Virus record (IMG/VR): IMGVR_UViG_3300048839_000639
Span: 1 to 56,793 of that record
Length of the DNA stretch: 56,793 nucleotides
Source of the DNA: a virus
Taxonomy: Duplodnaviria; Caudoviricetes
Strand: one strand, 5' to 3'
In this document: positions 1-56,793 of the stretch, one piece after another
Numbering within the stretch: the stretch's first letter is position 1
Layout: the number at the start of each line of letters is the position of its first letter
Notes under the pieces: model-generated
Told to the model about the DNA's origin: nothing
Databases searched by the model: none
The model's input: only the letters and a program-made list of their open reading frames with translations
Made by a program: the position numbers and the translations under genes

Positions 1-136
1 TACAAAATCATCGGCTTTGTCATCATCGCGCTCGTGGCGTTGATGCTGGCCGGATGCGGCGACGGCGGCGGCGGCACCAGCTCGCTGCGGCAGCGCATCA
101 ACGGCGGGCAGGCAAACACCCAGCCCACCCCCGCCC
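1..136. repeat. Terminal direct repeat (assembly overlap), copy 1
   Basis: Identical to 56658-56793 except position 127 (A vs C in a C-run); indicates a circular contig. Confidence 0.97.
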
Positions 137-423
137 CGCAGGTGACAACCGTTGTTGAGCGCGAGACCGTGCGCGAAACGGTGGAGGTTGTTCGAGAAGT
201 GTCGGTTGAAGTTCTGGCGACCGTGGAAGTGCCGGTTGTGCAGACCGTCCTCGTGGAAGTGGTGACCACCCCGATGCCAGATGTGCAGGGCTTTGCGGCG
301 CCGGCCAGCGACTGCAACACCTACGTTGCCCTGCCTGTGACCGTTGAGCCGGACGGCACGATCAGCGGCACGTATCTCATGTGCGCGTGGGAAACGGCCG
401 TTGCAATCAGCGAGGGCAAATAA
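1..423 (+). CDS. Lipoprotein (3' part; true ATG at 56646 across the circular join)
   Basis: MQNVYKIIGFVIIALVALMLAGC: signal peptide with LAGC lipobox, followed by Val/Glu-rich VEV repeats. Confidence 0.8.
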   Translation, partial: YKIIGFVIIALVALMLAGCGDGGGGTSSLRQRINGGQANTQPTPAPQVTTVVERETVRETVEVVREVSVEVLATVEVPVVQTVLVEVVTTPMPDVQGFAAPASDCNTYVALPVTVEPDGTISGTYLMCAWETAVAISEGK

Positions 424-424
424 C

Positions 425-2047
425 ATGGGCAAAATCTGGAACGCAATCACCAAAAAGTCTGGCGACACCGACCTGACGCCCCGCCCCATCGGGCAGCCGG
501 CGCAGGCGCAGACCGACGCGCCGGACAGCGGCGACAACATGACCAGCATCGCCAAAGGCGTCGGCATTCTGGCCGCCGTGATGCTGGTTGTGTCCATCGT
601 GTGGGTATTCACGTTTGCATGGCGCAACGTGCACGAGTTGTTTGAGCGCCATCTGATGGCCGACTCGCTGACGGCGACACTGGCCGCCGGCTCGTCGGTG
701 GGCATGATGGCCGTGCTGCTGCTCGTCACGTTCGGCATCCGCCACAACCGGATGCGCGGACTGGCGACGCTCTACGCCGCCGGCTGGTTTGCCATCGTCG
801 TGGCACTGGTGACGATCAAAACGCTGTTTGATGCGGCGGCAAGCGACAGCCCAAATCTTAAGGAACTCGCCAACAACGTGCTCAGCACCGCGCCGTGGCT
901 GGCAAACATGGGCAGTGTGCTGGCGGCGATTCTGGCCGGCTTGTGCATCGCGCCTGTGGCAAGCATGTTCGGCGCGGCCAAACACACCGCCAACGACATG
1001 ACCGAGGACGAGGCGCGCGCGCGCTACGCATGGAACGCCGGCAAGCTCATCATCTCCGGCGCATCCATCGGACTGGCCGTTCTGTTTGGCGCAAACGTGA
1101 TCGGCATCAACGTGTTCATCGCCGTGCTGCTGGGCCTCGTGCTCGATGTCGGCTTCATCGTCGCGCTGCAAAAGGCCGAGTCGAGCGCTCAGGCCGGCGA
1201 CCATCGCGCAGCCGGCACATGGACAAAGTTTGTTTGGGTGTATGGCAGCTTCATCGCGCTCATGGCAATTGAGACCATCCCCGCCCTTGCCAAAATCATG
1301 GGCACGCCGGTGGATGTGCCTGGCATCACCGACAACCAGTTCCTGCACTCGCTGGGCCGGTTTGCCTACATCGCGGCCATCGGCATGGGCATCCTCACGA
1401 TTGTGCTGACGGCCACCAGCAACATCCGCCAAAAGCGCGACGAGGACGCAGCGGATGCAACGCCGGCCAGCGTGGCGACGATCAAGCAGCCTGCCGCCCC
1501 TGCCGCCCCACTGAGCCGGCGCATCGCAGGCGGCATCCGCGAGGCGCGCGCCGGCGCCGGCGAGATTGGCGAGGCACTGCGCGGCAGGCCGGCGCCGCAG
1601 TTGCCCGAAGGCGTTCAACTGACGGCCACCAATGGACGCGACGGCGCTGCGTGGGAGATGAAGCGCGATGGGCAAACCGTCGCGTCAGGCAAGGAGCCGC
1701 CGCTGACCGAGTCGAAGGACGCCGGCAATGCCGCACTTATGGCAAGCGGCGGCAATCCAGTAAAACGCGCCGAGAACGGCACGCCATACGATGCCACTGG
1801 GTTGATTGTGTCACCCGATGAGGGCGAGGAGCTGATGCGCCGGCACCGCGAGATGTTGGAGCGCAGTCAATCAAGCAATCCGCGCGGATGGGAAACCATA
1901 AGTGAGTGGATGCCAGTCAACTCAATTCGCGTGCGCGAGTTGGGTAAGGCGGGTTGGGAGTTGGTAGGTGTCGGCGACAGAGAGATGCACCGCACTGGTG
2001 ACATGCAGCCGAGCAGACTACACACCTTTCGCCGCCCAAAAACATAG
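425..2047 (+). CDS. Polytopic membrane protein with low-complexity C-terminal tail
   Basis: About 8 hydrophobic segments; ATG 425 follows the lipoprotein stop. Confidence 0.8.
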   Translation: MGKIWNAITKKSGDTDLTPRPIGQPAQAQTDAPDSGDNMTSIAKGVGILAAVMLVVSIVWVFTFAWRNVHELFERHLMADSLTATLAAGSSVGMMAVLLLVTFGIRHNRMRGLATLYAAGWFAIVVALVTIKTLFDAAASDSPNLKELANNVLSTAPWLANMGSVLAAILAGLCIAPVASMFGAAKHTANDMTEDEARARYAWNAGKLIISGASIGLAVLFGANVIGINVFIAVLLGLVLDVGFIVALQKAESSAQAGDHRAAGTWTKFVWVYGSFIALMAIETIPALAKIMGTPVDVPGITDNQFLHSLGRFAYIAAIGMGILTIVLTATSNIRQKRDEDAADATPASVATIKQPAAPAAPLSRRIAGGIREARAGAGEIGEALRGRPAPQLPEGVQLTATNGRDGAAWEMKRDGQTVASGKEPPLTESKDAGNAALMASGGNPVKRAENGTPYDATGLIVSPDEGEELMRRHREMLERSQSSNPRGWETISEWMPVNSIRVRELGKAGWELVGVGDREMHRTGDMQPSRLHTFRRPKT

Positions 2048-2058
2048 CGCCGGCATCG

Positions 2059-2535
2059 GTGAATAGCGATTCTGGCACGGGTGACACTGTGCCAGAATCG
2101 GCGTTGTCGGCGAGTGAAAATGATGCACCACAAGGCGAAACACAGAACAGCGAGCAAAACGCAGAAAACAAGCCGGATTCAGACGTTTTAGGGGAGAAAT
2201 TAGGGAGAATTTCAGGGGAGAATTTCAGGGGCGAAATTGAGCCGGCTCAGGGAGAAATTCAGGGAGAAATTTCTGCACCGGATCAGCGCGGGTCAGGGAG
2301 AAATTACACATGGAGCATTTCGCAGGAAACGCTGGCCTCATATCGCATTTTGAAATACAAGAGCGGACGCTATTTCAAGGCTCGCTCAACCTACAGGAGT
2401 GGTAAACAACATGACAAACACATCTGCGCAGTCGCGCCCATCTACGAAACCCAAAACAGTCATAAAGCGAAAGCAGCGCGAGCCGCTTACGCCAGGCAAC
2501 GAAAGACTTCTGCGGGACGCACTCGCCAACGGTGA
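2059..2535 (+). CDS. Hypothetical protein, acidic N-terminus and basic C-terminus
   Basis: ORF in operon orientation; contains the AGGGAGAAATT repeat array. Confidence 0.5.
   Translation: MNSDSGTGDTVPESALSASENDAPQGETQNSEQNAENKPDSDVLGEKLGRISGENFRGEIEPAQGEIQGEISAPDQRGSGRNYTWSISQETLASYRILKYKSGRYFKARSTYRSGKQHDKHICAVAPIYETQNSHKAKAARAAYARQRKTSAGRTRQR
2189..2305 (+). repeat. Array of 7 short direct repeats, consensus (C/T)AGGG(G)AGAA(A)TT
   Basis: Copies near 2189, 2201, 2213, 2226, 2248, 2260 and 2294. Confidence 0.85.
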
Positions 2536-2722
2536 CGCGACCGTGCTGGCAATGGCGTTCAGCGTTGGCGTGGAGATCGACGCCGAAGGCGCGACGATGG
2601 ATTTGCCGCCGGCAAGCTATGCCATCGTCATGTTGCACAGCAATCCGCCTGACCTGCGCGGGTTGTATGGCTCGCAATCGCCGGCGGTGGAAGTGCCGGC
2701 CAGTGAGCCCGCAACCACTTGA
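2411..2722 (+). CDS. Hypothetical protein
   Basis: ORF with upstream AGGAG; overlaps the previous ORF. Confidence 0.55.
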   Translation: MTNTSAQSRPSTKPKTVIKRKQREPLTPGNERLLRDALANGDATVLAMAFSVGVEIDAEGATMDLPPASYAIVMLHSNPPDLRGLYGSQSPAVEVPASEPATT

Positions 2723-2747
2723 CGCGTAAATACAAGCGCGCTACAAC
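2719..2747 (+). promoter_or_regulatory. Sigma70-type promoter, probably leaderless
   Basis: TTGACG-17 bp-TACAAC with ATG 6 nt downstream and no SD. Confidence 0.65.
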
Positions 2748-2753
2748 GTCGGT

Positions 2754-2912
2754 ATGGCGAAGGAACAAACGTCTTACCGTATCAGCGTAGTCGCAAAGCA
2801 TCTTCTCGCGCTTCTATCCGCAAAACTCGGCCTCAGTCAAACCGCTGTCATTGAACTGGCAATTAGGCGGCTTGCTGATGCCGAGGGCGTTAAAGTGGAA
2901 GGTAGTAAATGA
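2754..2912 (+). CDS. Ribbon-helix-helix (CopG-like) protein, 52 aa; not in ORF track
   Basis: MAKEQTSYRISVVAKHLLALLSAKLGLSQTAVIELAIRRLADAEG shows beta-helix-GLSQ-helix pattern; ATGA overlap with the next gene. Confidence 0.75.
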   Translation: MAKEQTSYRISVVAKHLLALLSAKLGLSQTAVIELAIRRLADAEGVKVEGSK

Positions 2913-3391
2913 CGGGCTACGTTTATTTCATCAGTGACGGGGTGGCAGTGAAGATTGGCATTGCCAGATTAGTAGGCGCTCGATTGCGTGACTTACAGAC
3001 TGGCAACACTAAACAACTGTCGGTTTTACACACCATAGAAACCAATGAGCCCCGCAAGGTTGAAGGCTGGCTGCACTGGAAGTATTCAGACCGTCGCATT
3101 GTGGGGGAGTGGTTTGCCTTGACTGCGAGCGACATTGATGATGTGAAAGCCATGAACCTGTCGCAGGGTTTGCCTGATAAAAAGATGGTGGCTGATGGAA
3201 TGGGCAAAGGCTTTACATTCGAGCAGGTGCTTTCATTCCTTGAGTCTGCCGTGTGGCACTGTCAACAGAATGGCATTGATGTGAAATTGATTAATAAGCC
3301 GGACGCCCTATGGCTAAAAGTTGATGGGGCAGAACTGACGGTAAATGGAATCCTTGAAGTTGAGCGGCCCGCCCGGCAGGTGACACCATGA
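2909..3391 (+). CDS. GIY-YIG (T5orf172/MUG113-like) nuclease-domain protein
   Basis: GYVYFI...VKIG...RLRDLQTGN...E..LH...GEWF motifs; lower GC than flanks. Confidence 0.85.
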   Translation: MTGYVYFISDGVAVKIGIARLVGARLRDLQTGNTKQLSVLHTIETNEPRKVEGWLHWKYSDRRIVGEWFALTASDIDDVKAMNLSQGLPDKKMVADGMGKGFTFEQVLSFLESAVWHCQQNGIDVKLINKPDALWLKVDGAELTVNGILEVERPARQVTP

Positions 3392-3648
3392 CCAAAATTG
3401 AAACCATGTATGCCGGCGCGGTTGGCGAGATGACCGCGCTCAAGCCCGACGCGCCTGATTTTGAGACGCGCCTTGATGCGCTCGTCTCGCTGCTCATCAA
3501 GATCAAATACGCCTCGCACCTGCGCGAGGTGAGGGCGGACGGCTCGACCGACTGGGCGACGGCAGATCACTTCCTTGCGCAAGTCGAATCGGGCATGCAC
3601 CAGCACGGCATTGTGTCGGGCTGGCAGGACAAGGCGGTGACGAAATGA
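3388..3648 (+). CDS. Hypothetical protein
   Basis: ATGA-coupled ORF. Confidence 0.65.
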   Translation: MTKIETMYAGAVGEMTALKPDAPDFETRLDALVSLLIKIKYASHLREVRADGSTDWATADHFLAQVESGMHQHGIVSGWQDKAVTK

Positions 3649-3839
3649 CGATGCAGCAGGCAATCATGCAGATTGAATCAACCGGCGGCATGGCCCGTCA
3701 GCCGGCGCGATCCACGGCGCTTGCGGTGTGGGTTCACAAGGCAGTGCCGGCGGCATTCGATAGGGCGGTGGCGCGTATCAAGGCGGCAGGCTTCACAGTC
3801 ATCGTGTGCAAGTCGCGCGAAATGTTTGACGGGAGGTAG
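3645..3839 (+). CDS. Hypothetical protein
   Basis: ATGA-coupled ORF. Confidence 0.6.
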   Translation: MTMQQAIMQIESTGGMARQPARSTALAVWVHKAVPAAFDRAVARIKAAGFTVIVCKSREMFDGR

Positions 3840-3860
3840 GCAACCTCACCGCTTCAACAT

Positions 3861-3899
3861 GAAAAAAAAGCGCCGGCCACCAGGTCGGCGTTCTTTTTG
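3861..3899. terminator. Probable bidirectional intrinsic terminator
   Basis: A-tract, GCGCCGGCC/GGTCGGCGT stem, T-tract. Confidence 0.65.
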
Positions 3900-4020
3900 T
3901 CTGACGCTCGTCAGCCGACACTTGCCAGCCTCACACCGTCGGCAGGTGAGCCGGCCCCGTGTAGGAGAACGTGTAGAACATATGTCCTTTGCGACAATCA
4001 GGGTGTAGACGTTTCTCCTC

Positions 4021-4347
4021 TTGGTGTGCCGGCTGTGGATTTTTGGGGACACACAGCCGGCAACCGAAAAATTGACTGTGGGGCAAAGCACAGCAGAAAC
4101 CGCGCACCCTCGTGCGGCTGGACCAGCCGCAGGATTCACACCCGACCCCGACGCGACACCACAAACGCCCTTTGAGGCGGAGCTGTTGCGCAATCTCCTC
4201 AGATTCATTCGGGCGCTCGATCAAAAACACAACATCGTCTTACAGCGCGGCATGTGGGTGGCCGTGCGCGCTTCACCGCGCGGCAGCGCAGGGCCGGACG
4301 CAAAACTGCTTGAGCTTGACAGCCGCATATTCAACAACGAATCATGA
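4021..4347 (+). CDS. Hypothetical protein (start uncertain)
   Basis: ORF whose stop overlaps the phosphoesterase ATG. Confidence 0.45.
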   Translation: MVCRLWIFGDTQPATEKLTVGQSTAETAHPRAAGPAAGFTPDPDATPQTPFEAELLRNLLRFIRALDQKHNIVLQRGMWVAVRASPRGSAGPDAKLLELDSRIFNNES

Positions 4348-5630
4348 GCGGCAAACTATCGGATTACTGGATTGAAAAAGAGCCGGTATTGGTAGCAGAA
4401 GCACAAAATAGAATCGTGAACGGCAAGATGCCCTTCGGCGGATGGAACGAGATTGCTTCCATCGTAGGCCGGCCAGCATCGCAGTGTCAGCAGCAGTATC
4501 AACGCGCCGTCCAGTCGGGCAGGGCCGGCCGCGAGGACACCGCAGAGCCGGCCAGAGACCCCGTTGCAGAAGAAACAGAGCGGCGCGACCGCATGCGCCG
4601 GCTGCGCGAGGAACAAGAGTTACTTAAGGCCGTGGCCGGCGAGAAGTCCTTGCGCGCCATGCTGGACGCACTGGCCGAGAAGGCCGCTGCGCGTTTCACG
4701 GCGCCGCCACCCTACAGAGCGCCCAAGCCCACCAAACGCACCACGCGAGAAAGCATGGTCATGTTGCTGAGTGACTGGCACAGCGCCGAAGTCATCTCCA
4801 AAGAAGGCACCCGCGGCCACAATGAATACAACGCCTTGATTACATCGCAGCGCGCGCGGCGGGTGACCGACGGCGCAATCGGCATCAAGTCAAAACTTGA
4901 GGCCGGCGGCTGGCACTTCGATGAGATGGTCGTCGCGCTCAATGGCGACTTCGTTCCTGGCACGATCCACGAGATTGAGAAGTTCACCGATGCGGCCAAT
5001 GTGGTGGTCAATGTGCACGGCACCGCGTGGATTCTGGCGCAAGCCCTGCGCGACCTGGCCGGCGTGTATCCAACACTGCGCGTTTATTGCTTGAGCGGCA
5101 ATCATGGCCGGCTGCCCGATGCACGCCGGATGCAGCAGAAGGAGCCGCTGCGCAACTGGGACACGCTCGTGTATCTCTACGCAAGGGCGTTTCTGTCGAA
5201 TGTGCCAAACATCGAATGGCACATCCCCAACGCCTACAGCGTCCTGTTTGACGTGAAGGGCTTCACGTTTGCGCAGACGCATGGACACGACATCAAGGGC
5301 TGGGCCGGCATCCCGTTTTACGGCATCCAGCGATCCACGCGCAACCAGAACGCGCTTGAAGCGGCGCGCCGGCGCACCATCAACTATTGGCTGCTGTCGC
5401 ACTTTCACACGCAATCCAGTCTGCCGCAGGCGGCCGGTGAGGTGTTTGTGAACGGCAGTCTGTGCGGCGGCACGGAATACACGGTGAACGGCCTGGGCGC
5501 GGCAGACCCGCCCAACCAGCTCATGTTTGGCGTGCATGCCGAGCACGGCGTGACGCATCGATGGCCGCTGTATGCATCGGCTGAGGCGGATGCGCCGAGC
5601 TACGACATGGGCGGGTGGGTGATCGGGTGA
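4344..5630 (+). CDS. Calcineurin-like metallophosphoesterase with N-terminal HTH/coiled coil
   Basis: SDWH, NGDF, SGNHG, THGH and SHFH motifs in canonical order; WNEIASIVGR HTH-like segment. Confidence 0.85.
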   Translation: MSGKLSDYWIEKEPVLVAEAQNRIVNGKMPFGGWNEIASIVGRPASQCQQQYQRAVQSGRAGREDTAEPARDPVAEETERRDRMRRLREEQELLKAVAGEKSLRAMLDALAEKAAARFTAPPPYRAPKPTKRTTRESMVMLLSDWHSAEVISKEGTRGHNEYNALITSQRARRVTDGAIGIKSKLEAGGWHFDEMVVALNGDFVPGTIHEIEKFTDAANVVVNVHGTAWILAQALRDLAGVYPTLRVYCLSGNHGRLPDARRMQQKEPLRNWDTLVYLYARAFLSNVPNIEWHIPNAYSVLFDVKGFTFAQTHGHDIKGWAGIPFYGIQRSTRNQNALEAARRRTINYWLLSHFHTQSSLPQAAGEVFVNGSLCGGTEYTVNGLGAADPPNQLMFGVHAEHGVTHRWPLYASAEADAPSYDMGGWVIG

Positions 5631-5633
5631 CAA

Positions 5634-5671
5634 CAAAAAAGCGCGGCACCTGTGAGCGTGCCGCACTTTTT
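5634..5671. terminator. Bidirectional terminator between convergent genes
   Basis: AAAAAA-GCGCGGCAC...GTGCCGCAC-TTTTT. Confidence 0.8.
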
Positions 5672-5682
5672 GCTACTGTGCT

Positions 5683-6114
5683 TTACCGCAGTGCCTCCAT
5701 CGGCGCTAGATTTTGCTCGCCCTTGCCAACGCGATTCCACCAGCGTTCTGCCGCGTCCACCAGCGTAAGCTTGTCGGTATATGACAGCGCGGCGAGTTTG
5801 CGCACCAGCGCCGGCCCGTCAACTTTCCATTTTTGGTCGAGGTGATTGAGCGAGATGGCGTCGCTGATTTCAGCGTCAATGAAGATGAGCGCGTGCTCGT
5901 CAAAAAATCCGGTGCCGTTCAGCGCATCCAGAATCAGCGAGATTTCGCCCTCGCTGAATTGCTCGCGCAGGCGCCGGCGTGCGACGGCCAGTACGTAGAG
6001 ATACCGCGACAGCATTTTGCTGATGGTGCCGCTGCGGTTTTCGCCGGCGTTGCGTAGCTCAATCTCGGCGGTGAGTTCGGGTTGCAGGGAGATGGGGAAT
6101 TTGTCGGCTGGCAT
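5683..6114 (-). CDS. RHH-like regulator with helical C-terminal domain
   Basis: KFPISLQPEL...NRSGTISKMLSRY resembles an RHH fold; last gene of the leftward operon. Confidence 0.6.
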   Translation of the reverse strand: MPADKFPISLQPELTAEIELRNAGENRSGTISKMLSRYLYVLAVARRRLREQFSEGEISLILDALNGTGFFDEHALIFIDAEISDAISLNHLDQKWKVDGPALVRKLAALSYTDKLTLVDAAERWWNRVGKGEQNLAPMEALR

Positions 6115-6117
6115 GGG

Positions 6118-6333
6118 TTAATCCTTGATCCAGTCCCACAGCCGCTGTAACAGCGTGCGGGGCCGGCGATGCAGGTTGAGTCGCTTTGCCGCTTCTTGCA
6201 CGCTCAGCACATGCATGTGCGGCTTGATCTTCGTCGGGTCGATGAGCGTGACGCGCTGGCCGCGCAGGATGGCTACCGCGCGGCCGGTCTCGATCAACGT
6301 CAGCAGGTCTTCGTCAAACTCCTCGCGGTTCAT
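6118..6333 (-). CDS. Hypothetical protein
   Basis: ATGA-coupled to the upstream gene. Confidence 0.65.
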   Translation of the reverse strand: MNREEFDEDLLTLIETGRAVAILRGQRVTLIDPTKIKPHMHVLSVQEAAKRLNLHRRPRTLLQRLWDWIKD

Positions 6334-6656
6334 GCGCTGTATTCCACAGCGCAGTATTCATAGTCGCTGCGCTGCGGCACGTAGTTTTTGTCAGCTTTGC
6401 GCTTGGGGTCAACCAGGCGGAAGTTCAGCCGGCACACCAGCATCGTGTCGCCGCTGGCGAGCGTCGTCTCGGCGCGGCTCACCGGCACGTGCACACCAGC
6501 GATCTGCTGGATGTGCGTCGCAGTGGCTTCGTAGCCGACGAATGACTGAAACGGCGCGGCGCGCAGGCGCTCTGCAAATTCGGACTCGGTGAGCATCGTC
6601 ATGCGATAGGTGCCGGCCTGCGGCATCATCGCGGAGTTCATGAGTTTTGTGGTCAT
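6330..6656 (-). CDS. DUF1874 / AcrIII-1 (STIV B116, YddF)-like ring-nuclease fold protein, variant
   Basis: LMNS..P, FQSFVGYEATA (cf. F.SAIGH..TA), VPVSR, L.SGD.MLV.RL..RL match the family pattern; 108 aa; good SD. Confidence 0.8.
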   Translation of the reverse strand: MTTKLMNSAMMPQAGTYRMTMLTESEFAERLRAAPFQSFVGYEATATHIQQIAGVHVPVSRAETTLASGDTMLVCRLNFRLVDPKRKADKNYVPQRSDYEYCAVEYSA

Positions 6657-6865
6657 TCGTGGTTGATCTCCTCGACAGCGGCTTCCGGAGTCGTGTGGAA
6701 TCCGCTGGTGTAGTGGCCGGCGGCGGTATACATCACCGCGCCGGCGGCGTCACGGTGGGCAAACACATCCACCTGTGCACCGCAGCAGTCATAGGTGACT
6801 GCGACGCGCAGTGTGTCAGAGTTTGCTCGGTCAAAGTCTTGCGGGGTGTGCGGTTTGATTTTCAT
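6653..6865 (-). CDS. Hypothetical protein
   Basis: MKIKPHT...; stop overlaps the DUF1874 start. Confidence 0.55.
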   Translation of the reverse strand: MKIKPHTPQDFDRANSDTLRVAVTYDCCGAQVDVFAHRDAAGAVMYTAAGHYTSGFHTTPEAAVEEINHE

Positions 6866-6871
6866 GGGAAA

Positions 6872-7003
6872 CAAAAAACGGCGAACACAAATTGATGTGT
6901 TCGCCGGCAGTCGCGCTCTTTCAGAATTTCTTTTCGCCACTAAGGGCAATTCTGCAAAAGTTGCAGTCCCCTCGTGCGGGGTTGGCTGCGCGACTGCCGG
7001 CGA
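6872..7003 (-). promoter_or_regulatory. Structured RNA element with overlapping terminator (attenuator-like)
   Basis: 16-bp perfect inverted repeat 6901-6916/6988-7003 enclosing two hairpins; 11-bp terminator stem 6879-6906 plus U6 shares 6 nt with it. Confidence 0.7.
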
Positions 7004-7005
7004 GT

Positions 7006-7581
7006 CTACATCGTCTCCACCTCGGCGTCAATCACGACGCCATCTTCGTCGCGGTATGTGCCCACGCGCCGACCGCGCAGGTATTCAACCTCGGCCATTC
7101 CGCTTTCGCTGAGATACAGCGGGGCGGCTTCCTCGCCCATGCGCAGGTAGCCATACGCTGCCTCGCTCCACTCGTCGGGGAGCGTGGGCGTGATGTCGCG
7201 GTCGTGGTCGCCGCGCTCCACCTTCTCCGCGTGCTGACACGCGGGGACGGTGATTGACATGTGCAGCATCGGCATCGGGATGCAGGTGCGCGCGTCGAAC
7301 GAGCGGATGTTGAGCAGGTCGTAGTAGCCAACCTCGCCTGAGTCGGCGTCGTAAAACATAGACTCAAGGCCGGCGTCAACCTCGACAAAAAAGAACGTCT
7401 GAAACGTCTGCGCGCTCAAGTCGCGTTTGTTGCGCGTGATGATGTGCAGCGCGGCGACGAAAAACAAATTCGCGCTGTAGTAATCGCCGGCGTTCTTTGC
7501 GCGCTCGATCAACTCGATGAGTGCGTGAATTTCGGCGAAAACGTCGGGCTTGGTCGGCATGTTCATGGCTTTTGCTGTCAT
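7006..7581 (-). CDS. Hypothetical acidic protein (start 7581 or 7566)
   Basis: Long ORF in operon orientation. Confidence 0.65.
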   Translation of the reverse strand: MTAKAMNMPTKPDVFAEIHALIELIERAKNAGDYYSANLFFVAALHIITRNKRDLSAQTFQTFFFVEVDAGLESMFYDADSGEVGYYDLLNIRSFDARTCIPMPMLHMSITVPACQHAEKVERGDHDRDITPTLPDEWSEAAYGYLRMGEEAAPLYLSESGMAEVEYLRGRRVGTYRDEDGVVIDAEVETM

Positions 7582-7634
7582 CCCCTCTCGCGGGGATATT
7601 TCATCGCCGCGAGAGGGGAGAGTGTGTTGATGGA

Positions 7635-8627
7635 TTAGAGCGCCCTCACAAGCCACTGCATGTATTCGGGCGAGTCAACAGCCACGGCTTCGCACGGCTC
7701 GATTTCTTCCTCGTAGCCCTCATCAGTCGGGCTGTCGCTGGCGGCCTTGACCAGCCAGACGATTTTGACGCGATCCGGTTCCAGGTTCGGATGCGCGAGG
7801 AGCACCGCGTCGCGCTCGTTGAGGGCTTCGATGGAAGGGCAGACGCGGTCTTTCCATTCGGCGGCATCCTCGTAGTCGAGGACGTAGCCAGGAAACTCGG
7901 CGGCGGCGCGCTCAATGAAATACAGCCGTCCGCACTCGTGGCCGGCGGCCATGCCACGGCGCAGGCGTTCGCTGCCGTGCTCGTTTGCCCACGCGATACG
8001 CGCATCGCGTGCAGCTTGCTTCGCCGCTTCCTTCTCGGCGGCTTCCGCCGCCTTGCGCGCTTCGGCCTCGGCCTTGAAAGCGGGTTGCAGTGCGAGGTAT
8101 TCAGCGCGCGCGGCTTCATAAGCGCGCAGGTCGATTTCCGCGCCGGCCTCGCGCGCGTTCGCCATCTGCCGGTCAATGTTGCCGCCGGTGTAGGTCGCGC
8201 TGCGCGCCTCGATCAACGCGCGGTAGTTGGCCGCGATGCCGTCAATGTGAGCCTGCGCACTCACGCGCACCTGCTCGCGGTGCAGCGCGGCGAGGCGGTC
8301 GAACTCGGCCTGATGCATCTCGCGCGATGCGAGTGCATTGCCGGCGCGCGCGATCCAGTCAGCGATGCTTGGCAGCGTCTCAAACTCGTCAGCTCGCTCG
8401 GTGATCCACTGAGGCGCGCCAGTGGTGCTATACATCTGCCGCGCGCCAGTGGTGCGCGCCGGCATCTCATAGCACTCGTTTTTCACACAGCGCACGAGCA
8501 CCGCGCGCTGCTCAGGGGTGAGCAACACGGGATCGAACTCAATGCGCTCAGTGCGCGCGAGTTGCTTGCCGGTGGCGATGAAATGAGCACTAATCAGTTT
8601 CTGCGTCGGGTGAAATTCTGCGAACAT
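7635..8627 (-). CDS. Hypothetical protein with Ala/Glu coiled coil
   Basis: CAGGAG SD before MFAEF; 330 aa. Confidence 0.75.
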   Translation of the reverse strand: MFAEFHPTQKLISAHFIATGKQLARTERIEFDPVLLTPEQRAVLVRCVKNECYEMPARTTGARQMYSTTGAPQWITERADEFETLPSIADWIARAGNALASREMHQAEFDRLAALHREQVRVSAQAHIDGIAANYRALIEARSATYTGGNIDRQMANAREAGAEIDLRAYEAARAEYLALQPAFKAEAEARKAAEAAEKEAAKQAARDARIAWANEHGSERLRRGMAAGHECGRLYFIERAAAEFPGYVLDYEDAAEWKDRVCPSIEALNERDAVLLAHPNLEPDRVKIVWLVKAASDSPTDEGYEEEIEPCEAVAVDSPEYMQWLVRAL

Positions 8628-8740
8628 TGGTTTCTCCTGCCGGCACCTGCCGGCTGAATCAAATCTGATGTGCACATGCTCATCAGTCCCGCTGCGCGGG
8701 AGACACCCCCACCGCGAGGGTGGGGATGTTTCGCTGTGCA

Positions 8741-9067
8741 CTATCGGATGATCGTGAGGCCGCCCTGACCGTGGCTGCGCTTTGCGCCGGTGCGCCCCAC
8801 GTAGATTTCGAACGCGCCATTCGCCCTGCGGTTGGCTTCCGCGTAGGTGATCTGCGCATTACCGAAATAGCAGTTGGCGACAAACCCATCGCGGCTATAG
8901 CGGCGGATGCGGTCAGCAGTGGGGTTTTCGTCGATTGCCGCAAGGAGCTTGTCGATGTCGCTGTTGTAAAGCACGCGCGTGCGTGCGCGGCCCTCGATGG
9001 CATCAGCGGCATTGCGAAGGGTGGTCTTGATGTCGGACTGGTCGGTATTCGGAGTGTAGGTAATCAT
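8741..9067 (-). CDS. Hypothetical protein, first gene of the leftward operon
   Basis: GAGG SD; downstream of a strong promoter. Confidence 0.75.
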   Translation of the reverse strand: MITYTPNTDQSDIKTTLRNAADAIEGRARTRVLYNSDIDKLLAAIDENPTADRIRRYSRDGFVANCYFGNAQITYAEANRRANGAFEIYVGRTGAKRSHGQGGLTIIR

Positions 9068-9132
9068 TTGTCGTTTCCTCGTTCACTTGAACTTTGGTAG
9101 CTCGCACACTTGTGCTTGCCGTCGATAGATGT

Positions 9133-9161
9133 ATGGTAACACCATAGTAATACCGTGTCAA
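9133..9161 (-). promoter_or_regulatory. Strong sigma70-type promoter
   Basis: TTGACA-17 bp-TACCAT on the minus strand. Confidence 0.75.
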
Positions 9162-9313
9162 GGGGTGGAAGGGATGAATTTTGAATCATCCAATGATTGA
9201 GTGAAAACCGCCCAAAATCCGCGCCTCGGTCACTCGCACGAGGAAACACCCGCACGAGCGTGCAAACGCCACGCCCTGCGCGCCCCTGTGCGCGCGCAGC
9301 GGTATGATTCCGG

Positions 9314-9395
9314 TGTCGCCGCAGCGAGGGCGGATCGCAACTAGGGCGTTTATTGCGCGTCGGGCCAGTAGGATGCACCCGACCGGCGGCAACCA
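9314..9395 (+). ncRNA. tRNA-like small RNA ending in ACCA
   Basis: TGTCGCCG/CGGCGGCA closing stem plus ACCA, GCGA/TCGC arm with GG loop, GTCGGG/CCCGAC arm; starts 5 nt after TATGAT. Confidence 0.5.
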
Positions 9396-9495
9396 ACGAC
9401 CATCGGCTCCAACGCGCGAGACGGCGCTGAAATGCCGGTGCAGGGCAACCTGTGCGCCGCCGGCCTTCGGTCCAAACAGGCACACCAAACGGGCA

Positions 9496-9578
9496 TATAA
9501 TGCCCACAACGAAATAGCCAGCCAGCGATTACGCGGCGGCAATCTATCTCCGATAGGTTGCCGCCGCGTTTGCGTTTT
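9496..9578 (+). promoter_or_regulatory. -10 box followed by long leader hairpin and T-rich tract
   Basis: TATAAT at 9496; hairpin 9531-9569 (ACGCGGCGGCAATCTATC/GATAGGTTGCCGCCGCGT). Confidence 0.55.
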
Positions 9579-9583
9579 CCGCC

Positions 9584-9829
9584 ATGTCACCACAGGCAAA
9601 AGTCTTTCATGTCGTGTCCGTGAAGCTCCTGGTCGAGTCCACAAAGGACGGTGACGGCACTGCGGCTTACGAGCAAACGCTGGTTGCGCTTGAAGCCGCG
9701 CGCGGCCTGATTGCGCACGTCACAGGACGGGAAGTGCGCACGAAGGCGGCGATTTTGGAGCCGATTCGACTGATCGAACTGGCCCACGAGGAACAACCTC
9801 AAGAGGAAACAACCGATGACCGCAAGTGA
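9584..9829 (+). CDS. Hypothetical protein
   Basis: First ORF of the rightward cluster; overlaps the holin start. Confidence 0.6.
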   Translation: MSPQAKVFHVVSVKLLVESTKDGDGTAAYEQTLVALEAARGLIAHVTGREVRTKAAILEPIRLIELAHEEQPQEETTDDRK

Positions 9830-10106
9830 ACTTTCCGCACTGGCCGGCGTGATCCTGTCGCTGGCCTTCTCCTATGTCCCTGGCCTCAGTGCGTGGTTTG
9901 GCGACAAAGAGCCGACGGTGAAGCGCCTCATCATGGCCGGCGTGCTGCTGGTGGCCGTGGCTGCAATCTTCGGCCTGAGCTGCGCCGGCGTGCTCACCGC
10001 AGCGACCTGCGACCAGCCTGGTGCGGTGGGCCTCGCTGCCGCTTTTCTGTCTGCACTCGTTGCCAATCAGGCAACGTATCTCATCAGTCCGAGGCCGGCT
10101 GAGTGA
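9816..10106 (+). CDS. Holin-like membrane protein (3 TM)
   Basis: 96 aa with three hydrophobic helices, ending LVANQATY. Confidence 0.7.
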   Translation: MTASELSALAGVILSLAFSYVPGLSAWFGDKEPTVKRLIMAGVLLVAVAAIFGLSCAGVLTAATCDQPGAVGLAAAFLSALVANQATYLISPRPAE

Positions 10107-10405
10107 ATCCAGAGCGTGAAGGGCAGGTCACTCTAATGGATCAATACGCAGGTGCTTTTCTGGACATCGTTCGGCTGGTGCTGGTGGCCGTGGCCGCGTC
10201 GTTCGGCTCAACCGCTGCGCTCGTGCGGCATTTTGGCCGGCGCGAGGACATCGACCGCGCGGAAATAACGCGGCTGAAAGAAAACGAGGCGCGTCAAGAC
10301 CGCAAGATCGAGGATTTGCAGATTCAGGTCAAGACACTCACCGAATTTATGCGCTCGTCAGGGCATGACCCAAACCTCTACAGCGCCGCCCCACAAACCG
10401 GCTAG
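10103..10405 (+). CDS. Single-TM plus coiled-coil protein (holin/antiholin-like)
   Basis: N-terminal TM then heptad-like EITRLKENEARQDRKIEDLQIQVKTL. Confidence 0.65.
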   Translation: MNPEREGQVTLMDQYAGAFLDIVRLVLVAVAASFGSTAALVRHFGRREDIDRAEITRLKENEARQDRKIEDLQIQVKTLTEFMRSSGHDPNLYSAAPQTG

Positions 10406-10434
10406 GCGGCGCCGGACACATTCGTGAAACGCTG

Positions 10435-10632
10435 TTGGGCCGGCTTTTGAATGAGTTTGACAACAACGAAATCGACGACTTGCGATTGAAACTTGGATGG
10501 CGACAAGACGAACTTTGGAGCGACGGCGCAACCCTCGACGAACGGGCGCGCGCGCTGGTGGAAGCCTGCACGCGGCACGGCTCGCTCGGCTCGCTGCTGC
10601 GGCTGGTCGAGTTGTCGCGCCCTTCGTCGTGA
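10435..10632 (+). CDS. Effector-associated domain (EAD, Death-like) protein; possibly the -1 frame extension of 10103
   Basis: LLNEFDNNEIDDLRLKLG...L.....LDERARALVEACTRHGSLGSLL......RP matches the EAD helical pattern; no SD; frame is open from 10369. Confidence 0.65.
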   Translation: MGRLLNEFDNNEIDDLRLKLGWRQDELWSDGATLDERARALVEACTRHGSLGSLLRLVELSRPSS

Positions 10633-10814
10633 TGGCGCTGCTGGCGCTGCTGGCCGGCGTGATGGTGCTGATGATCGCGCGCGCCGGCGATGCCTGGTGC
10701 AGCGCGGCCATCCGCTGGCATGAGCCGCATCCGCAATCTAACTACCGCATCCCGTATCGCCCCTGTGAGGCGAACGGGTGGGGCAATGAATGGGAAATCG
10801 CCGGCATTCCATAG
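10632..10814 (+). CDS. Small exported/membrane-anchored protein
   Basis: Hydrophobic N-terminus and two Cys; TGATG overlap. Confidence 0.5.
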   Translation: MALLALLAGVMVLMIARAGDAWCSAAIRWHEPHPQSNYRIPYRPCEANGWGNEWEIAGIP

Positions 10815-10828
10815 CCGGCAGGAGAAAC

Positions 10829-12043
10829 ATGAACAACAAAGCTCGACACATTTCTGTTTTGATTCTGGCCGTGGCAATGCTCGCCACGCTGCCGGCCAGC
10901 GCGCAGGTGCCGAACGGCTATGACCCGCGCTTCGACATCAACGGCGACAACGTGATGGACATCCGCGACGTGACGATGCTCAGCACCGTCATTCAGGCCA
11001 ACTACGGCGCAACGAACAACACCGCGCCGGCCACGGCCACGCCGGTGGTCACCTCGACAGCCACCGCAACCCCTGCGCCGGCATCCACGGCGACGCCGGC
11101 GCCGACGGCAACGCCTGGGCACGATCACACCGCGCTCAATCGCTGCGGCGTGCCAATCGACCAGTGGTGGACGGCCACGGAGCCGAACGGCTGCGAGAAC
11201 GGCAGCGAGCGCGGCGACGCGCCGCCCACATGGGTAAAGGCATATGAAACGCAGCGCGGACGCACGTTCTCCATGCACGGCCCCAACCTCACCAGCGCGT
11301 CCGAGGCGTCCATGAAATTCATGGTCATGAAAGGCTATGGCTTCACTGTGCCGGTGGTCAGGCCGCGCAATGTGAACGTCGATGTGTATTGCGTGGTGCA
11401 CGGCGGCAGCGTGCCGTTTGAGCGCGCGCAGAAGGTGCATAGCTGGCGCTGCTGGTTCCGTGAGGGTGACAACGGCAACATCTCGGCCATTCAGGGCTGG
11501 TATCGAGCCCCTGGGTTTGCGTTTGAGCGCATCGTCGGTTTCGACGGCACGCCCAACCGCAACAACTTCCCCATTATTTTTGCGCCGTCTCGCGCATCGG
11601 CGGCGGCCGGTGGTGGCGGCTGCGAGCAGTGGTATGTCGGCGCGGCCGGCAGCGAGCCGAACATTGAATTCGGCATCACGTTCTGCGGCACGGTGGCATT
11701 CTGGCAGCCCAACGAAACCGCGCTGGACTTCGACATGTCGAAGTGGGACTTGAGCGGCCACAGCGGCACGCGCAGGCGCATGGAAATCAGCTACTACAAA
11801 ACTACGCGCCCCGACAACCAGCGCACCGGCATCTACTGGGCCACGCAGGCCGGCGTCCCAGTGAGCGGCCCGAATGATCCGGCCTGCACCGGCTCAACCG
11901 TGATTGACGGCGTGAGTTACGCGACGTTGTGCCTGGAGCAGAACGTCAGCACGACCCTGCCGGAAATCTCGTTTGCTTCGACGAACGGGCGCAATGCCTT
12001 TGAGCGCGATTACCCATCTGATGGCGTTGTCGCACCCAACTGA
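10829..12043 (+). CDS. Secreted protein: signal peptide, dockerin/EF-hand-like motif, Pro/Thr linker, Cys-containing domain
   Basis: ASA-Q cleavage site; DINGDNVMDIRDV; TATPAP linker; GGAG SD. Confidence 0.8.
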   Translation: MNNKARHISVLILAVAMLATLPASAQVPNGYDPRFDINGDNVMDIRDVTMLSTVIQANYGATNNTAPATATPVVTSTATATPAPASTATPAPTATPGHDHTALNRCGVPIDQWWTATEPNGCENGSERGDAPPTWVKAYETQRGRTFSMHGPNLTSASEASMKFMVMKGYGFTVPVVRPRNVNVDVYCVVHGGSVPFERAQKVHSWRCWFREGDNGNISAIQGWYRAPGFAFERIVGFDGTPNRNNFPIIFAPSRASAAAGGGGCEQWYVGAAGSEPNIEFGITFCGTVAFWQPNETALDFDMSKWDLSGHSGTRRRMEISYYKTTRPDNQRTGIYWATQAGVPVSGPNDPACTGSTVIDGVSYATLCLEQNVSTTLPEISFASTNGRNAFERDYPSDGVVAPN

Positions 12044-12113
12044 CCGCGCCGGACAAAACACAGTGACCCTGCCGGCGCGCACCCTGCGCGCCGGCTATTT
12101 GGAGGAATAACCC

Positions 12114-12749
12114 ATGATTAACGCAGACTTTCGACCGCGTGGCACGCTGATGGCGCGCCACATCAAGGCGCAGCGCGCGCCGCTTTCGTGGCGGCTGCGC
12201 AACATCCTGCGCTGGACCTACGTGTGGGGATTCATCGTGAACACCCTCGCACGGATTTTCAGCAAGATCACCGGCGCGGTGACGCTGACCAGCGAGCTGC
12301 GCGGACGGCTGCGCAAGGCAGACGGCCAGTGGATCGATTACGGCGTGCTCAGCCGGCGCGTGATTACGGATGCCGGCGTCACGTTCCTGCGCGACGACTT
12401 CAACAACAACGCGCAGGACATCACCACGCTCAACTTCCACGGCTGCGGCACCGGCACGACCGCCGAGGCCGCTGGACAGACCGCGCTCGTCACCGAATCG
12501 ACCACCGTCCTCAATCCAGACAGCACGCGCGCGACCGGCACGCGCTCGACGCCGGCGGCCAACCAGTTTCAAACCGTCGGCACGCTGACGTTCGACGCAT
12601 CGGCGGCCATCACCGAGCACGGCGTGTTTTCGCAGGCCGCGACCGGTGGCGGCACGTTGTGGGATCGCAGCGTATTCTCGGCCATCAACGTGGCATCGGG
12701 CGACTCGATCCAGTTCACCTACGTGCTGACCTTGACCGCCGGCGGCTAA
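12114..12749 (+). CDS. Probable virion structural protein (fibre base/accessory)
   Basis: ITEHGVF...GGTLWDRSVFSAINVASGDSIQFTY beta-rich motif typical of phage structural proteins. Confidence 0.7.
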   Translation: MINADFRPRGTLMARHIKAQRAPLSWRLRNILRWTYVWGFIVNTLARIFSKITGAVTLTSELRGRLRKADGQWIDYGVLSRRVITDAGVTFLRDDFNNNAQDITTLNFHGCGTGTTAEAAGQTALVTESTTVLNPDSTRATGTRSTPAANQFQTVGTLTFDASAAITEHGVFSQAATGGGTLWDRSVFSAINVASGDSIQFTYVLTLTAGG

Positions 12750-12771
12750 CCCCTGCCGGCGCGAGCCGCAA

Positions 12772-14655
12772 ATGGCAAGCATCTTTTCTGACGGCTTTGA
12801 ATCGGGCGACTTCTCCGCATGGTCATGGACGACCGTGAACGGCACAGGCGCGTCCGTGGCTGTCAGCAACACCGCAGAGCGCACCGGCACATACGGCTTT
12901 ATTGCCGAGGGCGCGACAGGCGCCCAAAGCTGGAATGCATATGCGGTCAAGTCGTTCACCGCGCCGGCATCCAACGTCATTCACGCGCGTTTCTGGTTCA
13001 ACATTCAGGCCGCGTCATCGGGCGGCGGCCTGCGCGTATTCCGGTTGAATGGCAGTGGCTTGTTCAATCTGTTTCGCCTGCTCGACTACTATGGCACATG
13101 GCGCATTGCACTGCGCAAGCGCGACGGCAACAACGAGAAGATTGACCTTTCCGGAGGCATTCCCACGGCGCAGTGGGTGAAGGTCGATGTGCTGTATGAC
13201 ATCTCTGGCACAAACCCTGTGCTAAAGGTGTGGGTTGACGGCACAGAGAAGGTGAATTTCACCGACACGACGAGCGGCACGACAGCCATGCCAAATGAGA
13301 TGCAACTTGGCGGCGCAGAGGAGGCATGGACGCAAACAGCGACACTGTGGTTTGATGATCTTGATGCGTGGGATGACGCATCAAACGTCCCTGGCAGTTC
13401 GCAGCAGTTCAACCAGAGCATTGCCGGATCGCTCACTTCTGCCGGCAGTATCGCGCGGCGCACGGGCAAACGGCCTGCCGGATCGCTCACTTCTGCCGGC
13501 GCCATTACACGGCGCGCCGGCAAACGCGCCACGGGTGGACTTACCAGCGCCGGCAGCATCGTGCGGCGCGCCGGCAAACGCGCCACGGGTGGACTTACCA
13601 GCGCCGGCACCCTCAGCAAACAAACGCGCACAACGAAGGCCGGCTCGCTCACCAGCAGCGGCGCCTTGTCGGTGGTGCGCGCATTCCTGATGGCACTGGC
13701 CGGCAGCCTCTCGGCGGCCGGTGTCCTGCTTAAGCAGACCGTCAAGCCGGCGTCGGGATCGCTCACGGGCGCCGGCAGCATCAGCAAACAGACGCGCACA
13801 ACGAAGGCCGGCACACTCACCAGCGCCGGCACCTTGTCGGTGGTGCGTGCATTCCTGATGGCACTGGCCGGCGCGCTTGCCACCGCCGGCGCACTGGTCA
13901 AGCAAACGCGCACGACTGAGGCGGGATCACTCACCAGCGTCGGCACCCTCAGCAAACAAACGCGCACAACGAAGGCCGGCACGCTCACGAGCGCCGGCAC
14001 CCTGGCCGTGATTCGGACGTTTCTCAGGGCGCTTGCTGGCACGCTTGCAGCGGCTGGCAGTCTCGCGCGGCAGACCGTCAAGCGGCCAGCCGGCACACTC
14101 ACCGCAGCCGGCACCCTCAGCAAACAAACGCGCACGGCGAAGGCTGGCACGCTCACGAGCGCCGGCACCCTGGCCGTGATTCGGACGTTTCTCAGGGCGC
14201 TTGCTGGCACGCTTGCAGCGGCTGGCAGTCTCGCGCGGCAAACGCGCACGGTTGAAGGCGGGGCGCTTGCAAGCAGTGGCACGGTTTCACGGCAAACACG
14301 CGCGACGAAGGCCGGCGCGCTCACCCTGGCCGGTGGGGTGGTGAAGCGCATCGGCGTGAGTGCTGCGGGTGTGCTCGACAGCGCCGGCGCGATCACCAAG
14401 CGGGTGGCTGTTGGACTCGGCAGCGCGCTCACCCTGGCCGGCGATCTGGCAAAGCAGACTCGCGTAAGGGCCGCGGGTGTGCTGGCGAGTGCCGGCGCGA
14501 TCACCAAGCGGGTGGGCATCCGGCTCGGCGGCACGCTGGCGAGCGCCGGCGCTGCGGTCATTCAACTGGCGCGCGCGCTCCTGATCGACTTTCGCATGAA
14601 GGGCGACGATGCCATGCAGATGCGCGACGATGACGACGAAATGAGGATGGAGTAA
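12772..14655 (+). CDS. Fibre-like protein: N-terminal lectin/jelly-roll-like domain and long repeat shaft
   Basis: IFSDGFESGDFSAW...LWFDD domain followed by about 21 repeats of 18-20 aa. Confidence 0.75.
   Translation: MASIFSDGFESGDFSAWSWTTVNGTGASVAVSNTAERTGTYGFIAEGATGAQSWNAYAVKSFTAPASNVIHARFWFNIQAASSGGGLRVFRLNGSGLFNLFRLLDYYGTWRIALRKRDGNNEKIDLSGGIPTAQWVKVDVLYDISGTNPVLKVWVDGTEKVNFTDTTSGTTAMPNEMQLGGAEEAWTQTATLWFDDLDAWDDASNVPGSSQQFNQSIAGSLTSAGSIARRTGKRPAGSLTSAGAITRRAGKRATGGLTSAGSIVRRAGKRATGGLTSAGTLSKQTRTTKAGSLTSSGALSVVRAFLMALAGSLSAAGVLLKQTVKPASGSLTGAGSISKQTRTTKAGTLTSAGTLSVVRAFLMALAGALATAGALVKQTRTTEAGSLTSVGTLSKQTRTTKAGTLTSAGTLAVIRTFLRALAGTLAAAGSLARQTVKRPAGTLTAAGTLSKQTRTAKAGTLTSAGTLAVIRTFLRALAGTLAAAGSLARQTRTVEGGALASSGTVSRQTRATKAGALTLAGGVVKRIGVSAAGVLDSAGAITKRVAVGLGSALTLAGDLAKQTRVRAAGVLASAGAITKRVGIRLGGTLASAGAAVIQLARALLIDFRMKGDDAMQMRDDDDEMRME
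13423..14560 (+). repeat. Coding tandem repeats of 54/60 bp with a 168-bp higher-order unit
   Basis: AGSLTSAG...K units; pattern 18+18+20 aa repeated. Confidence 0.85.
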
Positions 14656-14671
14656 GGACGGAGAAGGACGG

Positions 14672-14980
14672 ATGAACAAACGCGAACTTGCCAACAGCCC
14701 AGTGGCGCAGTCGGTGCGCGAGAAACGCGCGCGCAGGATCGAGCTTCAAGCCGGCCTCGGCGCCGGCAGTCCATCGGTCAAGGTGTTCGACGAACTCACA
14801 GGGGTGGACATCAGCGCGGTCGCCGGCGTGCTCACCGGCGCGGCCTCGATCACAGACGATGTGTTTACCACGCCTCAGATTCAGCCGTCCACGGCGTGGC
14901 GGTCGTATCGCGTGGAGTGCTGGTTTACCGTCGGCTCTGAGCAGTGGATTCGCTACTTTCGCCTGATCGCCGAGGCGTGA
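14672..14980 (+). CDS. Hypothetical (fibre adaptor-like) protein
   Basis: Follows the fibre gene; beta-rich. Confidence 0.6.
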   Translation: MNKRELANSPVAQSVREKRARRIELQAGLGAGSPSVKVFDELTGVDISAVAGVLTGAASITDDVFTTPQIQPSTAWRSYRVECWFTVGSEQWIRYFRLIAEA

Positions 14981-15214
14981 ATGGATGCGTGAACGGATGC
15001 GTGAGACGATGAAAAGGCGGCGGGGTGTGTGCAGTGCGGTGCGCGTTGGCGGGAATCTCCTCGGCATGGTGGGCGAGCTTTCAGGCAGTCCACCATCGCA
15101 CCTCCCGCCAATCCGCCCAACAGTCACACCCCACAGCCGGCCACATGGACGCGATCACGCGCAACAATATTGTATACGTGTATACGATTTTATGGTTAAC
15201 GGGAGGGCAGACCT

Positions 15215-15451
15215 GTGTTAATCCAGACTGAGCCAGACGGCACGATCACGTTTCTTTCGCCGCGCACAAAGCGCGTGCTTTTCAAGATGCGTGACGGGCA
15301 GCTCATCATCCGCGAACGGGCGGACGCATCGAGCGATGACTTTTGGTATATCCCTGTGCCGATGCTGGCACGGGCTGACGCGGTGGCGCGGCTCGGCCAT
15401 GATCCCGCTGCGCTTGAGGAGAGTCTAGGGGTTGTTGTGTGCCGGCCCTGA
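15215..15451 (+). CDS. Hypothetical protein
   Basis: GGGAGG SD and GTG start. Confidence 0.6.
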   Translation: MLIQTEPDGTITFLSPRTKRVLFKMRDGQLIIRERADASSDDFWYIPVPMLARADAVARLGHDPAALEESLGVVVCRP

Positions 15452-15461
15452 CCGGCAGTCA

Positions 15462-15534
<73 letters not shown>

Positions 15535-15569
15535 TATTTTGTGTTTGCTCTCCGTATATACTTGCGCGC

Positions 15570-15773
15570 ATGTCTGAACTGAACACGCGCGCCGCCGAAC
15601 TGGTGGCGCGCGCAAAAATCAAGTCGCTGTGGACAGAATGGACAAGCGGCATCATCACTTCCGCCGATGCCAGGCAGCGCGTGAAGGAAATGAAAAACAG
15701 CCCGCAAGGCATCCCTGACGCCGTGCGGGCTGAGTTTGACGAACTGGATCGCGCTGTTTCAAGCGCCGTCTAG
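15570..15773 (+). CDS. Hypothetical protein, probably leaderless
   Basis: TATACT 7 nt before the ATG. Confidence 0.6.
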   Translation: MSELNTRAAELVARAKIKSLWTEWTSGIITSADARQRVKEMKNSPQGIPDAVRAEFDELDRAVSSAV

Positions 15774-16030
15774 CCTTCCTCTTTGGTCTTCGCTGGATGC
15801 TTTTTGCGCCATCCGTGATAGGGCGCGTTTGGCTTCTCCTTCGGGCCGCGCTTGTCGTGAACGGCAAACTGCTTCAGGTCGGCTTCCGCAAAGCGATGCT
15901 CCCGCCCGACCTTGACCCCGATGCTTTTGCGGCGCGCAAACGCGCGCACCGCCTGCTCCTGCTTGCCCAGCTTGCGGGCCACGTCGCCCACGCTGTAGGG
16001 GTATGCGCACATGAAATCCTGAATGTCCAT
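15770..16030 (-). CDS. Excisionase/MerR-like HTH protein
   Basis: YSVGDVARKLGKQEQAVRAFAR...GVKVGREHRFAEADL; TACAAT 7 nt before the ATG. Confidence 0.75.
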   Translation of the reverse strand: MDIQDFMCAYPYSVGDVARKLGKQEQAVRAFARRKSIGVKVGREHRFAEADLKQFAVHDKRGPKEKPNAPYHGWRKKHPAKTKEEG

Positions 16031-16061
16031 GCGCCGGATTGTATCACCGCAATACAAAACA

Positions 16062-16949
16062 CTAGAAAGGCGGATCATTGAGCACCTCCAGGGTGAACAA
16101 GGCCGGCTGTAAAACGGGTTGCAAAACAGGTTGCGCCACGGGCGCCGGCGTTGCCACTGCATCAATGCCTGCGCGGGCGGCGTCCGGCGCCGGCGCGCCA
16201 CTGAATGGGAAGGGCTTGACCATCCACGGCGCAAACAGATAGCCATTGACCAGCGCGGCTTTCACGCACACATCAAGGATGTCCTGCCCGTAAAGGCAGT
16301 AGGAATGATTACTGGCGTGCAGCAGCATGCGCCCCGTGCCCATTGCCGGATCGCTCACCGTCTTCCAGCGCGCGTCTTTCTGTGCATCTTCGTCGCCAAA
16401 CGTCATGCGCGTCATCATCTCCGCAACTGAATGCGGCGTGGGATAAAAGCCGGCGCGCCGGCCAATGGCGCACTCGGCCATCAGGTCGCCGAGGATGTCG
16501 TAAGGGTGAAGCATCGGCCAGGCCAGGTTGAAGGTTTGATACAGCCGCATGGACGCGCCTTTGCGCGGCTCTCGCGGCAGTTCTGACTGCGAGCTGTGGC
16601 CGAAGCCATAGAGCAGCCAGCGCAGGAAATAGTCGAGATGTTCCCAGCTTGACCAGCCCAGCCAGCCGCCATCGGCCACGAGGTCGAGGCACTTCTCGAT
16701 GTGCCTGCGGGCCAGCGCAACGCCGGCCATGTCGTCGCCAAAGTCTATGCGCGGGATGGGGCCGGCATCCCCGTCGGCGCCGGCTTCCATCACCGCGCAC
16801 CAGTGCGCCCAGCGCCCGTATCCCATCTCATCCACGCCGATGAGATAGGGCAGAAGCCAGCCGGCCTTGAGATCGCGCTGAAGCGACTCGTCGATTGCAT
16901 GGGGCTTGAGGGCGCGCAGCCGCGCGCGCATGTCGTAGAGTGTGCTCAT
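16062..16949 (-). CDS. N6-DNA methylase (HsdM-like SAM-binding) domain protein
   Basis: DILGDL...GFYPTP..VA..M...DPAMGTGRML...YGQDI motifs. Confidence 0.8.
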   Translation of the reverse strand: MSTLYDMRARLRALKPHAIDESLQRDLKAGWLLPYLIGVDEMGYGRWAHWCAVMEAGADGDAGPIPRIDFGDDMAGVALARRHIEKCLDLVADGGWLGWSSWEHLDYFLRWLLYGFGHSSQSELPREPRKGASMRLYQTFNLAWPMLHPYDILGDLMAECAIGRRAGFYPTPHSVAEMMTRMTFGDEDAQKDARWKTVSDPAMGTGRMLLHASNHSYCLYGQDILDVCVKAALVNGYLFAPWMVKPFPFSGAPAPDAARAGIDAVATPAPVAQPVLQPVLQPALFTLEVLNDPPF

Positions 16950-16950
16950 G

Positions 16951-16987
16951 GCAAAAAAGAGGACAAAAAAGAGGGTAAAAAAGAGGC
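16951..16987. repeat. Three tandem approximately 12-bp repeats (AAAAAAGAGG core)
   Basis: Directly visible between the glutaminase stop and the methylase start. Confidence 0.7.
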
Positions 16988-16991
16988 TGGG

Positions 16992-17627
16992 CTATTTCAG
17001 CCCAGCCAGAAACCACTTGAACAGCGCCGCCCATTTCGGCTCACTGTTCCACAACATCTCAGGATGCCACTGCACCCCCAGCGCGCCCGGGCGGTGGATC
17101 GCCTCGATCACGCCGTCATCCGAGCGCGCCGCCACATCGAAACCTGCCGGCACCATTCGCGTGGACTGGTGGTGGTAGGAGTTCACCGTATAGGTGGGCA
17201 GGTGCTTGCGCAGGCTCATGCGCACGTCCTGCAAGCGGTGCACCGAGGGGTGATGGTCTGTCAGGCCGTCCTGATGGATGTCCTGATACAAGGATCCGCC
17301 GGCGGCCACGGTCAGCATCTGGTGGCCGCGGCAGATGCCAAACACCGGCTTGTCTTCGTTGAGCGCGCGCCGCGCCAGCATCCATTCAACGCGATCACGC
17401 TTCCATGAGGATTCACTGACTTGTGAATGCCGCTTCGCCTCGCCGTAAAAAAATGGGTGAATGTCCGCGCCGCCCAGCAGCATCAGGCCATCGAATGGGG
17501 TGGAGTAAGCCTCTTCCATCGTGGTGATGAGTTCGATGCGAATGTCGGGCTTGAGGGCGCGCAGGATGCTGTAAACGCTGCCGGTGGCCGTGCCTTCGTG
17601 GAGGGCCACAGTGTTAAGAGTTTTCAT
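16992..17627 (-). CDS. Peptidase C26 / class I glutamine amidotransferase (PuuD-like)
   Basis: GGADIHP..YG, GICRGHQ, NSYHHQ and GVQWHPE catalytic triad motifs. Confidence 0.92.
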   Translation of the reverse strand: MKTLNTVALHEGTATGSVYSILRALKPDIRIELITTMEEAYSTPFDGLMLLGGADIHPFFYGEAKRHSQVSESSWKRDRVEWMLARRALNEDKPVFGICRGHQMLTVAAGGSLYQDIHQDGLTDHHPSVHRLQDVRMSLRKHLPTYTVNSYHHQSTRMVPAGFDVAARSDDGVIEAIHRPGALGVQWHPEMLWNSEPKWAALFKWFLAGLK

Positions 17628-17639
17628 GGTCTGTCCTAT

Positions 17640-17667
17640 GAGATTGGAGATTGGAGATTGGAGATTG
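17640..17667. repeat. (GAGATTG)4 heptamer tandem repeat
   Basis: Directly visible. Confidence 0.9.
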
Positions 17668-17668
17668 C

Positions 17669-17705
17669 AAAAAAGAAGCCTCTCGGCTTGATAAACCGAG
17701 AGGCC
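17669..17705 (-). terminator. Intrinsic terminator after the amidoligase
   Basis: GCCTCTCGG/CCGAGAGGC stem plus T-tract on the minus strand. Confidence 0.65.
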
Positions 17706-17716
17706 AGCCGATGCCG

Positions 17717-18502
17717 TCAAGCTGCCGGCTGAATGGGTGACTGGGGAGCCGCTGCCGTGAGTTGTTGCAGCATGAATGCTGCCACTTCTGCCGGTGATTC
17801 ATCTTCGACAATGCAGAAGGCCGAGGCCAAAGAAACCTGAAAATGGTCATGGATGAACCGATCAACCGCCACATCCGCCGGCAACTGGGTTGATCGAGGG
17901 TTGATTTCCGTTTCGGTGATTCTGGCAACCAGTGCCGTAATCATGTAAATGGCTGACAGAACAAAATCGCAATCGATGACCGATGCAAAAAGCCGGCATT
18001 CGATTGTGTTTTTGCCGCTTCGGCCATAGTTGGTTGTGTTGAGAGAGTTGTATCGATCCCGCTGCCACATCGAAGCCGGCTTGCAAAAAAATGATTGCAG
18101 TCGGGTGGACATTTGGGAGCCGTTCAAACTCCAGAAAGCAAATTCGTATCGCTTGAATGCCTTCACAATTCGGGTGAATTGCTCGCTTGTGATGTTGCCG
18201 GCACCGATATGAACATGGATGCCGCAAGACCGATCAGAGATTGCATGCATGTCCTGCAATCGCAGCACAGCCTGGGCCGCCTGAATCAGACCATCCTCAC
18301 CCTTCAAAATCGGGCTGACAATCTCAACACCAAAATAGCCGGCAGGGGCATGAAGGGAGCCGTCATGCTGAGCATTCCAGCCAGCCGGCCATCCCTCAAT
18401 CTGGTCGCCGCGGTGGTATTGACCCACCGAGATCAGCTCTCGCACACTGTTGGGAAGGTAGCATTCGATTTCCAGACCGAAGGTAATTTCTGAGGCTTTC
18501 AT
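17717..18502 (-). CDS. Amidoligase (COOH-NH2 ligase type 2)
   Basis: TFGLEIE, DGSL, EIVSPIL, CGIHVH, RY.SLN and TIECR motifs. Confidence 0.9.
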   Translation of the reverse strand: MKASEITFGLEIECYLPNSVRELISVGQYHRGDQIEGWPAGWNAQHDGSLHAPAGYFGVEIVSPILKGEDGLIQAAQAVLRLQDMHAISDRSCGIHVHIGAGNITSEQFTRIVKAFKRYEFAFWSLNGSQMSTRLQSFFCKPASMWQRDRYNSLNTTNYGRSGKNTIECRLFASVIDCDFVLSAIYMITALVARITETEINPRSTQLPADVAVDRFIHDHFQVSLASAFCIVEDESPAEVAAFMLQQLTAAAPQSPIQPAA

Positions 18503-18532
18503 CGCATTTTCTCCGCAGTTAAGATTGACCTA

Positions 18533-18561
18533 TTTATATCACAGTGATACTAATTTGTCAA
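18533..18561 (-). promoter_or_regulatory. Leftward promoter of a divergent pair
   Basis: TTGACA-17-TATAAA. Confidence 0.75.
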
Positions 18562-18638
18562 TATAGAAAAGAAGGAAAAGGCAAATGAGTTTTTCGGATG
18601 TTCGAAAAGATGGTGTCGGGCAATTGCTCGTTTCCCTA

Positions 18639-18667
18639 TTGACAAATGAATATTGTCGTGATATAAA
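18639..18667 (+). promoter_or_regulatory. Rightward promoter of a divergent pair
   Basis: TTGACA-17-TATAAA with ATG 7 nt later. Confidence 0.75.
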
Positions 18668-18674
18668 TCTGTCC

Positions 18675-19121
18675 ATGATGGAAACCAAATCCAGACAGTC
18701 AAAGCAGCAGGTCGCACAGGCAACCCTTGCCATCCTCAACACCCTGCAAGATTTTGTGTCGCCGGCTCAGCGCAGGGTGGTCGCAAATTTGTCCGCCGGC
18801 GAGGAAGGCGAATGGTTCCTGCAAAAGATGCAGGAAATCCGCCAGACAGTTGACACAATGCCCAAGTCCTACGAAACGGATGGGCAGGGCGACAATGCCG
18901 TTGCCCATCTTCACTACTTCGGCCCTTCGTGTGATTTCTACATCACCGAAAAGGACATGTGCAAAAAGCAGCATCAGGCTTTCGGCTCTGCGTCGTATGG
19001 ACACGGCGCCGAGATGGGCTACATCTCGCTTTGTGACCTACTGAGGCATGGTGTCGAACTCGACTTTCACTTCACCCCTCGCTCGCTGAAAGACCTGAAG
19101 GCCTCAGGCGCCATTCGCTGA
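18675..19121 (+). CDS. DUF2958-like protein
   Basis: PKSYETDG...LHYF...FYITE...AFG...EMGYISL..L....ELDFHFTP. Confidence 0.7.
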   Translation: MMETKSRQSKQQVAQATLAILNTLQDFVSPAQRRVVANLSAGEEGEWFLQKMQEIRQTVDTMPKSYETDGQGDNAVAHLHYFGPSCDFYITEKDMCKKQHQAFGSASYGHGAEMGYISLCDLLRHGVELDFHFTPRSLKDLKASGAIR

Positions 19122-19122
19122 A

Positions 19123-19365
19123 ATGGATGACAAACTGATAACCCCCGTCCGGCTGGCCCAACTGAAAGCCGATGCCGAGAAGATCGCCAAAGAGCCGCTG
19201 ACCGTGGAGCAGGTTCGCGCAGCGATGTATTACTTTGGCAGTGAGCTGGCCTGCCTGCGGCTGTTTGCCAAGATCAACACCTTTGGCGCGGCGCATCACC
19301 CACATGCGCGGGTGGGCTACAGCGCCAATCGTTCAACCTGGTATTTTGTGACTGATATGACATGA
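19123..19365 (+). CDS. Hypothetical protein
   Basis: Tightly packed operon ORF. Confidence 0.65.
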   Translation: MDDKLITPVRLAQLKADAEKIAKEPLTVEQVRAAMYYFGSELACLRLFAKINTFGAAHHPHARVGYSANRSTWYFVTDMT

Positions 19366-20135
19366 CAACCCTTCAACTTCCCCTTATGCCCCCTGAGGCG
19401 TTCGGCGCATGGGATACAATCGAGCTAGTTAACATTCCATCCAGCGCCCAACTCCGAGAGCAGATCGCCAACGAAACCGACACGATCATGCTGTCATTTT
19501 CGTGCGGCAAAGACTCCATTGGCGCATGGCTTGCGCTTCGTCCGCATTTCAAGCGCATCATCCCCGTTTACATGTGGCTGGTGCCTGGCCTGCGTTTCGT
19601 CGAAGATTCGCTCCGCTACTACGAGGACTTCTTCGACACGCCGATCATGCGCGTGCCGCACCCCTCGTTTTATCGCTGGCTGAATCACTTCGTTTACCAG
19701 CCGCCGGAACGATGCGCGATCATTGAGCGCGTGGGCTTTCCCAACCCCGACTATGACCAGATGCTGGACATGGCCGCCGAGGACGCCGGGTTGAAGCGAC
19801 GCCCGTGGTCGGCCACCGGCGTGCGTGCTGCCGACAGCCCTGTGCGGCGCGCGGCGAGCACGCGCTATGGCGTCCGCAATGCCGGACGCAAAACGTTCTT
19901 CGCCATTTGGGACTGGACAAAAGACAAGCTCATCACCGAAATTGAACGCGCCGGCGTGAAGCTGCCCGTTGACTACAAGTGGTTTGGCCGATCCTTCGAC
20001 GGCATTGACCGCCGCTTTCTGGAGCCGCTGCGCAAACACGCGCCGGCAGATTACAAGACCATCCTCGACTGGTTTCCGCTGGCCGAGATTGACATGCTGA
20101 GGAAACGCCATGCCGAAGAAAATCAACCTCAATGA
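19362..20135 (+). CDS. PAPS-reductase-family PP-loop ATP pyrophosphatase
   Basis: LSFSCGKDS PP-loop; GVRAADS..R; I.DW motifs. Confidence 0.8.
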   Translation: MTTLQLPLMPPEAFGAWDTIELVNIPSSAQLREQIANETDTIMLSFSCGKDSIGAWLALRPHFKRIIPVYMWLVPGLRFVEDSLRYYEDFFDTPIMRVPHPSFYRWLNHFVYQPPERCAIIERVGFPNPDYDQMLDMAAEDAGLKRRPWSATGVRAADSPVRRAASTRYGVRNAGRKTFFAIWDWTKDKLITEIERAGVKLPVDYKWFGRSFDGIDRRFLEPLRKHAPADYKTILDWFPLAEIDMLRKRHAEENQPQ

Positions 20136-20553
20136 AGACTTGAACCTGGGCAATGACCTGGGTGAAGATTTCGATCTGGACATGGGTGAGGGCGCTTTCT
20201 CGCTTGACGACGATGAGATGCCCAGCCCTGTGGCCGGCGTGAACTACACCGGCCGCGTTCAAGACGACGCTGTGGCCGAGGCCGAGGCGGTGATGTCCGC
20301 CTTCCAGAAACGTGCTGCCGACGAGGCGCATCGATTCCGCGAGGCCACTGACTCGGAGTTCTGGTGCTGTTTTTGCTTCCAGACGCGCGAACAGAAGGAA
20401 GAGTTTCTGCGCGCGTTCAATCTGCTCAGCCTGGGTGACAAGTATCTGGACGGCCCCAAAGCCGCCCGTCGCATGGGCAAGCCCGTGCAGCCGGCCAACG
20501 TGCAATACCGCGATGGCCGGATTGATCCCAAGCTGGCAAAGCTCGCTCGCTAA
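20110..20553 (+). CDS. Acidic hypothetical partner protein
   Basis: Overlaps the PP-loop gene; DSEFWCCFCFQTREQKEEFL...KYLDG. Confidence 0.75.
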   Translation: MPKKINLNEDLNLGNDLGEDFDLDMGEGAFSLDDDEMPSPVAGVNYTGRVQDDAVAEAEAVMSAFQKRAADEAHRFREATDSEFWCCFCFQTREQKEEFLRAFNLLSLGDKYLDGPKAARRMGKPVQPANVQYRDGRIDPKLAKLAR

Positions 20554-20587
20554 TCACACGAAGGGAAAGAGGAGGTGATGTGCAGTT

Positions 20588-20710
20588 TTGAATCGCATTC
20601 GCAACGCCGCTCGCAACCTGGTGAACCGCGTGACTGGTCGCGGCAACCGCAATGCCCGCAGCGCCGGCGCCGCCCGCAGCGCCGGCGCCGCCCGCAGCTC
20701 TGGCACCTGA
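20588..20710 (+). CDS. 40-aa Arg/Asn/Ala-rich repeat peptide; not in ORF track
   Basis: GGAGGTGA SD 9 nt before TTG; MNRIRNAARNLVNRVTGRGNRNARSAGAARSAGAARSSGT; CGC/AAC/GCC codons. Confidence 0.65.
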   Translation: MNRIRNAARNLVNRVTGRGNRNARSAGAARSAGAARSSGT

Positions 20711-20749
20711 TCTGTTGTCAGCGCGTCTGGAAGACCCTGACTTTTCATC

Positions 20750-21310
20750 ATGAGCGAGCAGCCTGACCCCCCAACCCCTGACACGTCGGATAGCGGCGCG
20801 CCGGACAGCAAGCCGCCCCGACGAGGCCGGCCCACTGATTGCACGCCGGAGGCCACAAAATCCATCTCCGGCGCCATCTCGCTGGGCCTGACCTACAAGG
20901 ATGCGGCGCTGGCCGCGGACGTGTCATACAAGACGTTCATCAACTGGATGAAACGCGGACGCGACGAAGCCGCGCGCCTGCACGACGCCGGCCCGCGCGC
21001 CAAGCCCCGCGCCCGTGAACTGCCCTTTTTGGAATTCTTTTATGCTATAAAAAAGGCGAAGGCCAAAGGAAAGGCGCGGCTGGTCAAAACCATCTTCCAG
21101 CACTCCGAAACGAGCTGGCAGGCCGCGGCGTGGATTTTGGAACGCCGGCACCCGCGCCAGTTCGCGCTGCGCACACGTTCGGAAGTGACCGGCAAAGACG
21201 GCGGCCCCATCCAGCACGAGCACGCCACGGTAACGCTGGTGATGCCAGACAATGGACGCGGCGATGCCACGCAACCGACCACAACCCCGAACCCAAGCGC
21301 CGGCGACTGA
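20750..21310 (+). CDS. terS: Terminase small subunit
   Basis: GRPT..T, HTH, WQAAAWILERR.P..F and EVTGKDGGPI motifs; immediately before terL. Confidence 0.85.
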   Translation: MSEQPDPPTPDTSDSGAPDSKPPRRGRPTDCTPEATKSISGAISLGLTYKDAALAADVSYKTFINWMKRGRDEAARLHDAGPRAKPRARELPFLEFFYAIKKAKAKGKARLVKTIFQHSETSWQAAAWILERRHPRQFALRTRSEVTGKDGGPIQHEHATVTLVMPDNGRGDATQPTTTPNPSAGD

Positions 21311-22685
21311 AATCCGGCCCCAGCCGGCGCAGTGGACGTTTCACTCCACGCCGGCGGACATCGCAATCTTCGGCGGTGCTGCCGGCGGCGGCAAAAGCTG
21401 GTCGCTTCTGGCCGAGCCATTGCGCCACATCACCAACCCTGACTTTGGCGCGGTGATTTTTCGGCGCACGCATCCACAGATCGTGCTGGAAGGCGGTTTG
21501 CTCGACGAGTCGGCGCGTGTTTACGGTGCATTTGGCGGCCATCTCAACAAGTCGGCCCTGCGCTGGCTGTTTCCCAGCGGCGCCAGCATCACGCTGGACG
21601 CCATGCAATATGAGTCGAACGTCTACGACTGGCAGGGTTCGCAGGTGCCGCTGATCGAGTGGGACGAGTTGACGCATTTCACCGCCAAGCAGTTCTGGTA
21701 TATGCTGTCGCGCAACCGCTCGACGTGCGGTGTGCGCCCCTACATCCGTGCGAGCTGCAACCCTGACCCCGACTCATTTGTGGCTGACCTGATTGCGTGG
21801 TGGATCGACCAGGAAACCGGCTACCCCATCCCTGAGCGCGGCGGCGTTTTGCGCTACTTCTATCGCCTGGCCGATGAAATGCACTGGTATGGTTCGCCAG
21901 AAGAAGCCATGCACGCGCATCCAGACATGGCGAAGGACGCGCCGCCTAAATCGCTCACGTTCATCCCCAGCCGGCTGGAAGACAACGCCGTGCTGATGCA
22001 ACGCGACCCTGGCTACCTTGCCAACCTGAAATCGCTCCCGCTGGTGGACATGGAGCGCCTGCTGAAAGGCAACTGGAAGGTGCGTCCGGCTGCCGGCAAG
22101 GTGTTTAACCGGGGCTGGTTTGAGATCGTGGACGCCGCGCCTGCCGGCGGCACAGAGGTGCGCGGATGGGACTTTGCGGCCACTGAGCGCAAGATCAACA
22201 AGCCCGACCCCGACTTCACCGCCGGCGTGCTGGTGCGGCGGGTGGGCGATGTGTATTACGTGATGGACTGCGAGGATTTTCAGGAAGGCCCGACCGAGGT
22301 CGAAACGCGCTTCAAAAACATCTCGCAGCAGGATCACATGCGCGCTGCTGCCGGACGCTCGCAGTATCGCGTCCGCTTTGAAGTTGAGCCTGGCGGCGCC
22401 GCCCGACGCGACGCCATGCGCCTGATAGGGATGCTGGCCGGCATCGACGTGCGCGGCATTGACGCACGCGGCGACAAGGTGACGCGCGCGGCGCCGCTGG
22501 CTGCACAGGCCCGCGCCGGCAACGTCAAGATCGTGCGCGGCGCGTGGAATGAACGCTTCCTGAAGCACATGCACAGCTTCCCCGAAGGTGCGCACGATGA
22601 CATCGCCGATGCTGTGGCGTCTGCCTTCAACGAACTCACCGAGTGGTGGGTGCCGGAAGCGGAGTCTGGGCCTTCGGTGTGGTGA
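21264..22685 (+). CDS. terL: Terminase large subunit
   Basis: PQPAQ, GGAAGGGKS Walker A, WDELTHF Walker B, SCNP, WDFA and HDDIADA nuclease motif. Confidence 0.96.
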   Translation: MPRNRPQPRTQAPATEIRPQPAQWTFHSTPADIAIFGGAAGGGKSWSLLAEPLRHITNPDFGAVIFRRTHPQIVLEGGLLDESARVYGAFGGHLNKSALRWLFPSGASITLDAMQYESNVYDWQGSQVPLIEWDELTHFTAKQFWYMLSRNRSTCGVRPYIRASCNPDPDSFVADLIAWWIDQETGYPIPERGGVLRYFYRLADEMHWYGSPEEAMHAHPDMAKDAPPKSLTFIPSRLEDNAVLMQRDPGYLANLKSLPLVDMERLLKGNWKVRPAAGKVFNRGWFEIVDAAPAGGTEVRGWDFAATERKINKPDPDFTAGVLVRRVGDVYYVMDCEDFQEGPTEVETRFKNISQQDHMRAAAGRSQYRVRFEVEPGGAARRDAMRLIGMLAGIDVRGIDARGDKVTRAAPLAAQARAGNVKIVRGAWNERFLKHMHSFPEGAHDDIADAVASAFNELTEWWVPEAESGPSVW

Positions 22686-22701
22686 AGGCCGCAAACAGAG
22701 A

Positions 22702-22760
22702 TACAATAACGGCAAGCGCAGAGGCGCACCAAACTGGTTTTGGTGCGCCTTTTTAGTTTT
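22702..22760 (+). promoter_or_regulatory. -10 box plus leader hairpin/terminator, copy 1
   Basis: TACAAT then 41 bp (22710-22750) identical to 25558-25598; AGGCGCACCAAA/TTTGGTGCGCCT stem plus T-tract. Confidence 0.75.
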
Positions 22761-22772
22761 CCCATCCAGCCT

Positions 22773-24128
22773 ATGGACTTCATTACCCGCACCATCATGT
22801 CGGCGGTGATCGACGACGAGCGCGCACGGCTCAACCGCATCAAGGAGGCGAACGACGCCTACGCCGGCAAATACAAGGACTTGCTCATCGTCCGGCAGGG
22901 GCAGGCCGATGACAACACCAAGCCGAATCTTGCGCGCTTGATCGTTGACAAGGGCAAGACGTTCCTGATGGGCGCTGCCGGCCCCAAGATCAAGGTGGAC
23001 GGCAACGAGCCGGCGCAGGCGTGGCTTGATGCGTGCCTGAAAGCCAACCGCTGGCCGACCAAGTGCAAGGAGATTGCGCAGAACGGCGGCATCGCCGGCC
23101 ATGCCTTCATCAAGCTCTCCGGCGCGCGCACCGAGCGCGGCGAAACCTACCCGCGCATCATCGTGCAAGACCCCGCAAACGTCACCGCGCACTGGGATGC
23201 AGACGACATCAGCGACGTGCTGCGCTACCGCATCCAATATCCGGCAGTCGGGCGCGATGGCAAGCCAATGGTCAAAAAGCAGGTGATCGAGCGTGACGAG
23301 GCCGGCGCCGGCTGGACAGTGATCGACTCCGAAGCGCGCAACGGCGGCGCGTTCATTGAAACGTCTCGCGTGGCGTGGCCGTGGCCGTGGGCGCCGATGC
23401 TGGACTGCCAGAATCTCGTCGCGCCGAACGTGTATTACGGCATGGCCGACCTTGAAACGGATGTGCTTCACCTGATCCGGCGCATTCAGTTTGTCCTCAG
23501 CAATGCGGCGCGGCTGAATCGCATCCACGCCCACCCCAAGACGTGGGGCAGGGGCTTCAAGACGTCTCAGCTTGAGATTGGCGCAGATGAAATGCTCGTG
23601 CTGCCAGGGGAAACGGCACAGATCGGCGCGCTTGAGGCCACCGGCGACATGGCCGGCAGCATGGCCCTTTACAACGCGCTGAATGACCTGCTTTTCATGC
23701 TGGCGCGCATCCCGCCCATCACCATGTCGAAGCTCGACAACATCGGCGCCATCGCCGGCATTGCGCTCAAGATTCTGTATGGCCCGATTGTCGAACTGAC
23801 GAACGACAAGCGCGGCACCTACGGCGACATGATTGAGCAGATGGCCGTCCGGCTGCTTGAAATGGGCAACTACGCCGGCGCAACCGTCACCCTTGAATGG
23901 CCCGAAATCGTGCCGGCCAACGAGGTTGAGGCGCAGCAGGTTCTGCTTGCCGACAAGGAGGCCGGCCTTGTGAGCAGCGAGACGGCCAGCGCCAAACGCG
24001 GCTACGACTGGGCAAAAGAGAAGGGCTTGATCGACGCGCAGAAGGAGGAGAACATGCAGCGGTTCGACACCCCGCAGGGCAACACAGACGCGGCTGACGA
24101 CATCCTCACGCGCTTGACGAGGCGGTAG
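22773..24128 (+). CDS. Portal protein (SPP1 gp6-like)
   Basis: Position after terL; NLARLIVD, G.ADL, AGIALK and GLVS.ETA motifs. Confidence 0.9.
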   Translation: MDFITRTIMSAVIDDERARLNRIKEANDAYAGKYKDLLIVRQGQADDNTKPNLARLIVDKGKTFLMGAAGPKIKVDGNEPAQAWLDACLKANRWPTKCKEIAQNGGIAGHAFIKLSGARTERGETYPRIIVQDPANVTAHWDADDISDVLRYRIQYPAVGRDGKPMVKKQVIERDEAGAGWTVIDSEARNGGAFIETSRVAWPWPWAPMLDCQNLVAPNVYYGMADLETDVLHLIRRIQFVLSNAARLNRIHAHPKTWGRGFKTSQLEIGADEMLVLPGETAQIGALEATGDMAGSMALYNALNDLLFMLARIPPITMSKLDNIGAIAGIALKILYGPIVELTNDKRGTYGDMIEQMAVRLLEMGNYAGATVTLEWPEIVPANEVEAQQVLLADKEAGLVSSETASAKRGYDWAKEKGLIDAQKEENMQRFDTPQGNTDAADDILTRLTRR

Positions 24129-24131
24129 CAC

Positions 24132-25244
24132 ATGGCTGGCGCTTCACCCACTGAGCGGACGCTGAATGAACTCAGCCGCATCCGCGATGCGTTTCTGCGC
24201 GACCTTGAGGCCAAAGAGGCCGGCGCAATAAAGGCGCTCGTCGAGCAATACGCCGGCATCGTGAAGCGCCTGCGCGCACAGATTCAAGAGGACTGGGAGA
24301 AGATCGAAGCGCGCAAGGCCACCGGCGAGACGCCGCGCCGGTCATGGATTTACGAGACGGGCCGGCTGCAACGGCTGCTCGACCAGGCCGAGTTTGAGTT
24401 TCGCGGCTGGTCAACGCTGGCCGCGCAGGTCACTGCGGCGCTTCAAGGCGAGGCCGTGGCGGTCGCCGGCGCCATTGTCGGCGAACAACTCCGGCTCTTG
24501 TTCACCCCTGCCGGCGCTTCGTCGGTGGTCGTGGGCTTCGACGTGCTGCCGGTGGATGTGCTTGAGCATCTTGTCGGCACCCTGCGCGACGGCTCGCCGC
24601 TTGTCCGCCTGTTCGATGAGATCGGGCCGCAGGTGCGCGAACGGATGGCCGAGGCGCTGACAACCGGCATCGTGAAGGGCGACAGTCCGCGCGTGGTGGG
24701 CCGGCGCATTCAGAAGGCCGCGTCGATTGGCCTTGCGCGCGGGGTGAGGATTGCGCGCACGGAGATGATGCGCTCGTACCGCACGGCACACCATGACAAT
24801 TACAGGGCTAACAGTGACGTGCTGGCCGGCTGGATTTGGCTTTCATCCCGCAACGGGCGCACCTGCGCGGCGTGCCTTGCCATGCACGGCACGTTTCACA
24901 AACTCGATGAGGAATTGCTCGACCATCCCAACGGCAGATGCACGCCGATGCCCGTATCAAAGTCCTTCGCGCAAATGGGCCTCGCGGATGTGGCGGCAGA
25001 ACGCGGCTGGCAGGACATGGCCGTCGATCCTGCTGAGGTTGAAACCGGCGAAGCATGGTTCAAAAAGCAGCCACTGGCGGTCAAGGCCGAGGTGCTCGGC
25101 GCAGCCGGCGCAAGTGCCTATGTCGCTGGCCGTGTGTCGCTGGCCGACTTCGTGACGGTGCGCAAGTCGCGCACATGGGGCAATTCGATCAATGCCGCGT
25201 CGCTCGCCACCGCGCTTGAGAACGCACGGCGGCGCACAGGTTGA
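24132..25244 (+). CDS. Minor head morphogenesis protein (SPP1 gp7/Mu gpF-like)
   Basis: RIARTE, RTC..C..MHG and HPNGRC motifs. Confidence 0.9.
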   Translation: MAGASPTERTLNELSRIRDAFLRDLEAKEAGAIKALVEQYAGIVKRLRAQIQEDWEKIEARKATGETPRRSWIYETGRLQRLLDQAEFEFRGWSTLAAQVTAALQGEAVAVAGAIVGEQLRLLFTPAGASSVVVGFDVLPVDVLEHLVGTLRDGSPLVRLFDEIGPQVRERMAEALTTGIVKGDSPRVVGRRIQKAASIGLARGVRIARTEMMRSYRTAHHDNYRANSDVLAGWIWLSSRNGRTCAACLAMHGTFHKLDEELLDHPNGRCTPMPVSKSFAQMGLADVAAERGWQDMAVDPAEVETGEAWFKKQPLAVKAEVLGAAGASAYVAGRVSLADFVTVRKSRTWGNSINAASLATALENARRRTG

Positions 25245-25256
25245 CATATTCACATC

Positions 25257-25517
25257 ATGACATTGGACGCACTCCTCACCGTGATCGCGCTCGGCATTGT
25301 GGCCGTGTATTTCGTCCTTGCGGCGGCGACGTATCGCCGGCAGCGCGACGAGGCGCGCGAGATTGTGCTCGCGCTTCTGGATCGCGGCGAGGCGCTGGCC
25401 GATGCTGCGCCGGCAGACCTGCGCGCCCTTTCAACCTATGCCCTTTGGCGGACGGCTGCGAAGAATGCGCGCCGGCGGATGATGACCCCGCCGGCAGAAC
25501 AAAGGCCACCGGAGTAA
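25257..25517 (+). CDS. Small single-TM protein
   Basis: N-terminal TM helix; TTGACA just upstream. Confidence 0.6.
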   Translation: MTLDALLTVIALGIVAVYFVLAAATYRRQRDEAREIVLALLDRGEALADAAPADLRALSTYALWRTAAKNARRRMMTPPAEQRPPE

Positions 25518-25545
25518 GCGCATCGGAATAGGTGCACCGGAATGG

Positions 25546-25610
25546 TGCTACAATCACCGGCAAGCGCAGAGGCGCACCAAACTGGTTTTGGTGCGCCTCT
25601 GCTTTTTTTC
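25546..25610 (+). promoter_or_regulatory. Extended -10 plus leader hairpin/terminator, copy 2
   Basis: TGcTACAAT then the same 41-bp element; stem extends to GCAGAGG/CCTCTGC plus T7. Confidence 0.75.
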
Positions 25611-25637
25611 CCTTTTCACTTCGGAGGTTACAGCGGA

Positions 25638-26282
25638 ATGGAAGGCCAGGAGCCAACCACACCGTCGGCACAGGATGCCGACCCCATCGGCGGCGCGCAG
25701 CCGGCAGCGACACCCCAGGCGGGTGCAACGGGCAATGACGCGGAAGCGAAATACCAACGTGAGTTGTCTGAGGCACGCAAAGAGGCGGCGAACTATCGCA
25801 AGACCCTGCGCGACACCGAGACGCGGCTGAAAGAGCTTGAAAACGCTCAACTGAGCGAGGCCGACAAGGCCAAGAAAGAGCTTGAAGAACTGCGCGGATA
25901 CAAGTCGAGCACGTCCGAGGCGGTGAAGGCCCTCAACCTTCAAATGTCGGTCGAGCGCATCGCGCGCAAGCTCGGCGTTGTGGACGAGGAAGCCGCGTTT
26001 GCCCTGATGGACAGGTCGAAGGTGACGTTTGGCGACGATGGCCGGCCCGACGGCGACACCGTGCAGGCGGCGCTTGAGTCGCTGCTGACGGCCAAGCCGT
26101 GGCTGAAACCCGCGGCGCCGGCAGCACCCGCAGCACCCGCTGCGCCAAGCCTTTCGCCGGCCAACCCCGGCAAGGCGCCGATTGGCGGGGCCTTGACGCA
26201 GGCGGACATCAGCAAGATGACGCAGGCCGAAATCAATGAGCGTTGGGCGGAAGTATCGGCAGCCCTGCAAGCAGGGCGTTAG
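25638..26282 (+). CDS. Capsid scaffolding protein
   Basis: RKEAANYR coiled coil, LSEADK and KPWL motifs; GGAGG SD; precedes the MCP. Confidence 0.88.
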   Translation: MEGQEPTTPSAQDADPIGGAQPAATPQAGATGNDAEAKYQRELSEARKEAANYRKTLRDTETRLKELENAQLSEADKAKKELEELRGYKSSTSEAVKALNLQMSVERIARKLGVVDEEAAFALMDRSKVTFGDDGRPDGDTVQAALESLLTAKPWLKPAAPAAPAAPAAPSLSPANPGKAPIGGALTQADISKMTQAEINERWAEVSAALQAGR

Positions 26283-26323
26283 CGCATCGGCACGAGCCGG
26301 CGCGCACAGAGGAATAGCAGGCA

Positions 26324-27196
26324 ATGGCACTCAACAACTTCATCCCCACGCTGTGGGGCGCGCGGCTCCTTGAGAATTTGAACAAGGCGCTGCGCTTCGC
26401 TCAGGCCGGCGTCGTGAATCGTGACTACGAAGGCACCATTCAGGCGCTCGGCGACTCGGTGAAGATCAACAGCATCGGGCGCGTGACGGTGGGCGATTAC
26501 GCCAAGAACACCAACATTGGCGATCCCGAAACCTTGAGCGATGGGCAGACCACGCTCACGATCACCCAGTCGAAGTATTTCAACTTCCAGATCGACGATG
26601 TGGATCGCGCGCAGCAGGCCCCGAAGGTCATGGACGCGGCCATGCGCGAATCGGCGTATGCGATCAACAACACCATCGACCAGTTTGTCGCCGGCTTCTA
26701 CACCGACGCGGCCACGACCAACCTGATCGGCACCGATGCCAGCCCCAAGACGGTGGGCCTCGGCGGCAGCGACGCGCAAGCCTACAACCTGATCGTGGAC
26801 GCCAAGACCGCGCTGGACGTGGCGAACGTGCCGGACGATGGGCAACGTTGGATCATCGTGCCGCCGTGGATCGAGGGCCTTCTGCTCAAGGACGAGCGCT
26901 TCGTGAAATTCGGCACGCCGGCGCAGGACGAGCGCCTGTTGAACGGCCAGATTCGCCAGGTGTCGGGCTTCAACGTCATGACCAGCAACAACGTCAACAA
27001 CACGGCGGACACCAAGCACAAGCTGATGTTTGGCCACCCGATGGCAATCTCGTTTGCGCTGCAAATCAACAACGTGGAAGCCTACCGCCCTGAGAAGCGG
27101 TTTGCCGATGCCGTGAAGGGCCTCACGCTCTACGGCGGCAAGGTCGTGCGACCGGACGCGCTCGGCGTCATCACCGCCAGCAAGGGCACCCTGTAA
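26324..27196 (+). CDS. Major capsid protein
   Basis: FIPTLW...NRDYEG.I...GDSVKI...FADAVKGL.LYG.KVVRP. Confidence 0.93.
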   Translation: MALNNFIPTLWGARLLENLNKALRFAQAGVVNRDYEGTIQALGDSVKINSIGRVTVGDYAKNTNIGDPETLSDGQTTLTITQSKYFNFQIDDVDRAQQAPKVMDAAMRESAYAINNTIDQFVAGFYTDAATTNLIGTDASPKTVGLGGSDAQAYNLIVDAKTALDVANVPDDGQRWIIVPPWIEGLLLKDERFVKFGTPAQDERLLNGQIRQVSGFNVMTSNNVNNTADTKHKLMFGHPMAISFALQINNVEAYRPEKRFADAVKGLTLYGGKVVRPDALGVITASKGTL

Positions 27197-27288
27197 GCCG
27201 GCACTGCCGGCGATGAGTGATTAAGACTTGATGGCCGCGCCGATGGTCGTGTTTCGACCGTCGGCGCGGCATTGGAGAACACAAACAC

Positions 27289-27660
27289 ATGCCACGCACC
27301 AACGTTCCTTTGCAGGCATTCGCCGCCAATGGTGAACTGACCGACCCGACGCCCGTCACGATTGACGCGACGAATCAGCACGTCATCCCCGCTGCGGGGC
27401 AGTCGCAGCGCATCGTCCTGCGCGTGAAAAACACCTTCGCCGGCAGCAAGGTGGTCACGGTCAAGGCCGGCGACAAAGAGCCGGCATTCCGCGCCGGCCT
27501 CGGCGACCTCGCCGTGACGCTCGCGCAGAACGCCGTCAAGTGGATCGGGCCGCTGGAATCGGCGCGCTTCATCCAGAACGACGGCACCATCGAAGTGGAT
27601 GTTGCCAGCGGCACGACCGGCGAAATCACCGCGTTCCAGTGGCCCGGTCTCGGCGCGTAA
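27289..27660 (+). CDS. Probable capsid decoration protein
   Basis: Beta-rich 123 aa after the MCP; IGPLESARF. Confidence 0.65.
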   Translation: MPRTNVPLQAFAANGELTDPTPVTIDATNQHVIPAAGQSQRIVLRVKNTFAGSKVVTVKAGDKEPAFRAGLGDLAVTLAQNAVKWIGPLESARFIQNDGTIEVDVASGTTGEITAFQWPGLGA

Positions 27661-27675
27661 AAGAGGTAAAAGCAC

Positions 27676-27888
27676 ATGCCTGACGGACTGGTCTGGATCC
27701 GCGTGTTTGCAACGGGTGCCGAGTGGGAAGTGCCGGCGGCGAAGGCCGCTGAATTGACCCGCTGGTATCCGAAGGACTACGCGGTTATTGCGCCGAGCGT
27801 GCCGCCCGACGCGCCGGCTGAGCATCCGGCAGACGCGCCGGCAAGCGAGCCGGCAAGCGAGCCGGCCAAGCCCAAAAAGGCGAAGTAA
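27676..27888 (+). CDS. Hypothetical head-associated protein
   Basis: SD; Pro/Ala-rich C-terminus. Confidence 0.65.
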   Translation: MPDGLVWIRVFATGAEWEVPAAKAAELTRWYPKDYAVIAPSVPPDAPAEHPADAPASEPASEPAKPKKAK

Positions 27889-28436
27889 TGGCACGCGAAA
27901 CGATGGCCGCCCTCATCGCCAAGTTGCGCCTGATGGTCAATGACCCGCTCGGCGCAACGCAGCGGTTTTCCGATGACCAGTTGCAGGACATCCTTGACGC
28001 AAACCGCGAGGACATCCGGCAAATGGCGCTTGAGCCGGCGGACACCATCGCCGCAAACGGCGCAACGACCTGGCTGGACTGGTTTTCACCCTTGGGCGGC
28101 GCGTGGGAGACCGGCGCAACCCTGCAAAACAGTTCATGGCAGTCGCTCACCGCCGACAGCGCAGAGCTGTTGATCGGTGTGTGGCATTTCAACGCGGCGC
28201 AAAGCCTGCCGATGTATGTCACGGGCCGGCTGTATGACCTGCACGCGGCGGCGGCGGATGTGATCGAGCTGAAGATGGCGCAGGCGGCTGAGGACTTCGA
28301 CTTTTCAGCCGACGGCGGCAGCTACTCGCTCAGCCAGAAGCTGCGCGGCCTGCAAACCATGCTCAACACCCATCGTTCAAAGGCGCGCGTCAGCACGGCT
28401 GTGTTGATGCGCGGCGACACGAGGCCGGAATGTTGA
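27888..28436 (+). CDS. Head-tail adaptor
   Basis: LRLMVND...FSDDQLQDIL...DLHAAAA...FSADG; synteny. Confidence 0.75.
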   Translation: MARETMAALIAKLRLMVNDPLGATQRFSDDQLQDILDANREDIRQMALEPADTIAANGATTWLDWFSPLGGAWETGATLQNSSWQSLTADSAELLIGVWHFNAAQSLPMYVTGRLYDLHAAAADVIELKMAQAAEDFDFSADGGSYSLSQKLRGLQTMLNTHRSKARVSTAVLMRGDTRPEC

Positions 28437-28819
28437 ACGCGCGCGACATGCAACAGATGCAGGCAGCGCAGGAAGCCAGCATGCCCGACGAATGCCAGTT
28501 GCTGCGGCGCACCGATGGCGCGGTGGATGCCTACGGGGTGCCGGCGCCGGCATATGCCGTGGCCGCGACTGTGAAGTGCGGCCTGTCTCATTCGCAGGTC
28601 AACAGCGAAGCGGGTGGACGCGAGCGGCGCGGCACACAAGTGCCGATTGAAATCCGGCGCTTGCGCCTGCCGGCAGACACGAGCGTGAGCAACATCGACC
28701 GTGTGAGCATCACGCGGCGGTTTGGCGCGTCCATCACGCCGGTGCTGTATGAAATCGTGGGTGACCCGCAGCGCGGCCCGTCCGGGCTGCTCGTGCAGAT
28801 TCAGAAGGTGACCGAATGA
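28430..28819 (+). CDS. Head closure/stopper protein
   Basis: Synteny; MPD.C...D.YG...LP....DRV...YEIV. Confidence 0.7.
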   Translation: MLNARDMQQMQAAQEASMPDECQLLRRTDGAVDAYGVPAPAYAVAATVKCGLSHSQVNSEAGGRERRGTQVPIEIRRLRLPADTSVSNIDRVSITRRFGASITPVLYEIVGDPQRGPSGLLVQIQKVTE

Positions 28820-29208
28820 GCGGCGATGTGAAATGGCATGGGCAGCGCGTCAGGGGCGAGGTGCAGGCCGCGACACGGGCGGCCATCGCAAAGCTGGCCT
28901 TTGACATTGAGGCCGGCGCAAAGGCGCAGATCACCGACAACCAGCAGATCGACACCGGATTCATGCGCAACTCCACCTACACCGTGACGAAGGATCACGG
29001 CGTGAGAGCCGGCGCCGGCGCCGGCGTTGCAGGGCGTGAGGCGGCCAGTCCGCAGCCGCTCGGTGACGCGGATGCGATTGTCGGCGTCGGCGCGGTGTAT
29101 GCCATTTACAACGAAGTCAAAAAGTCGTTCCTGCGCGTGGCCTTTGAGCGCGTCATCGGCGCGGCTGGCGGCACGTTCAAGCGCACATTCGGCGAGCGTG
29201 GATTCTGA
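28816..29208 (+). CDS. HK97 gp10-like tail completion protein
   Basis: IDTGFMRNS, YAIY.E and FLR.A motifs. Confidence 0.78.
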   Translation: MSGDVKWHGQRVRGEVQAATRAAIAKLAFDIEAGAKAQITDNQQIDTGFMRNSTYTVTKDHGVRAGAGAGVAGREAASPQPLGDADAIVGVGAVYAIYNEVKKSFLRVAFERVIGAAGGTFKRTFGERGF

Positions 29209-29220
29209 CAGGACTTATAG

Positions 29221-29604
29221 ATGGTGGACATGGAGGCAACCCTGCGCGCAAAACTGGCGGCCAACGGGCCGCTTGTGGCCGCCGTGGGCAGCCGCATCTA
29301 TGCAGCCGAGAAACTGCCGGCAGGCTACAAGCCAAGTGTCGGCGGCGCGGTGTTGTTCAAGGTGTCGGGCGGCAGCGCCGACTATGCCATCACGCTCAGG
29401 CCGACGGTTCAGGTGCGCAGCTACGGGCTGGACGAAGGGGCGGCGCGGCAGGTGGATCGCCTGGTGTTCGATGCGTTGCACGACCTGCAAAGCGGCAACG
29501 TGCTCAAGGTTCAAGTTGACATTCTCGGACAGCTTGTGGCTGACCCTGAAACAGATTGGCGGTATGTGCTGAGCTACTACACGGCGCAGATCGCAAACAT
29601 TTAG
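29221..29604 (+). CDS. Tail terminator protein
   Basis: LVAAVGSRIY...LP...VQV..YG; synteny. Confidence 0.75.
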   Translation: MVDMEATLRAKLAANGPLVAAVGSRIYAAEKLPAGYKPSVGGAVLFKVSGGSADYAITLRPTVQVRSYGLDEGAARQVDRLVFDALHDLQSGNVLKVQVDILGQLVADPETDWRYVLSYYTAQIANI

Positions 29605-29628
29605 GCAAACATTTAAGGAGAGTGAGAC

Positions 29629-30240
29629 ATGCCCGACATCAAGGCAACCGACATCCTGATCGGCCCGCTGAAAATTTACGTGGCGGCGCTCGGCACGACC
29701 CTGCCATCCGACACCCTCGCAGAAGATGCGGCGTGGCCGTCCGGCTGGACGCAGGTCGCGTTCACCAAAGAGCCGCTGACGCTGGCAAGCGAGTTTGAAT
29801 CGCTCGACATCGAAGTCGAGGAGGCCATGAGTCCGATTCACCGGCGCAAGATGAAAGAGTCCTGCACCTTTGAAACGGTTCTGGCCGAGTTCACCACGCA
29901 GAATCTGGCCTACGCGCTGGACGGCACGCACACGGCAACGACTGCGCCGACCACCACCACCGAAGGCGTGGAAACCTTCACGCTCGGCGGAAATCGTTTC
30001 CTCACGGAACGCATGTGGGGCTTTGAGGGCAAGTTCCACAACCGCGACGGCACGGTTGCGCTGCCGGTGCGCCTGTATATCTGGCGCGGTTCGGCTGAGT
30101 CTGGCGGCGAGCTTGAATTCTCAAAGTCCGATTACGCCGGCATCCCGCTCAAGATCATGGCCCTGGCCGACACGTCCAAGACAGTCGGGCAACACTTGTT
30201 CAAGATCGTGCGCGTGCTGCCTGAAACAGACATCGTTTAA
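29629..30240 (+). CDS. Major tail tube protein
   Basis: Synteny, 203 aa, strong SD. Confidence 0.82.
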   Translation: MPDIKATDILIGPLKIYVAALGTTLPSDTLAEDAAWPSGWTQVAFTKEPLTLASEFESLDIEVEEAMSPIHRRKMKESCTFETVLAEFTTQNLAYALDGTHTATTAPTTTTEGVETFTLGGNRFLTERMWGFEGKFHNRDGTVALPVRLYIWRGSAESGGELEFSKSDYAGIPLKIMALADTSKTVGQHLFKIVRVLPETDIV

Positions 30241-30291
30241 TCGAAGTGCCGGCGCTCACGGGCGCCGGCAACAACGAAGAAAACCACGAAC

Positions 30292-30690
30292 ATGAAAGAG
30301 ATTGTCATCACGATTGCCGGCAAAGACTACACCGTGCAGCCGCTCAAGTTCAAGGGAAGCCGCTCATGGCGCATGGCGCTGGCCGAGAAATTCGACGGCA
30401 TTGTGGACGCGCTGCAAGGCGTGGGCATGGTGGAAGTGAAGGACATGGCCGGCATCGGCAGAATCATCGACGAGCTGAAAGGCACGTTGATTGGTTCGCT
30501 GGATACCGTTCTGGATTTGGTCTGCGCGTATGTGCCGGCCATCAGCGAGGATCGAGCGAGGATCGAGGAGGAGGCATTCGATGAGGAAATCATCGATGCG
30601 TTCACCCGCATCCTCGGCCTTGCATTCCCTTTAGGGAAAATTCTCGGTGCGATGAATGGCCTAACGGCCAGCACGACATCGAGGAGCTAG
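30292..30690 (+). CDS. Tail assembly chaperone (gpG-like)
   Basis: Between tube and tape measure genes; slippery C CCT TTA at 30627-30633. Confidence 0.8.
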   Translation: MKEIVITIAGKDYTVQPLKFKGSRSWRMALAEKFDGIVDALQGVGMVEVKDMAGIGRIIDELKGTLIGSLDTVLDLVCAYVPAISEDRARIEEEAFDEEIIDAFTRILGLAFPLGKILGAMNGLTASTTSRS

Positions 30691-30965
30691 TTTTCGGCGT
30701 TTACGGTCGCGCTGCCGACGACCTTGACGATTTTGATCGGGCATTGCTCGCGCATTCGTATGCGCGGCGCAAGCAGTTTGAGGCTCGACTGATCGCGGTG
30801 GAGGTGGCAAAGATGCTCACCGGCGCGACGGGTTCAACCCCTCATCCTGCCGGCGCCGCAGCCGGCGCACCAGCCGTTCGCACGGTGACCCGCACCGGCA
30901 AGGCCATGGATCGCGTGCCGGCGCGCGCGCTGCTCGATCAACTGGGCGCACGACTCGACTTCTAG
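30627..30965 (+). CDS. -1 frameshift extension of the chaperone (gpGT-like)
   Basis: The -1 frame is open from the slippery site to TAG 30965 and has no SD of its own. Confidence 0.75.
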   Translation, partial: PFRENSRCDEWPNGQHDIEELVFGVYGRAADDLDDFDRALLAHSYARRKQFEARLIAVEVAKMLTGATGSTPHPAGAAAGAPAVRTVTRTGKAMDRVPARALLDQLGARLDF

Positions 30966-30977
30966 CTTTTTATAGAC

Positions 30978-33398
30978 ATGGGCATCACACTCGGCGACCT
31001 TTTTGTCCGCATTCGCGGCGACCAGTCCGGCCTTGATGGCGACCTCAACCAGGCCGAGAAGAAGACGCAAGCCTCTGCCGGGCGCATGGGCGGCTTCTTC
31101 ACCGGCGCGCTGCAACACGCCGTCGGCGGCGCGATCCTCGGCGGCGTGCAGGCCATCGGAGGCGCGATCACCGGCGCCGTGTCGCAGGCGTGGGACGCCA
31201 CCAAGTCGTATGAATCCATGAGCGCGGCGCTCAACACGCTGCTCACCAAAGAGATTCAAACGCAAAGCGTCCAGGTCAAGCGCATCGCCGTCGGCCAGAA
31301 AACCATTCAAGTCACCGAAGGCGGCGCGGCTGCCGACTTGAAGAAGGGCGAGAGTGAGGCCGACCTTGCGTTCAAGATTCAAAAGACCACCAACGCCATT
31401 CAGGTGCAGAACGAGCGGCTGCAAGAGGCCATTGCAAAAGGCAAGGAATCGGCGGCAGAGATTGAAGCGCGCCGGCTGCGCATTCAGGGCATGGAAAACC
31501 AGCTTGCCGCGTTGAATGGCCGGCAGGGACAGGCCGGCACCGCCGTGTCCAAGACCATCACGCTCTACAAAGAGGAAAAGACCGCGGCCATTGACATCAT
31601 GACGGCGCGCAAGATGGCGGCGGAGAAAACCAAAGAGCTGATGGAGTGGTCTCAGAAACTCGCCATTCAGTCGCCCTACTCACAAGACGATGTGATTAAG
31701 GCCATGAAGATGGGCATCGCGCTCGGCTACAACTCCGACCAGGCCAAGCGGCTCACCAACGCCAACATCAACTTTGCGGCGGCGACCGGCGCGACCGGCG
31801 ACGCCATGAGCCGGATCACGCTTGCGCTCGGCCAGATGCAGGCCAAAGGCAAGCTGGCCGGCGGCGAGATGCTGCAACTCACCGAAGCCGGCGTGCCGAT
31901 GCGTGAGATTCTGCTTGAGTCCGGCAAGATCGCCGGCCTGACGACTGAGAACTTCGCCAAGATGCAGGAGAAGGGCTTGATTCCTGCGAAAGAGGCATAC
32001 GAAGCGTATGTCGAATACATGGAAAAGCACTTTCCAACGGCGGCGAAGGATCAAGCCAACACGCTCGCCGGCCTGCAAAACTCGTTTGAGGACTTGCAGA
32101 AGGTTGTATTGCGCACGGCCTTTGAGCCGATGTTTCGGGCGCTACAACCGTATCTGGTGAAGTTTGCCGAGGTCTTGCAGAATCCCGCGCTGCTCGCCAC
32201 CGTGCAGGGCATCGGCGCGGCGCTGGGGCAGGGCTTCGGCGCGGCGCTGAGCACGCTGATGACCTTCTTTTCGGTCATCGGCAACAACATCGCCGCCGGA
32301 CGCAACCCGCTCGATGCGCTGCGGCTGGCCCTGCTCAATGTCGTGCCGCCTGAGTTTGTGCCACTGGTGAACACAGTCATCAACACGATCAAGACTGTCA
32401 TTGGAACGGTGACGGGCCTTGTGGCGCAGTTTCAAACCGCGTCCGCCGGCGGCGCAGGTGGCATCATGGACATGCTCGGCCTGTCGCCGGAAGTGCAGGC
32501 CACGCTTACGGGCATCGTTGCCAGCATTCAGGGCATTCTCAGCCAGCTCGTGGCCTACGTTCAAGCGAATCTGCCGGCGATGAAAGCCGTTGCAACGGAT
32601 GTATTCAACGGCATCGGGTGGCTGGTGCAGAACGTGCTCGGCCCGTGGCTGCAATTCCTTGTCACGAAGGTGGGCGAGGTCATCGGGTGGGTGAACACCA
32701 ACATGCCGATGATGCTGCAAACCTTCAGCACAATCGTAAACGCGATCATGACGCTCTTTTCGACGGCATGGCCGACGATTCAACGGGTTGCGCTTTCGGC
32801 GCTGCAATCCTTGCAGGCCGGCGTGACGTTCGTTATCACGCTCATTCAGGGCATCATCACGTTTGCCATGCAGGCGATCAATGGCGACTGGGAAGCGGCA
32901 TGGGAAACGCTCAAGACCACGGCAGACACACTGTGGCAGGAGATTTTGACCTTCATGCAGGGCTTTCCAAAGGCCATGCTGGACATTGGCAAGAAGATCA
33001 TTGACGGCCTGATCGAAGGCGTGAAGTCAAAGGCAGTGCAGTTCAAAGAGGCGCTCTTGAGCATTCTGCCGCCGGCGATTCGCGCGGTGCTCGCGCAGAT
33101 GGGCATCGCGTCGCCGTCGAAGGTCACCATGAAGATCGGCAACCAGCTTGTCGATGGCTTGATTGTGCCGTTTGAAAAGCGCATGGGCGACGTGCGCGAG
33201 GCCATGACCGGCCTGATTCAGCCGATGGCGCAGGCCCCTGCCGGCGTGCCGGCGCTGGCCGGCGCGGTTGCAGCCGGCGCGTCTGGCGCCGGCAACACCA
33301 GCATCAATATCAACATGGGCGGCGTGCAGATGGCAAACGAGATGGACGCCTACAGCGTCGCGTATCGCATTGCAAAGCGCGTAAAGGATGGCATTTGA
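30978..33398 (+). CDS. Tape measure protein
   Basis: LGDLFVRI.GD start, tape-measure domain (ALGQMQAKGKL...EMLQL.EAGVP), Trp-periodic helices, GIASPSK. Confidence 0.93.
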   Translation: MGITLGDLFVRIRGDQSGLDGDLNQAEKKTQASAGRMGGFFTGALQHAVGGAILGGVQAIGGAITGAVSQAWDATKSYESMSAALNTLLTKEIQTQSVQVKRIAVGQKTIQVTEGGAAADLKKGESEADLAFKIQKTTNAIQVQNERLQEAIAKGKESAAEIEARRLRIQGMENQLAALNGRQGQAGTAVSKTITLYKEEKTAAIDIMTARKMAAEKTKELMEWSQKLAIQSPYSQDDVIKAMKMGIALGYNSDQAKRLTNANINFAAATGATGDAMSRITLALGQMQAKGKLAGGEMLQLTEAGVPMREILLESGKIAGLTTENFAKMQEKGLIPAKEAYEAYVEYMEKHFPTAAKDQANTLAGLQNSFEDLQKVVLRTAFEPMFRALQPYLVKFAEVLQNPALLATVQGIGAALGQGFGAALSTLMTFFSVIGNNIAAGRNPLDALRLALLNVVPPEFVPLVNTVINTIKTVIGTVTGLVAQFQTASAGGAGGIMDMLGLSPEVQATLTGIVASIQGILSQLVAYVQANLPAMKAVATDVFNGIGWLVQNVLGPWLQFLVTKVGEVIGWVNTNMPMMLQTFSTIVNAIMTLFSTAWPTIQRVALSALQSLQAGVTFVITLIQGIITFAMQAINGDWEAAWETLKTTADTLWQEILTFMQGFPKAMLDIGKKIIDGLIEGVKSKAVQFKEALLSILPPAIRAVLAQMGIASPSKVTMKIGNQLVDGLIVPFEKRMGDVREAMTGLIQPMAQAPAGVPALAGAVAAGASGAGNTSININMGGVQMANEMDAYSVAYRIAKRVKDGI

Positions 33399-34723
33399 TG
33401 GCACAGGTTCAATTCACGACTGAGTTGCCGTTTGATGATCTGCTGTTTGACGGCCTGCACCGCAGCGCGTTCATGCTGGCGCCGCCTGACGGTGAGAATC
33501 CAGTCACTGAAAACATCGAAGTTGTGGCCGAGAATGGCGCGGCTGCGCTCGGCCAGATTGCAACCCTTGAGCGATGGTTTAACAGCGCGCGCGAGCGGTG
33601 GGCCGGCTCCTCAGACGGCAGACCGCGCAACAAGCACATCCCGCCTGTGTATGCGCGCATCGACCTGGCCGAAAGCGGCGACTGGCACAGGGCGGAAATC
33701 ATCGCTGGCCGCGTGGAAGTGAATGAGCCTATCAGCGCCTACACCTACCCCAAGCCGGTGCGTTACCTGATTCAGTTCACGCACACGGCGGGATGGGAAG
33801 GGGCCGAGGTGGACGTGACACTGACGCCTCAATCGGGCGGCAAAGGCACATCGCTCAACCTGAGCCTGTTTCAAAACTTCCACATTGAGCCTACGGACTT
33901 CGATGATGGCAACATGCCGGCGCGCGCGATCATCCGCCTGCAAAACTCAAACGCCAACCTGGTGCAGCACGCGACGGTGTGGCTCGGCATGTTCCGCTCA
34001 TTTCTCACCACCGACAAATGGAACGGCAAATACGAGGCCGAGGCCGGCACCGGCGGCAGTGTGGTCGGTGACGGCGGATCGTCCGGCGGTCAATATCGTT
34101 CGTTTACGTGGGGCGTGTCCACGCCCACGCTGGTGCAGACGTGGACGATACCGGCCAGCGCCTGCGCGTATGCCGCAGGCCGGCGCGTGCGCCCTGTGGT
34201 GCGGTGGGCGACGGTGCCGAACTACACCGACCTGAGCGTGCGTTTTGCCGTGCGCTTTGGCGGCACGGCAGAGCTTGCCACCACGCCGTGGCAGCGCGTC
34301 ACCCCGAACGCCGGCATGCACGAGGCGTTCTCTCTGCCCCTGCCGCCGCGCTACGTGGGCGGCACGCCGGTGGCGCATGAGATTGTCATGTATGGGCGCC
34401 GGACATCCGGCGCATCCACCACGCTCACGCCGGACGTGCTGTATCTCATGGCGGCTGAGCAATTCATTCGCTTCAAGCCGGCTGGCTACGGCCTGCCTGA
34501 GAACTGGGAACTGGTGTCGGATGGCGTTGCCGGCTACACGCATGTCTATGACGGTCTTTCAAGCAGCGGCATCTATGACCAGCAGGGCGATTACATCATG
34601 CTCACGCCAAACGCGATGCACTCGTTCAACCTGGCGCATGTCGCCAACGTGATCGGTGTGACGCCGGTCAACCGCACCACCACTGTGCGCGTCAGGGCGC
34701 GGCCAAGAAGGAGCACGCTGTGA
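33398..34723 (+). CDS. Distal tail (Dit-like) protein with CBM-like insertion
   Basis: Follows the TMP; YEAE...SGGQY CBM-type motif. Confidence 0.65.
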   Translation: MAQVQFTTELPFDDLLFDGLHRSAFMLAPPDGENPVTENIEVVAENGAAALGQIATLERWFNSARERWAGSSDGRPRNKHIPPVYARIDLAESGDWHRAEIIAGRVEVNEPISAYTYPKPVRYLIQFTHTAGWEGAEVDVTLTPQSGGKGTSLNLSLFQNFHIEPTDFDDGNMPARAIIRLQNSNANLVQHATVWLGMFRSFLTTDKWNGKYEAEAGTGGSVVGDGGSSGGQYRSFTWGVSTPTLVQTWTIPASACAYAAGRRVRPVVRWATVPNYTDLSVRFAVRFGGTAELATTPWQRVTPNAGMHEAFSLPLPPRYVGGTPVAHEIVMYGRRTSGASTTLTPDVLYLMAAEQFIRFKPAGYGLPENWELVSDGVAGYTHVYDGLSSSGIYDQQGDYIMLTPNAMHSFNLAHVANVIGVTPVNRTTTVRVRARPRRSTL

Positions 34724-36258
34724 GGATCGGAGCATCGTTCTTTACCCGCTCGTTTGCGAATCTTCAAGCGCCGCCGGCAGTCAAATTTCAGGTGGAGCAA
34801 TACTCCATGCACGTCCTCGGCGGGCCGAGTCAGGCGCGCATCGTCGCAACCGGCCGCCCTGACGACCTGTGGGACTGCATCAACCTGCTGCGGTGCGGTG
34901 TGGAGCTGCACGACGAGCGCGGCGACGTGGTTTGGTGGGGCTACGTGGATGAGGTGCGCGTCAACATGGACACGGCAGAGTGGGGCGTGAGCATCCAGCA
35001 GATGGCAAACTCCATTGCCTGCGCCTACACCACCCAAAGCGGCATCCTGAGCGCCGCCGGCGCGCGCCGGACGACTGCCTACGCACAGGACGCGCTCAGC
35101 ATTGCTGAGTATGGCGAGCGGCAGTTGATCGTCACAGCCAACAACACAGATGCGACCGGCGCGGCGGCCATCCGCGATCAGGCGCTTGCGGCCATCGGCT
35201 GGCCCATGCCGACATCAGACCTTGCCGAAGGGACGGGCAACAAGGCAGTGATCCTGTGCCGCGGCTGGTATGAAACAACCGAATGGAAGTATTACAGCAA
35301 CCCGCTCGGCGTTTACGGCCACATCGCCACCCCTGACGTTTACCAGACCATCGGCGATAACGTGGCTGAAATCGAAACCGTGTGGACAATGCCGGCAGGC
35401 TCAGACACGTTCGACACCATCGGCCTGTTTCTGCAAAGGTCGCTTTACGGATTCCCTGCAATCAACCTGAATGGCCGGATTCACAACGGGACGAACCAGG
35501 GCGCGCCCGTGCTTGCCACGTTCACCATCACGCCGGCGGACATTTCGGCCACCGGCAACGGCGAGGGCGGATACATCGAAAAGGCACTGTCGGCCACCAT
35601 TACCGGCAGCACGTCACCCTTGTGCATTGCGCTGATTCGCGCCGGCGGCGCAGACCTGACGAATCACTACCGGCTCGGCTGCACCGGCACCATTCACCCG
35701 TATTCATCGACGACATTTGGCGAACCCGGCAACTGGAACGCACTGCCCTACGATGTCATTTTCAAATTCACGCGGCAGGACAACATCGTGCCGCAGATTC
35801 AGGCCATGCTCACCTCTGCCGGCCAGTTTCTCACCGGCATCGACATCGAGGCCGCATCGACGATCAAGACGCGCCCGACACGCGCCGGAGATGCAACGGC
35901 ACGCGCGCAGATCGAGGAGCTGCTTGCCATGCACACCGGCGCATCGGGCCGGCTTGCAATCGAGGTCACGCGCGACCGCAGGGCGCGTTTGTATGGAGAG
36001 CCGGACGCCGGCACGCCCATCTATGTGGATCGGTTCATGAATCCCTTCGACAGCGCCGGCGCGCCCATTGAGCGGCATTACTGCCCGTATGGATATTGGG
36101 CCAGCTTGAAAGAGGTCTATCCCGCGGGCGTGGCAAACAACATGGATGGCTCAAGCGGCACGGTGGGCTTTGTCGAAGGCGCTGATTACAACGTGGCTCA
36201 AGGCCGCTGGACACCGCGCTTTCGCAGGAATCGAAACGCTTTTACAGGTGCACAATGA
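34720..36258 (+). CDS. Tail tip/baseplate hub protein
   Basis: Synteny; VWWGYV.EV and SIAEYG.R motifs. Confidence 0.68.
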   Translation: MRIGASFFTRSFANLQAPPAVKFQVEQYSMHVLGGPSQARIVATGRPDDLWDCINLLRCGVELHDERGDVVWWGYVDEVRVNMDTAEWGVSIQQMANSIACAYTTQSGILSAAGARRTTAYAQDALSIAEYGERQLIVTANNTDATGAAAIRDQALAAIGWPMPTSDLAEGTGNKAVILCRGWYETTEWKYYSNPLGVYGHIATPDVYQTIGDNVAEIETVWTMPAGSDTFDTIGLFLQRSLYGFPAINLNGRIHNGTNQGAPVLATFTITPADISATGNGEGGYIEKALSATITGSTSPLCIALIRAGGADLTNHYRLGCTGTIHPYSSTTFGEPGNWNALPYDVIFKFTRQDNIVPQIQAMLTSAGQFLTGIDIEAASTIKTRPTRAGDATARAQIEELLAMHTGASGRLAIEVTRDRRARLYGEPDAGTPIYVDRFMNPFDSAGAPIERHYCPYGYWASLKEVYPAGVANNMDGSSGTVGFVEGADYNVAQGRWTPRFRRNRNAFTGAQ

Positions 36259-38486
36259 ACGACAGAGAGGCGGCAGATTTCGTTTATCGCATCCGGCCCT
36301 TTCTTGCCCAGTTGATGGGCGAGGCCGGCGTTTCTGGCGGCGGCGCCGGATCAGGCGGCGTTTACACCCCACTCACGCGCCAAATCTTCGCCGGCTCCGG
36401 CCTCACGCAATCCCGCACCGACCTTGCCGCCGACATGACCATCAATGCAGCCGTGGCAAATACCGGCGCAGTCGGCCTGACGGTTGAGGCCGACGCCATC
36501 CGGCTCACGTCATCGTCGAATCCAGGCGCTGCGGCTGTGGTGCTGGCGACCGATGCAAACGGCCACATGACGATTGTGAGGGCCACGGCCACCGAGCGCG
36601 TGCGAACGCCATTGATCGACACCGCTTCCGGCGCGCTCGCGATCAGTCCAGCCGGCGCGCTCACGCTCACCCCAGGCAATGGCGTGGTCAACCTGACCAC
36701 CGGCATTCTGCAATCGAGCAACTACGCATCGCAGACAACAGGCTTTGGCATCACCCACGCCGGCGCCGCTGACTTCCGCTACCTGTTTGTCGATGAGATG
36801 CACGCGAAGTCGTTCATCGCCGACTTGGAGCAGGCATTGGCCGGTGGTCAGATCATCTCTAAAAGCGTGGCGCTCATGGGCAAGGTGTTCACCGCGCCGG
36901 CAGCCGGCGCAACGGCCACCCTGTGGGTGCGCGACCTGCCCAGCGCGGCGAACATGGCCGCGTTTCAAAGTGGCGACATCGTGCGCGTGCGCACGTTCTT
37001 GCGCAGCGGCGGCAGCCTGAGCATTTCGGATTGTTGGGGGGTGGTCACGGCCTACGCTGACGGCACGGGCGCGGACGAAGGGTTGCAGTCGTGGACGTTC
37101 ACCCGATCCAGCGCGCCCAACGCCGGCGCGATGACCGCCGGCACGACTGTGCAGCCCGACGCGATTGTGCTGGACTACGGCACGAGCGGGAACGGCATTT
37201 ACGAGGTGAACGCCATTGATGGCGCATACGGCGCAAACTCGCCTTATGCGCAGATTGTGCAGTGGACGGGCCACCCTGCAACCGGCTCGGTTGTGCGCGC
37301 GCGATATGGCAAGCTGGACGGGTGGGGCGGGGGCTACGCCGGCACAAACACGTTCGGGATTGTGGCCGGCAATGTGTCCGCCACATGGATCGCAGCCGAG
37401 GCCACCAACGGCTTTCGGGTGATGAACGGCACAACGGTGCTCGGCCAGTGGGACACCGCCGGCAACATGCAGCTCGGCCAGGTGGCCGCGTCAAAGGCCA
37501 ACATCTATTTCGATGTGACCAGCGGCGAACTGCGTTTCCGCACCAACACCACGGCGTATTTCGTCGTGCGGTCTGATGGCCGGCTCGCATTTGCGCAGGG
37601 CGCTGCGGCGGCGAACTCGGTGAACTGGGAAATGTCGAACGGCGAAACCGTGTCGCAGGTCTTTGGCTACCGAGGCGGTGGACGGTCGTATGCAACCCTG
37701 ATTGCATACGGCTACAGCGGCGCGGCCGGCATCACCGAACTCATCGCCTACACGCCCAACAACTCAAGCGGCTTTGCGCGCCTGTGGCTGGACGGCAATG
37801 CCAAACAGATCATTGCCGACAACGTGATCGTCGCAAATGCCGGCGTCTCGGCCACGTCAGTGACGGCATCGGGCGACCTCACCGCCGCCGGCGCGGTGTA
37901 TGCGTCCAACTGGCTTCGCACCTACGGCGCGACGGGATGGTATTCGCAGGACTATGGCGGCGGCTGGCACATGTCAGACACCACATGGGTGCGCTCATAC
38001 AACGGCAAGGCCGTTTACACGTCCAACATCATGCGCGCCGACGGTGGCTTTCAGGCCAGCGGCACGGGCCAGACCGTCATCAACGGATCGGCGCAGCACG
38101 TCTCGCAGGGTGTCACCGGCTGGCTGTATGTGCAGACGGGCGTCATTACAGCCTATGACAACGTGGGCGTGCTGAATGGCTCCGCAGGCCGGACAACGGG
38201 GACATACACGATTGACCTGCAATCAGGCAACAACGGCTCGATGCCTGCCGGCGTCAAGGCGGTGGGCGTGCGCTTTAGTGCGGTGTGGGCGAACGCGGCC
38301 AACAACGGCGCAATGACCATGACCTACGGCGGCGTAACGCTCGGCGTGTGCCGCGCGCAGGTCAACAGCCGGTTTTCGGATGGGTATTGCGTGCTGCCAG
38401 CGGATGGCAATGGCGACATTTCCTTTTCGATTCTCAATGACAACTCCAGCGGCGTGGTGGTCGCGCTGTGCGGATACTTCATTTGA
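36255..38486 (+). CDS. Tail fibre / receptor-binding protein
   Basis: Gly/Thr-rich beta repeats; WLRTYGATGWY..DYGGGW.MSD..WVR.YNGK fibre motif. Confidence 0.8.
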   Translation: MNDREAADFVYRIRPFLAQLMGEAGVSGGGAGSGGVYTPLTRQIFAGSGLTQSRTDLAADMTINAAVANTGAVGLTVEADAIRLTSSSNPGAAAVVLATDANGHMTIVRATATERVRTPLIDTASGALAISPAGALTLTPGNGVVNLTTGILQSSNYASQTTGFGITHAGAADFRYLFVDEMHAKSFIADLEQALAGGQIISKSVALMGKVFTAPAAGATATLWVRDLPSAANMAAFQSGDIVRVRTFLRSGGSLSISDCWGVVTAYADGTGADEGLQSWTFTRSSAPNAGAMTAGTTVQPDAIVLDYGTSGNGIYEVNAIDGAYGANSPYAQIVQWTGHPATGSVVRARYGKLDGWGGGYAGTNTFGIVAGNVSATWIAAEATNGFRVMNGTTVLGQWDTAGNMQLGQVAASKANIYFDVTSGELRFRTNTTAYFVVRSDGRLAFAQGAAAANSVNWEMSNGETVSQVFGYRGGGRSYATLIAYGYSGAAGITELIAYTPNNSSGFARLWLDGNAKQIIADNVIVANAGVSATSVTASGDLTAAGAVYASNWLRTYGATGWYSQDYGGGWHMSDTTWVRSYNGKAVYTSNIMRADGGFQASGTGQTVINGSAQHVSQGVTGWLYVQTGVITAYDNVGVLNGSAGRTTGTYTIDLQSGNNGSMPAGVKAVGVRFSAVWANAANNGAMTMTYGGVTLGVCRAQVNSRFSDGYCVLPADGNGDISFSILNDNSSGVVVALCGYFI

Positions 38487-38887
38487 ACGGCAGTCTGATT
38501 CGCGGTACGATTACCGTCATGCTCATCGCCTTCCTCGTCTACCTGCTCACTTTCCACAACGTGGGGCCTCAAGAGGTCTGGCTGTTTTACTACAACCCTG
38601 CCGGCAGAATCACCATCACAAGCGAGCACTGCACGGCGACCGATCCGTGGACATCGCAGTGTTTCATCCCTGCCGGCGTCCAGACGGTCGAGTTGAAAGT
38701 ATCGGCGCCGTGTTCGCTCGACACGGTGCCGGTGCTGGTCAGCGAAGACTGGCGCGGCCCTCGGCGCAGCGTGCACTGGGAATACCTGCCCAACGCCGCG
38801 CCGTGCGTGCACCGGCAGATTTTCACAATGGTGTGGAACGACTACACACCAGGCGCAAAAGAGGACACGAAGGAATTAGAACCATGA
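38468..38887 (+). CDS. Exported Cys-containing hypothetical protein (start uncertain)
   Basis: N-terminal TM and 4 Cys. Confidence 0.55.
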   Translation: MRILHLNGSLIRGTITVMLIAFLVYLLTFHNVGPQEVWLFYYNPAGRITITSEHCTATDPWTSQCFIPAGVQTVELKVSAPCSLDTVPVLVSEDWRGPRRSVHWEYLPNAAPCVHRQIFTMVWNDYTPGAKEDTKELEP

Positions 38888-39114
38888 TTGAGAAAGCACA
38901 AGAGAAACTCGACACGCTGCGCCGGCAGCATTCGCAGCTCATGCGCGACATGGACGGCATGCAAGCCCAACTTGCCCAGTTGCAGGGGCGCATGAACGAG
39001 TGCGGCCAGTTGATTACCGCCGTTTCGGGCGGCATCGTGGCGCTTGAGCAACTGGTTGCGGAATGCGCGCCGGCGCCAGCGACTCAGCCGGTCGAAGAAG
39101 CGGCAGCGGGATAG
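38884..39114 (+). CDS. Small coiled-coil protein
   Basis: MIEKAQEKLDTLRRQH... heptads; ATGA overlap. Confidence 0.65.
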   Translation: MIEKAQEKLDTLRRQHSQLMRDMDGMQAQLAQLQGRMNECGQLITAVSGGIVALEQLVAECAPAPATQPVEEAAAG

Positions 39115-39120
39115 GGAAAA

Positions 39121-39152
39121 GGACTGGCCGCCGATCACTCGGCGGTCAGTCC
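39121..39152. terminator. Hairpin between convergent late and integrase transcripts
   Basis: GGACTGGCCGCCGA/TCGGCGGTCAGTCC. Confidence 0.55.
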
Positions 39153-39194
39153 TCAATAGCGGAAGCGACGGGTTTGGGATTCGCGTTTGGGGTC

Positions 39195-40673
39195 TTATCG
39201 CGCAGCCTGCACCAGCTCTTTGTAGGCGGCTTTCACGCGCCACTCGACGATGGCGCGCTCGTCAATGTCCACCACGACGCCGGCGAGAATGGTGAGAAGC
39301 GCGTTGTTGCGCTCTTTGGTGGACATCTCGGCCCACTGGCCGGCGAAGTCGATCAGGCTTTCGGCGGCCTGCGCAATGCTTGGGGCCGGCTGCGCCTCAA
39401 GATCGGCCATGTCGCGTTTGATGCGCGCCAGCTCGCGCAGGTAATCCGCCTCGGCCATGCCGCCGGCTTGAAACATGGTGCCCAGCCGCTTCATCTCGCC
39501 GCGCAGGTTGGCGGCCATCTGCGCGCGCTCGTCCTGCACGCTGACCGACTGCGACAGTTCGATTGCCTCGTCGATCACGTCCTCGGTGAGCTTGAGCGAG
39601 GCGATGAATTCATCCACCTGCGCCACCAGCACGCTTTCAGCCAGGTAGTGACGTTTGGCGGGGCAGGGGATGCCGCGTTCGTGGCTGCGGCAGATGTAAT
39701 AGGGTGACTCATGCCCCGATCCACCGGCCATGCCGCACGTCATGCGCTTGTCGCAGCCGGCGCACACGGCAAGGTCTTGCAGCAGGTATTGATGATGCGG
39801 CAGCGCAGCGCGGCCCGGTCGGGAACGGCCATGTGTGCGCATGGCGACCTGCAAGCGTTCGTGTTCGGCCCAGCTCATCAGCGGCTGGTGTGTGCCGTCA
39901 AAAAGCAGCGTCTCGTTCTTGCTGCGGCGTTTGGGCTTGCCGTCCGGCCCTTTGCCGGCCATGCCGCGATACACAATCTTGCCGGCGTAGAACGGATTGC
40001 GCAGCATCCCCAGCACGGTGTCCTTGCTGAAAGCGCGATTGTCGCGGGTGAGAATGCCGCGCGCCCTGAGTTCTTTGGCAATGTCGCCGGCTGAATACGT
40101 GCCGGTGAGCATCCTGTCCACCATCTCGCGCCAGATGGTGAATCGCGGTTCATCCGGCACATCCTCGCCGGCTTCGCGCTTGTAGCCGAACGGTGGGCGG
40201 GTGGCGTTCGACTTGCGCCGTGTGATCGCCTTCGACTTCTTGCGGCGCGCGATGTCCTCACTCAGGCGCTCGCGCTCGTGGGCGCCGATGACAATGCCGA
40301 GATTGCGCACCAGCCGGCCGCCGGCGCTGCGGTCGTGCTGCTGTGTGACGCTGATGACCGGCACACCGAGCCGGTCAAGCTCCTCAAGGATTGAAATGTC
40401 GGCGGCCGCGCGGCTGAATCGGTTGTAATCGTAGACGAGGATCGCCTGCCACCGCTGCCGCCCAGAACGGGCCATGAGCAGGAGGCGCTGAAACTGCTTG
40501 CGCTCGTGGGTGCCTCCGCTGATGGCCTCGTCCTTGAACGTCTCGATCACCGCCATGCCGTGCTCGGCGGCGTAGCGTGCAATGGTGTCGGCCTGTGAGG
40601 CGACGGTGTGGCCGTCGCGCTGCATCTCGCTTGAGTAGCGGATGTATTGCGCGGCGGGGATGAGGTCAGTCAT
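39195..40673 (-). CDS. int: Large serine recombinase (integrase)
   Basis: YIRYSS catalytic motif, SG...R, RFSR, PPFGY, NPFYAG, CAGC...C...C zinc ribbon and coiled coil. Confidence 0.95.
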   Translation of the reverse strand: MTDLIPAAQYIRYSSEMQRDGHTVASQADTIARYAAEHGMAVIETFKDEAISGGTHERKQFQRLLLMARSGRQRWQAILVYDYNRFSRAAADISILEELDRLGVPVISVTQQHDRSAGGRLVRNLGIVIGAHERERLSEDIARRKKSKAITRRKSNATRPPFGYKREAGEDVPDEPRFTIWREMVDRMLTGTYSAGDIAKELRARGILTRDNRAFSKDTVLGMLRNPFYAGKIVYRGMAGKGPDGKPKRRSKNETLLFDGTHQPLMSWAEHERLQVAMRTHGRSRPGRAALPHHQYLLQDLAVCAGCDKRMTCGMAGGSGHESPYYICRSHERGIPCPAKRHYLAESVLVAQVDEFIASLKLTEDVIDEAIELSQSVSVQDERAQMAANLRGEMKRLGTMFQAGGMAEADYLRELARIKRDMADLEAQPAPSIAQAAESLIDFAGQWAEMSTKERNNALLTILAGVVVDIDERAIVEWRVKAAYKELVQAAR

Positions 40674-40852
40674 GCCGGCACGGGTGCTCTGACCAGCTTC
40701 ACGCCCCTGCGGATGGCCGCCTGCGCGATGATTTGCGCCAGGGCGCGCCGGCTGTCGATGTCGTCATGGCTGTGCACGATGGCAATGCGTGCCACGTTCG
40801 GCGCGCGCTTGGGCCGGCTGTGCCGGCGAGGGTGGGGGAGTTTGGGGGTCAT
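40670..40852 (-). CDS. Small basic protein, candidate recombination directionality factor
   Basis: 60 aa, coupled to the int start; function inferred from position only. Confidence 0.45.
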   Translation of the reverse strand: MTPKLPHPRRHSRPKRAPNVARIAIVHSHDDIDSRRALAQIIAQAAIRRGVKLVRAPVPA

Positions 40853-41118
40853 GGTATGAACGGCTCCAGGCCGATAAGCGATTCTCGGATGAGATACAAA
40901 ACGTTTGTGCGCCGGCGCTTGAATCCCCTGACCACTGTTTCCCAGCTTTGCCCCGGCACACTCAAGAGACTGGTATGTGCACCGTTTCCGCGCCACCGCA
41001 CGCCGTAGTTGCTTGTAAAGCCGTTGTCGTCCGAGCCGATGTTGACAATCTCGCCGGTGCCGATGACGCGAGGCGGCGCACCATTTGATGGGATAAGTTC
41101 GATGGTCACTCGGATCAT
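40849..41118 (-). CDS. Hypothetical protein
   Basis: MIRVTIELIP...; coupled ORF. Confidence 0.7.
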   Translation of the reverse strand: MIRVTIELIPSNGAPPRVIGTGEIVNIGSDDNGFTSNYGVRWRGNGAHTSLLSVPGQSWETVVRGFKRRRTNVLYLIRESLIGLEPFIP

Positions 41119-41255
41119 TTGCCATCATCCTCCAACGCGCCGGCAATCCACCACAGCATCAGCAGGTGCAATCGCCGGCGCTGCAAAGCCGGCAGGACAA
41201 ACAGGCGCACAAGCGCGGCGCGTTGCTCCCTGCTGGCAATCCAAACTTCATTCAT
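41115..41255 (-). CDS. 46-aa hypothetical protein; not in ORF track
   Basis: ATGA-coupled at both ends; ends ALEDDGK like its upstream neighbour. Confidence 0.5.
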   Translation of the reverse strand: MNEVWIASREQRAALVRLFVLPALQRRRLHLLMLWWIAGALEDDGK

Positions 41256-41734
41256 TTGCCATCGTCCTCTAGCGCGCTCAGCCGCGCCTGCAACTCAGCA
41301 TTGGCTCGCGCCATGTCGTCACGCTCTCGCCCGATGCGCTCGATGTCGGCACGCAGGTTGGTGATAACCGCCTCTGCATCGTTGCGTTCGAGCAAGAGGA
41401 GCTTTGCTTCAGTCTTCAAGCCGGCAGTGTATTCGGCACGGTAATCCATGATGGCACGCAGCCGGCGCACCTCAGCGACCAGCGCCGGCACGTCTGCACG
41501 GGCAGCGGCGATGAAGGCGGCATCGGTAGTTGCGTTTGGCAACACGTCCATTTGCGCAAGACTCAACCCGCCCAGCGCATCCGGCCCGAACACTTGAGCT
41601 ACATAGCAATGGCCTTTTTTGCCTATCTGCCTTGATGCCTCCCACGGCCCCGGCGTCGCGGCATTCGCTCGCGCTTCGATGGCGTCCAGATCGAGCGCCG
41701 GCGTCGCGGTGTAGGTCTCTCGTTCTTCGCTCAT
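41252..41734 (-). CDS. Ead/Ea22-like phage protein
   Basis: LDAIEARANAATPGPW...DAAFIAAAR.DVPALVAEVRRLR. Confidence 0.75.
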   Translation of the reverse strand: MSEERETYTATPALDLDAIEARANAATPGPWEASRQIGKKGHCYVAQVFGPDALGGLSLAQMDVLPNATTDAAFIAAARADVPALVAEVRRLRAIMDYRAEYTAGLKTEAKLLLLERNDAEAVITNLRADIERIGRERDDMARANAELQARLSALEDDGK

Positions 41735-41748
41735 TAGCTTTTCTCCCC

Positions 41749-41780
41749 ATATGCACTATTAGAATGATTACAGCGCATAT
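41749..41780. other. Candidate tyrosine-recombinase core site (lox/dif-like)
   Basis: ATATGCACTATTA-GAATGA-TTACAGCGCATAT: 13-bp imperfect inverted arms (10/13) and 6-bp spacer. Confidence 0.45.
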
Positions 41781-41810
41781 AAATCAGACGATAGGTAGAC
41801 GATTCAGGCA

Positions 41811-42773
41811 TCAAGCCCCGTAGTCAATCGACTTCTCGGCGGCATTCTCCACGCGCTCGACTTCGTGCGCGTAGATCATGGTTGTGTCCACGCTGGCATG
41901 TCCCAACATGGCCTGCACGTTGCGGATGCTTTCGCCCCTGCGCAGCGCACTGGTGGCCGCGCTGTGCCGGATGCTGTGAGACGTTTTGTTGAGCGAGTAG
42001 ATGCCGGTCGCCTTGCGCGCTTCCAAGATCATCCGGCGCGCTGCCGACTGCGACCACCGGCCGCCCATGTTGCGCCGGCTGCCGCTGGTGAACAACGGCC
42101 CATCCGCCCCACCCCGTTCCTGCAACCAGTCCAGCAGGGCGTTCACCGCGTCGGGATGCGCGATCACGGCCACGTCATCAGCCTCGCGGTGACCCTTCAT
42201 CGTCTTGTAAAGCACGCGCTGGCCGCCTTCGGTGCCGATGTCGCCCAGGTCGGCGCGGTGCAGTTCGATGTCTCGCACGCCGCAGTAGGCGCGCAGCATC
42301 AGGTAACAGCGATCCCGCGCCGGCAGTCCCTTCGCGTAGTCCAGCAGCCGGCGCATCTCGGTATCGTCGAACGCCTGCCGCGAGTGGCGTTTATTGGCGC
42401 CGCGCCGTTTCGCGCCGTCCACGTCCTCGCCAGGATCGACAGGCGTGTAGCCGGCCTTGCGCGCCCACGCGGTGAAGGTCTTTGCGCCGGCCAGCCACAG
42501 GTTCACTGAGCCAGGTTTGTAGCCGTCGGTCAGCAGCGCGGCCTTCCAGCGGCGCATGGCGTCGGTCGTGATTTGCGCCTCGCCCACTGAGTGCAGGTAT
42601 TCCCGCAGCTTGCGCAGGCCGATGCGATACACGCGCGCGGTCGCGTCGCTCATCTCGTGGCCGGCGACTTTAAGCGCAAGGTCGGCATGCCACAGGTCAA
42701 TGAGCGCATCAGGCCCAGGCAATTGGATGATGTCCGAATGTCGGACGGTGGCTGTGACAAGTGCGGTGGTCAT
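41811..42773 (-). CDS. Tyrosine recombinase (XerC/D-like)
   Basis: CGVR..E, KG, HSIRH and LGHAS..TT.IY catalytic residues. Confidence 0.93.
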   Translation of the reverse strand: MTTALVTATVRHSDIIQLPGPDALIDLWHADLALKVAGHEMSDATARVYRIGLRKLREYLHSVGEAQITTDAMRRWKAALLTDGYKPGSVNLWLAGAKTFTAWARKAGYTPVDPGEDVDGAKRRGANKRHSRQAFDDTEMRRLLDYAKGLPARDRCYLMLRAYCGVRDIELHRADLGDIGTEGGQRVLYKTMKGHREADDVAVIAHPDAVNALLDWLQERGGADGPLFTSGSRRNMGGRWSQSAARRMILEARKATGIYSLNKTSHSIRHSAATSALRRGESIRNVQAMLGHASVDTTMIYAHEVERVENAAEKSIDYGA

Positions 42774-43411
42774 TTCGCCCCGATTGCGCGCAGCCCTTCG
42801 TCGCGCGCCACATTCAGCCGGCTCATGGCCTCATCTGATCCGCCGGCGTCAGGGTGTGCCGTGCGGGCCTTCCCGCGATATGCAATATGGATATGTGATG
42901 TGGCCGCTTGTTTGTCCATTTCGGCCAAATCGCTCGTCAAGCCCAACACCTGCCACCATGTTTGCTGTGCACCCGCGGGCGGCAATGCGGCGTAGCCGGT
43001 GAATGCGCGGTCGAGATTGCCCACGCCCCACCGATCCATGCCGCGCATGGCGTCTATGTGCATCGCAATCGCGTAGATGTTGTCTGCCACTGCATCCCAC
43101 TTGTCGCAGGCCAGCACAACCGGCTTGCCCTCAATTGCAAAGTAGCAGGCGGCGCCGGTGTCGTCCGGCTCCTTCTGCGCGCCGTAGGGCAACCCGTTCA
43201 ACTTGACGCGCAAATTGGTGCTCAGAACGATGCTGGCAGCGTGCAGGCGCTCAAGCTCTTGATCGAGTGCGCGCACCGCCTCGGCCACGGTCTTGCGGCG
43301 ATTCATCCGGTTGGCGCGGGATGAGAAGCGTGCGCGTTGTTGATCGCGTCGGGCTGTGCGCGGCCAGCCGGCCGGCCACGACAAGGGAAATGCTTGCTGT
43401 TGGTCGTTCAT
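42770..43411 (-). CDS. J-domain (DnaJ-like) phage protein
   Basis: FPLSWPAGWPRT N-domain; WWQVLG...AYR....HPDAGG. Confidence 0.88.
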   Translation of the reverse strand: MNDQQQAFPLSWPAGWPRTARRDQQRARFSSRANRMNRRKTVAEAVRALDQELERLHAASIVLSTNLRVKLNGLPYGAQKEPDDTGAACYFAIEGKPVVLACDKWDAVADNIYAIAMHIDAMRGMDRWGVGNLDRAFTGYAALPPAGAQQTWWQVLGLTSDLAEMDKQAATSHIHIAYRGKARTAHPDAGGSDEAMSRLNVARDEGLRAIGAK

Positions 43412-43635
43412 GGTTTCTCCGCTTGCTTTTCGTGCCAGCGCGCAACCCTCCACATGTCATCAAGCCGGCCGCGTTCTCGGCTTGTCGCTTCGTCGATCGC
43501 AATCATGAAGCGCAGCGCATTGGCTGAATCAATCCTCCCCTCCCCTTCCAGATAGGCTATTTGTTCCTTTGCGACATCCTGCGCGGCATTTAGTGCATTG
43601 ATTTGCTGCTGAATGCTTGTGGCTTTGTAATCCAT
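43408..43635 (-). CDS. Hypothetical protein
   Basis: GAGGAG SD; coupled stop. Confidence 0.6.
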   Translation of the reverse strand: MDYKATSIQQQINALNAAQDVAKEQIAYLEGEGRIDSANALRFMIAIDEATSRERGRLDDMWRVARWHEKQAEKP

Positions 43636-43649
43636 CTCCTCGTTTCTCC

Positions 43650-44711
43650 TCACCTCACCATCAGGGGCAGCTCTTCAAGCCGCGCCTTGATCCGGTTGTA
43701 TGCGTCCATCCCGTCGGGCGTGATTACCCGCCCGTCTTTGGCGAGCGCGATGTAGCCAAAGCGTTTCAACAGTGGCTCAATCTCATCGCGCACCCGTTCG
43801 CTTTCGATGCCTTCAAGCGAGGCGATAATCACGCGCTCGCCCACAGGCCGGCGCTCTTTCACCAGCACGGCCAGATACGCCAGGTCGTCATGTGTCAGGC
43901 CATTGCGTGACACGATGCCCAGGCCGAACATGACGCGCGCAAAACAGTCGTCCACGGTCTGGCCGGTGTCGGCAATCTCCTCGGCCACGTCACGGGCCAG
44001 CATGAACGCCCTGCGCGGCACGAGCCGCGATGCCTTCGCTACGAGCGGCACCGCCTCAGCCGGCAGGTCGGCGTGCTTGATCCTCACCATTTCCTCAATC
44101 TCGCTCTGGCTGTAACTGGTCAGCAGAATCTCGGTGCACCGGCTGCGGAAGGCGTCATCAAGCGAGCCCTGCTTGGTCGTGGCGAACATGAACAAGACAT
44201 TGCCCACCAGCGCCACGCGGCGAACGCCGGCGCGCGCAAGGATCACGCTTTTGTCGTTGGCTTCGAGCGCGGTCAAGAGCGCGTTCTGCACGCTCACGCC
44301 GAGCGTGTGCACCTCGTCGATGAACACCGCGCACGGTGGATACTCCACCATCGGCATGCCTGAGCGCGTGCCGGCCTTCTTCACCGGCAGGTCGCTGTCA
44401 ATCAGCAAGTCCTCAAGCGCATCGAACAATTGTTCACGGCTCTTGATGGCCGTGCCGTCGAGATGCAAAAACGGCAGGCCGAGCGCGGTGGCCGTGCGCT
44501 TTGCCATCGTGGTTTTGCCAAGCGACGGGCCGCCCACGAACAAAAACACGCGATCCATGCGCGGCGGGGTGTGAGACAACGCCACGCGCAGGCTGCGCTT
44601 GATCGAATACACCGCCGGCGTGTTACCGATGAAGCCGGCAAACGCCTCGTCTACGCGGCTGCGGATGTCAGTGCGTCCGCAAATGTCAGTGTTCTGTGTG
44701 TCCATGCTCAT
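43650..44711 (-). CDS. ruvB: RuvB-like Holliday-junction AAA+ ATPase
   Basis: FIG, GGPSLGKTT, FIDEVH, ATT..G.L..AFRSR, SR.VPR, GL...D..YL and IEP.L...G.I....GR..T span all RuvB domains. Confidence 0.88.
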   Translation of the reverse strand: MSMDTQNTDICGRTDIRSRVDEAFAGFIGNTPAVYSIKRSLRVALSHTPPRMDRVFLFVGGPSLGKTTMAKRTATALGLPFLHLDGTAIKSREQLFDALEDLLIDSDLPVKKAGTRSGMPMVEYPPCAVFIDEVHTLGVSVQNALLTALEANDKSVILARAGVRRVALVGNVLFMFATTKQGSLDDAFRSRCTEILLTSYSQSEIEEMVRIKHADLPAEAVPLVAKASRLVPRRAFMLARDVAEEIADTGQTVDDCFARVMFGLGIVSRNGLTHDDLAYLAVLVKERRPVGERVIIASLEGIESERVRDEIEPLLKRFGYIALAKDGRVITPDGMDAYNRIKARLEELPLMVR

Positions 44712-44980
44712 TCTCGGTATTCATCAGCCGGCAGATTCGGAAACAATGCCGTCGCTGCGCCCTTGCTGAGCTTGTCGCCGTTTCGGGCGACCATCTCCGC
44801 GCCGTGTTTGGGGCCTGCATACATGGGGTATCCGCCGGCGTAGGCAGCCCATTCCTTCGCCGGCATGACCTCGGCGGGATACGTTGCGTCGGGAATCAAC
44901 GCGACTGCAACAATGGCGGCGGGATACGTTCCATCGTCTGTCGATGTGCCGAAGTGAATGGCCTGGATGATGGTGTTCAA
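44708..44980 (-). CDS. Hypothetical protein
   Basis: Coupled ORF. Confidence 0.65.
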   Translation of the reverse strand: MNTIIQAIHFGTSTDDGTYPAAIVAVALIPDATYPAEVMPAKEWAAYAGGYPMYAGPKHGAEMVARNGDKLSKGAATALFPNLPADEYRE

Positions 44981-45303
44981 AACAATTTCTCCTGCTTTGC
45001 TTCTGGCTTGGCCGGCTCAGTCGGCGCCGGCGCAATTGTCAAGCGGTATCCCACCTGGCTATTCATCGCCTGCGGGTCCAAGTCCACCGGCTCGCTGGCC
45101 GCAACCACGTAGCCCACACGCTTGATGTAAGCCTTGAAAATCCCCATCTCCTTGCCGTCAGGCGCGGCATTGTGCCGCGTGATGGTGAGATGCCGCGTGC
45201 TCGCGTCGTAGGCCAGCATTGCGCCATGCTCAAGCGTGCGCGGCGACGCAATGGTGCCGGCGATCAAGCCGCGCAAAACGTATTCCAATGCCGTGCTGCT
45301 CAT
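44977..45303 (-). CDS. Hypothetical protein
   Basis: Coupled ORF. Confidence 0.65.
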   Translation of the reverse strand: MSSTALEYVLRGLIAGTIASPRTLEHGAMLAYDASTRHLTITRHNAAPDGKEMGIFKAYIKRVGYVVAASEPVDLDPQAMNSQVGYRLTIAPAPTEPAKPEAKQEKLF

Positions 45304-45663
45304 CTAAACCTCCTTGATTGCGACGCCGTAAAGCGCCAGCACCAGTTTCTTCTTCAAGAGATACACCGCTGTCCTCACGCCTTTGGCATCCTCGACAACG
45401 ATGTCGCCGGCAGTGTCTGCATACACAAAATCAGCGATGTAAACGCCGATCAAAACACCCTCGACACGAAGCGGATACTTCACCTGCCGGCGCAGGCCGC
45501 TAATGAGGCCGGCGCGCTCCATGATTCGCAGTTGCGCCCATCGGTCAAGCTCGCGCTCTGAATCGAACTTGCCATCGGGCGTTTCCACTCGCGTGTTGCG
45601 ATATTTGTTCTGCGCCTTCTCGCCGGTCATCTGCGCATACTGCCTGCTTGTGAGTTTCACCAT
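45304..45663 (-). CDS. DUF1064 PD-(D/E)XK nuclease-like protein
   Basis: NKY....DG.FDS..E...LRRQV...Y.ADFVY...VVEDAKG..T.VY.LKKKL. Confidence 0.88.
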   Translation of the reverse strand: MVKLTSRQYAQMTGEKAQNKYRNTRVETPDGKFDSERELDRWAQLRIMERAGLISGLRRQVKYPLRVEGVLIGVYIADFVYADTAGDIVVEDAKGVRTAVYLLKKKLVLALYGVAIKEV

Positions 45664-45772
45664 GATTTACAAACGAAGCCGGCTGCCGGTCATCCTGCCC
45701 TAGCCCCTGATCCGTGGGAGTGCAGGACGCCTGATGCTCGTTCGCCGGCCTCGTCGCGTCGTGACGGCGCTG

Positions 45773-46777
45773 TCATTGCGCCGGAATCACCTCTTCATCC
45801 ATGCTGCCCACTACATCAAACGCAATCGGTAGCGTATCGGCTTCCAGAGTGCCGCCGGCTGCTGCATACACGTTGCGCACAGCCTGCCGGAAGTAGCTGG
45901 CCTTGAGCTCAATCCCCACCCCGCGCCGGCCTGCGCGCACTGCGCCGTAAACCTCTGAGCCAACACCCATGAACGGCGTAAGCACCGTTTCGCTTGGGTT
46001 GCTGCGTAGCGCAATCACGCGGTCGATCACGTCAAGCTGCAACGGGTGAACGTGCTTTTCGTCGTCCTTGTCGCGCGCGGCCTTGTAGGGCAACACACGG
46101 TCGATGCGAATGTCATCCCAGAACGAGGATGCATACTGCCGCCAAATCCAATGGCTGTAGCGGTTTTCAGTTTGCTTGCCTGCATAGCCTCGGAAGTGCA
46201 TCACTTCGCGCGGAATTTGGCGCTCGCCGGCATACTCCATCATGCCGACGGGATGCGCAACAGGGATCGGGTTGTCTCCGCTGCGCCGGAAGAGCAGCAG
46301 GTAATCCGCTGATGCCAGACCGCACTTCGTTGAATCGTTGACGAGCGTCATGTGCGCAAGGTTCTTTTGCATGGTGCGATTGCGCACGGCCAGCGGCTCT
46401 TTCCAAATGCAATGCCGGCCGCAGTAGGCCCACCCCTCTCGCTCGTGCAGCCGTATAACATCGCCGGGGAAATCGATGTAGCTGTCGCTGCCGCTGTTGG
46501 ATCGCGGGATGTCCATCACATGAACAGCAGTAATCCGGCCCGGCATTGTGATGCGGTGCAAGTCCCGCACGACAAAGGTGTAATGCCCAAAAAACTCGTC
46601 GTAGCCATCGCAGTTGCTCAAGTCGCGCTCGTCGCTTGAGTAGTTGTAGAGACCACCAAACGGGGGCGAATACACCGACAGGTGAATCGACTTGTCAGGG
46701 ATGTGCTGCATGACTTCCATGCAGTCGCCGTTGTAAAGCGCGTATTGATCGGTGATTACTTGATCGAGAACAGCCAT
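45773..46777 (-). CDS. N4/N6 DNA methyltransferase (beta class)
   Basis: GDC, SPPF, KH.HP and PFMGVGS...GIELK motifs. Confidence 0.9.
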   Translation of the reverse strand: MAVLDQVITDQYALYNGDCMEVMQHIPDKSIHLSVYSPPFGGLYNYSSDERDLSNCDGYDEFFGHYTFVVRDLHRITMPGRITAVHVMDIPRSNSGSDSYIDFPGDVIRLHEREGWAYCGRHCIWKEPLAVRNRTMQKNLAHMTLVNDSTKCGLASADYLLLFRRSGDNPIPVAHPVGMMEYAGERQIPREVMHFRGYAGKQTENRYSHWIWRQYASSFWDDIRIDRVLPYKAARDKDDEKHVHPLQLDVIDRVIALRSNPSETVLTPFMGVGSEVYGAVRAGRRGVGIELKASYFRQAVRNVYAAAGGTLEADTLPIAFDVVGSMDEEVIPAQ

Positions 46778-48156
46778 GAGGGAATCTCCTCTTTGTTGCG
46801 GAATGTCTGATGCCGGTCGATGGCAAGCGCGTTGTTCATCTCGCGCACCAGCGCGGCAAACATGCGGTCGGCGTTTTCTGCTTTGCGGTTGAGGTTTTTA
46901 AGGACGCCCTGGTCGCCCTCAGTGGTAATCACGTCCACCGTGACTGGGCGCGTCTGTCCAAAACGCCAACACCGACGCACGGCCTGGTAATACTGCTCAA
47001 ACGAGTGTGAGGGGAAGAACGTCACATGATTGCAGTGCTGGAAGTTCAATCCCCACGCGCCGATCTTGGGCTTTGTGATGAGCACGCGAGCGCGCCCATC
47101 GGCGAAGGCCATCAGCTTGTCTTCCTTTGCGCGGTCGGGGTCGCTCCCGCTGACCTGGACTGCATCGGGGATCAACTCCTCAAGCGCGTCTCCTTCTTCG
47201 TTGAGGTGGCACCAGACGAGCGCCGGCTGGCCGGTGCCGTTCACCAGCGCGGACACCTGTTCACATCGCTCGCCGATGGTGCGGCGGTGTTCCTCGCGTT
47301 GCTCTTGCAGCCCGACGGCTGGCATGGTGAACAACATGCCGTTGTCGAATGGTTCACTATCAACAACGCGCTCGACTTGGTGCAACGGCGGCAGAATGAA
47401 GCCTTCATCGCTGAAGCCCATGTCAGAGGGCCGGCGCAGCGCACGCGCCCACGAGCACACCCATCGCCAGAACGGCATCTCGGAGTGGCCGCGGAATCGC
47501 CACTTCACCGCCTCGCGGTGGTTGCGCCGCGTGCCAGTGGAATTGTTGTTGTCGTTTTTGAAGAAACGATTGAGCATGTCCATGTGACCAAGATAGCCAA
47601 GCGCCTCTGATGAGGTGCCAAGTTCGGTGTAATCGTTGGGCGCGGCGGTCGCTGTTGCCAGCAACCGATACGGCATCTTGCGCATGAAGATCGTGATCTC
47701 GGCTTTGCGCACGCCGTCAAAGTTTTTGAGTATTGACGATTCATCGCATACCATGCCGGCGAAGTCGGATGGATTGAACAGATGCAATTGCTCGTAGTTC
47801 GTGACGTTGATGCCATCGGCGATTTGCCCATCGCGCGACAGATGCGCCTTGATGCCAAACTTCTCAGCCTCGCGCATCATTTGAATGGCAACGGCCAGCG
47901 GCGTGGCAATCAACACGCGAGAGCCGGTGTGCCGCACGATGTTCTCGGCCCATACAAACTCCATCGCTGTTTTGCCGAGTCCGCAGTCAGCGAATATCGC
48001 CCCGCGACCCTTCAACACAGCCCATTCGACAAGAGCGGCTTGAAAGTCAAACAGAAACGGCGGTAGCCATTTTGGGGAGAAACCAAAATTGCCACTAAGT
48101 TGAGCCTTGCGGTCAAGAAAGTCCGCGTAGCTAGTGTTGTTATTCAAATGCGTCAT
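46756..48156 (-). CDS. SNF2-like helicase
   Basis: CGLGKT, DESS, TATAAPND, GLNFQ and QAVRRCWRFGQ motifs. Confidence 0.9.
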   Translation of the reverse strand: MTHLNNNTSYADFLDRKAQLSGNFGFSPKWLPPFLFDFQAALVEWAVLKGRGAIFADCGLGKTAMEFVWAENIVRHTGSRVLIATPLAVAIQMMREAEKFGIKAHLSRDGQIADGINVTNYEQLHLFNPSDFAGMVCDESSILKNFDGVRKAEITIFMRKMPYRLLATATAAPNDYTELGTSSEALGYLGHMDMLNRFFKNDNNNSTGTRRNHREAVKWRFRGHSEMPFWRWVCSWARALRRPSDMGFSDEGFILPPLHQVERVVDSEPFDNGMLFTMPAVGLQEQREEHRRTIGERCEQVSALVNGTGQPALVWCHLNEEGDALEELIPDAVQVSGSDPDRAKEDKLMAFADGRARVLITKPKIGAWGLNFQHCNHVTFFPSHSFEQYYQAVRRCWRFGQTRPVTVDVITTEGDQGVLKNLNRKAENADRMFAALVREMNNALAIDRHQTFRNKEEIPSWLFSIK

Positions 48157-48410
48157 GCGTTCACCCTTACCCGCTTCGCCGGCCTCGCTGCCGGCTTGAG
48201 ATAGCGCGGCGCAACAAGCATCACGCCGGCGTTTGGTGCGTCGAAGCGCAACACAATCTTGGTGCCGCGTCCGGTGACAATCTCCTCAATCACACCTGTG
48301 TTGCCGCGGCTGTTGTCGTAGTCAAACACGAGCGTGCCGTTCACTTCAAGTTTTGCGCGCTGCATGTTGATGAGGCGCACCCGCTGGCCGACTGATAGCG
48401 TGGTCGTCAT
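48153..48410 (-). CDS. Hypothetical SH3-like protein
   Basis: VGQRVR...GVI...V...YL pattern. Confidence 0.55.
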   Translation of the reverse strand: MTTTLSVGQRVRLINMQRAKLEVNGTLVFDYDNSRGNTGVIEEIVTGRGTKIVLRFDAPNAGVMLVAPRYLKPAARPAKRVRVNA

Positions 48411-48886
48411 TTGCCGCCCTCGCTGGCTTCCGGCGTAGCCGGTGCGTCACCCTGCGGCACTTCGTCAGTCGGCTGGTGAGTCGGCTGGTGAGTCGGCGCC
48501 GGCTGCGACTTGGGCGCGCGTGCACGGATGGGGAATTGTTCTTCGCGTCCCTTCATGCGCTTGGTGGCATACAGCACCACGCGCTTGCCCACCCAGTCGT
48601 CCATCTCATCGGTGCCGATGGCCTCGGCGATGCTTTCGGCCTTTGGCTTGCTCAGCACCAGTCCGTGGCCCAGCCCAGGCACATTTTCCAAAAACGGCAG
48701 CGATGTGATTTCGCCGGTTTTGCCGTTCACGTTGTTGAAGCGCAACACATGGTTGGTTTCTTCGGGCTTGTCAGCGCCGGCGCGCATCTTTTCGGCTCGC
48801 ACTGCGGTGACCATGATGAGAATTTGCGTCGCGCCGAGATGCTTGCCGGCGAGGTATTTATCAGGGAATACGTGATTGGCTTTCAT
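48407..48886 (-). CDS. Putative single-stranded DNA-binding protein
   Basis: KYL...LVL...DDWVGKRVVLY...IR OB-like pattern with acidic/Pro tail. Confidence 0.55.
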   Translation of the reverse strand: MKANHVFPDKYLAGKHLGATQILIMVTAVRAEKMRAGADKPEETNHVLRFNNVNGKTGEITSLPFLENVPGLGHGLVLSKPKAESIAEAIGTDEMDDWVGKRVVLYATKRMKGREEQFPIRARAPKSQPAPTHQPTHQPTDEVPQGDAPATPEASEGGK

Positions 48887-48950
48887 TTCTGCTCCTTCTG
48901 AAAATGGCTGACTCGGTAAATCGAGGGGGGAAAACCGAGTCAGCCACTTC

Positions 48951-49529
48951 TCACTCGCGCGACTGAGAGCCGAGTGATTTATCCTCGCCGGCTTCACGCG
49001 AAGCCGGCGCACAGTCCGAATGGTTGAGCGCGTGCGCGTAGAGGGCTGATTCCTCCGTGATCGGCGCAGCAGGCGCCACACCGCAAAGCGCAAACGCGGG
49101 ATTGACGAGCTTGACAACGCCTTCCAGCGCGCAGGCCATTTCGGCAAGCTCAGGATCGCCGGCGCTCCACAACGCAAGGGCGGTTTCCTCAAGCGCGGCG
49201 GCCATCGTCTCGATCATGCCGGCATCGCTGTCGTTTGCGAGGGCGTCGGCACGGTCATCGCGCTGTGCCATCTCAGCCGACAGGCGCGCAATCTCGTCGT
49301 TCTTGAGGTTGATGAGCGCAGCTTGTGTGTCGGCGAGATGTTGAAGCGGCTTTTCTGCGCCGGCGATGGCGCCGCGAATTGCACGTTCGATTACGGTCAT
49401 GTCATTGCCGGTCAGGTCGCAATGGCGCTCAATGGCTCCGAGCGCGAATTGCACGTTGCGGTCGGTGTCGTCTACTGGCTCGTTATTTGCCAGCGCGCCG
49501 TCGCGGTAGAAATGGTTCTTTGTGGTCAT
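48951..49529 (-). CDS. Hypothetical coiled-coil protein
   Basis: GGAGGTGA SD. Confidence 0.7.
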   Translation of the reverse strand: MTTKNHFYRDGALANNEPVDDTDRNVQFALGAIERHCDLTGNDMTVIERAIRGAIAGAEKPLQHLADTQAALINLKNDEIARLSAEMAQRDDRADALANDSDAGMIETMAAALEETALALWSAGDPELAEMACALEGVVKLVNPAFALCGVAPAAPITEESALYAHALNHSDCAPASREAGEDKSLGSQSRE

Positions 49530-49900
49530 CGCGTCACCTCCACAATAGGCAGATGGGCGCGCGGCTGAATGCATTCCATCGCCGGCGCAACGGGGGAGCT
49601 GACCATGCACCACGGCGCGGGTGAGACGATGCCCTGCCCGTGGGCCTTTTTCAACCCTGCCCCACTGAGCGCAATCACGAAGATCGCGCCCAGCAGAACA
49701 AGGCCAGCAAGGAGGAAAGTCACGACGACGCGCCCCGTATAAACGCGCCGCCGGCCAGTGGTCGAAATGCTGCCGGCACGCGCCAGCCGCTTCGGGTCAA
49801 GCGTGAGCATCGGCAAGCCGGCGCGGTTCACGCTTTTGGTGATGGGTGCTTTGCCGGCGTGCTCAGGCCGGCGATAGATCGTGCGCGGTGTGTTGCTCAT
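49526..49900 (-). CDS. Single-TM protein ending in an HLPIV motif
   Basis: Central TM helix; C-terminal RAHLPIV. Confidence 0.65.
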   Translation of the reverse strand: MSNTPRTIYRRPEHAGKAPITKSVNRAGLPMLTLDPKRLARAGSISTTGRRRVYTGRVVVTFLLAGLVLLGAIFVIALSGAGLKKAHGQGIVSPAPWCMVSSPVAPAMECIQPRAHLPIVEVTR

Positions 49901-50295
49901 GGATGCACCTCACGGACAAACGTCTTCATGCGTCCCGTCTCGCTGCTGATGTCGTGCATCAACGTCGCCACGACGCGCCACACGCGCGACATGCTCGCGC
50001 ACGTGGGGTAGTAGACGGTGCACTCACTCGCGCCGCCGTCGGTGCGGTGGAAGCCGACAAGAGCGTCGGCCACGGTGATGGTGTGCACGCGCTTGCGCGG
50101 TGGGGCGGGCGGCGCGAGGCGTGCGCGGATGGCGGCGGCGAATGTGTTGCGCTGGCGTGTGCGGCGGCGAATGTTCTTCATGGCAAGCTGCTGTTCGCGC
50201 AAGGTCGCCATGTCGAAATTGGGCATGTCTTGCAGCATCTCTTCGATGTCGCGGGACGCGACACACATTGCATTAAAAAGCGTAAGAGCATTCAC
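49897..50295 (-). CDS. Hypothetical protein
   Basis: GAGGAG SD, GTG start, coupled. Confidence 0.6.
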   Translation of the reverse strand: MNALTLFNAMCVASRDIEEMLQDMPNFDMATLREQQLAMKNIRRRTRQRNTFAAAIRARLAPPAPPRKRVHTITVADALVGFHRTDGGASECTVYYPTCASMSRVWRVVATLMHDISSETGRMKTFVREVHP

Positions 50296-50714
50296 GCTGC
50301 ACGCTCCTCGACGAACATGGCGCGGATGCGCGGCATGAGATGGTCGTGTGTCGCGCGCGTCACGGTGCGCAGGTAGACCCTGCGCCCTTCGTCCTGCGAC
50401 TGATCGGGCCGGCGCACAAACAACGTGATGCAATGCTTGCTGCTGTTACTGCGCAGATCATCACGGTTGTGCCACACGTCCACCATCAGGCCGGCCTCGT
50501 GTGCCTCCTGCACGAGGCCGGCCAGTGTGTTGATTGCGGACTCGCGCTCGTCGCGCGTGCGGCCAAAGGTCACAGCCCATGCCGCATCATTCATGCGGCT
50601 GAACAGCGACGGCTGCGCCGGCGTGCTCGGTGTGCGGCTGAGTGAAGCGTGATATGCAACGCTGGCCGGCGTGCCGGTTTCGCGGTGCTTCCAGCGAAGT
50701 CGGTAATTGCTCAT
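50292..50714 (-). CDS. Hypothetical protein
   Basis: GAGGAG SD. Confidence 0.65.
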   Translation of the reverse strand: MSNYRLRWKHRETGTPASVAYHASLSRTPSTPAQPSLFSRMNDAAWAVTFGRTRDERESAINTLAGLVQEAHEAGLMVDVWHNRDDLRSNSSKHCITLFVRRPDQSQDEGRRVYLRTVTRATHDHLMPRIRAMFVEERAA

Positions 50715-50746
50715 CGTTGTTTCTCCTCTTAGAAATAACTGAGCAA

Positions 50747-51277
50747 TTACGCCGCGTGAACGGCTGCGACACTCGCGGCGGCCAGCCATTCGTTAATGCC
50801 TGCCGGCTTGTTGTCCACCCGCGCCACGGTCAGCATGAGGCCGGCGCGGATCGCGGTGATGCGCCCCACATCGTCAATGCCAATCTGCCGCTTGCGCAGG
50901 TAGGTCGTGCTTTCGTCAATCGCCATGTCGATGCCGGCGGCAAACACCGCGAGCTTGACCTGCAGATCGTCGATCATGGCCTTTTGCGTCTTGATGAGCG
51001 CGTCGCGCTCGGAGACTTCCTCGCGCATGTTTTCGATTTCGGTGTAAAGCGCCGTGCAGTCGATGGCCGACTGCGGCGCCGGCTTGGGTTCTGCGCCGGC
51101 TTGGCGCTTCTGCCATTCAATCTCATTGCCAGGGTTGTCGCCGCTGCCGTTCAGCCACGCCACACGCGCGGCTGCAAATGCAGGGGATTCACAATCAAGG
51201 TCGGGGTGCCACACGCCGGAAGGGTCGCGGTGGCCGGTCGTCCACAGTTGGGGTTCGGTCTGGATATACAGATACAT
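50747..51277 (-). CDS. Hypothetical protein, first gene after the leftward promoter
   Basis: YLYIQTEPQLWTTG...W...D.....AAARVAWLNG plus coiled coil. Confidence 0.7.
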   Translation of the reverse strand: MYLYIQTEPQLWTTGHRDPSGVWHPDLDCESPAFAAARVAWLNGSGDNPGNEIEWQKRQAGAEPKPAPQSAIDCTALYTEIENMREEVSERDALIKTQKAMIDDLQVKLAVFAAGIDMAIDESTTYLRKRQIGIDDVGRITAIRAGLMLTVARVDNKPAGINEWLAAASVAAVHAA

Positions 51278-51340
51278 GCTGCCCTCGCTTGCTGTCGGTC
51301 TGAATGGCTCTTTGTGAGTCCTACGTCACGCTGAGCCGCT

Positions 51341-51381
51341 TATACAGACAACAGTCTATCAGACGGCTGTCTGTATGTCAA
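51341..51381 (-). promoter_or_regulatory. Leftward early promoter/operator (PL-like)
   Basis: TTGACA-17-TAGACT overlapped by the palindrome ATACAGACA...TGTCTGTAT. Confidence 0.85.
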
Positions 51382-51425
51382 GAGGGGAAAGCAAAAAATC
51401 GAAAAAGTCCTAGAATCTCCGAATC

Positions 51426-51935
51426 ATGACCAACACAATGGATTTATCTCGCCTCGCGCGCGAGCTGGCCCGATGGCGGCAAGAAGCGAATCTGTCACAG
51501 TCGGCACTTGCAAAACTCATAGGCGTGCATGTGACCTACATCCAGAAGCTGGAATCGGAAACGCCAAAGTCAAATCGCAGGCCGGCGATGGAGATGGTCG
51601 CCCACATTGTGGCGGTGCTCGATCAAGCCAGAATCGAGGCCGGCCTGATTGATGAAAGCGACCGCATAGACATGAATTACGCTTTCCGTCTGGCTGGCTA
51701 TCCAGAGGTGGCGACACCTATCCAATGGGCCAGTCTTTTGCAGGAACTCAACAGCATTCCGACTACTGAAATAGACAGCGCATCAAAAATCGAGGGCATT
51801 GCCAGAAGAATTTCAGCAAAATATCAACAGAGGAATGTCGATGTCGAAGCAACGCAGAACAAGGGCAGTCATCGCCGCCATCCTAAAGATCATTCAAAAG
51901 CAACCACCGCCAAAAAAGGCGCCCACAAAACTTAA
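51426..51935 (+). CDS. XRE-family HTH repressor (CI-like)
   Basis: LARWRQEANLSQSALAKLIGVHVTYIQKLES; lies between the two operators. Confidence 0.85.
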   Translation: MTNTMDLSRLARELARWRQEANLSQSALAKLIGVHVTYIQKLESETPKSNRRPAMEMVAHIVAVLDQARIEAGLIDESDRIDMNYAFRLAGYPEVATPIQWASLLQELNSIPTTEIDSASKIEGIARRISAKYQQRNVDVEATQNKGSHRRHPKDHSKATTAKKGAHKT

Positions 51936-52011
51936 GCGAGTGAACGACAAGTATTAAGCAAACGCAGCAAGCACCCCACGCATCACACCGCCATCGAAAT
52001 TTAATAAGAAC

Positions 52012-52040
52012 AACATGCGCCAGTAGGCGCATGTTTTTTT
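52012..52040 (+). terminator. Terminator after the repressor
   Basis: AACATGCGCC/GGCGCATGTT plus T-tract. Confidence 0.8.
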
Positions 52041-52043
52041 GTG

Positions 52044-52084
52044 TTGACATACAGACAACCGTCTGTTAGACTGTCGTCTGTGTA
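52044..52084 (+). promoter_or_regulatory. Rightward early promoter/operator (PR-like)
   Basis: TTGACA-17-TAGACT; near-identical inverted copy of 51341-51381. Confidence 0.85.
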
Positions 52085-52094
52085 TGGAGGTTTG

Positions 52095-52361
52095 ATGGCA
52101 GACGACAAAACGTTTTCAGAGGTGATGCGCAATTGGCGCACGCAGAAGGGCTACAGCCAGCAGCGGCTTGCCGAGTTGCTGGAAGAAAAGGCGAGGCCGC
52201 AAGAGGTCACGGCGCACTTGGTCGGCAAGATCGAACTTGGGCAACGCGACGCGCAGCAGTGGTTTGTGATCGCGTTCGCAAATCTGTCCGGCCAGAACGT
52301 CAACCGGCTTTTGCGTGCTGCCGGCTGGCCGGAAATCGAAAAGGCGGCGATGCCATCATGA
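52095..52361 (+). CDS. XRE-family Cro-like regulator
   Basis: MRNWRTQKGYSQQRLAELL...VGKIELGQR; GGAGG SD. Confidence 0.85.
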   Translation: MADDKTFSEVMRNWRTQKGYSQQRLAELLEEKARPQEVTAHLVGKIELGQRDAQQWFVIAFANLSGQNVNRLLRAAGWPEIEKAAMPS

Positions 52362-52566
52362 CCGCCGGCACCGCCGCCCCGCCCCATCGGGCAGGACTAT
52401 TTTAACGACAAAGATTAGTGACAAAAAACCGCTGACGTTTCTCCTCAGATTGGTCAGCGGCTGTAGGACTTGGTTCACAGCAGGGCAGTGCTGCAAACAA
52501 CCGGCAACAATCTAGCATATGTTGCAGAGCGTGTCAAGCGGCCTTCCCTACTGAATCGGTAGGGCA

Positions 52567-53508
52567 ATGAGTAAATTACTAATCAATGAGCCGCCCCTGC
52601 AATTCTTGCCGTCACTGGCGGCAAAGGTGGGCGACCGGCAGGCGATCTGCCTGCAACAACTTCACTTCATGCTCAACATCCCAGGCGCTGCCATTGAGCG
52701 CGCCGACGACAAGGGCCGGATGCGCCGGTGGATCAAGGCCACGTATGCGCAATGGGCGCGCGATCACTTCCGCAACTGCTGGCCGGCGGACTCGATCCGC
52801 AAGTATTTCGGCGAGCTGCGCATTTCCGGCTACGTGCTGGCCGCGCAGTTCGACATCGAAACGGGGGATGCGACCTCGTATCTGTCGATTGACTACGACA
52901 AACTGGATGACCCCCATGTGGCAAAAATTGCCACATCCCCATCTGGCAAAAATCGCCACATCCCCCCCCATGTGGCAAATTCAGTAGAGGACCATGTGGC
53001 AAAAATTGCCACATCTACTATAGAAAAAGATATTACTACCACCACCACCGCAGCGCAGGGGGGTGAAAAGCTGCCGGCTGAGCTTGAAGCGGCACGGAAA
53101 GAGCGCGCCGAGCGCATGGCTGATCCCTCGCTCGACGATCCCCGCGTCAAGGACTGGCGTGAGGTGACCGGCAACATTCCTGACGCCTTTCAACGCGAGT
53201 TCATCATGAGCCGCGTGAAGGCCGATGATCCTGACTGGCGCGAATGCCTCGTTTACTGGTGCGCGGAGTATCCCCACGCCAAACACTCACTTTACAAGCA
53301 GGCCGACTGCTACGGAAAGGGCAACTGGAAACCCCGACAGGCTGCGCCGGCAGCAGCGAGGCCGGCGCGCAAGTCTGCCGGCGCCGCGTCGGGCAAGCCG
53401 GCCAGCAAAGCCCCTGCCCCGCTGGACACCGACGCAGAGGCCGCGGCGCAGGCCGAAAAGATCAACCGCATCATGGCGATGCGCTATGGACAAGGAGCAA
53501 CAGCATGA
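52567..53508 (+). CDS. Replication initiator protein
   Basis: MSKLLINEPPL..LPSLA..VG...AI.LQQLHF wHTH N-terminus; internal iterons; precedes the DnaC-like gene. Confidence 0.88.
   Translation: MSKLLINEPPLQFLPSLAAKVGDRQAICLQQLHFMLNIPGAAIERADDKGRMRRWIKATYAQWARDHFRNCWPADSIRKYFGELRISGYVLAAQFDIETGDATSYLSIDYDKLDDPHVAKIATSPSGKNRHIPPHVANSVEDHVAKIATSTIEKDITTTTTAAQGGEKLPAELEAARKERAERMADPSLDDPRVKDWREVTGNIPDAFQREFIMSRVKADDPDWRECLVYWCAEYPHAKHSLYKQADCYGKGNWKPRQAAPAAARPARKSAGAASGKPASKAPAPLDTDAEAAAQAEKINRIMAMRYGQGATA
52916..53040. repeat. Replication origin: palindromic iterons plus AT-rich tract
   Basis: ATGTGGCAAAAATTGCCACAT at 52916 and 52994, variant at 52941, half-site at 52970, then AT-rich CTACTATAGAAAAAGATATTACTAC. 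Confidence 0.8.
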
Positions 53509-54392
53509 GCGTGACACAACAGGACATCGACCGCTGGCGCTTTCGCAAGGTGCCGGAAGAAACCATTGCGCGCTGGATTCGCAACGACGATAAGGCGCGC
53601 GCCGAGCTGATCGCGCAGGCCCAGCGCATCGCCGCCATTGATGCACGCCGGCGCGGTGTTGCCCCTGGCACGCCGGCGGATGCCGCCCCTGTCGTGATCG
53701 AGCAGCCGGCGCACAGGTGCGCAAAGTGCGAGGACAAGGGCGTTTACGTGAACGCCGGCGGCGCGCTTGTGCCGTGCAATGCCTGCGGCGCTGACGTGCG
53801 CATGGCCGAGGCGCGCGTGAAGTCGCTGGATCGCTATTCATCCGGCTTGAGCGCGCGCACATCGGCGCAGACATTCAGCAACTTTGAAGCCGACAGCAAA
53901 ACCGCGCCGATTGTCGAGGCGTGCCGGCGCTGGGCCACCTCACCCGCCGGCTGGCTGGTCGTGTGGGGTGACACCGGCTGCGGCAAGTCGCACCTGTGCG
54001 CGGCGGTGTTCAACGCGCTGCGCCACCGCAAGCAGGTGGCCGTGTTCGTCACCGGCCCCGACCTGATGCAGTCGCTCAAGCACCTGATGAACGAGGAAAC
54101 GGCGCAGGCCGAAGGCGAAACCGTGACCGAGCGCACCGAGAAATACCAGAAGGCCCCCGTGCTCATCATCGACGACATGCGCGCCGAGCAACATACGCCG
54201 TGGAGTGATGGCGTCTGGTTTTCGATCCTCGATTATCGGTATCGCAACCAGTTGCCCACGATGATCGCCACCAACGAGGATCCAGCCGGCGAGGTGTTCC
54301 CTGCGCGCATCTCATCGCGCATCCGCGATGAGCACAAAGGATTTTCGATTGTCCTGCGCAACATGGGCAAGGACATGCGGGTGACGGCATGA
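53505..54392 (+). CDS. dnaC: DnaC/IstB-like helicase loader ATPase
   Basis: CxxC...CxxC, TFSNF, GDTGCGKSHL, LIIDD, RY...PT.I.TN and RI.SR motifs. Confidence 0.9.
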   Translation: MSVTQQDIDRWRFRKVPEETIARWIRNDDKARAELIAQAQRIAAIDARRRGVAPGTPADAAPVVIEQPAHRCAKCEDKGVYVNAGGALVPCNACGADVRMAEARVKSLDRYSSGLSARTSAQTFSNFEADSKTAPIVEACRRWATSPAGWLVVWGDTGCGKSHLCAAVFNALRHRKQVAVFVTGPDLMQSLKHLMNEETAQAEGETVTERTEKYQKAPVLIIDDMRAEQHTPWSDGVWFSILDYRYRNQLPTMIATNEDPAGEVFPARISSRIRDEHKGFSIVLRNMGKDMRVTA

Positions 54393-54652
54393 GCGCAATA
54401 TCACCGCGAAGCGTTGCCCCGCCCCACCCAAAAGGGGCTTTCACCGACCGCCAAAAGCAGGTGCTCGCGCTTGTGGCAACGGGCATGACCGACCGGATGG
54501 TGGCCGAGCAGCTTGGCATCACCGAGGGGACAGTGACGGCGCAGCTACGGGCCGTTTACGCGCGGCTTGAGTTGACGCGCAGCGCAAAGAATCCGCGCGT
54601 GCTGGTGACGCTCTACGCCATCCGCGCCGGCCTGGTGAGGGTGACGGCATGA
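54389..54652 (+). CDS. LuxR-type HTH regulator
   Basis: FTDRQKQVLALVATGMT...VAEQLGITEGTV......VY.RL. Confidence 0.88.
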   Translation: MSAISPRSVAPPHPKGAFTDRQKQVLALVATGMTDRMVAEQLGITEGTVTAQLRAVYARLELTRSAKNPRVLVTLYAIRAGLVRVTA

Positions 54653-55914
54653 GCACATTTGGATCGCTTTTTACTGGCTTCGGCGGCGCTGACATCGGCG
54701 CGGCGGCCGCCGGCTTCACCCCGCTGTGGGGCGTGGAGTATGACGCAGACATCGCCGGCGTTGCGAATGCCAACCTGGGCGGCCATGTGCGCGTGGCGGA
54801 TGTGCTGGACTGTAATCCGTGCGACTTCGCGCCGGTTGACCTGCTGCACGCATCACCGCCCTGCCCCAATTTCTCGGTGGCGAAAGCCGGCCGCGAAGAA
54901 ACGGCGCACGACATGGCGCTGGCAGACAAGGTGGCCGAGTTCATCCGCGTGCTGCATCCGCGCTTTGTCACCATTGAAAACGTGCCGCAGTATGTGAAGG
55001 CTCATAGCTACAAGCGCATCATGAAGGCGCTGGCGGATATGGGCTACATGTATGACGTGCAGGTGCTGAACAGCGCCGATTTCGGCGTGTCGCAGACGCG
55101 CAAACGCCTGATTGTGCGCGCCGTGATGGGCGCGTTTCCGCCTGCGCTGCCGCGCCCTGTGCCGTGGGTGGGCTGGTATGCGGCCATCGAGGACATTCTG
55201 CACACGCTGCCGGAATCGAGGTTTGCAGAGTGGCAGTTGAAGCGGTTGCCGGAATCACTGAAAAGCACATTCATGTCGGAAGAGGCGAACACCAGCGCCG
55301 CGCCCGTCATCAAAGGCGTTGATGCGCCGGCAATGACGATTCACGCTTCATACGTCAAAAAGATTGTGTTGCCAAAGGCCTTCATCGCCGGCGGTGCAAA
55401 CACCAGCGACGAACAGGCCGCGGCCGGCGTGGGCGTGGGCGATGCAGACGAGCCGGTGCGATGCGTGGCGACCAATGGCGCACGGTGGCGCGCCCTGCTG
55501 GTGGACGGTCAGCAAACCAATCCATCATCGGACGGCGTGCGTGTGCTGAACACGCGCAGGGATGCAGAGCCGGCCATCACGATCAACGCATCGCAATACA
55601 AGGGCGCGCATGTGGCGCTGCTGATTGAAAGCAAGAACTCAAATCAGGAGTGGGCTGTCGGGCTGCGCAACCACGACGCGCCGGCGCTGACGGTGGTCAC
55701 GGATGACCGCCCATCACACGCGCCCAAAGGCTGGCTCAGCACCGGCCGCGTGGTGCAGATGACGCCGCGCGCGCTGGCGCGCTTTCAGTCATTCCCTGAC
55801 TGGTATCAGTTGCCCGACAAGCGCAGTCTGGCATGTCGCGGCATTGGCAATGCCGTGCCGCCGCTGATGTATCAGCGCATCACAGAGGGGTTTCGGCAAG
55901 AGGTGACAGCATGA
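54649..55914 (+). CDS. DNA (cytosine-5) methyltransferase
   Basis: SLFTGFGG, SPPC, ENV, Q.R.R, R.Q.FPD and IGNAVPP motifs. Confidence 0.95.
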   Translation: MSTFGSLFTGFGGADIGAAAAGFTPLWGVEYDADIAGVANANLGGHVRVADVLDCNPCDFAPVDLLHASPPCPNFSVAKAGREETAHDMALADKVAEFIRVLHPRFVTIENVPQYVKAHSYKRIMKALADMGYMYDVQVLNSADFGVSQTRKRLIVRAVMGAFPPALPRPVPWVGWYAAIEDILHTLPESRFAEWQLKRLPESLKSTFMSEEANTSAAPVIKGVDAPAMTIHASYVKKIVLPKAFIAGGANTSDEQAAAGVGVGDADEPVRCVATNGARWRALLVDGQQTNPSSDGVRVLNTRRDAEPAITINASQYKGAHVALLIESKNSNQEWAVGLRNHDAPALTVVTDDRPSHAPKGWLSTGRVVQMTPRALARFQSFPDWYQLPDKRSLACRGIGNAVPPLMYQRITEGFRQEVTA

Positions 55915-56435
55915 GCAAGATTGACAGCAAGATCGACAGGGTGCACGCCATGCTAAACGGCGATGCGGTGGATTTCGGCTCCGTGCTTGACGCGATGAGC
56001 GGCACACGCTCGCGCAGGGTGTTTTCCCGCCCCATCGAGCCGGCCCAGCCGGTGAGGCCCATTGAGCCGGCAGACGTGCTCGCGCAGCCGGTGCAGGGGC
56101 AGACAAGGCAGGAGCGCACGGCGCAGGCCCACGCGCGCCGGCAGCGCATCATCGACTTCGTGGAATCGTATTTCGCATCGCATTACCGGCCGCCGACGAT
56201 CCGCGAGATTTGCGCCGGCGCCGGCATTGATTCGGCCAGCATGATCCTGTTTCACATGCGCGCCCTTTGCCAGAGTGGACAGATCGTTGACACCGGCGAC
56301 CACGGCGAAAGCCGGCGCTACGTGCCGGCGTGGTTGCCAGGAGTGATTAACCGTGAGATGGAAGCGCAGCGCGCAGCAAGACAGGCCGCAGGACAGGCAT
56401 CACGACAGCAGGACGCTGGTCATTCTGAGGGTTGA
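55911..56435 (+). CDS. Protein with LexA N-terminal-like winged HTH
   Basis: RQRIIDFV......PPTIREIC..AGI.S.S....H...L...G; no peptidase domain. Confidence 0.8.
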   Translation: MSKIDSKIDRVHAMLNGDAVDFGSVLDAMSGTRSRRVFSRPIEPAQPVRPIEPADVLAQPVQGQTRQERTAQAHARRQRIIDFVESYFASHYRPPTIREICAGAGIDSASMILFHMRALCQSGQIVDTGDHGESRRYVPAWLPGVINREMEAQRAARQAAGQASRQQDAGHSEG

Positions 56436-56645
56436 GCGTGGCCGTGTGGATTACAGGATCGTCGATGCGGCTGGCAGGACGGTGCGCGAAGGCGTGCAGC
56501 GACTGGCCGGCAAAAACAAACGGAGGCGATGCGTATGAAGTGACAAAAAGGCCGACAGGTGAAGCTGCCGGCCAGCGCGGAGGAGTAACAACCGCGCTGG
56601 ATCAGGATTCTAAGCGAACCAGTCAAATTAGAAAAAGGAGTAAAA

Positions 56646-56793
56646 ATGCAGAACGTTTACAAAATCATCGGCTTTGTCATCATCGCGCTCGTGGCGTTGA
56701 TGCTGGCCGGATGCGGCGACGGCGGCGGCGGCACCAGCTCGCTGCGGCAGCGCATCAACGGCGGGCAGGCAAACACCCAGCCCCCCCCCGCCC
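56646..56793 (+). CDS. Lipoprotein 5' part (continues through the join to 423)
   Basis: AAGGAG SD then ATG CAG AAC GTT TAC. Confidence 0.8.
   Translation, partial: MQNVYKIIGFVIIALVALMLAGCGDGGGGTSSLRQRINGGQANTQPPPA
56658..56793. repeat. Terminal direct repeat (assembly overlap), copy 2
   Basis: Matches 1-136. Confidence 0.97.

What the first reader, a model, noticed from the sequence alone, without database searches (positions are those of the whole stretch)
6330..6656. AcrIII-1/DUF1874-like protein with Tyr replacing the catalytic His
Seen: the family pattern is retained, including both Arg positions, but the GH motif reads GY (FQSFVGYEATA) and RLPEG reads RLVDP. Established: AcrIII-1 degrades cA4 using that His to disarm type III CRISPR. 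Inference: altered chemistry, a non-cleaving cyclic-oligonucleotide sponge, or a different ligand (cA3, cA6 or CBASS signals).
Basis: partly seen in the sequence, partly recalled or inferred. Interest (0 to 1): 0.8.

Follow-up and report, generated by a model that had tools for sequence, protein, structure and literature searches.

The report
Tyrosine-type AcrIII-1 homologue in a phage
A temperate phage carries a small protein with the fold of the viral enzymes that destroy the CRISPR alarm molecule cA4, but it belongs to a large, apparently unstudied branch in which the cutting histidine and its glutamate helper are replaced by a tyrosine and a lysine, so it either cuts by different chemistry or just soaks up the signal.

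Summary
Window 6330-6656 (-) encodes a 108-aa protein that passes Pfam PF08960 (DUF1874/STIV_B116-like). Its model overlays cA4-bound AcrIII-1 (6SCF, Z 16.0, 1.9 A over 106 residues). It reads G41-Y42 where the family has the catalytic Gly-His.

Asn7, Ser8, Arg61, Arg76, Leu77 and Arg80 align with residues that papers on Crn2 and AcrIII-1 name as cA4 contacts. Both members of the His/Glu catalytic pair are replaced (Tyr42, Asp83). A new lid lysine, Lys87, is conserved.

This is a clade trait, not a lesion. Tyr stands at the site in 244 of 250 relatives, and in 46 of 46 metagenome loci picked by an N-terminal motif. A tree splits canonical His forms from this clade (SH-aLRT 99).

None of the seven solved structures matched carries Tyr. 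No cultured-phage hit I read does, and no paper I searched describes it.

The gene sits in a tight four-gene cassette of a temperate siphovirus, with no partner shared across the clade.

Best reading (0.4): a dimeric cA4-type binder that still cleaves, using Tyr/Lys. Main rival (0.3): a non-cleaving sponge. Only biochemistry can decide.

This scan has already flagged the same clade on at least six other DNAs.

The parts
6330..6656 (-). Gene for the 108-aa Tyr/Lys-type DUF1874 (AcrIII-1/Crn2-fold) protein
   Evidence: ORF list. PF08960 41.4 bits, above the cut-off of 26. phrog_5063. AF2 model pLDDT 94.2, pTM 0.86. VIA-align Z 16.0 to 6scf_A, 15.9 to 2j6b, 15.4 to 8y7g_B.
6531..6533 (-). Codon TAC for Tyr42, at the position of catalytic His47 (SIRV1 gp29) and His495 (Marinitoga Crn2). 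It is one base away from a His codon.
   Evidence: Sequence read directly. Alignments. Column reads Y in 244 of 250 rows.
6396..6398 (-). Codon AAA for Lys87, the clade-specific lid lysine seven residues after Arg80
   Evidence: Sequence. K in 236 of 250 rows. Absent from the canonical His forms, whose lids read R-L-[E/P/L]-E-G.
6405..6419 (-). Lid motif R80-L-V-D83-P84. Arg80 corresponds to the locking Arg85/Arg533. Asp83 stands where Glu88/Glu536 stands, and Pro84 where Gly stands.
   Evidence: R80 in 248 of 250 rows. At +3, among 242 Tyr rows: D 102, N 61, E only 2. At +4: P 158.
6474..6476 (-). Codon for Arg61, corresponding to Arg66 (gp29) and Arg514 (Crn2), which stabilises the scissile phosphate
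   Evidence: Alignments. R in 241 of 250 rows. Role taken from PMC11317161.
6633..6638 (-). Codons for Asn7-Ser8, corresponding to Asn451-Ser452 of Crn2 and Asn8 of gp29
   Evidence: N in 238 of 250 rows. Role taken.
6668..6673 (-). GAGGAG Shine-Dalgarno-like sequence, 11 nt upstream of the ATG
   Evidence: Read. Inference only.
6653..6868 (-). Upstream 71-aa gene of unknown function. Its TGA overlaps the target's ATG (ATGA).
   Evidence: No Pfam, PHROG or NCBIfam match. The ATG at 6868 was chosen over the TTG at 6949 because the terminator-like hairpin at 6906-6879 lies inside the longer frame.
6118..6333 (-). Downstream 71-aa gene. Its ATG overlaps the target's TGA (ATGA). It has a faint excisionase-type HTH signal.
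   Evidence: TIGR01764 16.5 bits, E 0.0081, below its cut-off of 28.8.
5683..6114 (-). Last gene of the cassette, 143 aa, unknown function
   Evidence: No family match.
7003..7031 (-). Promoter-like site (TTGACG-17-TAGACT, 9 of 12) upstream of the four-gene cassette
   Evidence: 2 sites found against 0.8 expected. A consensus match only.
6879..6906 (-). Terminator-like hairpin (11 pairs, T-run) between the upstream genes and the cassette
   Evidence: 8 found against 4.7 expected, so it is weak on its own.

Best explanation
The gene encodes a homodimeric phage protein of the DUF1874 (AcrIII-1/Crn2) fold. It most likely binds a two-fold-symmetric cyclic oligoadenylate, probably cA4, in the pocket at the dimer interface under a mobile lid, and removes it from host immune signalling. 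I commit to the version in which it still cleaves the ring. In that version Asn7 and Arg61 hold the scissile phosphate and the in-line 2'-OH geometry is inherited from the fold. Tyr42, tuned by the clade-specific lid Lys87, takes over the proton-donor role that His47, tuned by Glu88, plays in AcrIII-1. Shown here: family membership, fold, retention of the positions aligned with cA4 contacts, replacement of both catalytic-pair residues, clade-wide conservation of Tyr and Lys, and a predicted dimer. Inferred: the ligand, the cleavage, the Tyr-Lys pairing and the anti-defence role.
For: Fold: AF2 pLDDT 94.2. Foldseek TMq 0.76-0.81 to 8y7g, 2j6b and 6scf. VIA-align Z 16.0, rmsd 1.9 A over 106 residues to cA4-bound 6scf_A, and Z 15.4 to cA4-bound 8y7g_B. 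Dimer: complex prediction score 0.73, best of 3 controls 0.01. That mark was reached by 20 of 30 proteins solved as pairs of one chain and by 1 of 23 solved as single chains. The runs agree in 100% of contacts and the partner's pLDDT is at least 86. The interface is 8-21, 63, 80, 102 and 104. Like dimers are already solved, so this pass shows likeness and may come from memory. Ligand site: the Crn2 residues named as cA4 contacts or needed for cleavage in PMC11317161 map by profile alignment as N451 to N7, S452 to S8, R514 to R61, K529 to R76, L530 to L77 and R533 to R80. All are conserved in the clade: N 238, R61 241, K/R76 233, L77 243 and R80 248 of 250. Site chemistry: Tyr is near-invariant at 244 of 250, and the only Phe is a misaligned fragment, so the hydroxyl appears to matter. 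Lys87 stands in 236 of 250. No substitute His is conserved; the highest counts are 55 of 250 at position 48 and 32 of 250 at position 4. Four His-bearing proteins nest inside the Tyr clade, so His and Tyr look interchangeable in this scaffold. Setting: the gene lies in a temperate siphovirus, in a translationally coupled cassette of small unknown genes, with no partner shared among 53 related loci. That suits a stand-alone accessory or anti-defence gene. Both Chloroflexota genomes that carry a Tyr-type gene also carry a Cas10-type match.
Against: No biochemistry exists for any Tyr-type member that I could find. Tyrosine is a weaker acid than histidine. The engineered His-less variants H47A and H495A bind cA4 tightly (KD about 62 nM) but barely cleave, so the same facts fit a sponge. 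No CARF, HEPN, Cas10 or CD-NTase family appeared among the families shown for 300 neighbouring ORFs. The Cas10 co-occurrence is 2 of 2 against a background of 94 of 401, chance about 0.05, and only 2 of 5 carrier genomes overall. One of those two matches covers only the palm domain. The host of this phage is unknown, so I cannot say it faces cA4 signalling. A preprint (10.1101/2023.01.10.523387, abstract and section 10) reports that even canonical SIRV2 gp37 does not act as an anti-CRISPR in native infection.
Confidence: 0.4

Rival explanations
1. A non-cleaving or very slowly cleaving sponge. The dimer closes over cA4 or a similar ring and sequesters it stoichiometrically. Tyr42-OH and Lys87 add hydrogen-bond and salt-bridge contacts instead of catalysing cleavage.
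For: H47A and H495A variants keep nanomolar cA4 binding while losing cleavage, so loss of His alone makes a binder. Both catalytic-pair residues are replaced while the positions aligned with contacts are kept. Phage sponges for immune nucleotides are an established strategy (listings and passages). From recall, not from a call: Tyr plus Lys is a typical nucleotide-clamping pair in such sponges.
Against: The retained Asn7/Arg61 and the fold's in-line geometry make some turnover likely. His-bearing members nest inside the clade. An enzyme is more economical for a phage than a stoichiometric binder. No evidence of unusually high expression is available.
Confidence: 0.3
2. The same fold and dimer, but tuned to a different nucleotide signal, such as cA3, cA6, a CBASS di- or trinucleotide, or a 2'-5'-linked ring, whether it cleaves or binds.
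For: The lid (residues 81-97) is rebuilt relative to His forms: D/N-P cap, Lys87, and a longer loop with N91-Y92-V93-P94 in close relatives. gp29 contacts S11, N13 and S49 are Met10, Pro12 and Ala44 here. The phage is about 62% GC with its nearest terminases in Rhizobium phages. From recall: type III CRISPR is less common in such hosts than CBASS.
Against: Every position aligned with a Crn2 residue named as a cA4 contact is conserved. The N-terminal NS-x-x-MP motif is shared with cA4-cleaving Marinitoga Crn2. The model overlays the cA4-closed state at 1.9 A over the whole chain.
Confidence: 0.15
3. A function unrelated to nucleotides: a protein-protein inhibitor of a host factor, as reported for SIRV2 gp37 and a lysine methyltransferase, or a DNA-binding role as in old annotations of lipothrixvirus homologues.
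For: Preprint 10.1101/2023.01.10.523387. 'DNA binding protein' labels on SIFV and AFV homologues. No immune genes among the neighbour families shown.
Against: Clade-wide conservation falls on positions aligned with the ligand pocket and lid (N7, Y42, R61, R80, K87), not on a surface patch. The same preprint says the methyltransferase contacts are conserved only in a few rudiviruses.
Confidence: 0.1

Closest known systems
AcrIII-1, the viral ring nuclease (SIRV1 gp29; PDB 6SCF with cA4, 2X4I apo)
   Same: Same Pfam family, same fold (Z 16.0, rmsd 1.9 A over 106 residues) and a predicted dimer of the same kind. Asn, Thr, Arg and lid Arg are kept at gp29 positions 8, 50, 66 and 85. Both are virus-borne.
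   Different: His47 is Tyr42 here and Glu88 is Asp83. A new Lys87 appears. gp29 contacts S11, N13 and S49 are not kept. Identity is only 15-20%. A 99-supported branch separates the two groups.
AFV3-109 and its lipothrixvirus kin (PDB 2J6B; AFV6 ORF109, SIFV0026)
   Same: Best sequence match among solved structures: E 2e-6 for the single sequence and 1.4e-16 for the profile. Shares the N-terminal LNSA-x-x-P motif. Z 15.9.
   Different: These carry GH and R-L-[P/E]-E-G. They are archaeal viruses.
Crn2 domain of the Marinitoga Csx1-Crn2 fusion (PDB 8Y6Z, 8Y7F, 8Y7G)
   Same: All residues named as cA4 contacts (N451, S452, R514, K529, L530) and the lid Arg align with conserved residues here. TMq 0.78-0.81.
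   Different: Crn2 is cellular and fused to a CARF-HEPN RNase. It uses H495 and E536. Here these are Tyr and Asp, and the protein stands alone in a phage.
Phage nucleotide sponges (Acb2, Acb4, Tad1, Tad2), a functional analogy only
   Same: Small oligomeric phage proteins that neutralise immune nucleotide signals without a partner.
   Different: No sequence or fold relation was seen. The 16 PDB matches with E <= 0.001 include every row listed above the first unrelated one, and all of those are DUF1874-type. Sequestration by this protein is unproven.

Membership tests
Pfam PF08960 (DUF1874 / STIV_B116-like) | HMM score above the gathering cut-off | tested here: met
   41.4 bits against 26, E 1.6e-10, residues 5-81. 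A six-frame search of the record gives 40.8 bits.
Pfam PF08960 (DUF1874 / STIV_B116-like) | The family's alpha/beta fold | tested here: met
   Model pLDDT 94.2. Z 13-16 to 6scf, 2j6b, 8y7g, 2x4i and 2j85, with the next unrelated entry at Z 3.1.
Pfam PF08960 (DUF1874 / STIV_B116-like) | Homodimer with the ligand pocket at the interface | tested here: met
   A model only. Score 0.73 against a best control of 0.01. The mark was reached by 20 of 30 solved homo-pairs and 1 of 23 single chains. The interface includes R80. The pass may reflect memory of solved dimers.
AcrIII-1/Crn2 ring nucleases (functional family) | Catalytic His (H47/H495), called 'absolutely conserved' | tested here: not met
   Tyr42.
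AcrIII-1/Crn2 ring nucleases (functional family) | Lid Glu (E88/E536) that supports the His | tested here: not met
   Asp83 here. In the clade this position is D 102, N 61 and E 2 of 242 Tyr rows. Role taken.
AcrIII-1/Crn2 ring nucleases (functional family) | Phosphate and adenine contacts (N8/N451, S452, R66/R514, K529, L530) and the locking Arg (R85/R533) | tested here: met
   N7, S8, R61, R76, L77 and R80. Conservation counts.
AcrIII-1/Crn2 ring nucleases (functional family) | Cleaves cA4 to A2>P | not testable with these tools
   Needs an enzyme assay.
AcrIII-1/Crn2 ring nucleases (functional family) | Acts against, or co-occurs with, cA4-signalling type III CRISPR | tested here: inconclusive
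   2 of 5 carrier genomes have a Cas10-type match over the cut-off. Both of 2 Chloroflexota carriers do, against 94 of 401 in the background. No CARF or Cas family appears among the families shown for 300 neighbouring ORFs. The host of this phage is unknown.
Phage nucleotide sponges (Acb2/Acb4/Tad1/Tad2) | Sequence or fold relation to a known sponge family | tested here: inconclusive
   None is listed among the Foldseek or VIA matches. A family that is not listed is not excluded.

The most novel reading that the evidence does not exclude
The Tyr/Lys-type DUF1874 proteins form a mechanistically distinct class of viral signal neutralisers. One possibility is a natural high-affinity cA4 sponge that evolved from a ring nuclease by swapping out its catalytic pair. 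A bolder one is an enzyme that opens the ring by tyrosine-based chemistry, through a Tyr-Lys acid pair or even a transient covalent phosphotyrosyl step with two Arg and a Lys around it, as in type IB topoisomerases. Either way, a large family now annotated as 'AcrIII-1' in uncultured phages would be mis-described.
Probability: 0.3. Interest if true: 0.8.

Novelty: new variant of a known kind. Interest (0 to 1): 0.6.

Why it matters
AcrIII-1 is the textbook example of a virus destroying an immune second messenger, and its His is described as absolutely conserved. A separate branch replaces both catalytic residues while keeping the positions aligned with ligand contacts. It has at least 244 sequence clusters here, nearly all from uncultured viruses and mobile elements. 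That means HMM-based counts of viral ring nucleases mix two chemistries. If these proteins are sponges, they would be the first sponge for a type III CRISPR signal derived from an enzyme. If they are enzymes, they show a second solution for metal-free RNA-ring cleavage. Either result is reachable with a week of standard biochemistry on a 108-residue protein.

Tried and rejected
Searches that found nothing:
- DNA search of 5600-9100 against deposited phages: no match.
- Fused forms of 236-2000 aa, searched with the clade profile: none. The tool itself calls this weak evidence.
- Ten long relatives scanned for a second Pfam domain: none found.

Conserved partner gene:
- All-against-all BLAST of 300 neighbour ORFs plus 8 window neighbours found only lineage-specific synteny. 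Nothing was shared with this window.
- Pfam tallies showed AAA, integrase, AbiEi, MoxR and similar families. No CARF, HEPN, Cas10 or CD-NTase family was among the 25 of 50 families shown or the 25 of 26 shown. Families not shown remain unseen.

Earlier-scan lead that a Tyr-type gene sits next to Csx1 (e1-749965):
- I did not reproduce it in my 53 loci.
- The 502-aa gene coupled to the Tyr-type gene in L003 and L040 gave no CARF or HEPN signal.
- I did not fold it, because its two copies are 98% identical.

Tyr-type members in cultured or deposited phages:
- Three queries were run: the window protein, P0086 and P0014.
- They found only lipothrixviruses, Fusobacterium phages and Vibrio phage Rostov 7.
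- The four records I read from these hits are His-type: Fnu1, AFV6, SIFV and Rostov 7. SIRV1 gp29, fetched separately by accession, is also His-type.
- The other hit records were not read.

Other dead ends:
- His48 as a substitute catalytic residue: rejected, because His stands there in only 55 of 250 rows.
- Host identification: terminase relatives are only 52% identical at best, so the host is unresolved.
- Co-occurrence statistics: the clade is too rare in genomes for power, at 2 of 401 Chloroflexota.
- The tree is the quick tree. The careful search did not finish in 300 s and I did not rerun it. It used 70 of 200-odd available short relatives, sampled at random, plus 12 His-type rows.
- Supplements and figures of the cited papers are not held. 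The AcrIII-1 Extended Data alignment and tree, or the HMM survey of 10.1101/2024.09.24.614671, might already contain Tyr-type sequences without comment.
- 'Not in print' rests on searches only.

Full report
**The sequence.** Window 6330-6656 on the minus strand is a 108-codon ORF. It starts at an ATG that overlaps the TGA of the upstream gene (ATGA) and lies 11 nt after a GAGGAG. Its own TGA overlaps the ATG of the next gene. Tyr42 is TAC at 6533-6531, one base from a His codon.

**Family and fold.**
- Pfam PF08960 (STIV_B116-like, DUF1874) scores 41.4 bits against a cut-off of 26.
- PHROG 5063 matches but has no assigned function.
- NCBIfam has no model that matches.
- phmmer against PDB sequences puts AFV3-109 first (E 2e-6) and aligns GY under its GH.
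- An AlphaFold2 model built on 114 relatives has pLDDT 94.2 and pTM 0.86. Only the lid block, residues 81-90, dips, to 78.
- Foldseek finds only DUF1874 structures with E <= 0.001, at TMq 0.70-0.81.
- VIA-align gives Z 16.0 (rmsd 1.9 A, 106 residues) to cA4-bound AcrIII-1 6scf_A, 15.9 to 2j6b and 15.4 to cA4-bound Csx1-Crn2 8y7g_B. The next unrelated entry scores Z 3.1.
- A two-copy complex prediction scored 0.73 against a best control of 0.01. That mark was reached by 20 of 30 solved homo-pairs and 1 of 23 single chains. The runs agreed in 100% of contacts, and pLDDT was at least 86. The interface is 8-21, 63, 80, 102 and 104. Because such dimers are already solved, this pass shows likeness, not proof.

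**What is kept and what is replaced.** The AcrIII-1 preprint (passages) names His47 as the 'absolutely conserved' general acid. H47A loses more than 2500-fold in catalytic power. The same preprint lists N8, S11, N13, S49, T50, R66, Q81 and R85 as cA4 contacts. The Csx1-Crn2 paper (passages) names N451, S452, R514, K529 and L530 as contacts, H495 as the acid, and E536 (equivalent to E88) as its stabiliser. It also reports that H495A binds cA4 with a KD of about 62 nM but does not cleave.

By the profile alignment to the Crn2 chain, whose numbering I checked against that paper:

| Crn2 residue | This protein | Status |
|---|---|---|
| N451 | N7 | kept |
| S452 | S8 | kept |
| R514 | R61 | kept |
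| K529 | R76 | kept (K/R in the clade) |
| L530 | L77 | kept |
| R533 | R80 | kept |
| H495 | Y42 | replaced |
| E536 | D83 | replaced |
| G537 | P84 | replaced |

So every position aligned with a named contact is kept, and both members of the catalytic pair are replaced. Lys87, seven residues after Arg80, has no counterpart in His forms. Their lids read RLEEG, RLPEG, RLLEG, RAPEG or RFEEA.

**It is a clade.**
- phmmer over 1.84 billion representatives gave 465 hits at E <= 1e-3, of which 150 were visible.
- With the close relatives, column 42 reads Y 151, H 4, F 1, N 1 of 157.
- After adding a profile search, it reads Y 244, H 4, F 1, N 1 of 250. The single Phe is P0008, a fragment whose N-terminal half does not align.
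- Other near-invariant columns, of 250: G41 248, R80 248, L77 243, R61 241, G15, Y17 and S38 239 each, N7 238, K87 236, P12 234, D70 223, D98 222.
- No substitute His is conserved. The best counts are 55 of 250 at position 48 and 32 of 250 at position 4.
- As an independent check, a metagenome scan selected loci by the N-terminal peptide L[MV]NSAMMP, which does not include the site. It returned 47 loci. I dropped one that covered only residues 5-27. All of the remaining 46 have Tyr at the site: 41 as GY, 4 as AY and 1 as SY. Some of these duplicate viral loci.
- A quick maximum-likelihood tree of 83 rows separates 8 canonical His proteins (SIRV1 gp29, AFV6, Fnu1 and five IMG/VR proteins) from a 75-row clade, with SH-aLRT 99 on both sides. 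That clade holds 71 Tyr rows and 4 His rows. The His rows are P0127 and a trio fused to an XRE-type HTH. The trio has lost the +7 Lys while P0127 keeps it.

**Setting in the window.** The window is an IMG/VR virus record, linear and 64% complete by CheckV. It carries a large terminase, portal, head-morphogenesis protein, tape measure and a serine integrase, so it is a temperate siphovirus. The gene is the second of four tightly packed minus-strand genes at 6868-5683. They follow a promoter-like site (7031-7003) and a terminator-like hairpin (6906-6879). None of the other six minus-strand genes between 9067 and 5683 matches Pfam, PHROGs or NCBIfam. The one exception is a sub-threshold excisionase-type HTH hint in the 71-aa gene at 6118-6333.

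**Setting in relatives.** I examined 300 neighbour ORFs from 53 loci.
- Pfam tallies show ordinary phage and mobile-element families: AAA ATPases, integrases, polymerase, methylase, AbiEi and MoxR/VWA. No CARF, HEPN, Cas10 or CD-NTase family was among those shown.
- BLAST clustering shows only lineage-level synteny, and nothing is shared with this window.
- The clade is rare in cellular genomes, at 2 of 401 Chloroflexota sampled.
- Of five carrier genomes, two have a Cas10-type match over the curated cut-off. Both are Chloroflexota, where the background union is 94 of 401. Chance of both is about 0.05, and one of the two matches covers only the palm region.
- The host of this phage is unknown. 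The best terminase relatives are Rhizobium phages at 52% identity.

**Mechanism.** The fold, the dimer and the full set of positions aligned with phosphate and adenine contacts argue that the protein still closes over a cA4-like ring.

*For cleavage.* The residues that fix the scissile phosphate (Asn7, Arg61) are retained. The hydroxyl seems to be required, since Tyr is never replaced by Phe in a well-aligned row. The pair replacement is coordinated: His/Glu becomes Tyr plus a new lid Lys. From general enzymology, not from a call, this resembles Tyr-Lys pairs in which the Lys lowers the Tyr pKa. His and Tyr also interchange within the clade.

*For sequestration.* Engineered His-less variants are already tight non-cleaving binders. 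Tyr and Lys would serve equally well as extra ligand clamps.

I put cleavage at 0.4, a sponge at 0.3, another nucleotide at 0.15 and a non-nucleotide role at 0.1. The non-nucleotide role is kept alive by the report that SIRV2 gp37 is not an anti-CRISPR in native infection and binds a host methyltransferase (abstract and section 10).

**Novelty.**
- Four full-text searches found no paper that describes a Tyr-type member: DUF1874; AcrIII-1 + sponge + homolog; AcrIII-1 + tyrosine; Crn2 + ring nuclease + histidine + variant.
- All seven distinct PDB sequences matched by the clade profile carry His or the engineered Ala.
- The hits I read in the deposited-phage collection are His-type.
- Notes from this scan show that the same clade was flagged on at least six other DNAs, so the finding is not unique to this window.
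- I file it as a new variant of a known kind.

**Caveats.**
- I could not see model coordinates, so no Tyr-Lys or Tyr-ligand distance was measured.
- Only 150 of 465 phmmer hits were visible.
- The tree is a quick one on 115 columns.
- Paper figures and supplements were not available.

Noticed in passing
P0103, P0143 (184 aa) and P0107 (173 aa): P0103 and P0143 are XRE/Cro-type HTH domains fused to a DUF1874 domain that carries His, not Tyr, and lacks the +7 Lys (Pfam confirmed both domains). P0107 looks alike by eye but Pfam found no HTH in it. All three nest inside the Tyr clade in the quick tree. They look like ligand-sensing transcription regulators built on this fold.
   Followed up: partly
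L003:305-1816 and L040:804-2312: In two near-identical contigs (one from a Caldisericaceae MAG) the Tyr-type gene is translationally coupled to a 502-aa protein. That protein has a coiled coil and a weak C-terminal DUF2325 signal. No CARF or HEPN was detected by sequence or by Atlas look-alikes.
   Followed up: partly
L004, L041, L046, L047: A recurring neighbourhood in Chloroflexota-type contigs: a divergent 525-aa AbiEi-like gene, then the Tyr-type gene, then genes of about 300 aa and about 570-590 aa with no family match.
   Followed up: no
L008, L009, L010, L015, L020: One related lineage of viral contigs keeps the Tyr-type gene just upstream of a roughly 280-aa gene and, in four of the five, a roughly 470-aa gene. 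The Pfam tally found AAA ATPase families on five neighbour ORFs, which may be the 280-aa genes, but the tally does not say which ORFs hit.
   Followed up: partly
window 2909-3391 (+) and 4344-5630 (+): A T5orf172/MUG113-domain protein (GIY-YIG-like) and a phrog_284 exonuclease lie just left of the cassette, on the opposite strand.
   Followed up: no
window 15462-15534 (+): A phage-borne tRNA-Val with the unusual anticodon AAC.
   Followed up: no
window 9531-9569 (+): A very strong terminator-like hairpin (18 pairs, 11 of them G-C), just right of the divergent promoter-like site at 9161-9133 (-) that could drive the leftward genes at 9067-7006.
   Followed up: no
window 39195-40673 (-): A large serine recombinase-type integrase (phrog_95, E 5e-86), which marks the phage as temperate. 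The genes to its right (clamp-loader-like, helicase) are on the minus strand.
   Followed up: no
P0008 (96 aa): A relative whose C-terminal 68 residues are 79% identical to the query, but whose N-terminal 28 residues are unrelated. It is probably a frameshifted or chimeric gene call, and it is the only 'Phe' at the Tyr column.
   Followed up: partly

Follow-up and report, generated by a model that had tools for sequence, protein, structure and literature searches.

The intergenic DNA between the stop at position 7006 and the ATG at 6865 (minus strand) of the virus record IMGVR_UViG_3300048839_000639 (IMG/VR) encodes an RNA with a long closing helix, and directly behind it lies a block of genes including a homologue of the AcrIII-1 ring nucleases. 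What does this RNA do for the phage? A preliminary description had read it as a conditional switch that gates anti-CRISPR expression, conceivably by sensing an immune nucleotide. We analysed positions 1-56,793 of the record (the window), with all coordinates of the element given on the minus strand (Table 1). A decoy for the CRISPR machinery of the host is more likely than a metabolite-sensing riboswitch, because the RNA carries a single stretch resembling a type III CRISPR repeat and leads into a leaky terminator. Our best explanation is a solitary repeat unit that is a candidate RNA anti-CRISPR beside an AcrIII-1-family gene, combined with a leaky terminator specific to this window; we put it forward tentatively, as a reading that may well be right but somewhat more easily wrong.

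Table 1. Positions of the structured RNA, its parts and the neighbouring genes in the window
Feature	Coordinates	Strand	Details
Structured RNA	6901..7003	-	16-bp closing helix around a multiloop with three hairpins
CRISPR-repeat look-alike, 35 nt	6960..6994	-	5' GUCGCGC, CCCC/GGGG hairpin, 8-nt tag-like end
A+T-richer segment in spacer position, 43 nt	6917..6959	-	Poorly conserved; hairpin UUGCC (6949-6945)/GGCGA (6938-6934)
Intrinsic terminator (predicted)	6873..6906	-	11-bp stem, 6-nt loop, T6 at 6878-6873; absent from L010
Promoter match, sigma-70-like	7003..7031	-	TTGACG-17-TAGACT, 9/12 consensus; in the last part of the upstream gene
Upstream gene	7006..7581	-	191 aa judged by homologues; mechanical ORF from GTG 7656
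First downstream gene, 70 aa	6653..6865	-	No clear Shine-Dalgarno; stop overlaps next start; no Pfam/PHROG assignment
DUF1874 / STIV_B116-like (AcrIII-1 family) gene, 108 aa	6330..6656	-	Pfam PF08960; phrog_5063
Last two genes of the block, both small	5683..6333	-	6333-6118, 71 aa; 6114-5683, 143 aa

A small structured RNA of ~100 nt, bounded by the long closing helix, is the part that is conserved. The two arms of this helix (7003-6988 and 6916-6901) are 16 nt each, 100% complementary and 71 nt apart, and they close a multi-branch RNA exactly as had been described. The fold of the 151-nt RNA has an energy of -61.6 kcal/mol, compared with -41.5 +/- 3.9 kcal/mol in 200 dinucleotide shuffles (z -5.2), and 0 of the 200 shuffles reach this energy. 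As to the two inner hairpins proposed for the junction, CCCC/GGGG (6981-6978 with 6971-6968) is present in the MFE fold, but its claimed GCAG/CUGC extension would remove bases from the 16-bp helix, and CAGAAUU/AAUUCUG, which needs some of the same bases as the MFE hairpins, is only an alternative to them. The other inner pairings of the MFE fold are CUGCAA/UUGCAG and UUGCC/GGCGA. The element occurs in one copy in the phage genome, and its 5' end lies 2 nt past the stop codon (7008-7006) of the upstream gene.

The last 6 nt of the stem (6906-6901) are also the first 6 nt of the 11-bp terminator followed by its U6 (T6 at 6878-6873), so this part of the preliminary description stands as well. The terminator arms (6906-6896 and 6889-6879) make 11 perfect pairs, 7 of them G-C, giving a G+C-rich stem followed by a U run. 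That the two structures compete, as had been proposed, is borne out by forced folds: the full 16-bp helix comes to -60.8, the mixed MFE to -61.6 and the full terminator to -59.7 kcal/mol, and the four outermost pairs of the terminator form with a probability of only about 0.4. In these computations the full formation of the terminator depends on the 5' end of the transcript. With 30 nt more of upstream sequence an extended helix displaces the whole terminator (pair probability 0.03-0.04), and in an RNA starting at 6996-6994 the terminator probability is about 1.0. A consensus promoter of their own was looked for ahead of the downstream genes and none was found, and therefore they would need read-through. 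By calculation the terminator is leaky, and on comparison with the homologous locus L010 it appears as an addition specific to this phage.

The conservation rests on two homologous sequences, those of the window and of L010. A profile search with an alignment of the upstream protein found L010 as the only locus in the metagenome contigs, and viral and genome contigs yielded none; with DNA patterns made from the element no related sequence came up in viral contigs, and their two further matches are chance ones in coding DNA. The closing helix (the stalk) is kept in L010 together with two of the inner hairpins, CCCC/GGGG and the third, and the fold of the L010 RNA has a z of -5.7. The two RNAs have 13 shared pairs, with one compensatory change from C-G to U-A and two wobble changes, though a conservation seen in two sequences could be mere common descent. 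The identity is 30/35 nt for the repeat-like unit, 14/16 for each arm and 21/43 for the 43-nt segment; the junction strands are not the same in the two, but the repeat-like hairpin persists in both. The stalk has been lengthened differently in L010, by an outer 5-bp helix (14+5 bp compared with 16 bp in the phage), and the element there overlaps the stop codon of the upstream gene.

The comparison of homologues, which had been suggested as a check, upholds the fold, one compensatory pair included, but not the terminator, which L010 lacks. The next gene in L010 is a T5orf172/MUG113 gene, which is no known acr gene, and L010 has no AcrIII-1-like block. The RNA element travels with the upstream gene and not with the downstream one. 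Since L010 keeps the fold without a terminator and before another gene, the switch layout upstream of the AcrIII-1 block is not the conserved feature. Among 8 other DUF1874 loci, none (0/8) has a comparable element or a CRISPR-DR match at E <= 1.

Riboswitch expression platforms, trp-type attenuators and HK022 put are leaders in which a terminator and an antiterminator alternate. The phage element is like them in that its helix shares bases with the 5' arm of a terminator before genes without their own promoter. It is unlike them in having no aptamer family match and no leader peptide, the ribosome here being one that would be ending a full-length gene, and in that the overlap amounts to a 6-nt branch migration between near-isoenergetic states, not to exclusive folds, and is absent from L010. 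A ligand-sensing riboswitch would use the multi-way junction as its aptamer, perhaps for cyclic oligoadenylate, and so gate anti-CRISPR expression. Two points speak for it: the overlap with the terminator exists and is finely balanced, and the element adjoins the ring-nuclease homologue. However, the Rfam search proposed for recognizing one gave no riboswitch or cis-regulatory match at E <= 10, whether 191 nt, 3 kb or the whole window was searched. It is also the junction strands that differ between the homologues and the repeat-like hairpin that is kept, L010 has neither the expression platform nor the regulated genes, and the other DUF1874 loci go without the element. We consider a ligand-sensing riboswitch hardly credible. 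The known self-cleaving ribozymes likewise gave no Rfam match, in 191 nt or in the whole window.

An alternative hypothesis could be attenuation free of any ligand, in which the ribosome ending the upstream gene covers the 5' arm of the helix and lets the terminator form, while untranslated or antiterminated RNA reads through. The three folding states are within 2 kcal/mol of one another, the upstream coding sequence extends the anti-terminator to the low terminator probability of 0.03-0.04, the stop codon is 2 nt from the helix, and the downstream genes, without a consensus promoter of their own, begin at an ATG (6865) 14 nt past the terminator stem. Yet attenuation cannot be the conserved function because L010 has no terminator, and the argument for it is purely thermodynamic, being compatible with a solitary repeat and not exclusive of it. 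As the main explanation of the element we regard attenuation as improbable.

The solitary-repeat reading starts from the inner part of the RNA. Rfam family CRISPR-DR10 matches the unit over its full model (1-37) with 15.5 bits and E 0.57 in the 191-nt search, where it is second by score and first by E-value; this lies under the Rfam gathering score of 39 bits for CRISPR-DR10 and is non-significant across the whole window, in which unrelated chance matches reach up to 27.6 bits. At the homologous place in L010 CRISPR-DR10 is the top match, at 24.3 bits and E 0.0013 (181 nt searched), still under 39 bits; in a 57-kb search of related loci this match has E 0.4 and is the only CRISPR-DR match at E <= 1. 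A third viral contig, L026, has one solitary unit of the same layout, which scores 24.6 bits (E 6.5e-5 in the 47.9-kb record), again under the gathering score. Repeats of genuine arrays also stay below 39 bits, at 28.8 and 33.3, with a degenerate end repeat at 18.8.

The unit is solitary in the phage genome. The one at 6994-6960 is the only DR10 match there at E <= 1, and every other place in the window scores at most 11.9 bits with our own repeat model R1. Neither model shows an array or mini-array here, in which direct repeats would flank a spacer. The 3' arm of the closing helix is the complement of the start of the unit and no copy of it, the first 7 nt of the unit being paired within the stalk. 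The tag-like 8-nt end of the unit reads ACUGCAAC (6967-6960). A widespread crRNA tag is AUUGAAAC, according to the available part of PMC3479195, and by hand count the tag-like end agrees with it at 6/8 positions in the phage, thus differing at two, at 7/8 in L010 and at 8/8 in L026. The promoter-like match ends 9 nt before the unit and is poorly kept in L010; it is weak alone because such sites occur at chance level (6 in 20 kb compared with 5.3 +/- 2.5 in shuffles). Transcription from it would start near 6996-6995, 1-2 nt ahead of the repeat-like unit.

We searched 301 Acidobacteriota genomes with a pattern of hairpin plus tag, and two real CRISPR arrays make up 13 of the 18 matched places. 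One of them adjoins Cas10/Cmr2-like, Csx10 and Csx7-type RAMP genes and an RT-Cas1 fusion, and judged by these genes the locus is type III-D-like; its repeat scores 28.8 bits with CRISPR-DR10. The phage unit is 68% (25/37) and the L010 unit 73% identical to this type III-associated repeat, and the two genuine array repeats share only 65% identity. A pattern derived from the phage element was what retrieved the arrays, L026 and L027, so part of the argument is circular. Model R1 was built from the arrays, and its best match in the window is at the unit (16.5 bits, E 0.054), which is partly so by construction because that pattern had retrieved the arrays. Only the position at the 3' end of the repeat, the likeness to 5' GU.GCGC (8-9/13) and the Rfam matches are independent of the pattern.

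An array with a near-identical repeat was found neither by blastn against plasmids and phages nor in 401 Pseudomonadota and 301 Acidobacteriota genomes. The blastn of the units gave chance matches only, and two matches in Streptomyces plasmids, inspected as possible cognate arrays, were rejected as chance. A Thermus plasmid has no DR10 match. In the 401 Pseudomonadota genomes the pattern matched once in each of 5, compared with 14 matches of the reversed control pattern. Two single matches in Acidobacteriota (L032 and L033) were rejected, lying in coding-like DNA.

Could the likeness to a repeat be a coincidence of a G+C-rich hairpin? The element would then be a generic structural RNA, i.e. 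an RNase III-type site or a 3'-end stabiliser of the upstream mRNA, followed by an ordinary, partly efficient terminator. Its place 2 nt past a stop codon here and overlapping one in L010, its company with the upstream gene instead of the downstream one and its long helices (16 bp here, 14+5 bp in L010) all agree with such a role. Long hairpins are common in the intergenic DNA of these phages, where miRNA-like chance matches score 26-37 bits, the phage has other strong hairpin terminators, and the repeat scores are under the cut-off and non-significant genome-wide. A generic RNA nevertheless leaves unexplained that the inner part conserved best is precisely a repeat-like unit of full length and correct orientation that ends like a tag, and that a pattern derived from the unit retrieves real type III-associated arrays and the solitary unit of L026. 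We judge a generic RNA possible but unlikely.

If the unit is indeed a solitary repeat serving as a decoy, the RNA may work as follows. The multiloop would display one look-alike of a Cas6-type (type III-like) repeat, and Cas6 or type III proteins of the host may bind, and perhaps cut, the hairpin with its 8-nt tag-like end. The bound Cas proteins would be drawn off the real crRNAs, alongside the action of the protein ring-nuclease homologue. The long helix may be a processing or stabilising stalk that separates the small RNA from the operon mRNA. We speculate that there are two classes of transcripts. In a short RNA from the promoter-like site before the repeat the terminator would, by calculation, form fully. 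In read-through transcripts from upstream the helix would weaken or abolish the terminator, and the AcrIII-1-like block would be transcribed. The operon holding the element is probably an anti-defence operon. Should the decoy reading be true, a type III repeat RNA mimic and a ring-nuclease-family protein would sit in one operon and counter a single immune system at two levels. Should it fail, the element would be an ordinary processing or terminator structure of little interest. The layout of the scaffold makes testable whether solitary repeats act against type III systems and whether such a scaffold sets the transcription of an anti-CRISPR block.

The closest known systems are RNA anti-CRISPRs (Racrs). 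Solitary repeat units are intergenic in mobile elements, often just past a promoter, and enriched <1 kb from acr genes, as described in the available part of PMC10651486. The phage element is like the Racrs of that text in having one repeat-like unit outside an array, in intergenic phage DNA and after a promoter-like site, within 1 kb of an acr-family gene (304 nt from the AcrIII-1-family gene) and with a hairpin and a tag-like end as in Cas6-processed repeats. Unlike the Racrs reported there, the phage unit is only 68% (that of L010 73%) identical to the nearest genuine repeat found, and it is set in the multiloop of a 16-bp helix, inside an operon and in a scaffold overlapping a terminator. 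A description of such a closing-helix/terminator scaffold, with the first 7 nt of the unit paired in a stalk, was not found for Racrs in the available part of PMC10651486. The same text lists 2,103 viral units, IMG/VR included, and this contig may already be among them.

Among the racr-acr operons of that part of PMC10651486, RacrIC1 with AcrIC5 is similar in having an RNA mimic and a protein anti-CRISPR adjoining each other and directed at the same CRISPR type. The differences are that the type here would be III, that the protein is a predicted DUF1874 homologue and that L010, a related phage, carries the RNA but not the protein. The element also resembles the Cracrs (10.1101/2024.10.29.618823), which, in the available portion of this preprint, are phage RNAs of repeat-like parts that hijack Cas proteins. 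The Cracrs described there carry a pseudo-spacer matching cas or toxin promoters, but no target was found for the phage element; they are reported for types V-A, I-F, I-E, I-C and I-B, and the phage unit resembles a type III-associated repeat.

The 43-nt segment behind the unit raises the possibility of a guide RNA with one repeat, which Cas6 would cut before the tag so that the next 30-40 nt are loaded into an effector of the host, directed at a competing element or at host defence genes that it would silence. The length of the segment is that of a spacer, for type III and I-B crRNAs the 5' tag suffices and the 3' ends are trimmed (PMC3479195, available part), and crRNA-like regulators of viruses are known from the portion of 10.1101/2024.10.29.618823 available. 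However, we found no target for it: an 18-mer scan of the viral contigs gave none, blastn against phages gave chance matches only (E 3), and the matches in the window and the related loci examined are of at most 12 nt. The segment is also homologous between the two phages, having the motif AAAUUCUGAA in common with L010, instead of being swapped as spacers are, and it is itself folded. A guide RNA is quite improbable in our view.

A related possibility, to which we give only a slim chance, lower by a little than that of a guide RNA, combines the repeat with the terminator. Cas6 or a type III subunit would bind the hairpin of the nascent repeat, fix the closing helix and block the terminator, so that the AcrIII-1-like block is transcribed only in cells with a matching CRISPR system. 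The element would then be a protein-responsive riboregulator made from a CRISPR repeat, its signal being Cas6 and not a nucleotide, and the anti-CRISPR genes would after all be under a conditional switch, as the preliminary description had proposed.

The perfect arms, together with the homology of the two phages stopping exactly at the 3' arm, could also suggest a feature of the DNA, such as a palindrome for protein binding or recombination where two modules meet, or a small mobile element with inverted repeats. Against this, the genome has a single copy, and the arms with 55-85 nt between them are present in 0 viral contigs and in 3 genome records, these being unrelated chance matches. The wobble changes through which the inner hairpins persist are relevant only in RNA. 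Hence a DNA feature is very unlikely.

The genes on the two sides were also analysed. That the block downstream includes a ring-nuclease homologue, as the preliminary description had it, agrees with the Pfam match to PF08960 at 6656-6330 (E 1.6e-10, 41.4 bits compared with a cut-off of 26), and we annotate the product of this DUF1874 gene as a putative ring-nuclease homologue of the AcrIII-1 family. The 71-aa and 143-aa genes of the block have no Pfam or PHROG match. The upstream protein has 9 homologues with 45-77% identity but no Pfam or PHROG match, and 10 scanned of 82 distant relatives found had no Pfam match either. Its AF2 model is mostly helical (pLDDT 74.5), with no Foldseek match in the PDB at E <= 0.001 and none by sequence. 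This protein was considered as a possible Cas6 and rejected, given the mostly helical model and the lack of PDB matches by fold or sequence. Elsewhere in the phage, the serine recombinase shows mixed taxa in the Atlas, and the terminase has its nearest relatives, about 50% identical, in Rhizobium phages and Methanoculleus viruses.

The structured RNA on the minus strand of this phage could be a candidate RNA anti-CRISPR borne on a stalk and followed by a terminator that is leaky on long transcripts. We hold this reading with slightly less than even confidence, because the CRISPR-repeat-like unit of the element is solitary, oriented and near a gene of the AcrIII-1 family, and because its closest genuine relatives are the repeats of a type III locus. 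The preliminary description had placed here a perfect 16-bp stem with two inner hairpins and an 11-bp terminator plus U6 sharing 6 nt with the stem, and it stands given the full complementarity of the arms, the overlap of the two helices at 6906-6901 and the fold significance. The 151-nt RNA has a folding energy of -61.6 kcal/mol against -41.5 +/- 3.9 for 200 dinucleotide shuffles (z -5.2), none of which is as stable. Of the inner hairpins, CCCC/GGGG is in the predicted minimum free energy (MFE) fold, while CAGAAUU/AAUUCUG is an alternative to both CUGCAA/UUGCAG and UUGCC/GGCGA, which the MFE favours. The element occurs once in the 56,793 bases of the window, an IMG/VR virus record whose estimated completeness is 64%. 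The only family assignment in the leftward gene string is that of the 108-aa protein, which bears out the ring-nuclease homologue proposed for the downstream block.

Features of the RNA element and of the leftward gene string around it
Feature	Position	Strand	Remarks
Gene	9067-8741	-	leftward gene string
Gene	ATG 8627 to 7635	-	start read from translation
Upstream gene, 191 aa	7581-7006	-	length set by homologues
Element	7003-6873	-	between the 191-aa and 70-aa genes
Stalk arms	7003-6988 / 6916-6901	-	16 nt each, complementarity 100%, spacing 71 nt
Repeat-like unit	6994-6960	-	GUCGCGC start, 6 nt, CCCC-loop-GGGG hairpin, 8-nt end ACUGCAAC
Terminator arms	6906-6896 / 6889-6879	-	11 perfect pairs, loop 6 nt
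U tract of terminator	6878-6873	-	T6 directly after the stem
Gene, 70 aa	6865-6653	-	first downstream of the element
Gene, 108 aa	6656-6330	-	STIV_B116-like/DUF1874 (AcrIII-1 family), Pfam E 1.6e-10
Gene	6333-6118	-	downstream block
Gene	6114-5683	-	downstream block

The proposed competition between the stem and the terminator is real, with three states near-equal in energy when computed at equilibrium, not as co-transcriptional folding, for the RNA from 7010 to 6866: -60.8 kcal/mol for the full 16-bp helix, -61.6 kcal/mol for the mixed MFE (14 + 7 pairs) and -59.7 kcal/mol for the full terminator. Likewise at equilibrium, the four outermost G-C pairs in the terminator, which abut the U run, have a probability of 0.39-0.46; in an RNA from 7040 the remainder of the terminator is taken up by pairing with upstream coding sequence, leaving terminator pair probabilities of 0.03-0.04, and in RNAs from 6996-6994 the terminator probability is 0.94-1.0. 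The start at 6996-6994, 1-2 nt before the repeat-like unit, is implied by a promoter-like site (TTGACG-17-TAGACT at 7031-7003 on the minus strand), the sole nearby match and individually weak, with 6 such sites per 20 kb against 5.3 expected. No consensus promoter was found in the 14 nt between the terminator stem and ATG 6865. The competition in this model amounts to a short branch migration among states of almost the same energy, its predicted outcome set by the 5' end of the transcript. A ribosome on the stop codon (7008-7006), which lies 2 nt away from the helix, might tip the balance as well.

The fold is conserved at one other locus. The upstream protein has nine homologues in a large protein collection, and protein-alignment scans recovered a single locus (L010), in which this protein is 77% identical and a homologous RNA directly follows its gene; the same scans of viral contigs and genome contigs gave no locus. 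The two stalks share 13 pairs, one with a compensatory C-G to U-A change, the CCCC/GGGG hairpin is invariant, and the third hairpin is kept via two wobble changes. The L010 RNA has a fold z of -5.7 and its stalk is lengthened by an additional 5-bp outer helix. Identity between the two is 14/16 nt in each stalk arm, 30/35 nt in the repeat-like unit and 21/43 nt between the unit and the 3' arm, the last figure being somewhat low since the alignment is ungapped and its register shifts by one base. The homology stops exactly at the 3' stalk arm. We regard a feature of the DNA, not the RNA, as highly improbable.

Conservation of the structure, on which the preliminary description depended, thus holds for the fold and fails for the terminator and the AcrIII-1 block: no U-tract terminator follows the RNA in L010, and the gene 15 nt beyond it is T5orf172/MUG113. 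Eight other DUF1874 loci have no comparable element and no CRISPR-DR match at E <= 1. Since L010 keeps the fold without the terminator and these eight loci lack the element, the conserved unit is a folded RNA tied to the gene upstream of it, not an RNA-plus-terminator switch before anti-CRISPR genes. Ligand-free attenuation as the main role in the window phage, which is compatible with the RNA anti-CRISPR reading, is clearly improbable. The riboswitch first suggested was not recovered: Rfam yielded no riboswitch or cis-regulatory family at E <= 10, whether for the 191-nt region, the 3-kb region or the whole window. A ligand riboswitch is extremely improbable. In both phages the next gene starts 14-15 nt past the structure (window 6865, L010 3673) without a clear Shine-Dalgarno sequence, and the stalk puts the upstream stop codon close to the next start codon. 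The fold might also aid translational coupling between the flanking genes. Other long hairpins in related loci, at L010 397-502 (+) and at L005 3365-3445 (+), the latter directly after the DUF1874 gene of L005, are miRNA-like Rfam chance matches of 32-37 bits.

Rfam CRISPR-DR10 was found at the equivalent place in the window and L010, over its full 37 positions. The L010 unit is the best match there (24.3 bits, E 0.0013), and across 57 kb of related loci no other CRISPR-DR match reaches E <= 1. The window unit has the second-highest score and lowest E-value of the 191-nt region (15.5 bits, E 0.57), and is the only DR10 match at E <= 1 in the 56,793-nt record. Its 8-nt end is replaced by ACUGAAAC in L010. 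Passages of PMC3479195 describe an 8-nt 5' tag, AUUGAAAC, in many Cas6-processed crRNAs, cut at the hairpin base from the repeat end. In whole-genome searches the Rfam scores of the unit are not significant, and in the window unrelated families score up to 27.6 bits by chance.

We searched 301 sampled Acidobacteriota genomes using a pattern from the hairpin and tag of the unit, and found two genuine arrays, one with 9 and the other with 4 evenly spaced repeats. Matches came from seven of the 301 genomes, and the two arrays make up 13 of the 18 matched places; a reversed control pattern gave 2 matches. Both arrays consist of 37-nt repeats that have this motif at their 3' end. In genome G684 (L036 1488-2220 and L037 7775-18730) the 9-repeat array adjoins a type III-D-like gene set with matches to Cas10/Cmr2, Csx10 (type III-D), several Csx7-type RAMPs and an RT-Cas1 fusion. 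The array repeats themselves score 28.8 and 33.3 bits against DR10, under the Rfam cut-off of 39, and a degenerate end repeat 18.8 bits, so the phage units lie within the range of real, diverged repeats. Identity to the type III-associated repeat is 68% for the window, 73% for L010 and 71% for a solitary unit in the viral locus L026, and the two array repeats share 65% identity. The L026 unit, at 897-932 (-), is the same as L028 1501-1536 (-); it has the same layout, ends in AUUGAAAC, scores 24.6 bits (E 6.5e-5 in a 47.9-kb record) and reads as lacking the long stalk. Three clustered tRNA genes lie ~270 nt away on the opposite strand.

The repeat model R1, derived from both array repeats, has its best match of the whole window in the element (16.5 bits, E 0.054; next match 11.9 bits) and gives 22.4 bits on L010, a match partly by construction since its source arrays, like L026 and a further locus, L027, were retrieved using element-derived patterns. 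Independent of the pattern are the Rfam matches, the retrieval of true arrays by the motif, its 3'-end position and the 5' likeness, in which the unit resembles the GUGGCGC start at 8-9 of 13 positions in one of the two arrays only. A generic processing or stability structure, repeat-like by chance, is rather unlikely. Searches of plasmids, phages and 401 sampled Pseudomonadota genomes yielded no near-identical repeat. The segment GUGGCG...AUUCUGAAAG at 6918-6940 (-) inside the element looks like the 37-nt G684 repeat with its two ends kept and its hairpin missing, and its 10-mer AAAUUCUGAA is common to L010; the segment may be what is left of a second, degenerate repeat, or the likeness may be due to chance.

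Solitary repeats and RNA anti-CRISPRs have been described before, and PMC10651486 gives predictions of them for every CRISPR type but VI. The units described there lie in phage intergenic DNA, often right after a promoter, and are enriched <1 kb from acr genes; for one of them, trapping of Cas6f and Cas7f was demonstrated. Like them, the present unit is solitary and oriented, 304 nt from the AcrIII-1-family gene. On our preferred reading it would act against a type III system, or another that depends on Cas6, the stalk setting the candidate anti-CRISPR RNA apart from the operon mRNA, and that the terminator of the window phage would end the short RNA and leak on long transcripts. A working one-repeat guide RNA is very unlikely, as no target was found in viral contigs, phages, the window or related loci, and the boldest reading, a Cas6-responsive switch controlling the anti-CRISPR genes, is very unlikely too. 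The window contig may already be among the units listed by PMC10651486. The scaffold appears to be new, namely a long closing helix that is conserved in two phages and pairs the unit start, as does the coupling of this helix, in the window phage, to a terminator that precedes a block with an AcrIII-1-family gene.

The same operon carries a probable type II hammerhead ribozyme at 8670-8736 (-) in the gap between the 9067-8741 gene and ATG 8627. This candidate matches the full Rfam model RF02276, with GCGAAAC, GUC and CUGAUGAG present, at 34 bits (cut-off 37; whole-window E 0.0038, local E 1.4e-5). The window also encodes, at 15462-15534 (+), a tRNA-Val found by both ARAGORN and Rfam, with the anticodon AAC, which is unusual in bacteria.

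Follow-up and report, generated by a model that had tools for sequence, protein, structure and literature searches.

A gene at 10136-10405 of the 56,793-nt stretch of viral DNA analysed here (the window) probably gives rise to two isoforms by a programmed -1 frameshift, the longer of which would end in a real effector-associated domain 7 (EAD7) tip; this judgement concerns the two products and excludes their function. Ordinary reading of the gene would yield an 89-aa protein made of an N-terminal membrane helix and a self-pairing cytoplasmic coiled coil. In a minority of ribosomes the tRNAs on CCA-AAC would slip back by one base, assisted by a GC hairpin, and translation would go on in the -1 frame. 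A basic linker rich in proline would be read first and EAD7 after it, so that the long form, about 165 aa in length, would carry both behind the membrane helix and the coiled coil. Beyond this one gene, the results point to membrane-anchored EAD7 proteins as a widespread and mostly viral family, one branch of which, if the frameshift is true, reaches the adaptor only by way of this conserved slip. The features of the locus are as follows.

9816-10106, + strand: upstream 96-aa protein with 2-3 hydrophobic segments (from the ORF list; holin-like, context only)
10136-10405, + strand: short-form ORF of 89 aa, membrane helix and coiled coil (from the translation)
10369-10375, + strand: slippery heptamer C CCA AAC, in X XXY YYZ phase
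10383-10412, + strand: hairpin predicted to stimulate slipping, 7 nt downstream of the heptamer
10369-10632, + strand: -1 segment, with a basic Pro-rich linker, then EAD7 (domain about 10426-10623) and TGA
10632-10814, + strand: small hydrophobic 60-aa ORF, its ATG overlapping the EAD-frame TGA (TGATG)
10829-12043, + strand: secreted protein of 404 aa, weakly dockerin-like in one stretch (context only)

Slip site, reading frames and their conservation

The heptamer CCCAAAC at 10369-10375 is read in the 0 frame as GAC CCA AAC (D P N), and the in-phase slip site claimed in the original prediction is thereby borne out. A TGA occupies 10366-10368 in the -1 frame, which for this reason opens exactly at 10369; it then continues for 87 codons to the next stop, TGA 10630-10632. 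The 0 frame ends at TAG 10403-10405, and the two frames overlap by 37 nt. Heptamers of the form XXXYYYZ number 107, in any phase, on the + strand of the 56,793 nt, and simple arithmetic from this count gives a chance expectation of about 0.02 in-phase heptamers over the roughly 12 codon positions of the overlap. The exact opening of the -1 frame at the heptamer, which had been remarked upon earlier, holds for the window but not as a general feature: in two related lineages (L002 and L004, introduced below) the frame is open for 324 nt and 195 nt upstream of the heptamer, respectively, so that the coincidence is peculiar to the window. The start of the ORF had been placed at GTG 10103, and here we depart from that assignment; ATG 10136 is the most likely start, aligning with the starts of L002 (a GTG) and L012, and extension upstream of 10136 meets a stop in L002.

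The predicted hairpin lies at a spacing of 7 nt that is canonical for -1 frameshifting (5-9 nt). Its consensus stem has 10 pairs over 4 sequences; 6 GC pairs are invariant and, because invariant, uninformative, and one pair is compensatory, U-A in L012 replacing the C-G of the other three sequences. Folding of the 45 nt that follow the heptamer gives -18.9 (window), -23.6 (L002) and -18.6 (L004) kcal/mol; among 586 45-mers from the window, proportions of 0.082, 0.007 and 0.087, in the same order, reach an equal or better energy. With dinucleotide-shuffle z values of -0.14, 0.06 and -1.31, the stability of the hairpin is indistinguishable from that of shuffles. The hairpin region is double-coding, which is by itself enough to conserve sequence.

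In the relevant passages of a study of E. coli frameshifting (PMC4066793), the efficient heptamer class is V_VV.A_AA.R and A_AA.C is not among the shift-prone A-site tetramers. C CCA AAC should shift weakly in E. coli, a class assignment that comes from that bacterium; because the class is weak there, the long form would probably be the minor product. The window, L002 and L004 share a G-rich SD-like element 5 nt ahead of the heptamer, an element that L012 lacks; its spacing is atypical and we make no claim for it.

Four independent viral lineages were compared, namely the window, L002/L003, L004 and L012. L002 and L003 are identical over 5,013 nt in two records and were counted as one lineage; these and L004 were found by protein similarity, and L012 was found with the heptamer motif itself. 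In both similarity-found lineages the heptamer is retained in phase, the EAD frame stands at -1 to the first ORF and a 0-frame stop is close by; L012 has the same heptamer, phase and -1 arrangement (motif-ascertained in this case). In the membrane/coiled-coil protein, the window and L004 share only 25% identity, with a conserved island, PN.YSA, at the slip site. Between the slip site and the domain, 7 of the 14 codons that differ between the window and L004 are synonymous in the -1 frame, as are 7/14 between L002 and L004, these counts being small, and the single indel in this interval is of 3 nt. For the EAD7 domain, dN/dS is 0.11-0.20 at dS of 1.07-1.43 among three lineages. Taken together, these changes suggest selection on the -1 frame ahead of every potential start codon. 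Of the 13 stretches that the motif scan returned from viral sequences, 3 were the contigs already known, 9 were unrelated and 1, L012, was a new relative; the scan of genomes returned 74 stretches, 0/74 with an EAD in the -1 frame (hmmsearch E <= 10), and no host was found in it.

The original prediction had itself put forward a 1-nt assembly error near 10390, and single-base frame differences are indeed a common artefact in metagenome assemblies. That error is rejected here on the grounds that diverged independent assemblies share both the frame break and the 0-frame stop. Among the sequencing runs listed as matching the window, none is recorded as RNA; one DNA run contained 5% of the sampled words, and its contigs leave 10008-10517, with the slip site, uncovered. 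The wider reading, in which faulty sequencing or assembly, or else a mutation that inactivated the gene recently, has left the EAD as a decaying remnant, is extremely improbable given that the same break recurs in independent assemblies and several records diverged to the dS values above, that the EAD is under purifying selection, and that the run near the slip site comprises only C4 and A3, with no long homopolymer. Transcriptional slippage was likewise ruled out for want of a long homopolymer.

A different arrangement would have two separate proteins and no frameshift, an ancestral fused gene having been split, with the EAD starting at TTG 10435 or a non-canonical codon, perhaps by restart after TAG 10403-10405. 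This TTG, the first ATG/GTG/TTG of the window's EAD frame, lies 30 nt past the 0-frame stop (36 nt in L004) and coincides with the domain's first helix; separate products of 65-67 aa (P0003, P0004) were annotated by gene callers, stand-alone EAD7 proteins of 54-117 aa exist, and the weakness of the heptamer class in E. coli points the same way. Set against this, the first ATG/GTG/TTG after the heptamer is codon 60 in L002/L003, inside the domain, and codon 36 in L012, where no ORF of at least 55 aa is listed in the EAD frame. No GGAG, GAGG or AGGA was seen by eye in the 20 nt preceding TTG 10435, in agreement with the earlier statement that the EAD-like domain has no SD, and the Leu codon at the TTG position alternates between CTG and TTG. 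Synonymous changes conserve the -1 frame from the heptamer on, upstream of the supposed start, and the heptamer is kept at dS above 1. We consider two separate proteins unlikely. The predicted short and EAD-tailed forms find support in the conservation of heptamer and frame in four lineages, two of them lacking a start codon, and further in the synonymous pattern of the -1 frame and in the existence of relatives fused in a single ORF, described below.

The EAD7 domain and its fused relatives

Effector-associated domain 7 is one of the domains treated by Kaur, Burroughs, Iyer and Aravind (2020, PMC7159879; 2021, PMC8195603). The product of 10435-10632 matches the Pfam EAD7 profile (PF19960) with an E of 8.2e-8 and 32.4 bits against a cut-off of 32, which confirms the foreseen EAD similarity and narrows it to one family; the 87-aa form gave 31.6 bits, and the genome search gave 31.4 bits, below the cut-off. 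Judged by its profile match, the -1 product is a real EAD7 domain with a score borderline at Pfam's cut-off, a call that is backed because 30/30 aligned relatives match EAD7 at E <= 1e-3 (best 5.1e-19). It is the only EAD7 match in the 56.8-kb viral record; EADs as a rule come in pairs, the cognate copy being carried by an effector or core conflict component of the same operon or genome. Cellular matches of the profile are tandem EAD7 proteins that also bear bDLD1, NPHP3_N (STAND) and CHAT domains.

EAD7 is a small, non-enzymatic, all-alpha terminal domain, C-terminal in 14/14 fused relatives, and the AF2 model of the EAD part has five helices (pLDDT 79.7); members of the death-fold superfamily (DD, DED, CARD, PYD) are bundles of six. 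The best VIA-align match of the model is to the NOD1 CARD, with Z 7.9 and rmsd 4.0 Å over 75 residues, Z values below 8 being common for helical models; 36 of the 50 matches listed are death-fold entries by their titles, and 8ss1, a bacterial death-like domain, is among the best structural matches (Z 7.7, rmsd 2.3 Å, 69 residues). Foldseek searches with the model returned nothing at E <= 1e-3 against the PDB (best 1.1) or against viral models in BFVD (best 0.85). The original prediction spoke of an EAD/Death-like domain; the EAD half of that description stands, and the Death half comes to a modest structural resemblance, the Z of 7.9 being its best value, rather than to established membership of the fold.

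HMMER gave 37 matches at E <= 1e-3, and 14/37 are single ORFs of 166-201 aa, mostly viral, so that fusion of the two parts does occur among homologues. All 14 begin with a hydrophobic helix, continue with a long helix and a Pro-rich linker, and end in EAD7; a model of one fused relative has a pLDDT of 88.5. The 0 frame of the window aligns weakly to this fused family up to P79 (hhalign E 4e-4, 20 columns, probability 35%), and the -1 frame continues collinearly with it (probability 98.9%, E 1.2e-17). The nearest ESM Atlas clusters consist of proteins of 172-197 aa, with EAD7 in 96-100% of members and with viruses making up 50-80% of the members having a taxon. The cluster of two relatives, P0016 and P0041, carries a 'SlyX' coiled-coil label, the sole name among the ten fused relatives queried, all of which come from metagenomes.

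Further searches with members of the family added little. Metagenome scans with A1 and P0041 and a genome scan with A1 gave no relative; viral scans with P0041, P0007, P0005 and A6 gave no match, that with A1 returned only the three known contigs, and that with the EAD peptide of L012 found nothing beyond the contig of L012 itself. A tblastn search of P0016 against 50,697 phage records found no match, tblastn of P0001 found only three (E 0.3-0.8), and blastn of 9500-12100 found none. A word-based protein search with A4 returned only 7 proteins.

The membrane part and the neighbouring genes

The 89-aa protein has a hydrophobic stretch at residues 5-23; no K/R precedes it, and the next 15 residues contain 3. 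The same asymmetry is found in 18/18 proteins (the window's and 17 fused relatives), where the helix is preceded by 0-1 K/R and followed, within 15 residues, by 2-6. Because the K/R follow rather than precede the helix, we infer an N-out, C-in topology, in which the C-terminal part would be cytoplasmic. Residues 15-72 were modelled as a parallel in-register homodimer on a 3-row alignment, with a score of 0.42 against 0.00 for the best control; three runs gave at least 73% contact agreement and partner pLDDT of at least 76. The mark set for this score is reached by 20/30 proteins solved as pairs and by 1/23 solved as single chains. As the dimerising part is common to both forms, the short and long forms should be able to mix, and if they do, the slip rate would set the number of EAD7 tips on membrane-bound assemblies. 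An i-spanin (Rz-like) identity was considered and rejected, the predicted cytoplasmic C-terminal part (18/18) being opposed to the N-in anchor and periplasmic coiled coil of such proteins, which pair with a lipoprotein o-spanin; the downstream 60-aa ORF shows no lipobox by eye.

The upstream 96-aa protein is syntenic and conserved (94 aa in L002, 96 aa in L012); no family in Pfam, PHROG, PADLOC or NCBIfam matches it significantly, and a holin role may be proposed for it. In a holin test, the sole XhlA match was at the coiled-coil level, with E 0.0058 and 17.2 bits against a cut-off of 34.7, and did not qualify. In L004 the EAD locus is instead preceded by a 125-aa membrane protein. Downstream, the 60-aa ORF has no family match in Pfam, PHROG, PADLOC or NCBIfam and no lipobox by eye; its equivalent in L004 has a GTG start that overlaps the EAD stop, and it is missing from L012. 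The TGATG overlap suggests that the EAD frame and the 60-aa ORF may be translationally coupled. The 404-aa protein that follows scores only E 0.16 against Dockerin_1 and has no PDB sequence match and no PHROG, PADLOC or NCBIfam family; larger homologues of it occupy the same position in L002 and L012. Neither half of the EAD gene nor its neighbours matched PADLOC or NCBIfam, the locus's own pieces gave nothing against PHROGs at E <= 0.001, and no endolysin family was found among the neighbours in Pfam, PHROG, PDB, PADLOC or NCBIfam. The position of the gene, with membrane proteins on one side and a secreted protein on the other, suits lysis as well as an anti-defence role.

Possible functions and known systems

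EADs and bacterial death-like domains are believed to connect proteins of immunity and cell suicide with one another, much as CARD and Death domains do in animals, and adaptor-only copies in animal viruses jam such wiring. A cytoplasmic EAD7 tip on the phage protein could bind host EAD7 proteins (STAND NTPases, CHAT/caspase-like or bDLD-bearing proteins) like-with-like, and these would then be held or capped at the membrane, blunting abortive-infection signalling. That the tip engages host EAD7 proteins to this end is our tentative reading of its function, a plausible one in which we place somewhat less than even confidence. If true, the locus would represent a natural dosage control of an immune-type adaptor and would offer a handle on which host EAD7 systems phages must face.

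The frameshift and its two isoforms might also be exactly as described above and serve the timing of lysis rather than interference with host adaptors. The EAD7 tips would here cluster the phage protein or its holin-like neighbour, and the EAD-less short form would dilute the clustering. Such a role fits a gene that in the window, L002 and L012 lies between a protein of several hydrophobic segments and a small hydrophobic ORF followed by a secreted protein (the 60-aa ORF being absent from L012), or behind a 125-aa membrane protein in L004, and whose shared part is modelled as a homodimer with a score well apart from that of its best control. None of the neighbours matches a holin, endolysin or spanin family, and for that reason the lysis cassette would itself be putative; there is no second EAD7 in the window, and every EAD role described in the relevant passages of PMC7159879 and PMC8195603 is a coupling to other EAD-bearing conflict proteins. 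We regard a role in lysis timing as possible and rather unlikely. Highly unlikely is a third use, in which the phage, without a classical endolysin, would dock host EAD7-coupled suicide effectors (CHAT peptidases/STAND) onto its membrane complex late in infection. Were this docking to take place, the abortive-infection machinery of the host would be the lysis device of the phage, and the slip rate its timer.

Measured against the EAD7 proteins already known, the present domain is alike in its profile match and in being a small all-helical terminal domain, the same profile also finding the cellular tandem-EAD7 conflict proteins. It is unlike them in being phage-encoded and in sitting on a membrane helix and coiled coil, not on an effector or core conflict component, with no second copy nearby. 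In the passages on phage and viral terms in the texts of PMC7159879 and PMC8195603, as distinct from their source-data files, phage-encoded EADs go unmentioned, and we found no description of them in print, the source data of these founding papers again standing apart. The nearest parallel to interference with host adaptors is pCARD, a CARD-only protein of Acinetobacter phage 133 that, according to the passages bearing on it in a preprint (Wein et al., PMC10312443), inhibits a bacterial CARD-dependent gasdermin system. Both are phage-carried, death-fold-like adaptor domains without an enzymatic part. As described in those passages, pCARD is soluble and consists of the domain alone, whereas the product considered here would be membrane-anchored through a coiled coil and reached by a predicted frameshift; moreover, pCARD is CARD-like, whereas the domain here is of the EAD7 family and its inhibitory action putative.

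The production of two membrane isoforms from one gene is reminiscent of the lambda S gene. Lambda S makes the holin/antiholin pair S105/S107 by dual start codons, and the two proteins differ at the N-terminus by two residues. The likeness lies in two membrane isoforms from one gene, in a late lysis-like cluster and in a ratio that would be fixed by translation; the present gene differs in its use of a predicted frameshift rather than dual starts, has no sequence relation to S and matches no holin family.

Programmed -1 frameshifts of this general kind are used by phage tail assembly chaperones (the lambda G/GT type) and likewise by E. coli dnaX. Our gene resembles these in having its X XXY YYZ heptamer in phase and, in our case by prediction, a hairpin after it; its two predicted products would share an N-terminus, and the longer is probably the minor one. 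The differences are that our gene is non-structural, that the added part is an immune-type adaptor, and that its A-site AAC is weak in E. coli. If true, it would add a rare case of a conserved frameshift in a phage gene that serves neither structure nor replication, our literature search having returned genome reports only. The same phage also has a site of the classical kind, an in-phase C CCT TTA -1 site (30627-30633) in its tail-chaperone gene, just before the tape-measure gene.

Reading frames at the slip site and the age of the frame break

The membrane/coiled-coil ORF of the window (the 0 frame) and the -1 frame that encodes an effector-associated domain (EAD) meet at a slippery heptamer.

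10103-10405, + strand: 0-frame ORF as listed, from GTG 10103 to TAG 10405
10369-10375, + strand: slippery heptamer CCCAAAC, 0-frame codons GAC CCA AAC (X XXY YYZ phase)
from 7 nt past the heptamer, + strand: GC stem of 10 consensus pairs in a predicted consensus fold

The original prediction placed C CCA AAC in X XXY YYZ phase exactly where the -1 frame opens, and both points hold: the codons are in that phase, and a -1-frame TGA (10366-10368) directly precedes 10369, from which the frame is open for 87 codons to the TGA at 10630-10632. The 0 frame stops at TAG 10403-10405. With 107 XXXYYYZ heptamers on the + strand of the window, our own arithmetic gives a chance expectation of about 0.02 in-phase sites in the 37-nt overlap. 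The membrane/coiled-coil ORF is likewise as described, except for its start at 10103. Because ATG 10136 lines up with the ORF starts in two related contigs, and the upstream extension meets a stop in one of them, ATG 10136 is the likely start, giving a product of 89 aa.

A protein-pattern scan of IMG/VR identified three loci, L002, L003 and L004, all with C CCA AAC in phase and the EAD in the -1 frame; L004 is a lineage separate from the other two. L002 and L003 come from two viral records that differ in sample number yet are identical across their whole shared 5,013 nt. A scan with a 20-letter motif added one further lineage with the same synteny, L012, in which the membrane/coiled-coil ORF is shorter (72 aa) and the -1-frame EAD has diverged further; as its heptamer was ascertained through the motif, it is not an independent test of conservation. 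The remaining motif matches (9 viral and 74 genomic) were unrelated. The 0-frame stop lies 28-37 nt past the heptamer start in all loci of the protein-pattern scan, and the membrane proteins of the window and L004, at 25% identity, keep a conserved island, PN.YSA, at the slip site. Among three lineages the EAD domain shows dS of 1.07-1.43 and dN/dS of 0.11-0.20, and on these substitution patterns we conclude that the frame break is old and the domain expressed.

A 1-nt assembly error, raised initially as an alternative, is ruled out by retention of the same break in separate lineages at this dS, and pseudogene decay by the same conservation together with the low dN/dS. Both were discarded on the conserved arrangement, synteny, dS and dN/dS taken together.

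Frameshifting or a separate start

Four points in the sequences favour a -1 frameshift over translation of the EAD from its own start, for example a TTG near the first helix. The window (TTG 10435) and L004 do have such a codon. However, the earliest ATG/GTG/TTG past the heptamer is codon 60 in L002 and L003 and codon 36 in L012, where no ORF of at least 55 aa is listed in the EAD frame, so these loci have no independent start for an intact domain. Second, as originally noted, nothing SD-like precedes the EAD (TTG 10435), while neighbouring genes have GAGGA before 9816 and AGGAG before 10829. Third, half of the codon differences in the stretch that links heptamer to domain (7 of 14) leave the -1-frame residue unchanged, both for the window versus L004 and for L002 versus L004; examples in the overlap are CTA/TTA and CGC/CGG, where the 0-frame residue is L/A/D, and the sole indel in this stretch is of 3 nt. 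Fourth, a profile of four close sequences, searched against 1.84 billion representatives, gave 37 matches at E ≤ 1e-3 (sequences retrieved for 21), and 14 of the 37 are fused single ORFs of 166-201 aa, the kind of homologue that the prediction had proposed looking for.

These fused relatives run from an N-terminal hydrophobic helix through a long helix and a Pro-rich linker to a C-terminal EAD7 (effector-associated domain 7, Pfam PF19960). The model of one, P0016 (pLDDT 88.5), has helices at 6-36 and 39-97, a linker at 98-112 and the domain at 113-180. Alignment of the window's 0 frame to the fused family extends as far as P79, which the heptamer's P-site codon encodes (20 columns, E 4e-4, probability 35%), and the -1 frame carries the match on in collinear order (probability 98.9%). 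The nearest ESM Atlas clusters are of 172-197 aa, with EAD7 in 96-100% of members and viruses making up 50-80% of members with a taxon.

Of the pairs in the GC stem, six do not vary, L004 breaks one, and another is U-A in L012 where the other three sequences have C-G. Folding energies of the 45 nt past the heptamer are -18.9, -23.6 and -18.6 kcal/mol in the window, L002 and L004; the shares of 586 window 45-mers folding equally well or better are 0.082, 0.007 and 0.087, and dinucleotide-shuffle z-scores are -0.14, 0.06 and -1.31. A stimulatory hairpin is plausible on the predicted fold rather than proven. For E. coli, Sharma et al. (2014, PMC4066793) give V_VV.A_AA.R as the efficient class, do not place A_AA.C among the shift-prone A-site tetramers, and report more than twice background for 61 of 64 heptamers when a strong stimulator is present, C_CC.A_AA.C being outside the three named failures. 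Since this heptamer class is weak in E. coli, a yardstick that may not be the host, we would expect a low slip rate and a minor long form.

The EAD7 domain and its proposed membrane anchor

The EAD7 score of the -1 product sits on Pfam's cut-off of 32 bits: the 10435-10632 product scores 32.4 bits (E 8.2e-8), the 87-aa form 31.6 bits and the genome search 31.4 bits. All 30 sequences of A5, an alignment of relatives, match EAD7 at E ≤ 1e-3, and the predicted EAD identity stands. Eight of the nine long profile matches scanned are EAD7 proteins, seven of them with two to five EAD7 stretches; individual ones additionally bear bDLD1, NPHP3_N or CHAT. The ninth, P0006 (2,474 aa), has ten stretches matching the phage EAD profile (E 3.9e-16); against Pfam at 1e-3 it gave no EAD7, just sub-threshold-looking Sigma54_activ_2 and Cna_B matches, so that a diverged array of EADs and a repeat protein are both possible readings.

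The AF2 model of the domain (pLDDT 79.7) has five helices. Foldseek found no match to it in the PDB at E ≤ 1e-3. With VIA-align (48,161 chains), CARD, Death and DED entries rank highest, led by the NOD1 CARD (Z 7.9, rmsd 4.0 Å, 75 residues) and including 8ss1, a death-like domain from bacteria (Z 7.7, rmsd 2.3 Å, 69 residues); by title, 36 of the 50 listed rows are death-fold entries. Because Z under 8 is frequent with helical models, the modelled domain resembles the death fold and is not assigned to it.

In the 89-aa protein, residues 5-23 form a hydrophobic helix, after which comes a charged helix with a heptad-like pattern. In this protein and in each of 17 fused relatives (18 of 18), K/R residues number 0-1 before the helix and 2-6 in the 15 residues after it, so the positive-inside rule predicts a cytoplasmic coiled coil and EAD7. 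Modelled as two copies on a purpose-made 3-row alignment, the 89-aa form has a parallel in-register interface at residues 15-72 (score 0.42; best of 3 controls 0.00), with at least 73% contact agreement across three runs and partner pLDDT of at least 76. Among proteins solved as pairs, 20 of 30 reach this mark, against 1 of 23 among those solved as single chains; the model supports self-pairing without demonstrating it. The modelled interface precedes the slip site and so would be common to the short and long forms.

Genome context, function and further candidate sites

Genes for a large terminase, an SPP1-type portal and a tape-measure protein mark the window, a linear viral record of 56,793 bases (completeness estimate 64%), as belonging to a tailed phage. 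The terminase is distantly related to those of phages that infect very different hosts and so does not indicate the host. At the DNA level, the region has no similar phage record in GenBank.

10630-10634 (L004, about 4193-4197): overlap of a small hydrophobic ORF's ATG (GTG in L004) with the EAD-frame stop
10829-12043 (L002, 3286-5148; L012, 2853-4309): secreted protein after the cassette, 404 to about 620 aa
30292-30965: tail assembly chaperone pair; its 132-aa ORF has an in-phase C CCT TTA (30627-30633)

The small hydrophobic ORF, absent from L012, has no visible SD, and its translation may depend on ribosomes having read the -1 frame. The secreted protein, with Thr/Pro/Ala-rich linkers and His-rich motifs, matched no family and no solved structure. 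It occupies the place expected of an endolysin.

EADs are described as adaptors joining effectors to core conflict components by like-with-like contacts, EAD7 being counted among the effector-recruiting ones (PMC7159879; PMC8195603), and a phage CARD-only protein is described as inhibiting a bacterial gasdermin system (PMC10312443). Given this coupling role and precedent, we favour by analogy a membrane-tethered adaptor that would engage host EAD7 proteins. A role in lysis timing also fits the gene's position between membrane proteins and the secreted protein, but no neighbour matched a holin, endolysin or spanin family. Literature listings yielded no report on phage EAD proteins or such EAD recoding.

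Elsewhere in the window, the -1 frame of the chaperone pair runs 113 codons to 30965, ending shortly before the tape-measure gene (30978-33398), in the classic G/GT-type frameshift arrangement. C CCA AAA lies in phase 13 nt before the stop of a 567-aa ORF (344-2047), where the -1 frame (2035-2538) continues for 167 codons as an acidic low-complexity tail; the site may be fortuitous or a second instance of recoding. A AAA AAG (21049-21055) is in phase in ORF 20750-21310, and the -1 frame from it is open for 136 codons, extending into the region where the large terminase gene starts.

What the first reader, a model, noticed from the sequence alone, without database searches (positions are those of the whole stretch)
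19362..20710. PP-loop enzyme + acidic partner + Arg-rich repeat micro-peptide triad abutting the terminase
Seen: a PAPS-reductase-like PP-loop ATPase overlaps an acidic 147-aa protein, followed by one of the strongest SDs in the region. That SD drives an unannotated 40-aa peptide with an amphipathic leader-like N-half and a (ARSAGA)n core ending SSGT. There are no sulfur-assimilation or Dnd genes. Established: PP-loop enzymes adenylate substrates, including peptide carboxylates and nucleobases. Inference: an undescribed RiPP-like or tagging system in which the peptide is activated or conjugated (to DNA or a protein), or a modified protamine-like packaging peptide.
Basis: partly seen in the sequence, partly recalled or inferred. 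Interest (0 to 1): 0.78.

Follow-up and report, generated by a model that had tools for sequence, protein, structure and literature searches.

The report
Phage enzyme, adaptor and tailed peptide
A tiny, very basic protein that gene finders miss is a real phage gene that travels with an ATP-using enzyme and a small adaptor protein at the head of the DNA-packaging genes of many unrelated phages, and nobody has measured what the trio does.

Summary
The window, a 56.8-kb virus record, carries three adjacent genes followed by small and large terminase. They are a PAPS-reductase-like PP-loop enzyme (19362-20135), a translationally coupled partner (20110-20553) and a 40-aa Arg-rich ORF (20588-20710) behind a 10-nt Shine-Dalgarno site.

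- **Partner:** it follows the enzyme in 88 of 89 viral loci and 76 of 80 prophage loci.
- **Peptide:** it evolves as a protein (238 synonymous against 80 non-synonymous codon changes). 57 of 63 genes have a ribosome site, against 319 of 2000 control ORFs. The tail R-[ST]-S-G-[ST] is conserved.
- **Paralogues:** ten genomes carry two dissimilar peptides that share one tail.
- **Controls:** a peptide profile hits 104 of 162 enzyme loci and 0 of 34 terminase-matched controls.
- **Enzyme:** the PP-loop is intact and no cysteine is conserved, so it is not a real PAPS reductase.
- **Partner core:** it matches the extreme C-terminus of ParB-like proteins that pair with sister enzymes. This is therefore a ParB-less variant of an annotated but unstudied phage cassette.

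My best guess is that the enzyme-adaptor pair ATP-activates the peptide tail. The chemistry is untested. This scan has noted the same kind of module before on other DNA.

The parts
19362..20135 (+). PAPS-reductase-like PP-loop ATP pyrophosphatase / adenylyltransferase, 257 aa
20110..20553 (+). Partner/adaptor, 147 aa: variable, here acidic, N-part plus a conserved core (about residues 60-125, motif ATDSEFW..CFQTREQKEEFL..GDKYLDG)
   Evidence: Lies directly after the enzyme in 88 of 89 viral/phage loci and 76 of 80 prophage loci. The family has 1,627 representative clusters. No Pfam family and no fold match. The core aligns with the C-terminal end of ParB-like proteins of sister cassettes.
20570..20579 (+). 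Extended Shine-Dalgarno site AGGAGGTGAT, 8 nt before the TTG start
   Evidence: Read from the sequence. A core SD precedes 57 of 63 unique peptide genes, against 319 of 2000 control small ORFs.
20588..20710 (+). Tailed basic micro-protein, 40 aa, net charge +9: N-terminal Arg-rich helix-like segment, Gly/Ala/Arg middle, C-terminal tail A-R-S-S-G-T
   Evidence: Homologues lie at the same place. Codon changes are 238 synonymous against 80 non-synonymous. Profile hits are confined to enzyme loci.
20654..20698 (+). 18-bp in-frame tandem repeat, 2.5 copies at 100% identity, encoding ARSAGA; a lineage-specific expansion inside the peptide gene
   Evidence: Tandem Repeats Finder. Absent from the aligned relatives.
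20750..21310 (+). Small terminase subunit, the next gene in the operon
   Evidence: PHROG 4102 at 7.2e-31.
21252..22685 (+). Large terminase subunit
   Evidence: Pfam Terminase_6N at 8.9e-23 and Terminase_6C at 2.2e-11; PHROG 979 at 3.4e-145.

Best explanation
This is a three-part phage module made at the start of the DNA-packaging operon.

1. The enzyme is a PAPS-reductase-fold PP-loop protein that binds ATP and transfers AMP. It is not a sulfate reducer.
2. The partner is an adaptor. Its conserved core is the same small domain that ends the ParB-like proteins of sister cassettes. It most likely holds on to the enzyme. Here the ParB DNA-clamp part is missing.
3. One or two tiny proteins, highly basic here as in most relatives, carry a conserved small-residue C-terminal tail, R-[ST]-S-G-[ST].

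My best reading is that the enzyme-adaptor pair recognises this tail. It then uses ATP to activate it, most simply by adenylylating the terminal carboxylate as most PP-loop enzymes do with carboxyl or carbonyl oxygens. The tail could then be capped (for example amidated) or ligated to a target. The basic body of the peptide binds nucleic acid during packaging.

Shown: the gene set, its conservation, the coding status of the peptide, the fold and motifs of the enzyme, and the domain link to ParB-type cassettes. Inferred: enzyme-adaptor binding, tail recognition, the chemistry, and the link to DNA.
For: - **Synteny.** The partner follows the enzyme in 88 of 89 loci (three of the 89 are duplicate fetches) and in 76 of 80 prophage loci. 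Its start usually abuts or overlaps the enzyme stop.
- **Peptide is real.**
  - Third-position differences number 266, against 65 and 46 at positions 1 and 2, in 44 non-independent pairs.
  - A core SD precedes 57 of 63 genes, against 319 of 2000 controls.
- **Peptide depends on the enzyme pair, not on the terminase type.**
  - The iterated profile hits 62 of 82 viral and 42 of 80 prophage enzyme loci. It hits 0 of 33 loci chosen by TerL homology and 0 of 1 Rhizobium phage with a related TerL.
  - The one TerL-chosen locus that has the enzyme (L187) also has a partner and a family-like peptide.
  - The genes downstream of the module fall into at least five unrelated clusters of 56, 13, 12, 12 and 12.
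- **The tail is the recognised part.** Ten genomes carry two tandem peptide genes with dissimilar bodies but the same last 5-6 residues. Rare variants such as RASNT and R[LI]SGS are shared within a genome.
- **Enzyme.** The PP-loop is intact, the model is confident, and the nearest folds are adenylyl-transferring or PAPS-binding enzymes. TtuA with its tailed partner TtuB (5gha) is among the Foldseek matches.
- **Shared parts with the ParB-type cassette.**
  - The enzyme is homologous over 212 columns to Riemerella phage RAP44 gp33 (probability 98.7%).
  - The partner core aligns with the last 40-46 residues of the ParB-like proteins of RAP44 and Bacteroides phage BS-TP2 (probabilities 32%, 85% and 73%).
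Against: - No measurement exists of any chemistry, binding or translation.
- In three divergent layouts the peptide heads the TerS-TerL operon on the strand opposite to the enzyme and partner. These are Cutibacterium phage CA1NRNZ, L015 and the Gemmataceae prophage L105.
- In L018, L020 and L097 the peptide lies about 1.5-2.7 kb upstream of the enzyme. The peptide is therefore tied to packaging at least as tightly as to the enzyme.
- Sister cassettes carry a ParB domain. A recent paper shows phage ParB homologues activating a DNA base-modifying enzyme (PMC13229309, abstract and passages). This favours DNA as the substrate.
- 58 of 162 enzyme loci have no profile hit at E <= 0.01. Many of them show divergent Lys-rich or extended-tail peptides by eye. 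Some show none that I could recognise, such as L144, L149 and L126.
- The enzyme has many invariant Arg and Lys residues and a net charge near 0. That is not what one expects of a surface built to hold a +9 peptide.
- A Ser/Thr end is not a known substrate tail of any PP-loop enzyme, as far as I recall.
Confidence: 0.38

Rival explanations
1. DNA (or nucleotide) modification system. The PP-loop enzyme adenylates a position on phage DNA before or during packaging, as TilS, DndC or YcfA-type enzymes do on bases or the backbone. The partner activates or positions it. The basic peptide is a DNA-binding cofactor that stands in for the missing ParB domain, and its tail docks it to the enzyme or the terminase.
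For: - The enzyme is a full-length homologue of the enzyme of ParB-type cassettes, and the partner core equals the C-terminal domain of their ParB-like proteins.
- Phage ParB homologues activate a DNA T-dioxygenase (PMC13229309, abstract and passages).
- The module sits at the packaging genes or genome ends.
- The phage invests in DNA modification, with three methyltransferase-like genes.
- An amidoligase-GATase-methylase-like block lies back to back with the trio, and the amidoligase-GATase pair does so in 3 relatives as well.
- The enzyme has many invariant Arg and Lys residues.
Against: - This variant has no DNA-binding domain in the enzyme or partner, and the record has no ParB_N.
- It does not explain why dissimilar paralogous peptides keep the same tail.
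- It does not explain why some second paralogues are not very basic.
- There is no conserved Cys for sulfur chemistry.
- No modified base is known for any carrier.
Confidence: 0.3
2. The peptide is an independent packaging helper or packaged counter-ion: a protamine- or histone-H1-like DNA condenser, or a TerS accessory. The enzyme-partner pair does something else, and the three only share a mobile 'head of late operon' slot.
For: - Composition: net charge +4 to +10 in 23 peptides, with Lys-rich AKK-type versions in low-GC phages.
- The peptide stays with TerS in three divergent layouts.
Against: - The peptide is absent from 32 of 32 TerL-matched loci that lack the enzyme, and from the Rhizobium phage.
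- It keeps its place although the downstream gene family changes.
- The conserved tail, and the sharing of tails between paralogues, are not expected of a plain counter-ion.
Confidence: 0.12
3. Host-directed or anti-defence function. The enzyme-partner pair modifies a host RNA, protein or signalling nucleotide. The Arg-rich peptide is an RNA-binding (ARM-like) or defence-blocking factor expressed late.
For: - The nearest folds include tRNA-modifying PP-loop enzymes: TilS, TtuA, NcsA and MnmA.
- Arg-rich helices bind RNA (recalled).
- The module spreads across at least seven phyla of hosts, which suits a conserved target.
Against: The fixed position at the packaging genes has no obvious reason under this reading. 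No defence-related family matched. No padloc search was made.
Confidence: 0.1
4. The small ORF is a chance frame or a DNA-level repeat (for example a terminase binding site) and is not translated.
For: - The window copy starts with TTG and holds an exact 18-bp tandem repeat just upstream of terS.
- No RNA or proteomic data are available.
Against: - Synonymous changes dominate.
- SD sites are enriched.
- The amino-acid tail is conserved across hosts of 37-67% GC with different codons.
- The repeat is absent in relatives.
- The region has no RNA structure signal (z -0.27) and no Rfam match.
Confidence: 0.02

Closest known systems
Phage 'PAPS reductase family protein' plus 'ParB-like nuclease' cassettes before the terminase (Riemerella phage RAP44 gp33/gp32; Bacteroides phage BS-TP2 gp52-gp55). 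Annotated only, no measured function.
   Same: - The enzyme is homologous over its full length (hhalign 98.7%, 212 columns).
- The partner core matches the extreme C-terminus of the ParB-like proteins.
- Both sit directly before TerS and TerL, and both have a tiny basic ORF in the cassette.
   Different: - Here there is no ParB N-domain in the record, and no ASCH gene was seen beside the module in the window.
- The peptide follows the partner instead of preceding the enzyme.
- The tail is R-[ST]-S-G-[ST] rather than Gly-rich or other.
TtuA-TtuB (and Ncs6/NcsA with Urm1/SAMP) tRNA thiolation pairs
   Same: A PP-loop enzyme works with a small protein whose conserved small-residue C-terminal tail reaches the ATP site. 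TtuA-TtuB (5gha) and NcsA are among the Foldseek matches of the enzyme model.
   Different: - There is no conserved Cys or Fe-S site.
- The peptide is a 24-72 aa basic chain, not a beta-grasp protein.
- The tail ends in Ser/Thr, not Gly-Gly.
- No E1-like activator is present.
- The context is phage packaging. The TtuB details are recalled.
PAPS/APS reductases (CysH), ATP sulfurylase CysD and the PAPS-reductase-like domain of FAD synthase
   Different: - The window protein has no Pfam PF01507 hit. Only weak hits appear in 14 of 29 relatives, best 9e-4.
- No PDB sequence hit at E <= 1.
- No conserved catalytic Cys.
- No cysteine desulfurase (PF00266) in the record, and no sulfur-assimilation family among the 29 window proteins scanned against Pfam.
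Phage lambda NinC (annotated PAPS reductase family, non-essential)
   Same: It is a phage PP-loop protein of unknown function (PMC10695390, one table passage).
   Different: Only the PP-loop aligns (hhalign probability 1.2%, 26 columns). It lies in the nin region, not at the terminase, and has no partner or peptide.
RiPP pathways with a recognition element and an ATP-dependent tailoring enzyme (for example lasso-peptide cyclases of the AsnB type); carrier-peptide systems such as LysW. Recalled.
   Same: The logic is the same: a small genetically encoded peptide with a recognition part and a reactive end, an adaptor, and an ATP-activating enzyme.
   Different: No PqqD-like fold was found for the partner (inconclusive). 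There is no protease or exporter. The product is a phage late protein, not a secreted natural product.
ParB-dependent phage thymine dioxygenases (PMC13229309)
   Same: A phage DNA-modifying enzyme needs a cognate ParB-family partner. This is a precedent for partner-activated enzymes in phage DNA modification.
   Different: The enzyme class is different (Fe/2OG dioxygenase). No tailed peptide is involved, and here the ParB domain itself is absent.

Membership tests
PP-loop ATP pyrophosphatase superfamily (adenine nucleotide alpha hydrolases) | SGGxDS-type PP-loop after the first strand | tested here: met
   S47, G49, K50 and D51 are invariant in 29 sequences, and S52 in the 6-sequence alignment.
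PP-loop ATP pyrophosphatase superfamily (adenine nucleotide alpha hydrolases) | Rossmann-like alpha/beta fold shared with GMP synthetase, TilS and CysH | tested here: met
Bona fide PAPS reductase (CysH) | Pfam PF01507 above the gathering score | tested here: not met
   The window protein has no PF01507 hit at E <= 1. 14 of 29 relatives hit weakly, best 9.3e-4.
Bona fide PAPS reductase (CysH) | Conserved C-terminal catalytic cysteine (ECGLH-type motif, recalled) | tested here: not met
   No Cys column exceeds 52%, and that one lies inside the PP-loop. No Cys is among the invariant columns.
Fe-S PP-loop thiolases / DndC | Three conserved cysteines for a 4Fe-4S cluster, plus a cysteine desulfurase partner | tested here: not met
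   No conserved Cys. PF00266 is absent from the record, although the record is only 64% complete.
Phage PP-loop + ParB-like cassette (RAP44 / BS-TP2 type) | Enzyme of the same family | tested here: met
   hhalign of A3 against RAP44 gp33 gives probability 98.7%, E 2e-16, 212 columns.
Phage PP-loop + ParB-like cassette (RAP44 / BS-TP2 type) | Partner with a ParB N-terminal (PF02195) domain | tested here: not met
   The partner has no Pfam family. PF02195 is absent from the record.
Phage PP-loop + ParB-like cassette (RAP44 / BS-TP2 type) | C-terminal domain of the ParB-like protein | tested here: met
   The partner core aligns with RAP44 gp32 residues 202-241 (32%), with the gp32 family profile (85%, E 6e-6) and with BS-TP2 gp55 residues 215-260 (73%). 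The support is moderate.
RiPP-like peptide modification system | Precursor peptide with a conserved reactive end, next to its enzyme | tested here: met
   The tail is conserved and the placement is fixed.
RiPP-like peptide modification system | Recognition element (PqqD-like) and a demonstrated modification | tested here: inconclusive
   Partner fold searches gave no match. The modification cannot be tested with these tools.
Protamine-like / virion DNA-condensing peptide | Very basic, low-complexity small protein | tested here: met
   Net charge is +9 in 40 aa, with a family median of +9.
Protamine-like / virion DNA-condensing peptide | Present in virions bound to DNA | not testable with these tools
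   No proteomic data were seen.

The most novel reading that the evidence does not exclude
Phages encode a peptide-tagging pathway unrelated to E1/ubiquitin-like enzymes. A PAPS-reductase-fold PP-loop enzyme, held by a small adaptor, ATP-activates the C-terminal R-S-S-G-S/T tail of small basic proteins. It then ligates them covalently to the packaged DNA or to a packaging or virion protein, or caps the tail. The genome would then enter the capsid decorated or escorted by enzyme-processed peptides.
Probability: 0.17. Interest if true: 0.9.

Novelty: new variant of a known kind. Interest (0 to 1): 0.74.

Why it matters
The partner family alone has 1,627 representative clusters at 50% identity. 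The module occurs in cultured phages of Gordonia, Cutibacterium, Bifidobacterium and Pasteurella. It also occurs in prophages of at least seven phyla (the phylum names are my reading of the record titles). It is routinely annotated as a sulfur-metabolism 'auxiliary metabolic gene'. That label is wrong for this family, because the enzyme lacks the catalytic cysteine.

If the enzyme works on the peptide tail, this would be a new way of activating a protein C-terminus. If it works on DNA, it would be a new phage DNA modification tied to packaging. Either answer is directly testable in cultured phages. The micro-ORF also shows how much conserved coding sequence gene finders miss: it is annotated in only some records (CA1NRNZ, BS-TP2).

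Tried and rejected
- **Complex prediction** of enzyme, partner and peptide: no verdict (score 0.00, mark 0.32, controls not run). This is no evidence either way.
- **Sequencing runs**: none was listed, so there are no expression data.
- **tblastn of the 40-aa peptide** against 50,697 phage records at E <= 10: no match. This is expected, because the low-complexity filter is on.
- **Profile of 23 peptides** against 5.8 billion proteins: only 2 hits at E <= 0.01. Such short peptides cannot reach significance there, so I could not ask database-wide whether the peptide occurs without the enzyme. I used TerL-matched control loci instead.
- **PDB sequence search** with the enzyme profile: 0 hits at E <= 1.
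- **Partner-peptide fusions:** none among the 150 best partner representatives.
- **RNA element reading:** fold z-score -0.27 and no Rfam match.
- **Promoter and terminator scan** of 18300-21500: no terminator-like site, and one promoter-like site on the minus strand, no more than in shuffles.
- **Strict tail rule** (composition plus last six residues): not specific in high-GC DNA. It flagged 80 ORFs elsewhere in 80 prophage loci. I rely on the profile counts instead.
- **Upstream genes:** there is no universal fourth gene; the clusters number 22, 21, 11 and smaller.
- **Amidoligase and GATase:** they lie next to the trio only in the window, L009 (also fetched as L059), L010 and L040. They are therefore not part of the core.
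- **Literature:** seven full-text searches found no paper describing this trio or its peptide. The IbrA/IbrB search was swamped by 'iBRB' retina papers, so what I say about IbrA/IbrB is recalled only. Supplementary files were not opened and may hold gene lists that bear on this.
Full report
**What is in the window**

The window is a single virus record of 56,793 bases, classed as linear and estimated 64% complete. Five genes run on the plus strand without any terminator-like site between 18300 and 21500.

- A 257-aa protein lies at 19362-20135.
- A 147-aa protein lies at 20110-20553 and overlaps the first by 26 nt.
- A 40-aa ORF lies at 20588-20710. It starts with TTG, 8 nt after AGGAGGTGAT at 20570-20579.
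- The small terminase follows at 20750-21310 (PHROG 4102, 7e-31).
- The large terminase follows at 21252-22685 (Terminase_6N and 6C).
- The portal gene follows from 22740.

The peptide gene holds an exact 18-bp repeat in 2.5 copies at 20654-20698.

**The enzyme**

- Pfam gives nothing for the window protein at E <= 0.01. PHROGs places it in 'PAPS reductase' families (2302 at 2.5e-26; 424 at 7.7e-14).
- In an alignment of 29 relatives, F46, S47, G49, K50 and D51 are invariant. Several Arg and Asp positions are invariant too: R155, D158, S159, R162, D184, K187, Y205, G209, F212-D213-G214, D216 and R218. S52 is invariant in the 6-sequence alignment.
- No cysteine column exceeds 52%, and that one lies inside the PP-loop.
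- The AF2 model is confident (pLDDT 92.6).
- Foldseek finds PP-loop enzymes: GMP synthetase, TilS, TtuA, NcsA, MnmA and CysH, with 88 matches at E <= 0.001.
- A profile search of PDB sequences finds nothing at E <= 1. Only 14 of 29 members touch PF01507, and weakly.

The protein is thus a divergent branch of the PAPS-reductase-like PP-loop clade. It keeps the ATP site and lacks what a reductase or an Fe-S thiolase needs.

**The partner**

- tblastn finds a partner homologue directly after the enzyme in 88 of 89 loci from phage records and IMG/VR. Three of those loci are duplicate fetches, and L071 is the one miss.
- It finds one in 76 of 80 prophage loci. The partner start usually abuts or overlaps the enzyme stop.
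- The conserved part is a helix followed by the motif ATDSEYW..CFQ[ST]REQKE.FL....GDKY[LI]DG...A..LG. The N-terminal part varies in length and charge: it is net negative in 19 of 27 members and positive in 5. Some members carry the core twice.
- An exhaustive profile search finds 1,627 representative clusters at E <= 0.001 and 1,073 at <= 1e-10. The best 150 are all 88-265 aa, so they are stand-alone.
- Pfam, NCBIfam and the protein atlas give no name. The model (pLDDT 80.8) has no fold match.

**The peptide is a gene**

The closest relative, L009 (enzyme 59% identical), has at the same place a 43-aa ORF with the same kind of N-terminal Arg-rich segment. It ends in R-S-S-G-T. Pasteurella phage Pm86, a 39% GC locus, has two such ORFs in tandem, both ending in R-S-S-G-S.

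- **Motif count.** Across 87 sources and 10,380 small ORFs, a C-terminal motif rule gave 88 hits. Of these, 75 lay at the expected place.
- **First profile.** A profile built from 23 peptides was searched against 18,185 small ORFs. At E <= 0.01 it hit the window (only the micro-ORF in 56.8 kb), 61 of 82 viral enzyme loci and 30 of 80 prophage loci. None of the prophage loci was used to build it. It hit 0 of 34 control loci.
- **Placement.** Of the 93 hits, 89 lie on the same strand within 900 nt after the partner stop. Two more are artefacts of tblastn reading through the partner stop. One lies in the locus without a partner hit, and one lies on the opposite strand.
- **Iterated profile.** An iterated profile on 38,895 stop-anchored fragments raised the counts to 62 of 82 and 42 of 80. 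The controls stayed at 0 of 34.
- **Misses.** Many of the 58 loci missed at E <= 0.01 show divergent peptides by eye. These are Lys-rich AKK-type versions in low-GC phages, and actinobacterial versions with a few residues after the Ser-rich stretch. A few show none that I could recognise.
- **Codon changes.** Comparison of 44 equal-length, non-independent pairs gave 266 third-position differences, against 65 and 46 at positions 1 and 2. That is 238 synonymous against 80 non-synonymous codon changes. One pair at 34% nucleotide divergence shows 22 against 6.
- **Ribosome sites.** A core SD lies 4-18 nt before an in-frame start in 57 of 63 unique genes, against 319 of 2000 control small ORFs from the same loci.
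- **RNA alternatives.** The RNA of the region folds no better than shuffles (z -0.27), and no Rfam family matches.

**What the peptide goes with**

- I fetched 33 viral loci by homology to the window's TerL (30-60% identity). 32 of them lack the enzyme and partner, and none of those has a family-like peptide.
- The one that has the enzyme (L187) also has a diverged partner and a 40-aa peptide with the family's N-terminal segment.
- A Rhizobium phage with a related TerL but no enzyme has no such ORF.
- The first large gene after the module falls into at least five unrelated clusters of 56, 13, 12, 12 and 12, out of 159 loci.

The peptide therefore follows the enzyme pair, not a terminase family.

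There is evidence the other way too. In three layouts the enzyme and partner face away from the packaging genes. These are Cutibacterium phage CA1NRNZ, L015 and the Gemmataceae prophage L105. In all three the peptide stays immediately upstream of TerS on the other strand. In a Burkholderiaceae-type group (L018, L020, L097) it lies about 1.5-2.7 kb upstream of the enzyme. Its expression is thus tied to the packaging operon.

**The tail**

The most widespread ending is R-[ST]-S-G-[ST] followed by the stop. It occurs in prophages whose record titles name Actinomycetota, Pseudomonadota, Verrucomicrobiota, Planctomycetota, Myxococcota and Acidobacteriota, with related endings in a Prevotellaceae and a Clostridia record. 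The assignment to phyla is my reading of the titles.

Ten genomes carry two adjacent peptide genes: L003, L011, the L022 group, L027, L043, L045, L057, L134, L137 and L143. Their bodies differ in length, sequence and even charge, but their last 5-6 residues agree. This includes rare endings such as RASNT and R[LI]SGS. That pattern is what one expects if a genome-encoded reader recognises the tail. The only proteins that are constant across all these phages are the enzyme (45-63% identical to the window's) and the partner.

**Link to a known cassette**

Notes from earlier runs of this scan pointed to phage cassettes of a PP-loop enzyme, a ParB-like protein and a small tailed peptide. One note (e1-6218820) described an enzyme-adaptor-peptide trio like this one on other DNA. 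I tested the link myself.

- The enzyme profile aligns over 212 columns with Riemerella phage RAP44 gp33 (probability 98.7%). With lambda NinC it aligns only at the PP-loop (1.2%).
- The partner profile aligns with the last 40 residues of RAP44 gp32 (32%).
- It aligns with a 17-sequence profile of that ParB-like family (85%, E 6e-6, 43 columns).
- It aligns independently with the last 46 residues of Bacteroides phage BS-TP2 gp55 (73%).
- Both of those cassettes also hold a tiny basic ORF, placed before the enzyme.
- The window record has no ParB_N domain at all.

The trio is therefore a ParB-less variant. The partner keeps the C-terminal domain shared by all versions, which is the natural candidate for the part that touches the enzyme.

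**Mechanism**

The chemistry typical of the fold is transfer of AMP from ATP to an oxygen of the substrate. The conserved small-residue tail, its sharing among paralogues, and the precedent of TtuB's tail entering TtuA's PP-loop site make tail activation my leading reading (0.38).

The DNA-modification reading stands close behind (0.30), on three grounds.
- The sister cassettes carry a ParB domain.
- Phage ParB homologues were shown to switch on a DNA thymine dioxygenase (PMC13229309, abstract and passages).
- The module sits at the packaging genes of a phage that also carries three methyltransferase-like genes.

A plain counter-ion role for the peptide (0.12), a host-directed role (0.10) and a non-coding artefact (0.02) follow. 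No step of the chemistry has been measured.

**Novelty**

Seven full-text searches found no description of this trio. The cassette with ParB is annotated in databases but unstudied. I therefore file this as a new variant of a known (annotated) kind. This scan has met the same kind before on other genomes.

Noticed in passing
window 16065-18502 (minus strand): Back to back with the trio lie three genes. They are an Amidoligase_2 gene (17717-18502), a class-I GATase / peptidase C26 gene (16992-17720) and a 295-aa ORF with a weak N6_Mtase match (16065-16949, 3.7e-5). The amidoligase-GATase pair also lies next to the enzyme in L009, L010 and L040, but in no other of the loci searched (L001-L090). 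It may be a DNA- or peptide-amidating side module.
   Followed up: partly
window 45776-46777 (-) and 54649-55911 (+): Two further DNA methyltransferase genes are present: N6_N4_Mtase at 5e-13 and C-5 cytosine methylase at 1.4e-40. The phage invests heavily in DNA modification.
   Followed up: no
window 18585-19121 (+); L018 967-1587; L020; L061: The 178-aa gene just upstream of the trio (PHROG 5203, unknown function) recurs in three other loci. In L018 and L020 it lies directly after the displaced tailed peptide.
   Followed up: partly
L031 4189-4668: The partner and the tailed peptide lie in the same reading frame, separated by a single stop codon, so read-through would fuse them. No true fusion was seen among the 150 best partner representatives.
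   Followed up: partly
L090 3629-4363 (RAP44 gp32); L206 3147-3941 (BS-TP2 gp55): Proteins annotated 'ParB-like nuclease' or 'DNA methylase' end in a domain of about 45 aa that matches the partner core. The 'DNA methylase' names given by sources to this family look unfounded.
   Followed up: partly
window 39198-40673 (-) and 41814-42773 (-); 55833-56432 (+): A serine recombinase, a tyrosine integrase and a LexA-like DNA-binding protein point to a temperate phage.
   Followed up: no
L051 about 3000-3200: The basic ORF after the partner ends without the usual tail, while a ...SMSGS end lies in another frame. This may be a frameshift or a sequencing error in the peptide gene.
   Followed up: no
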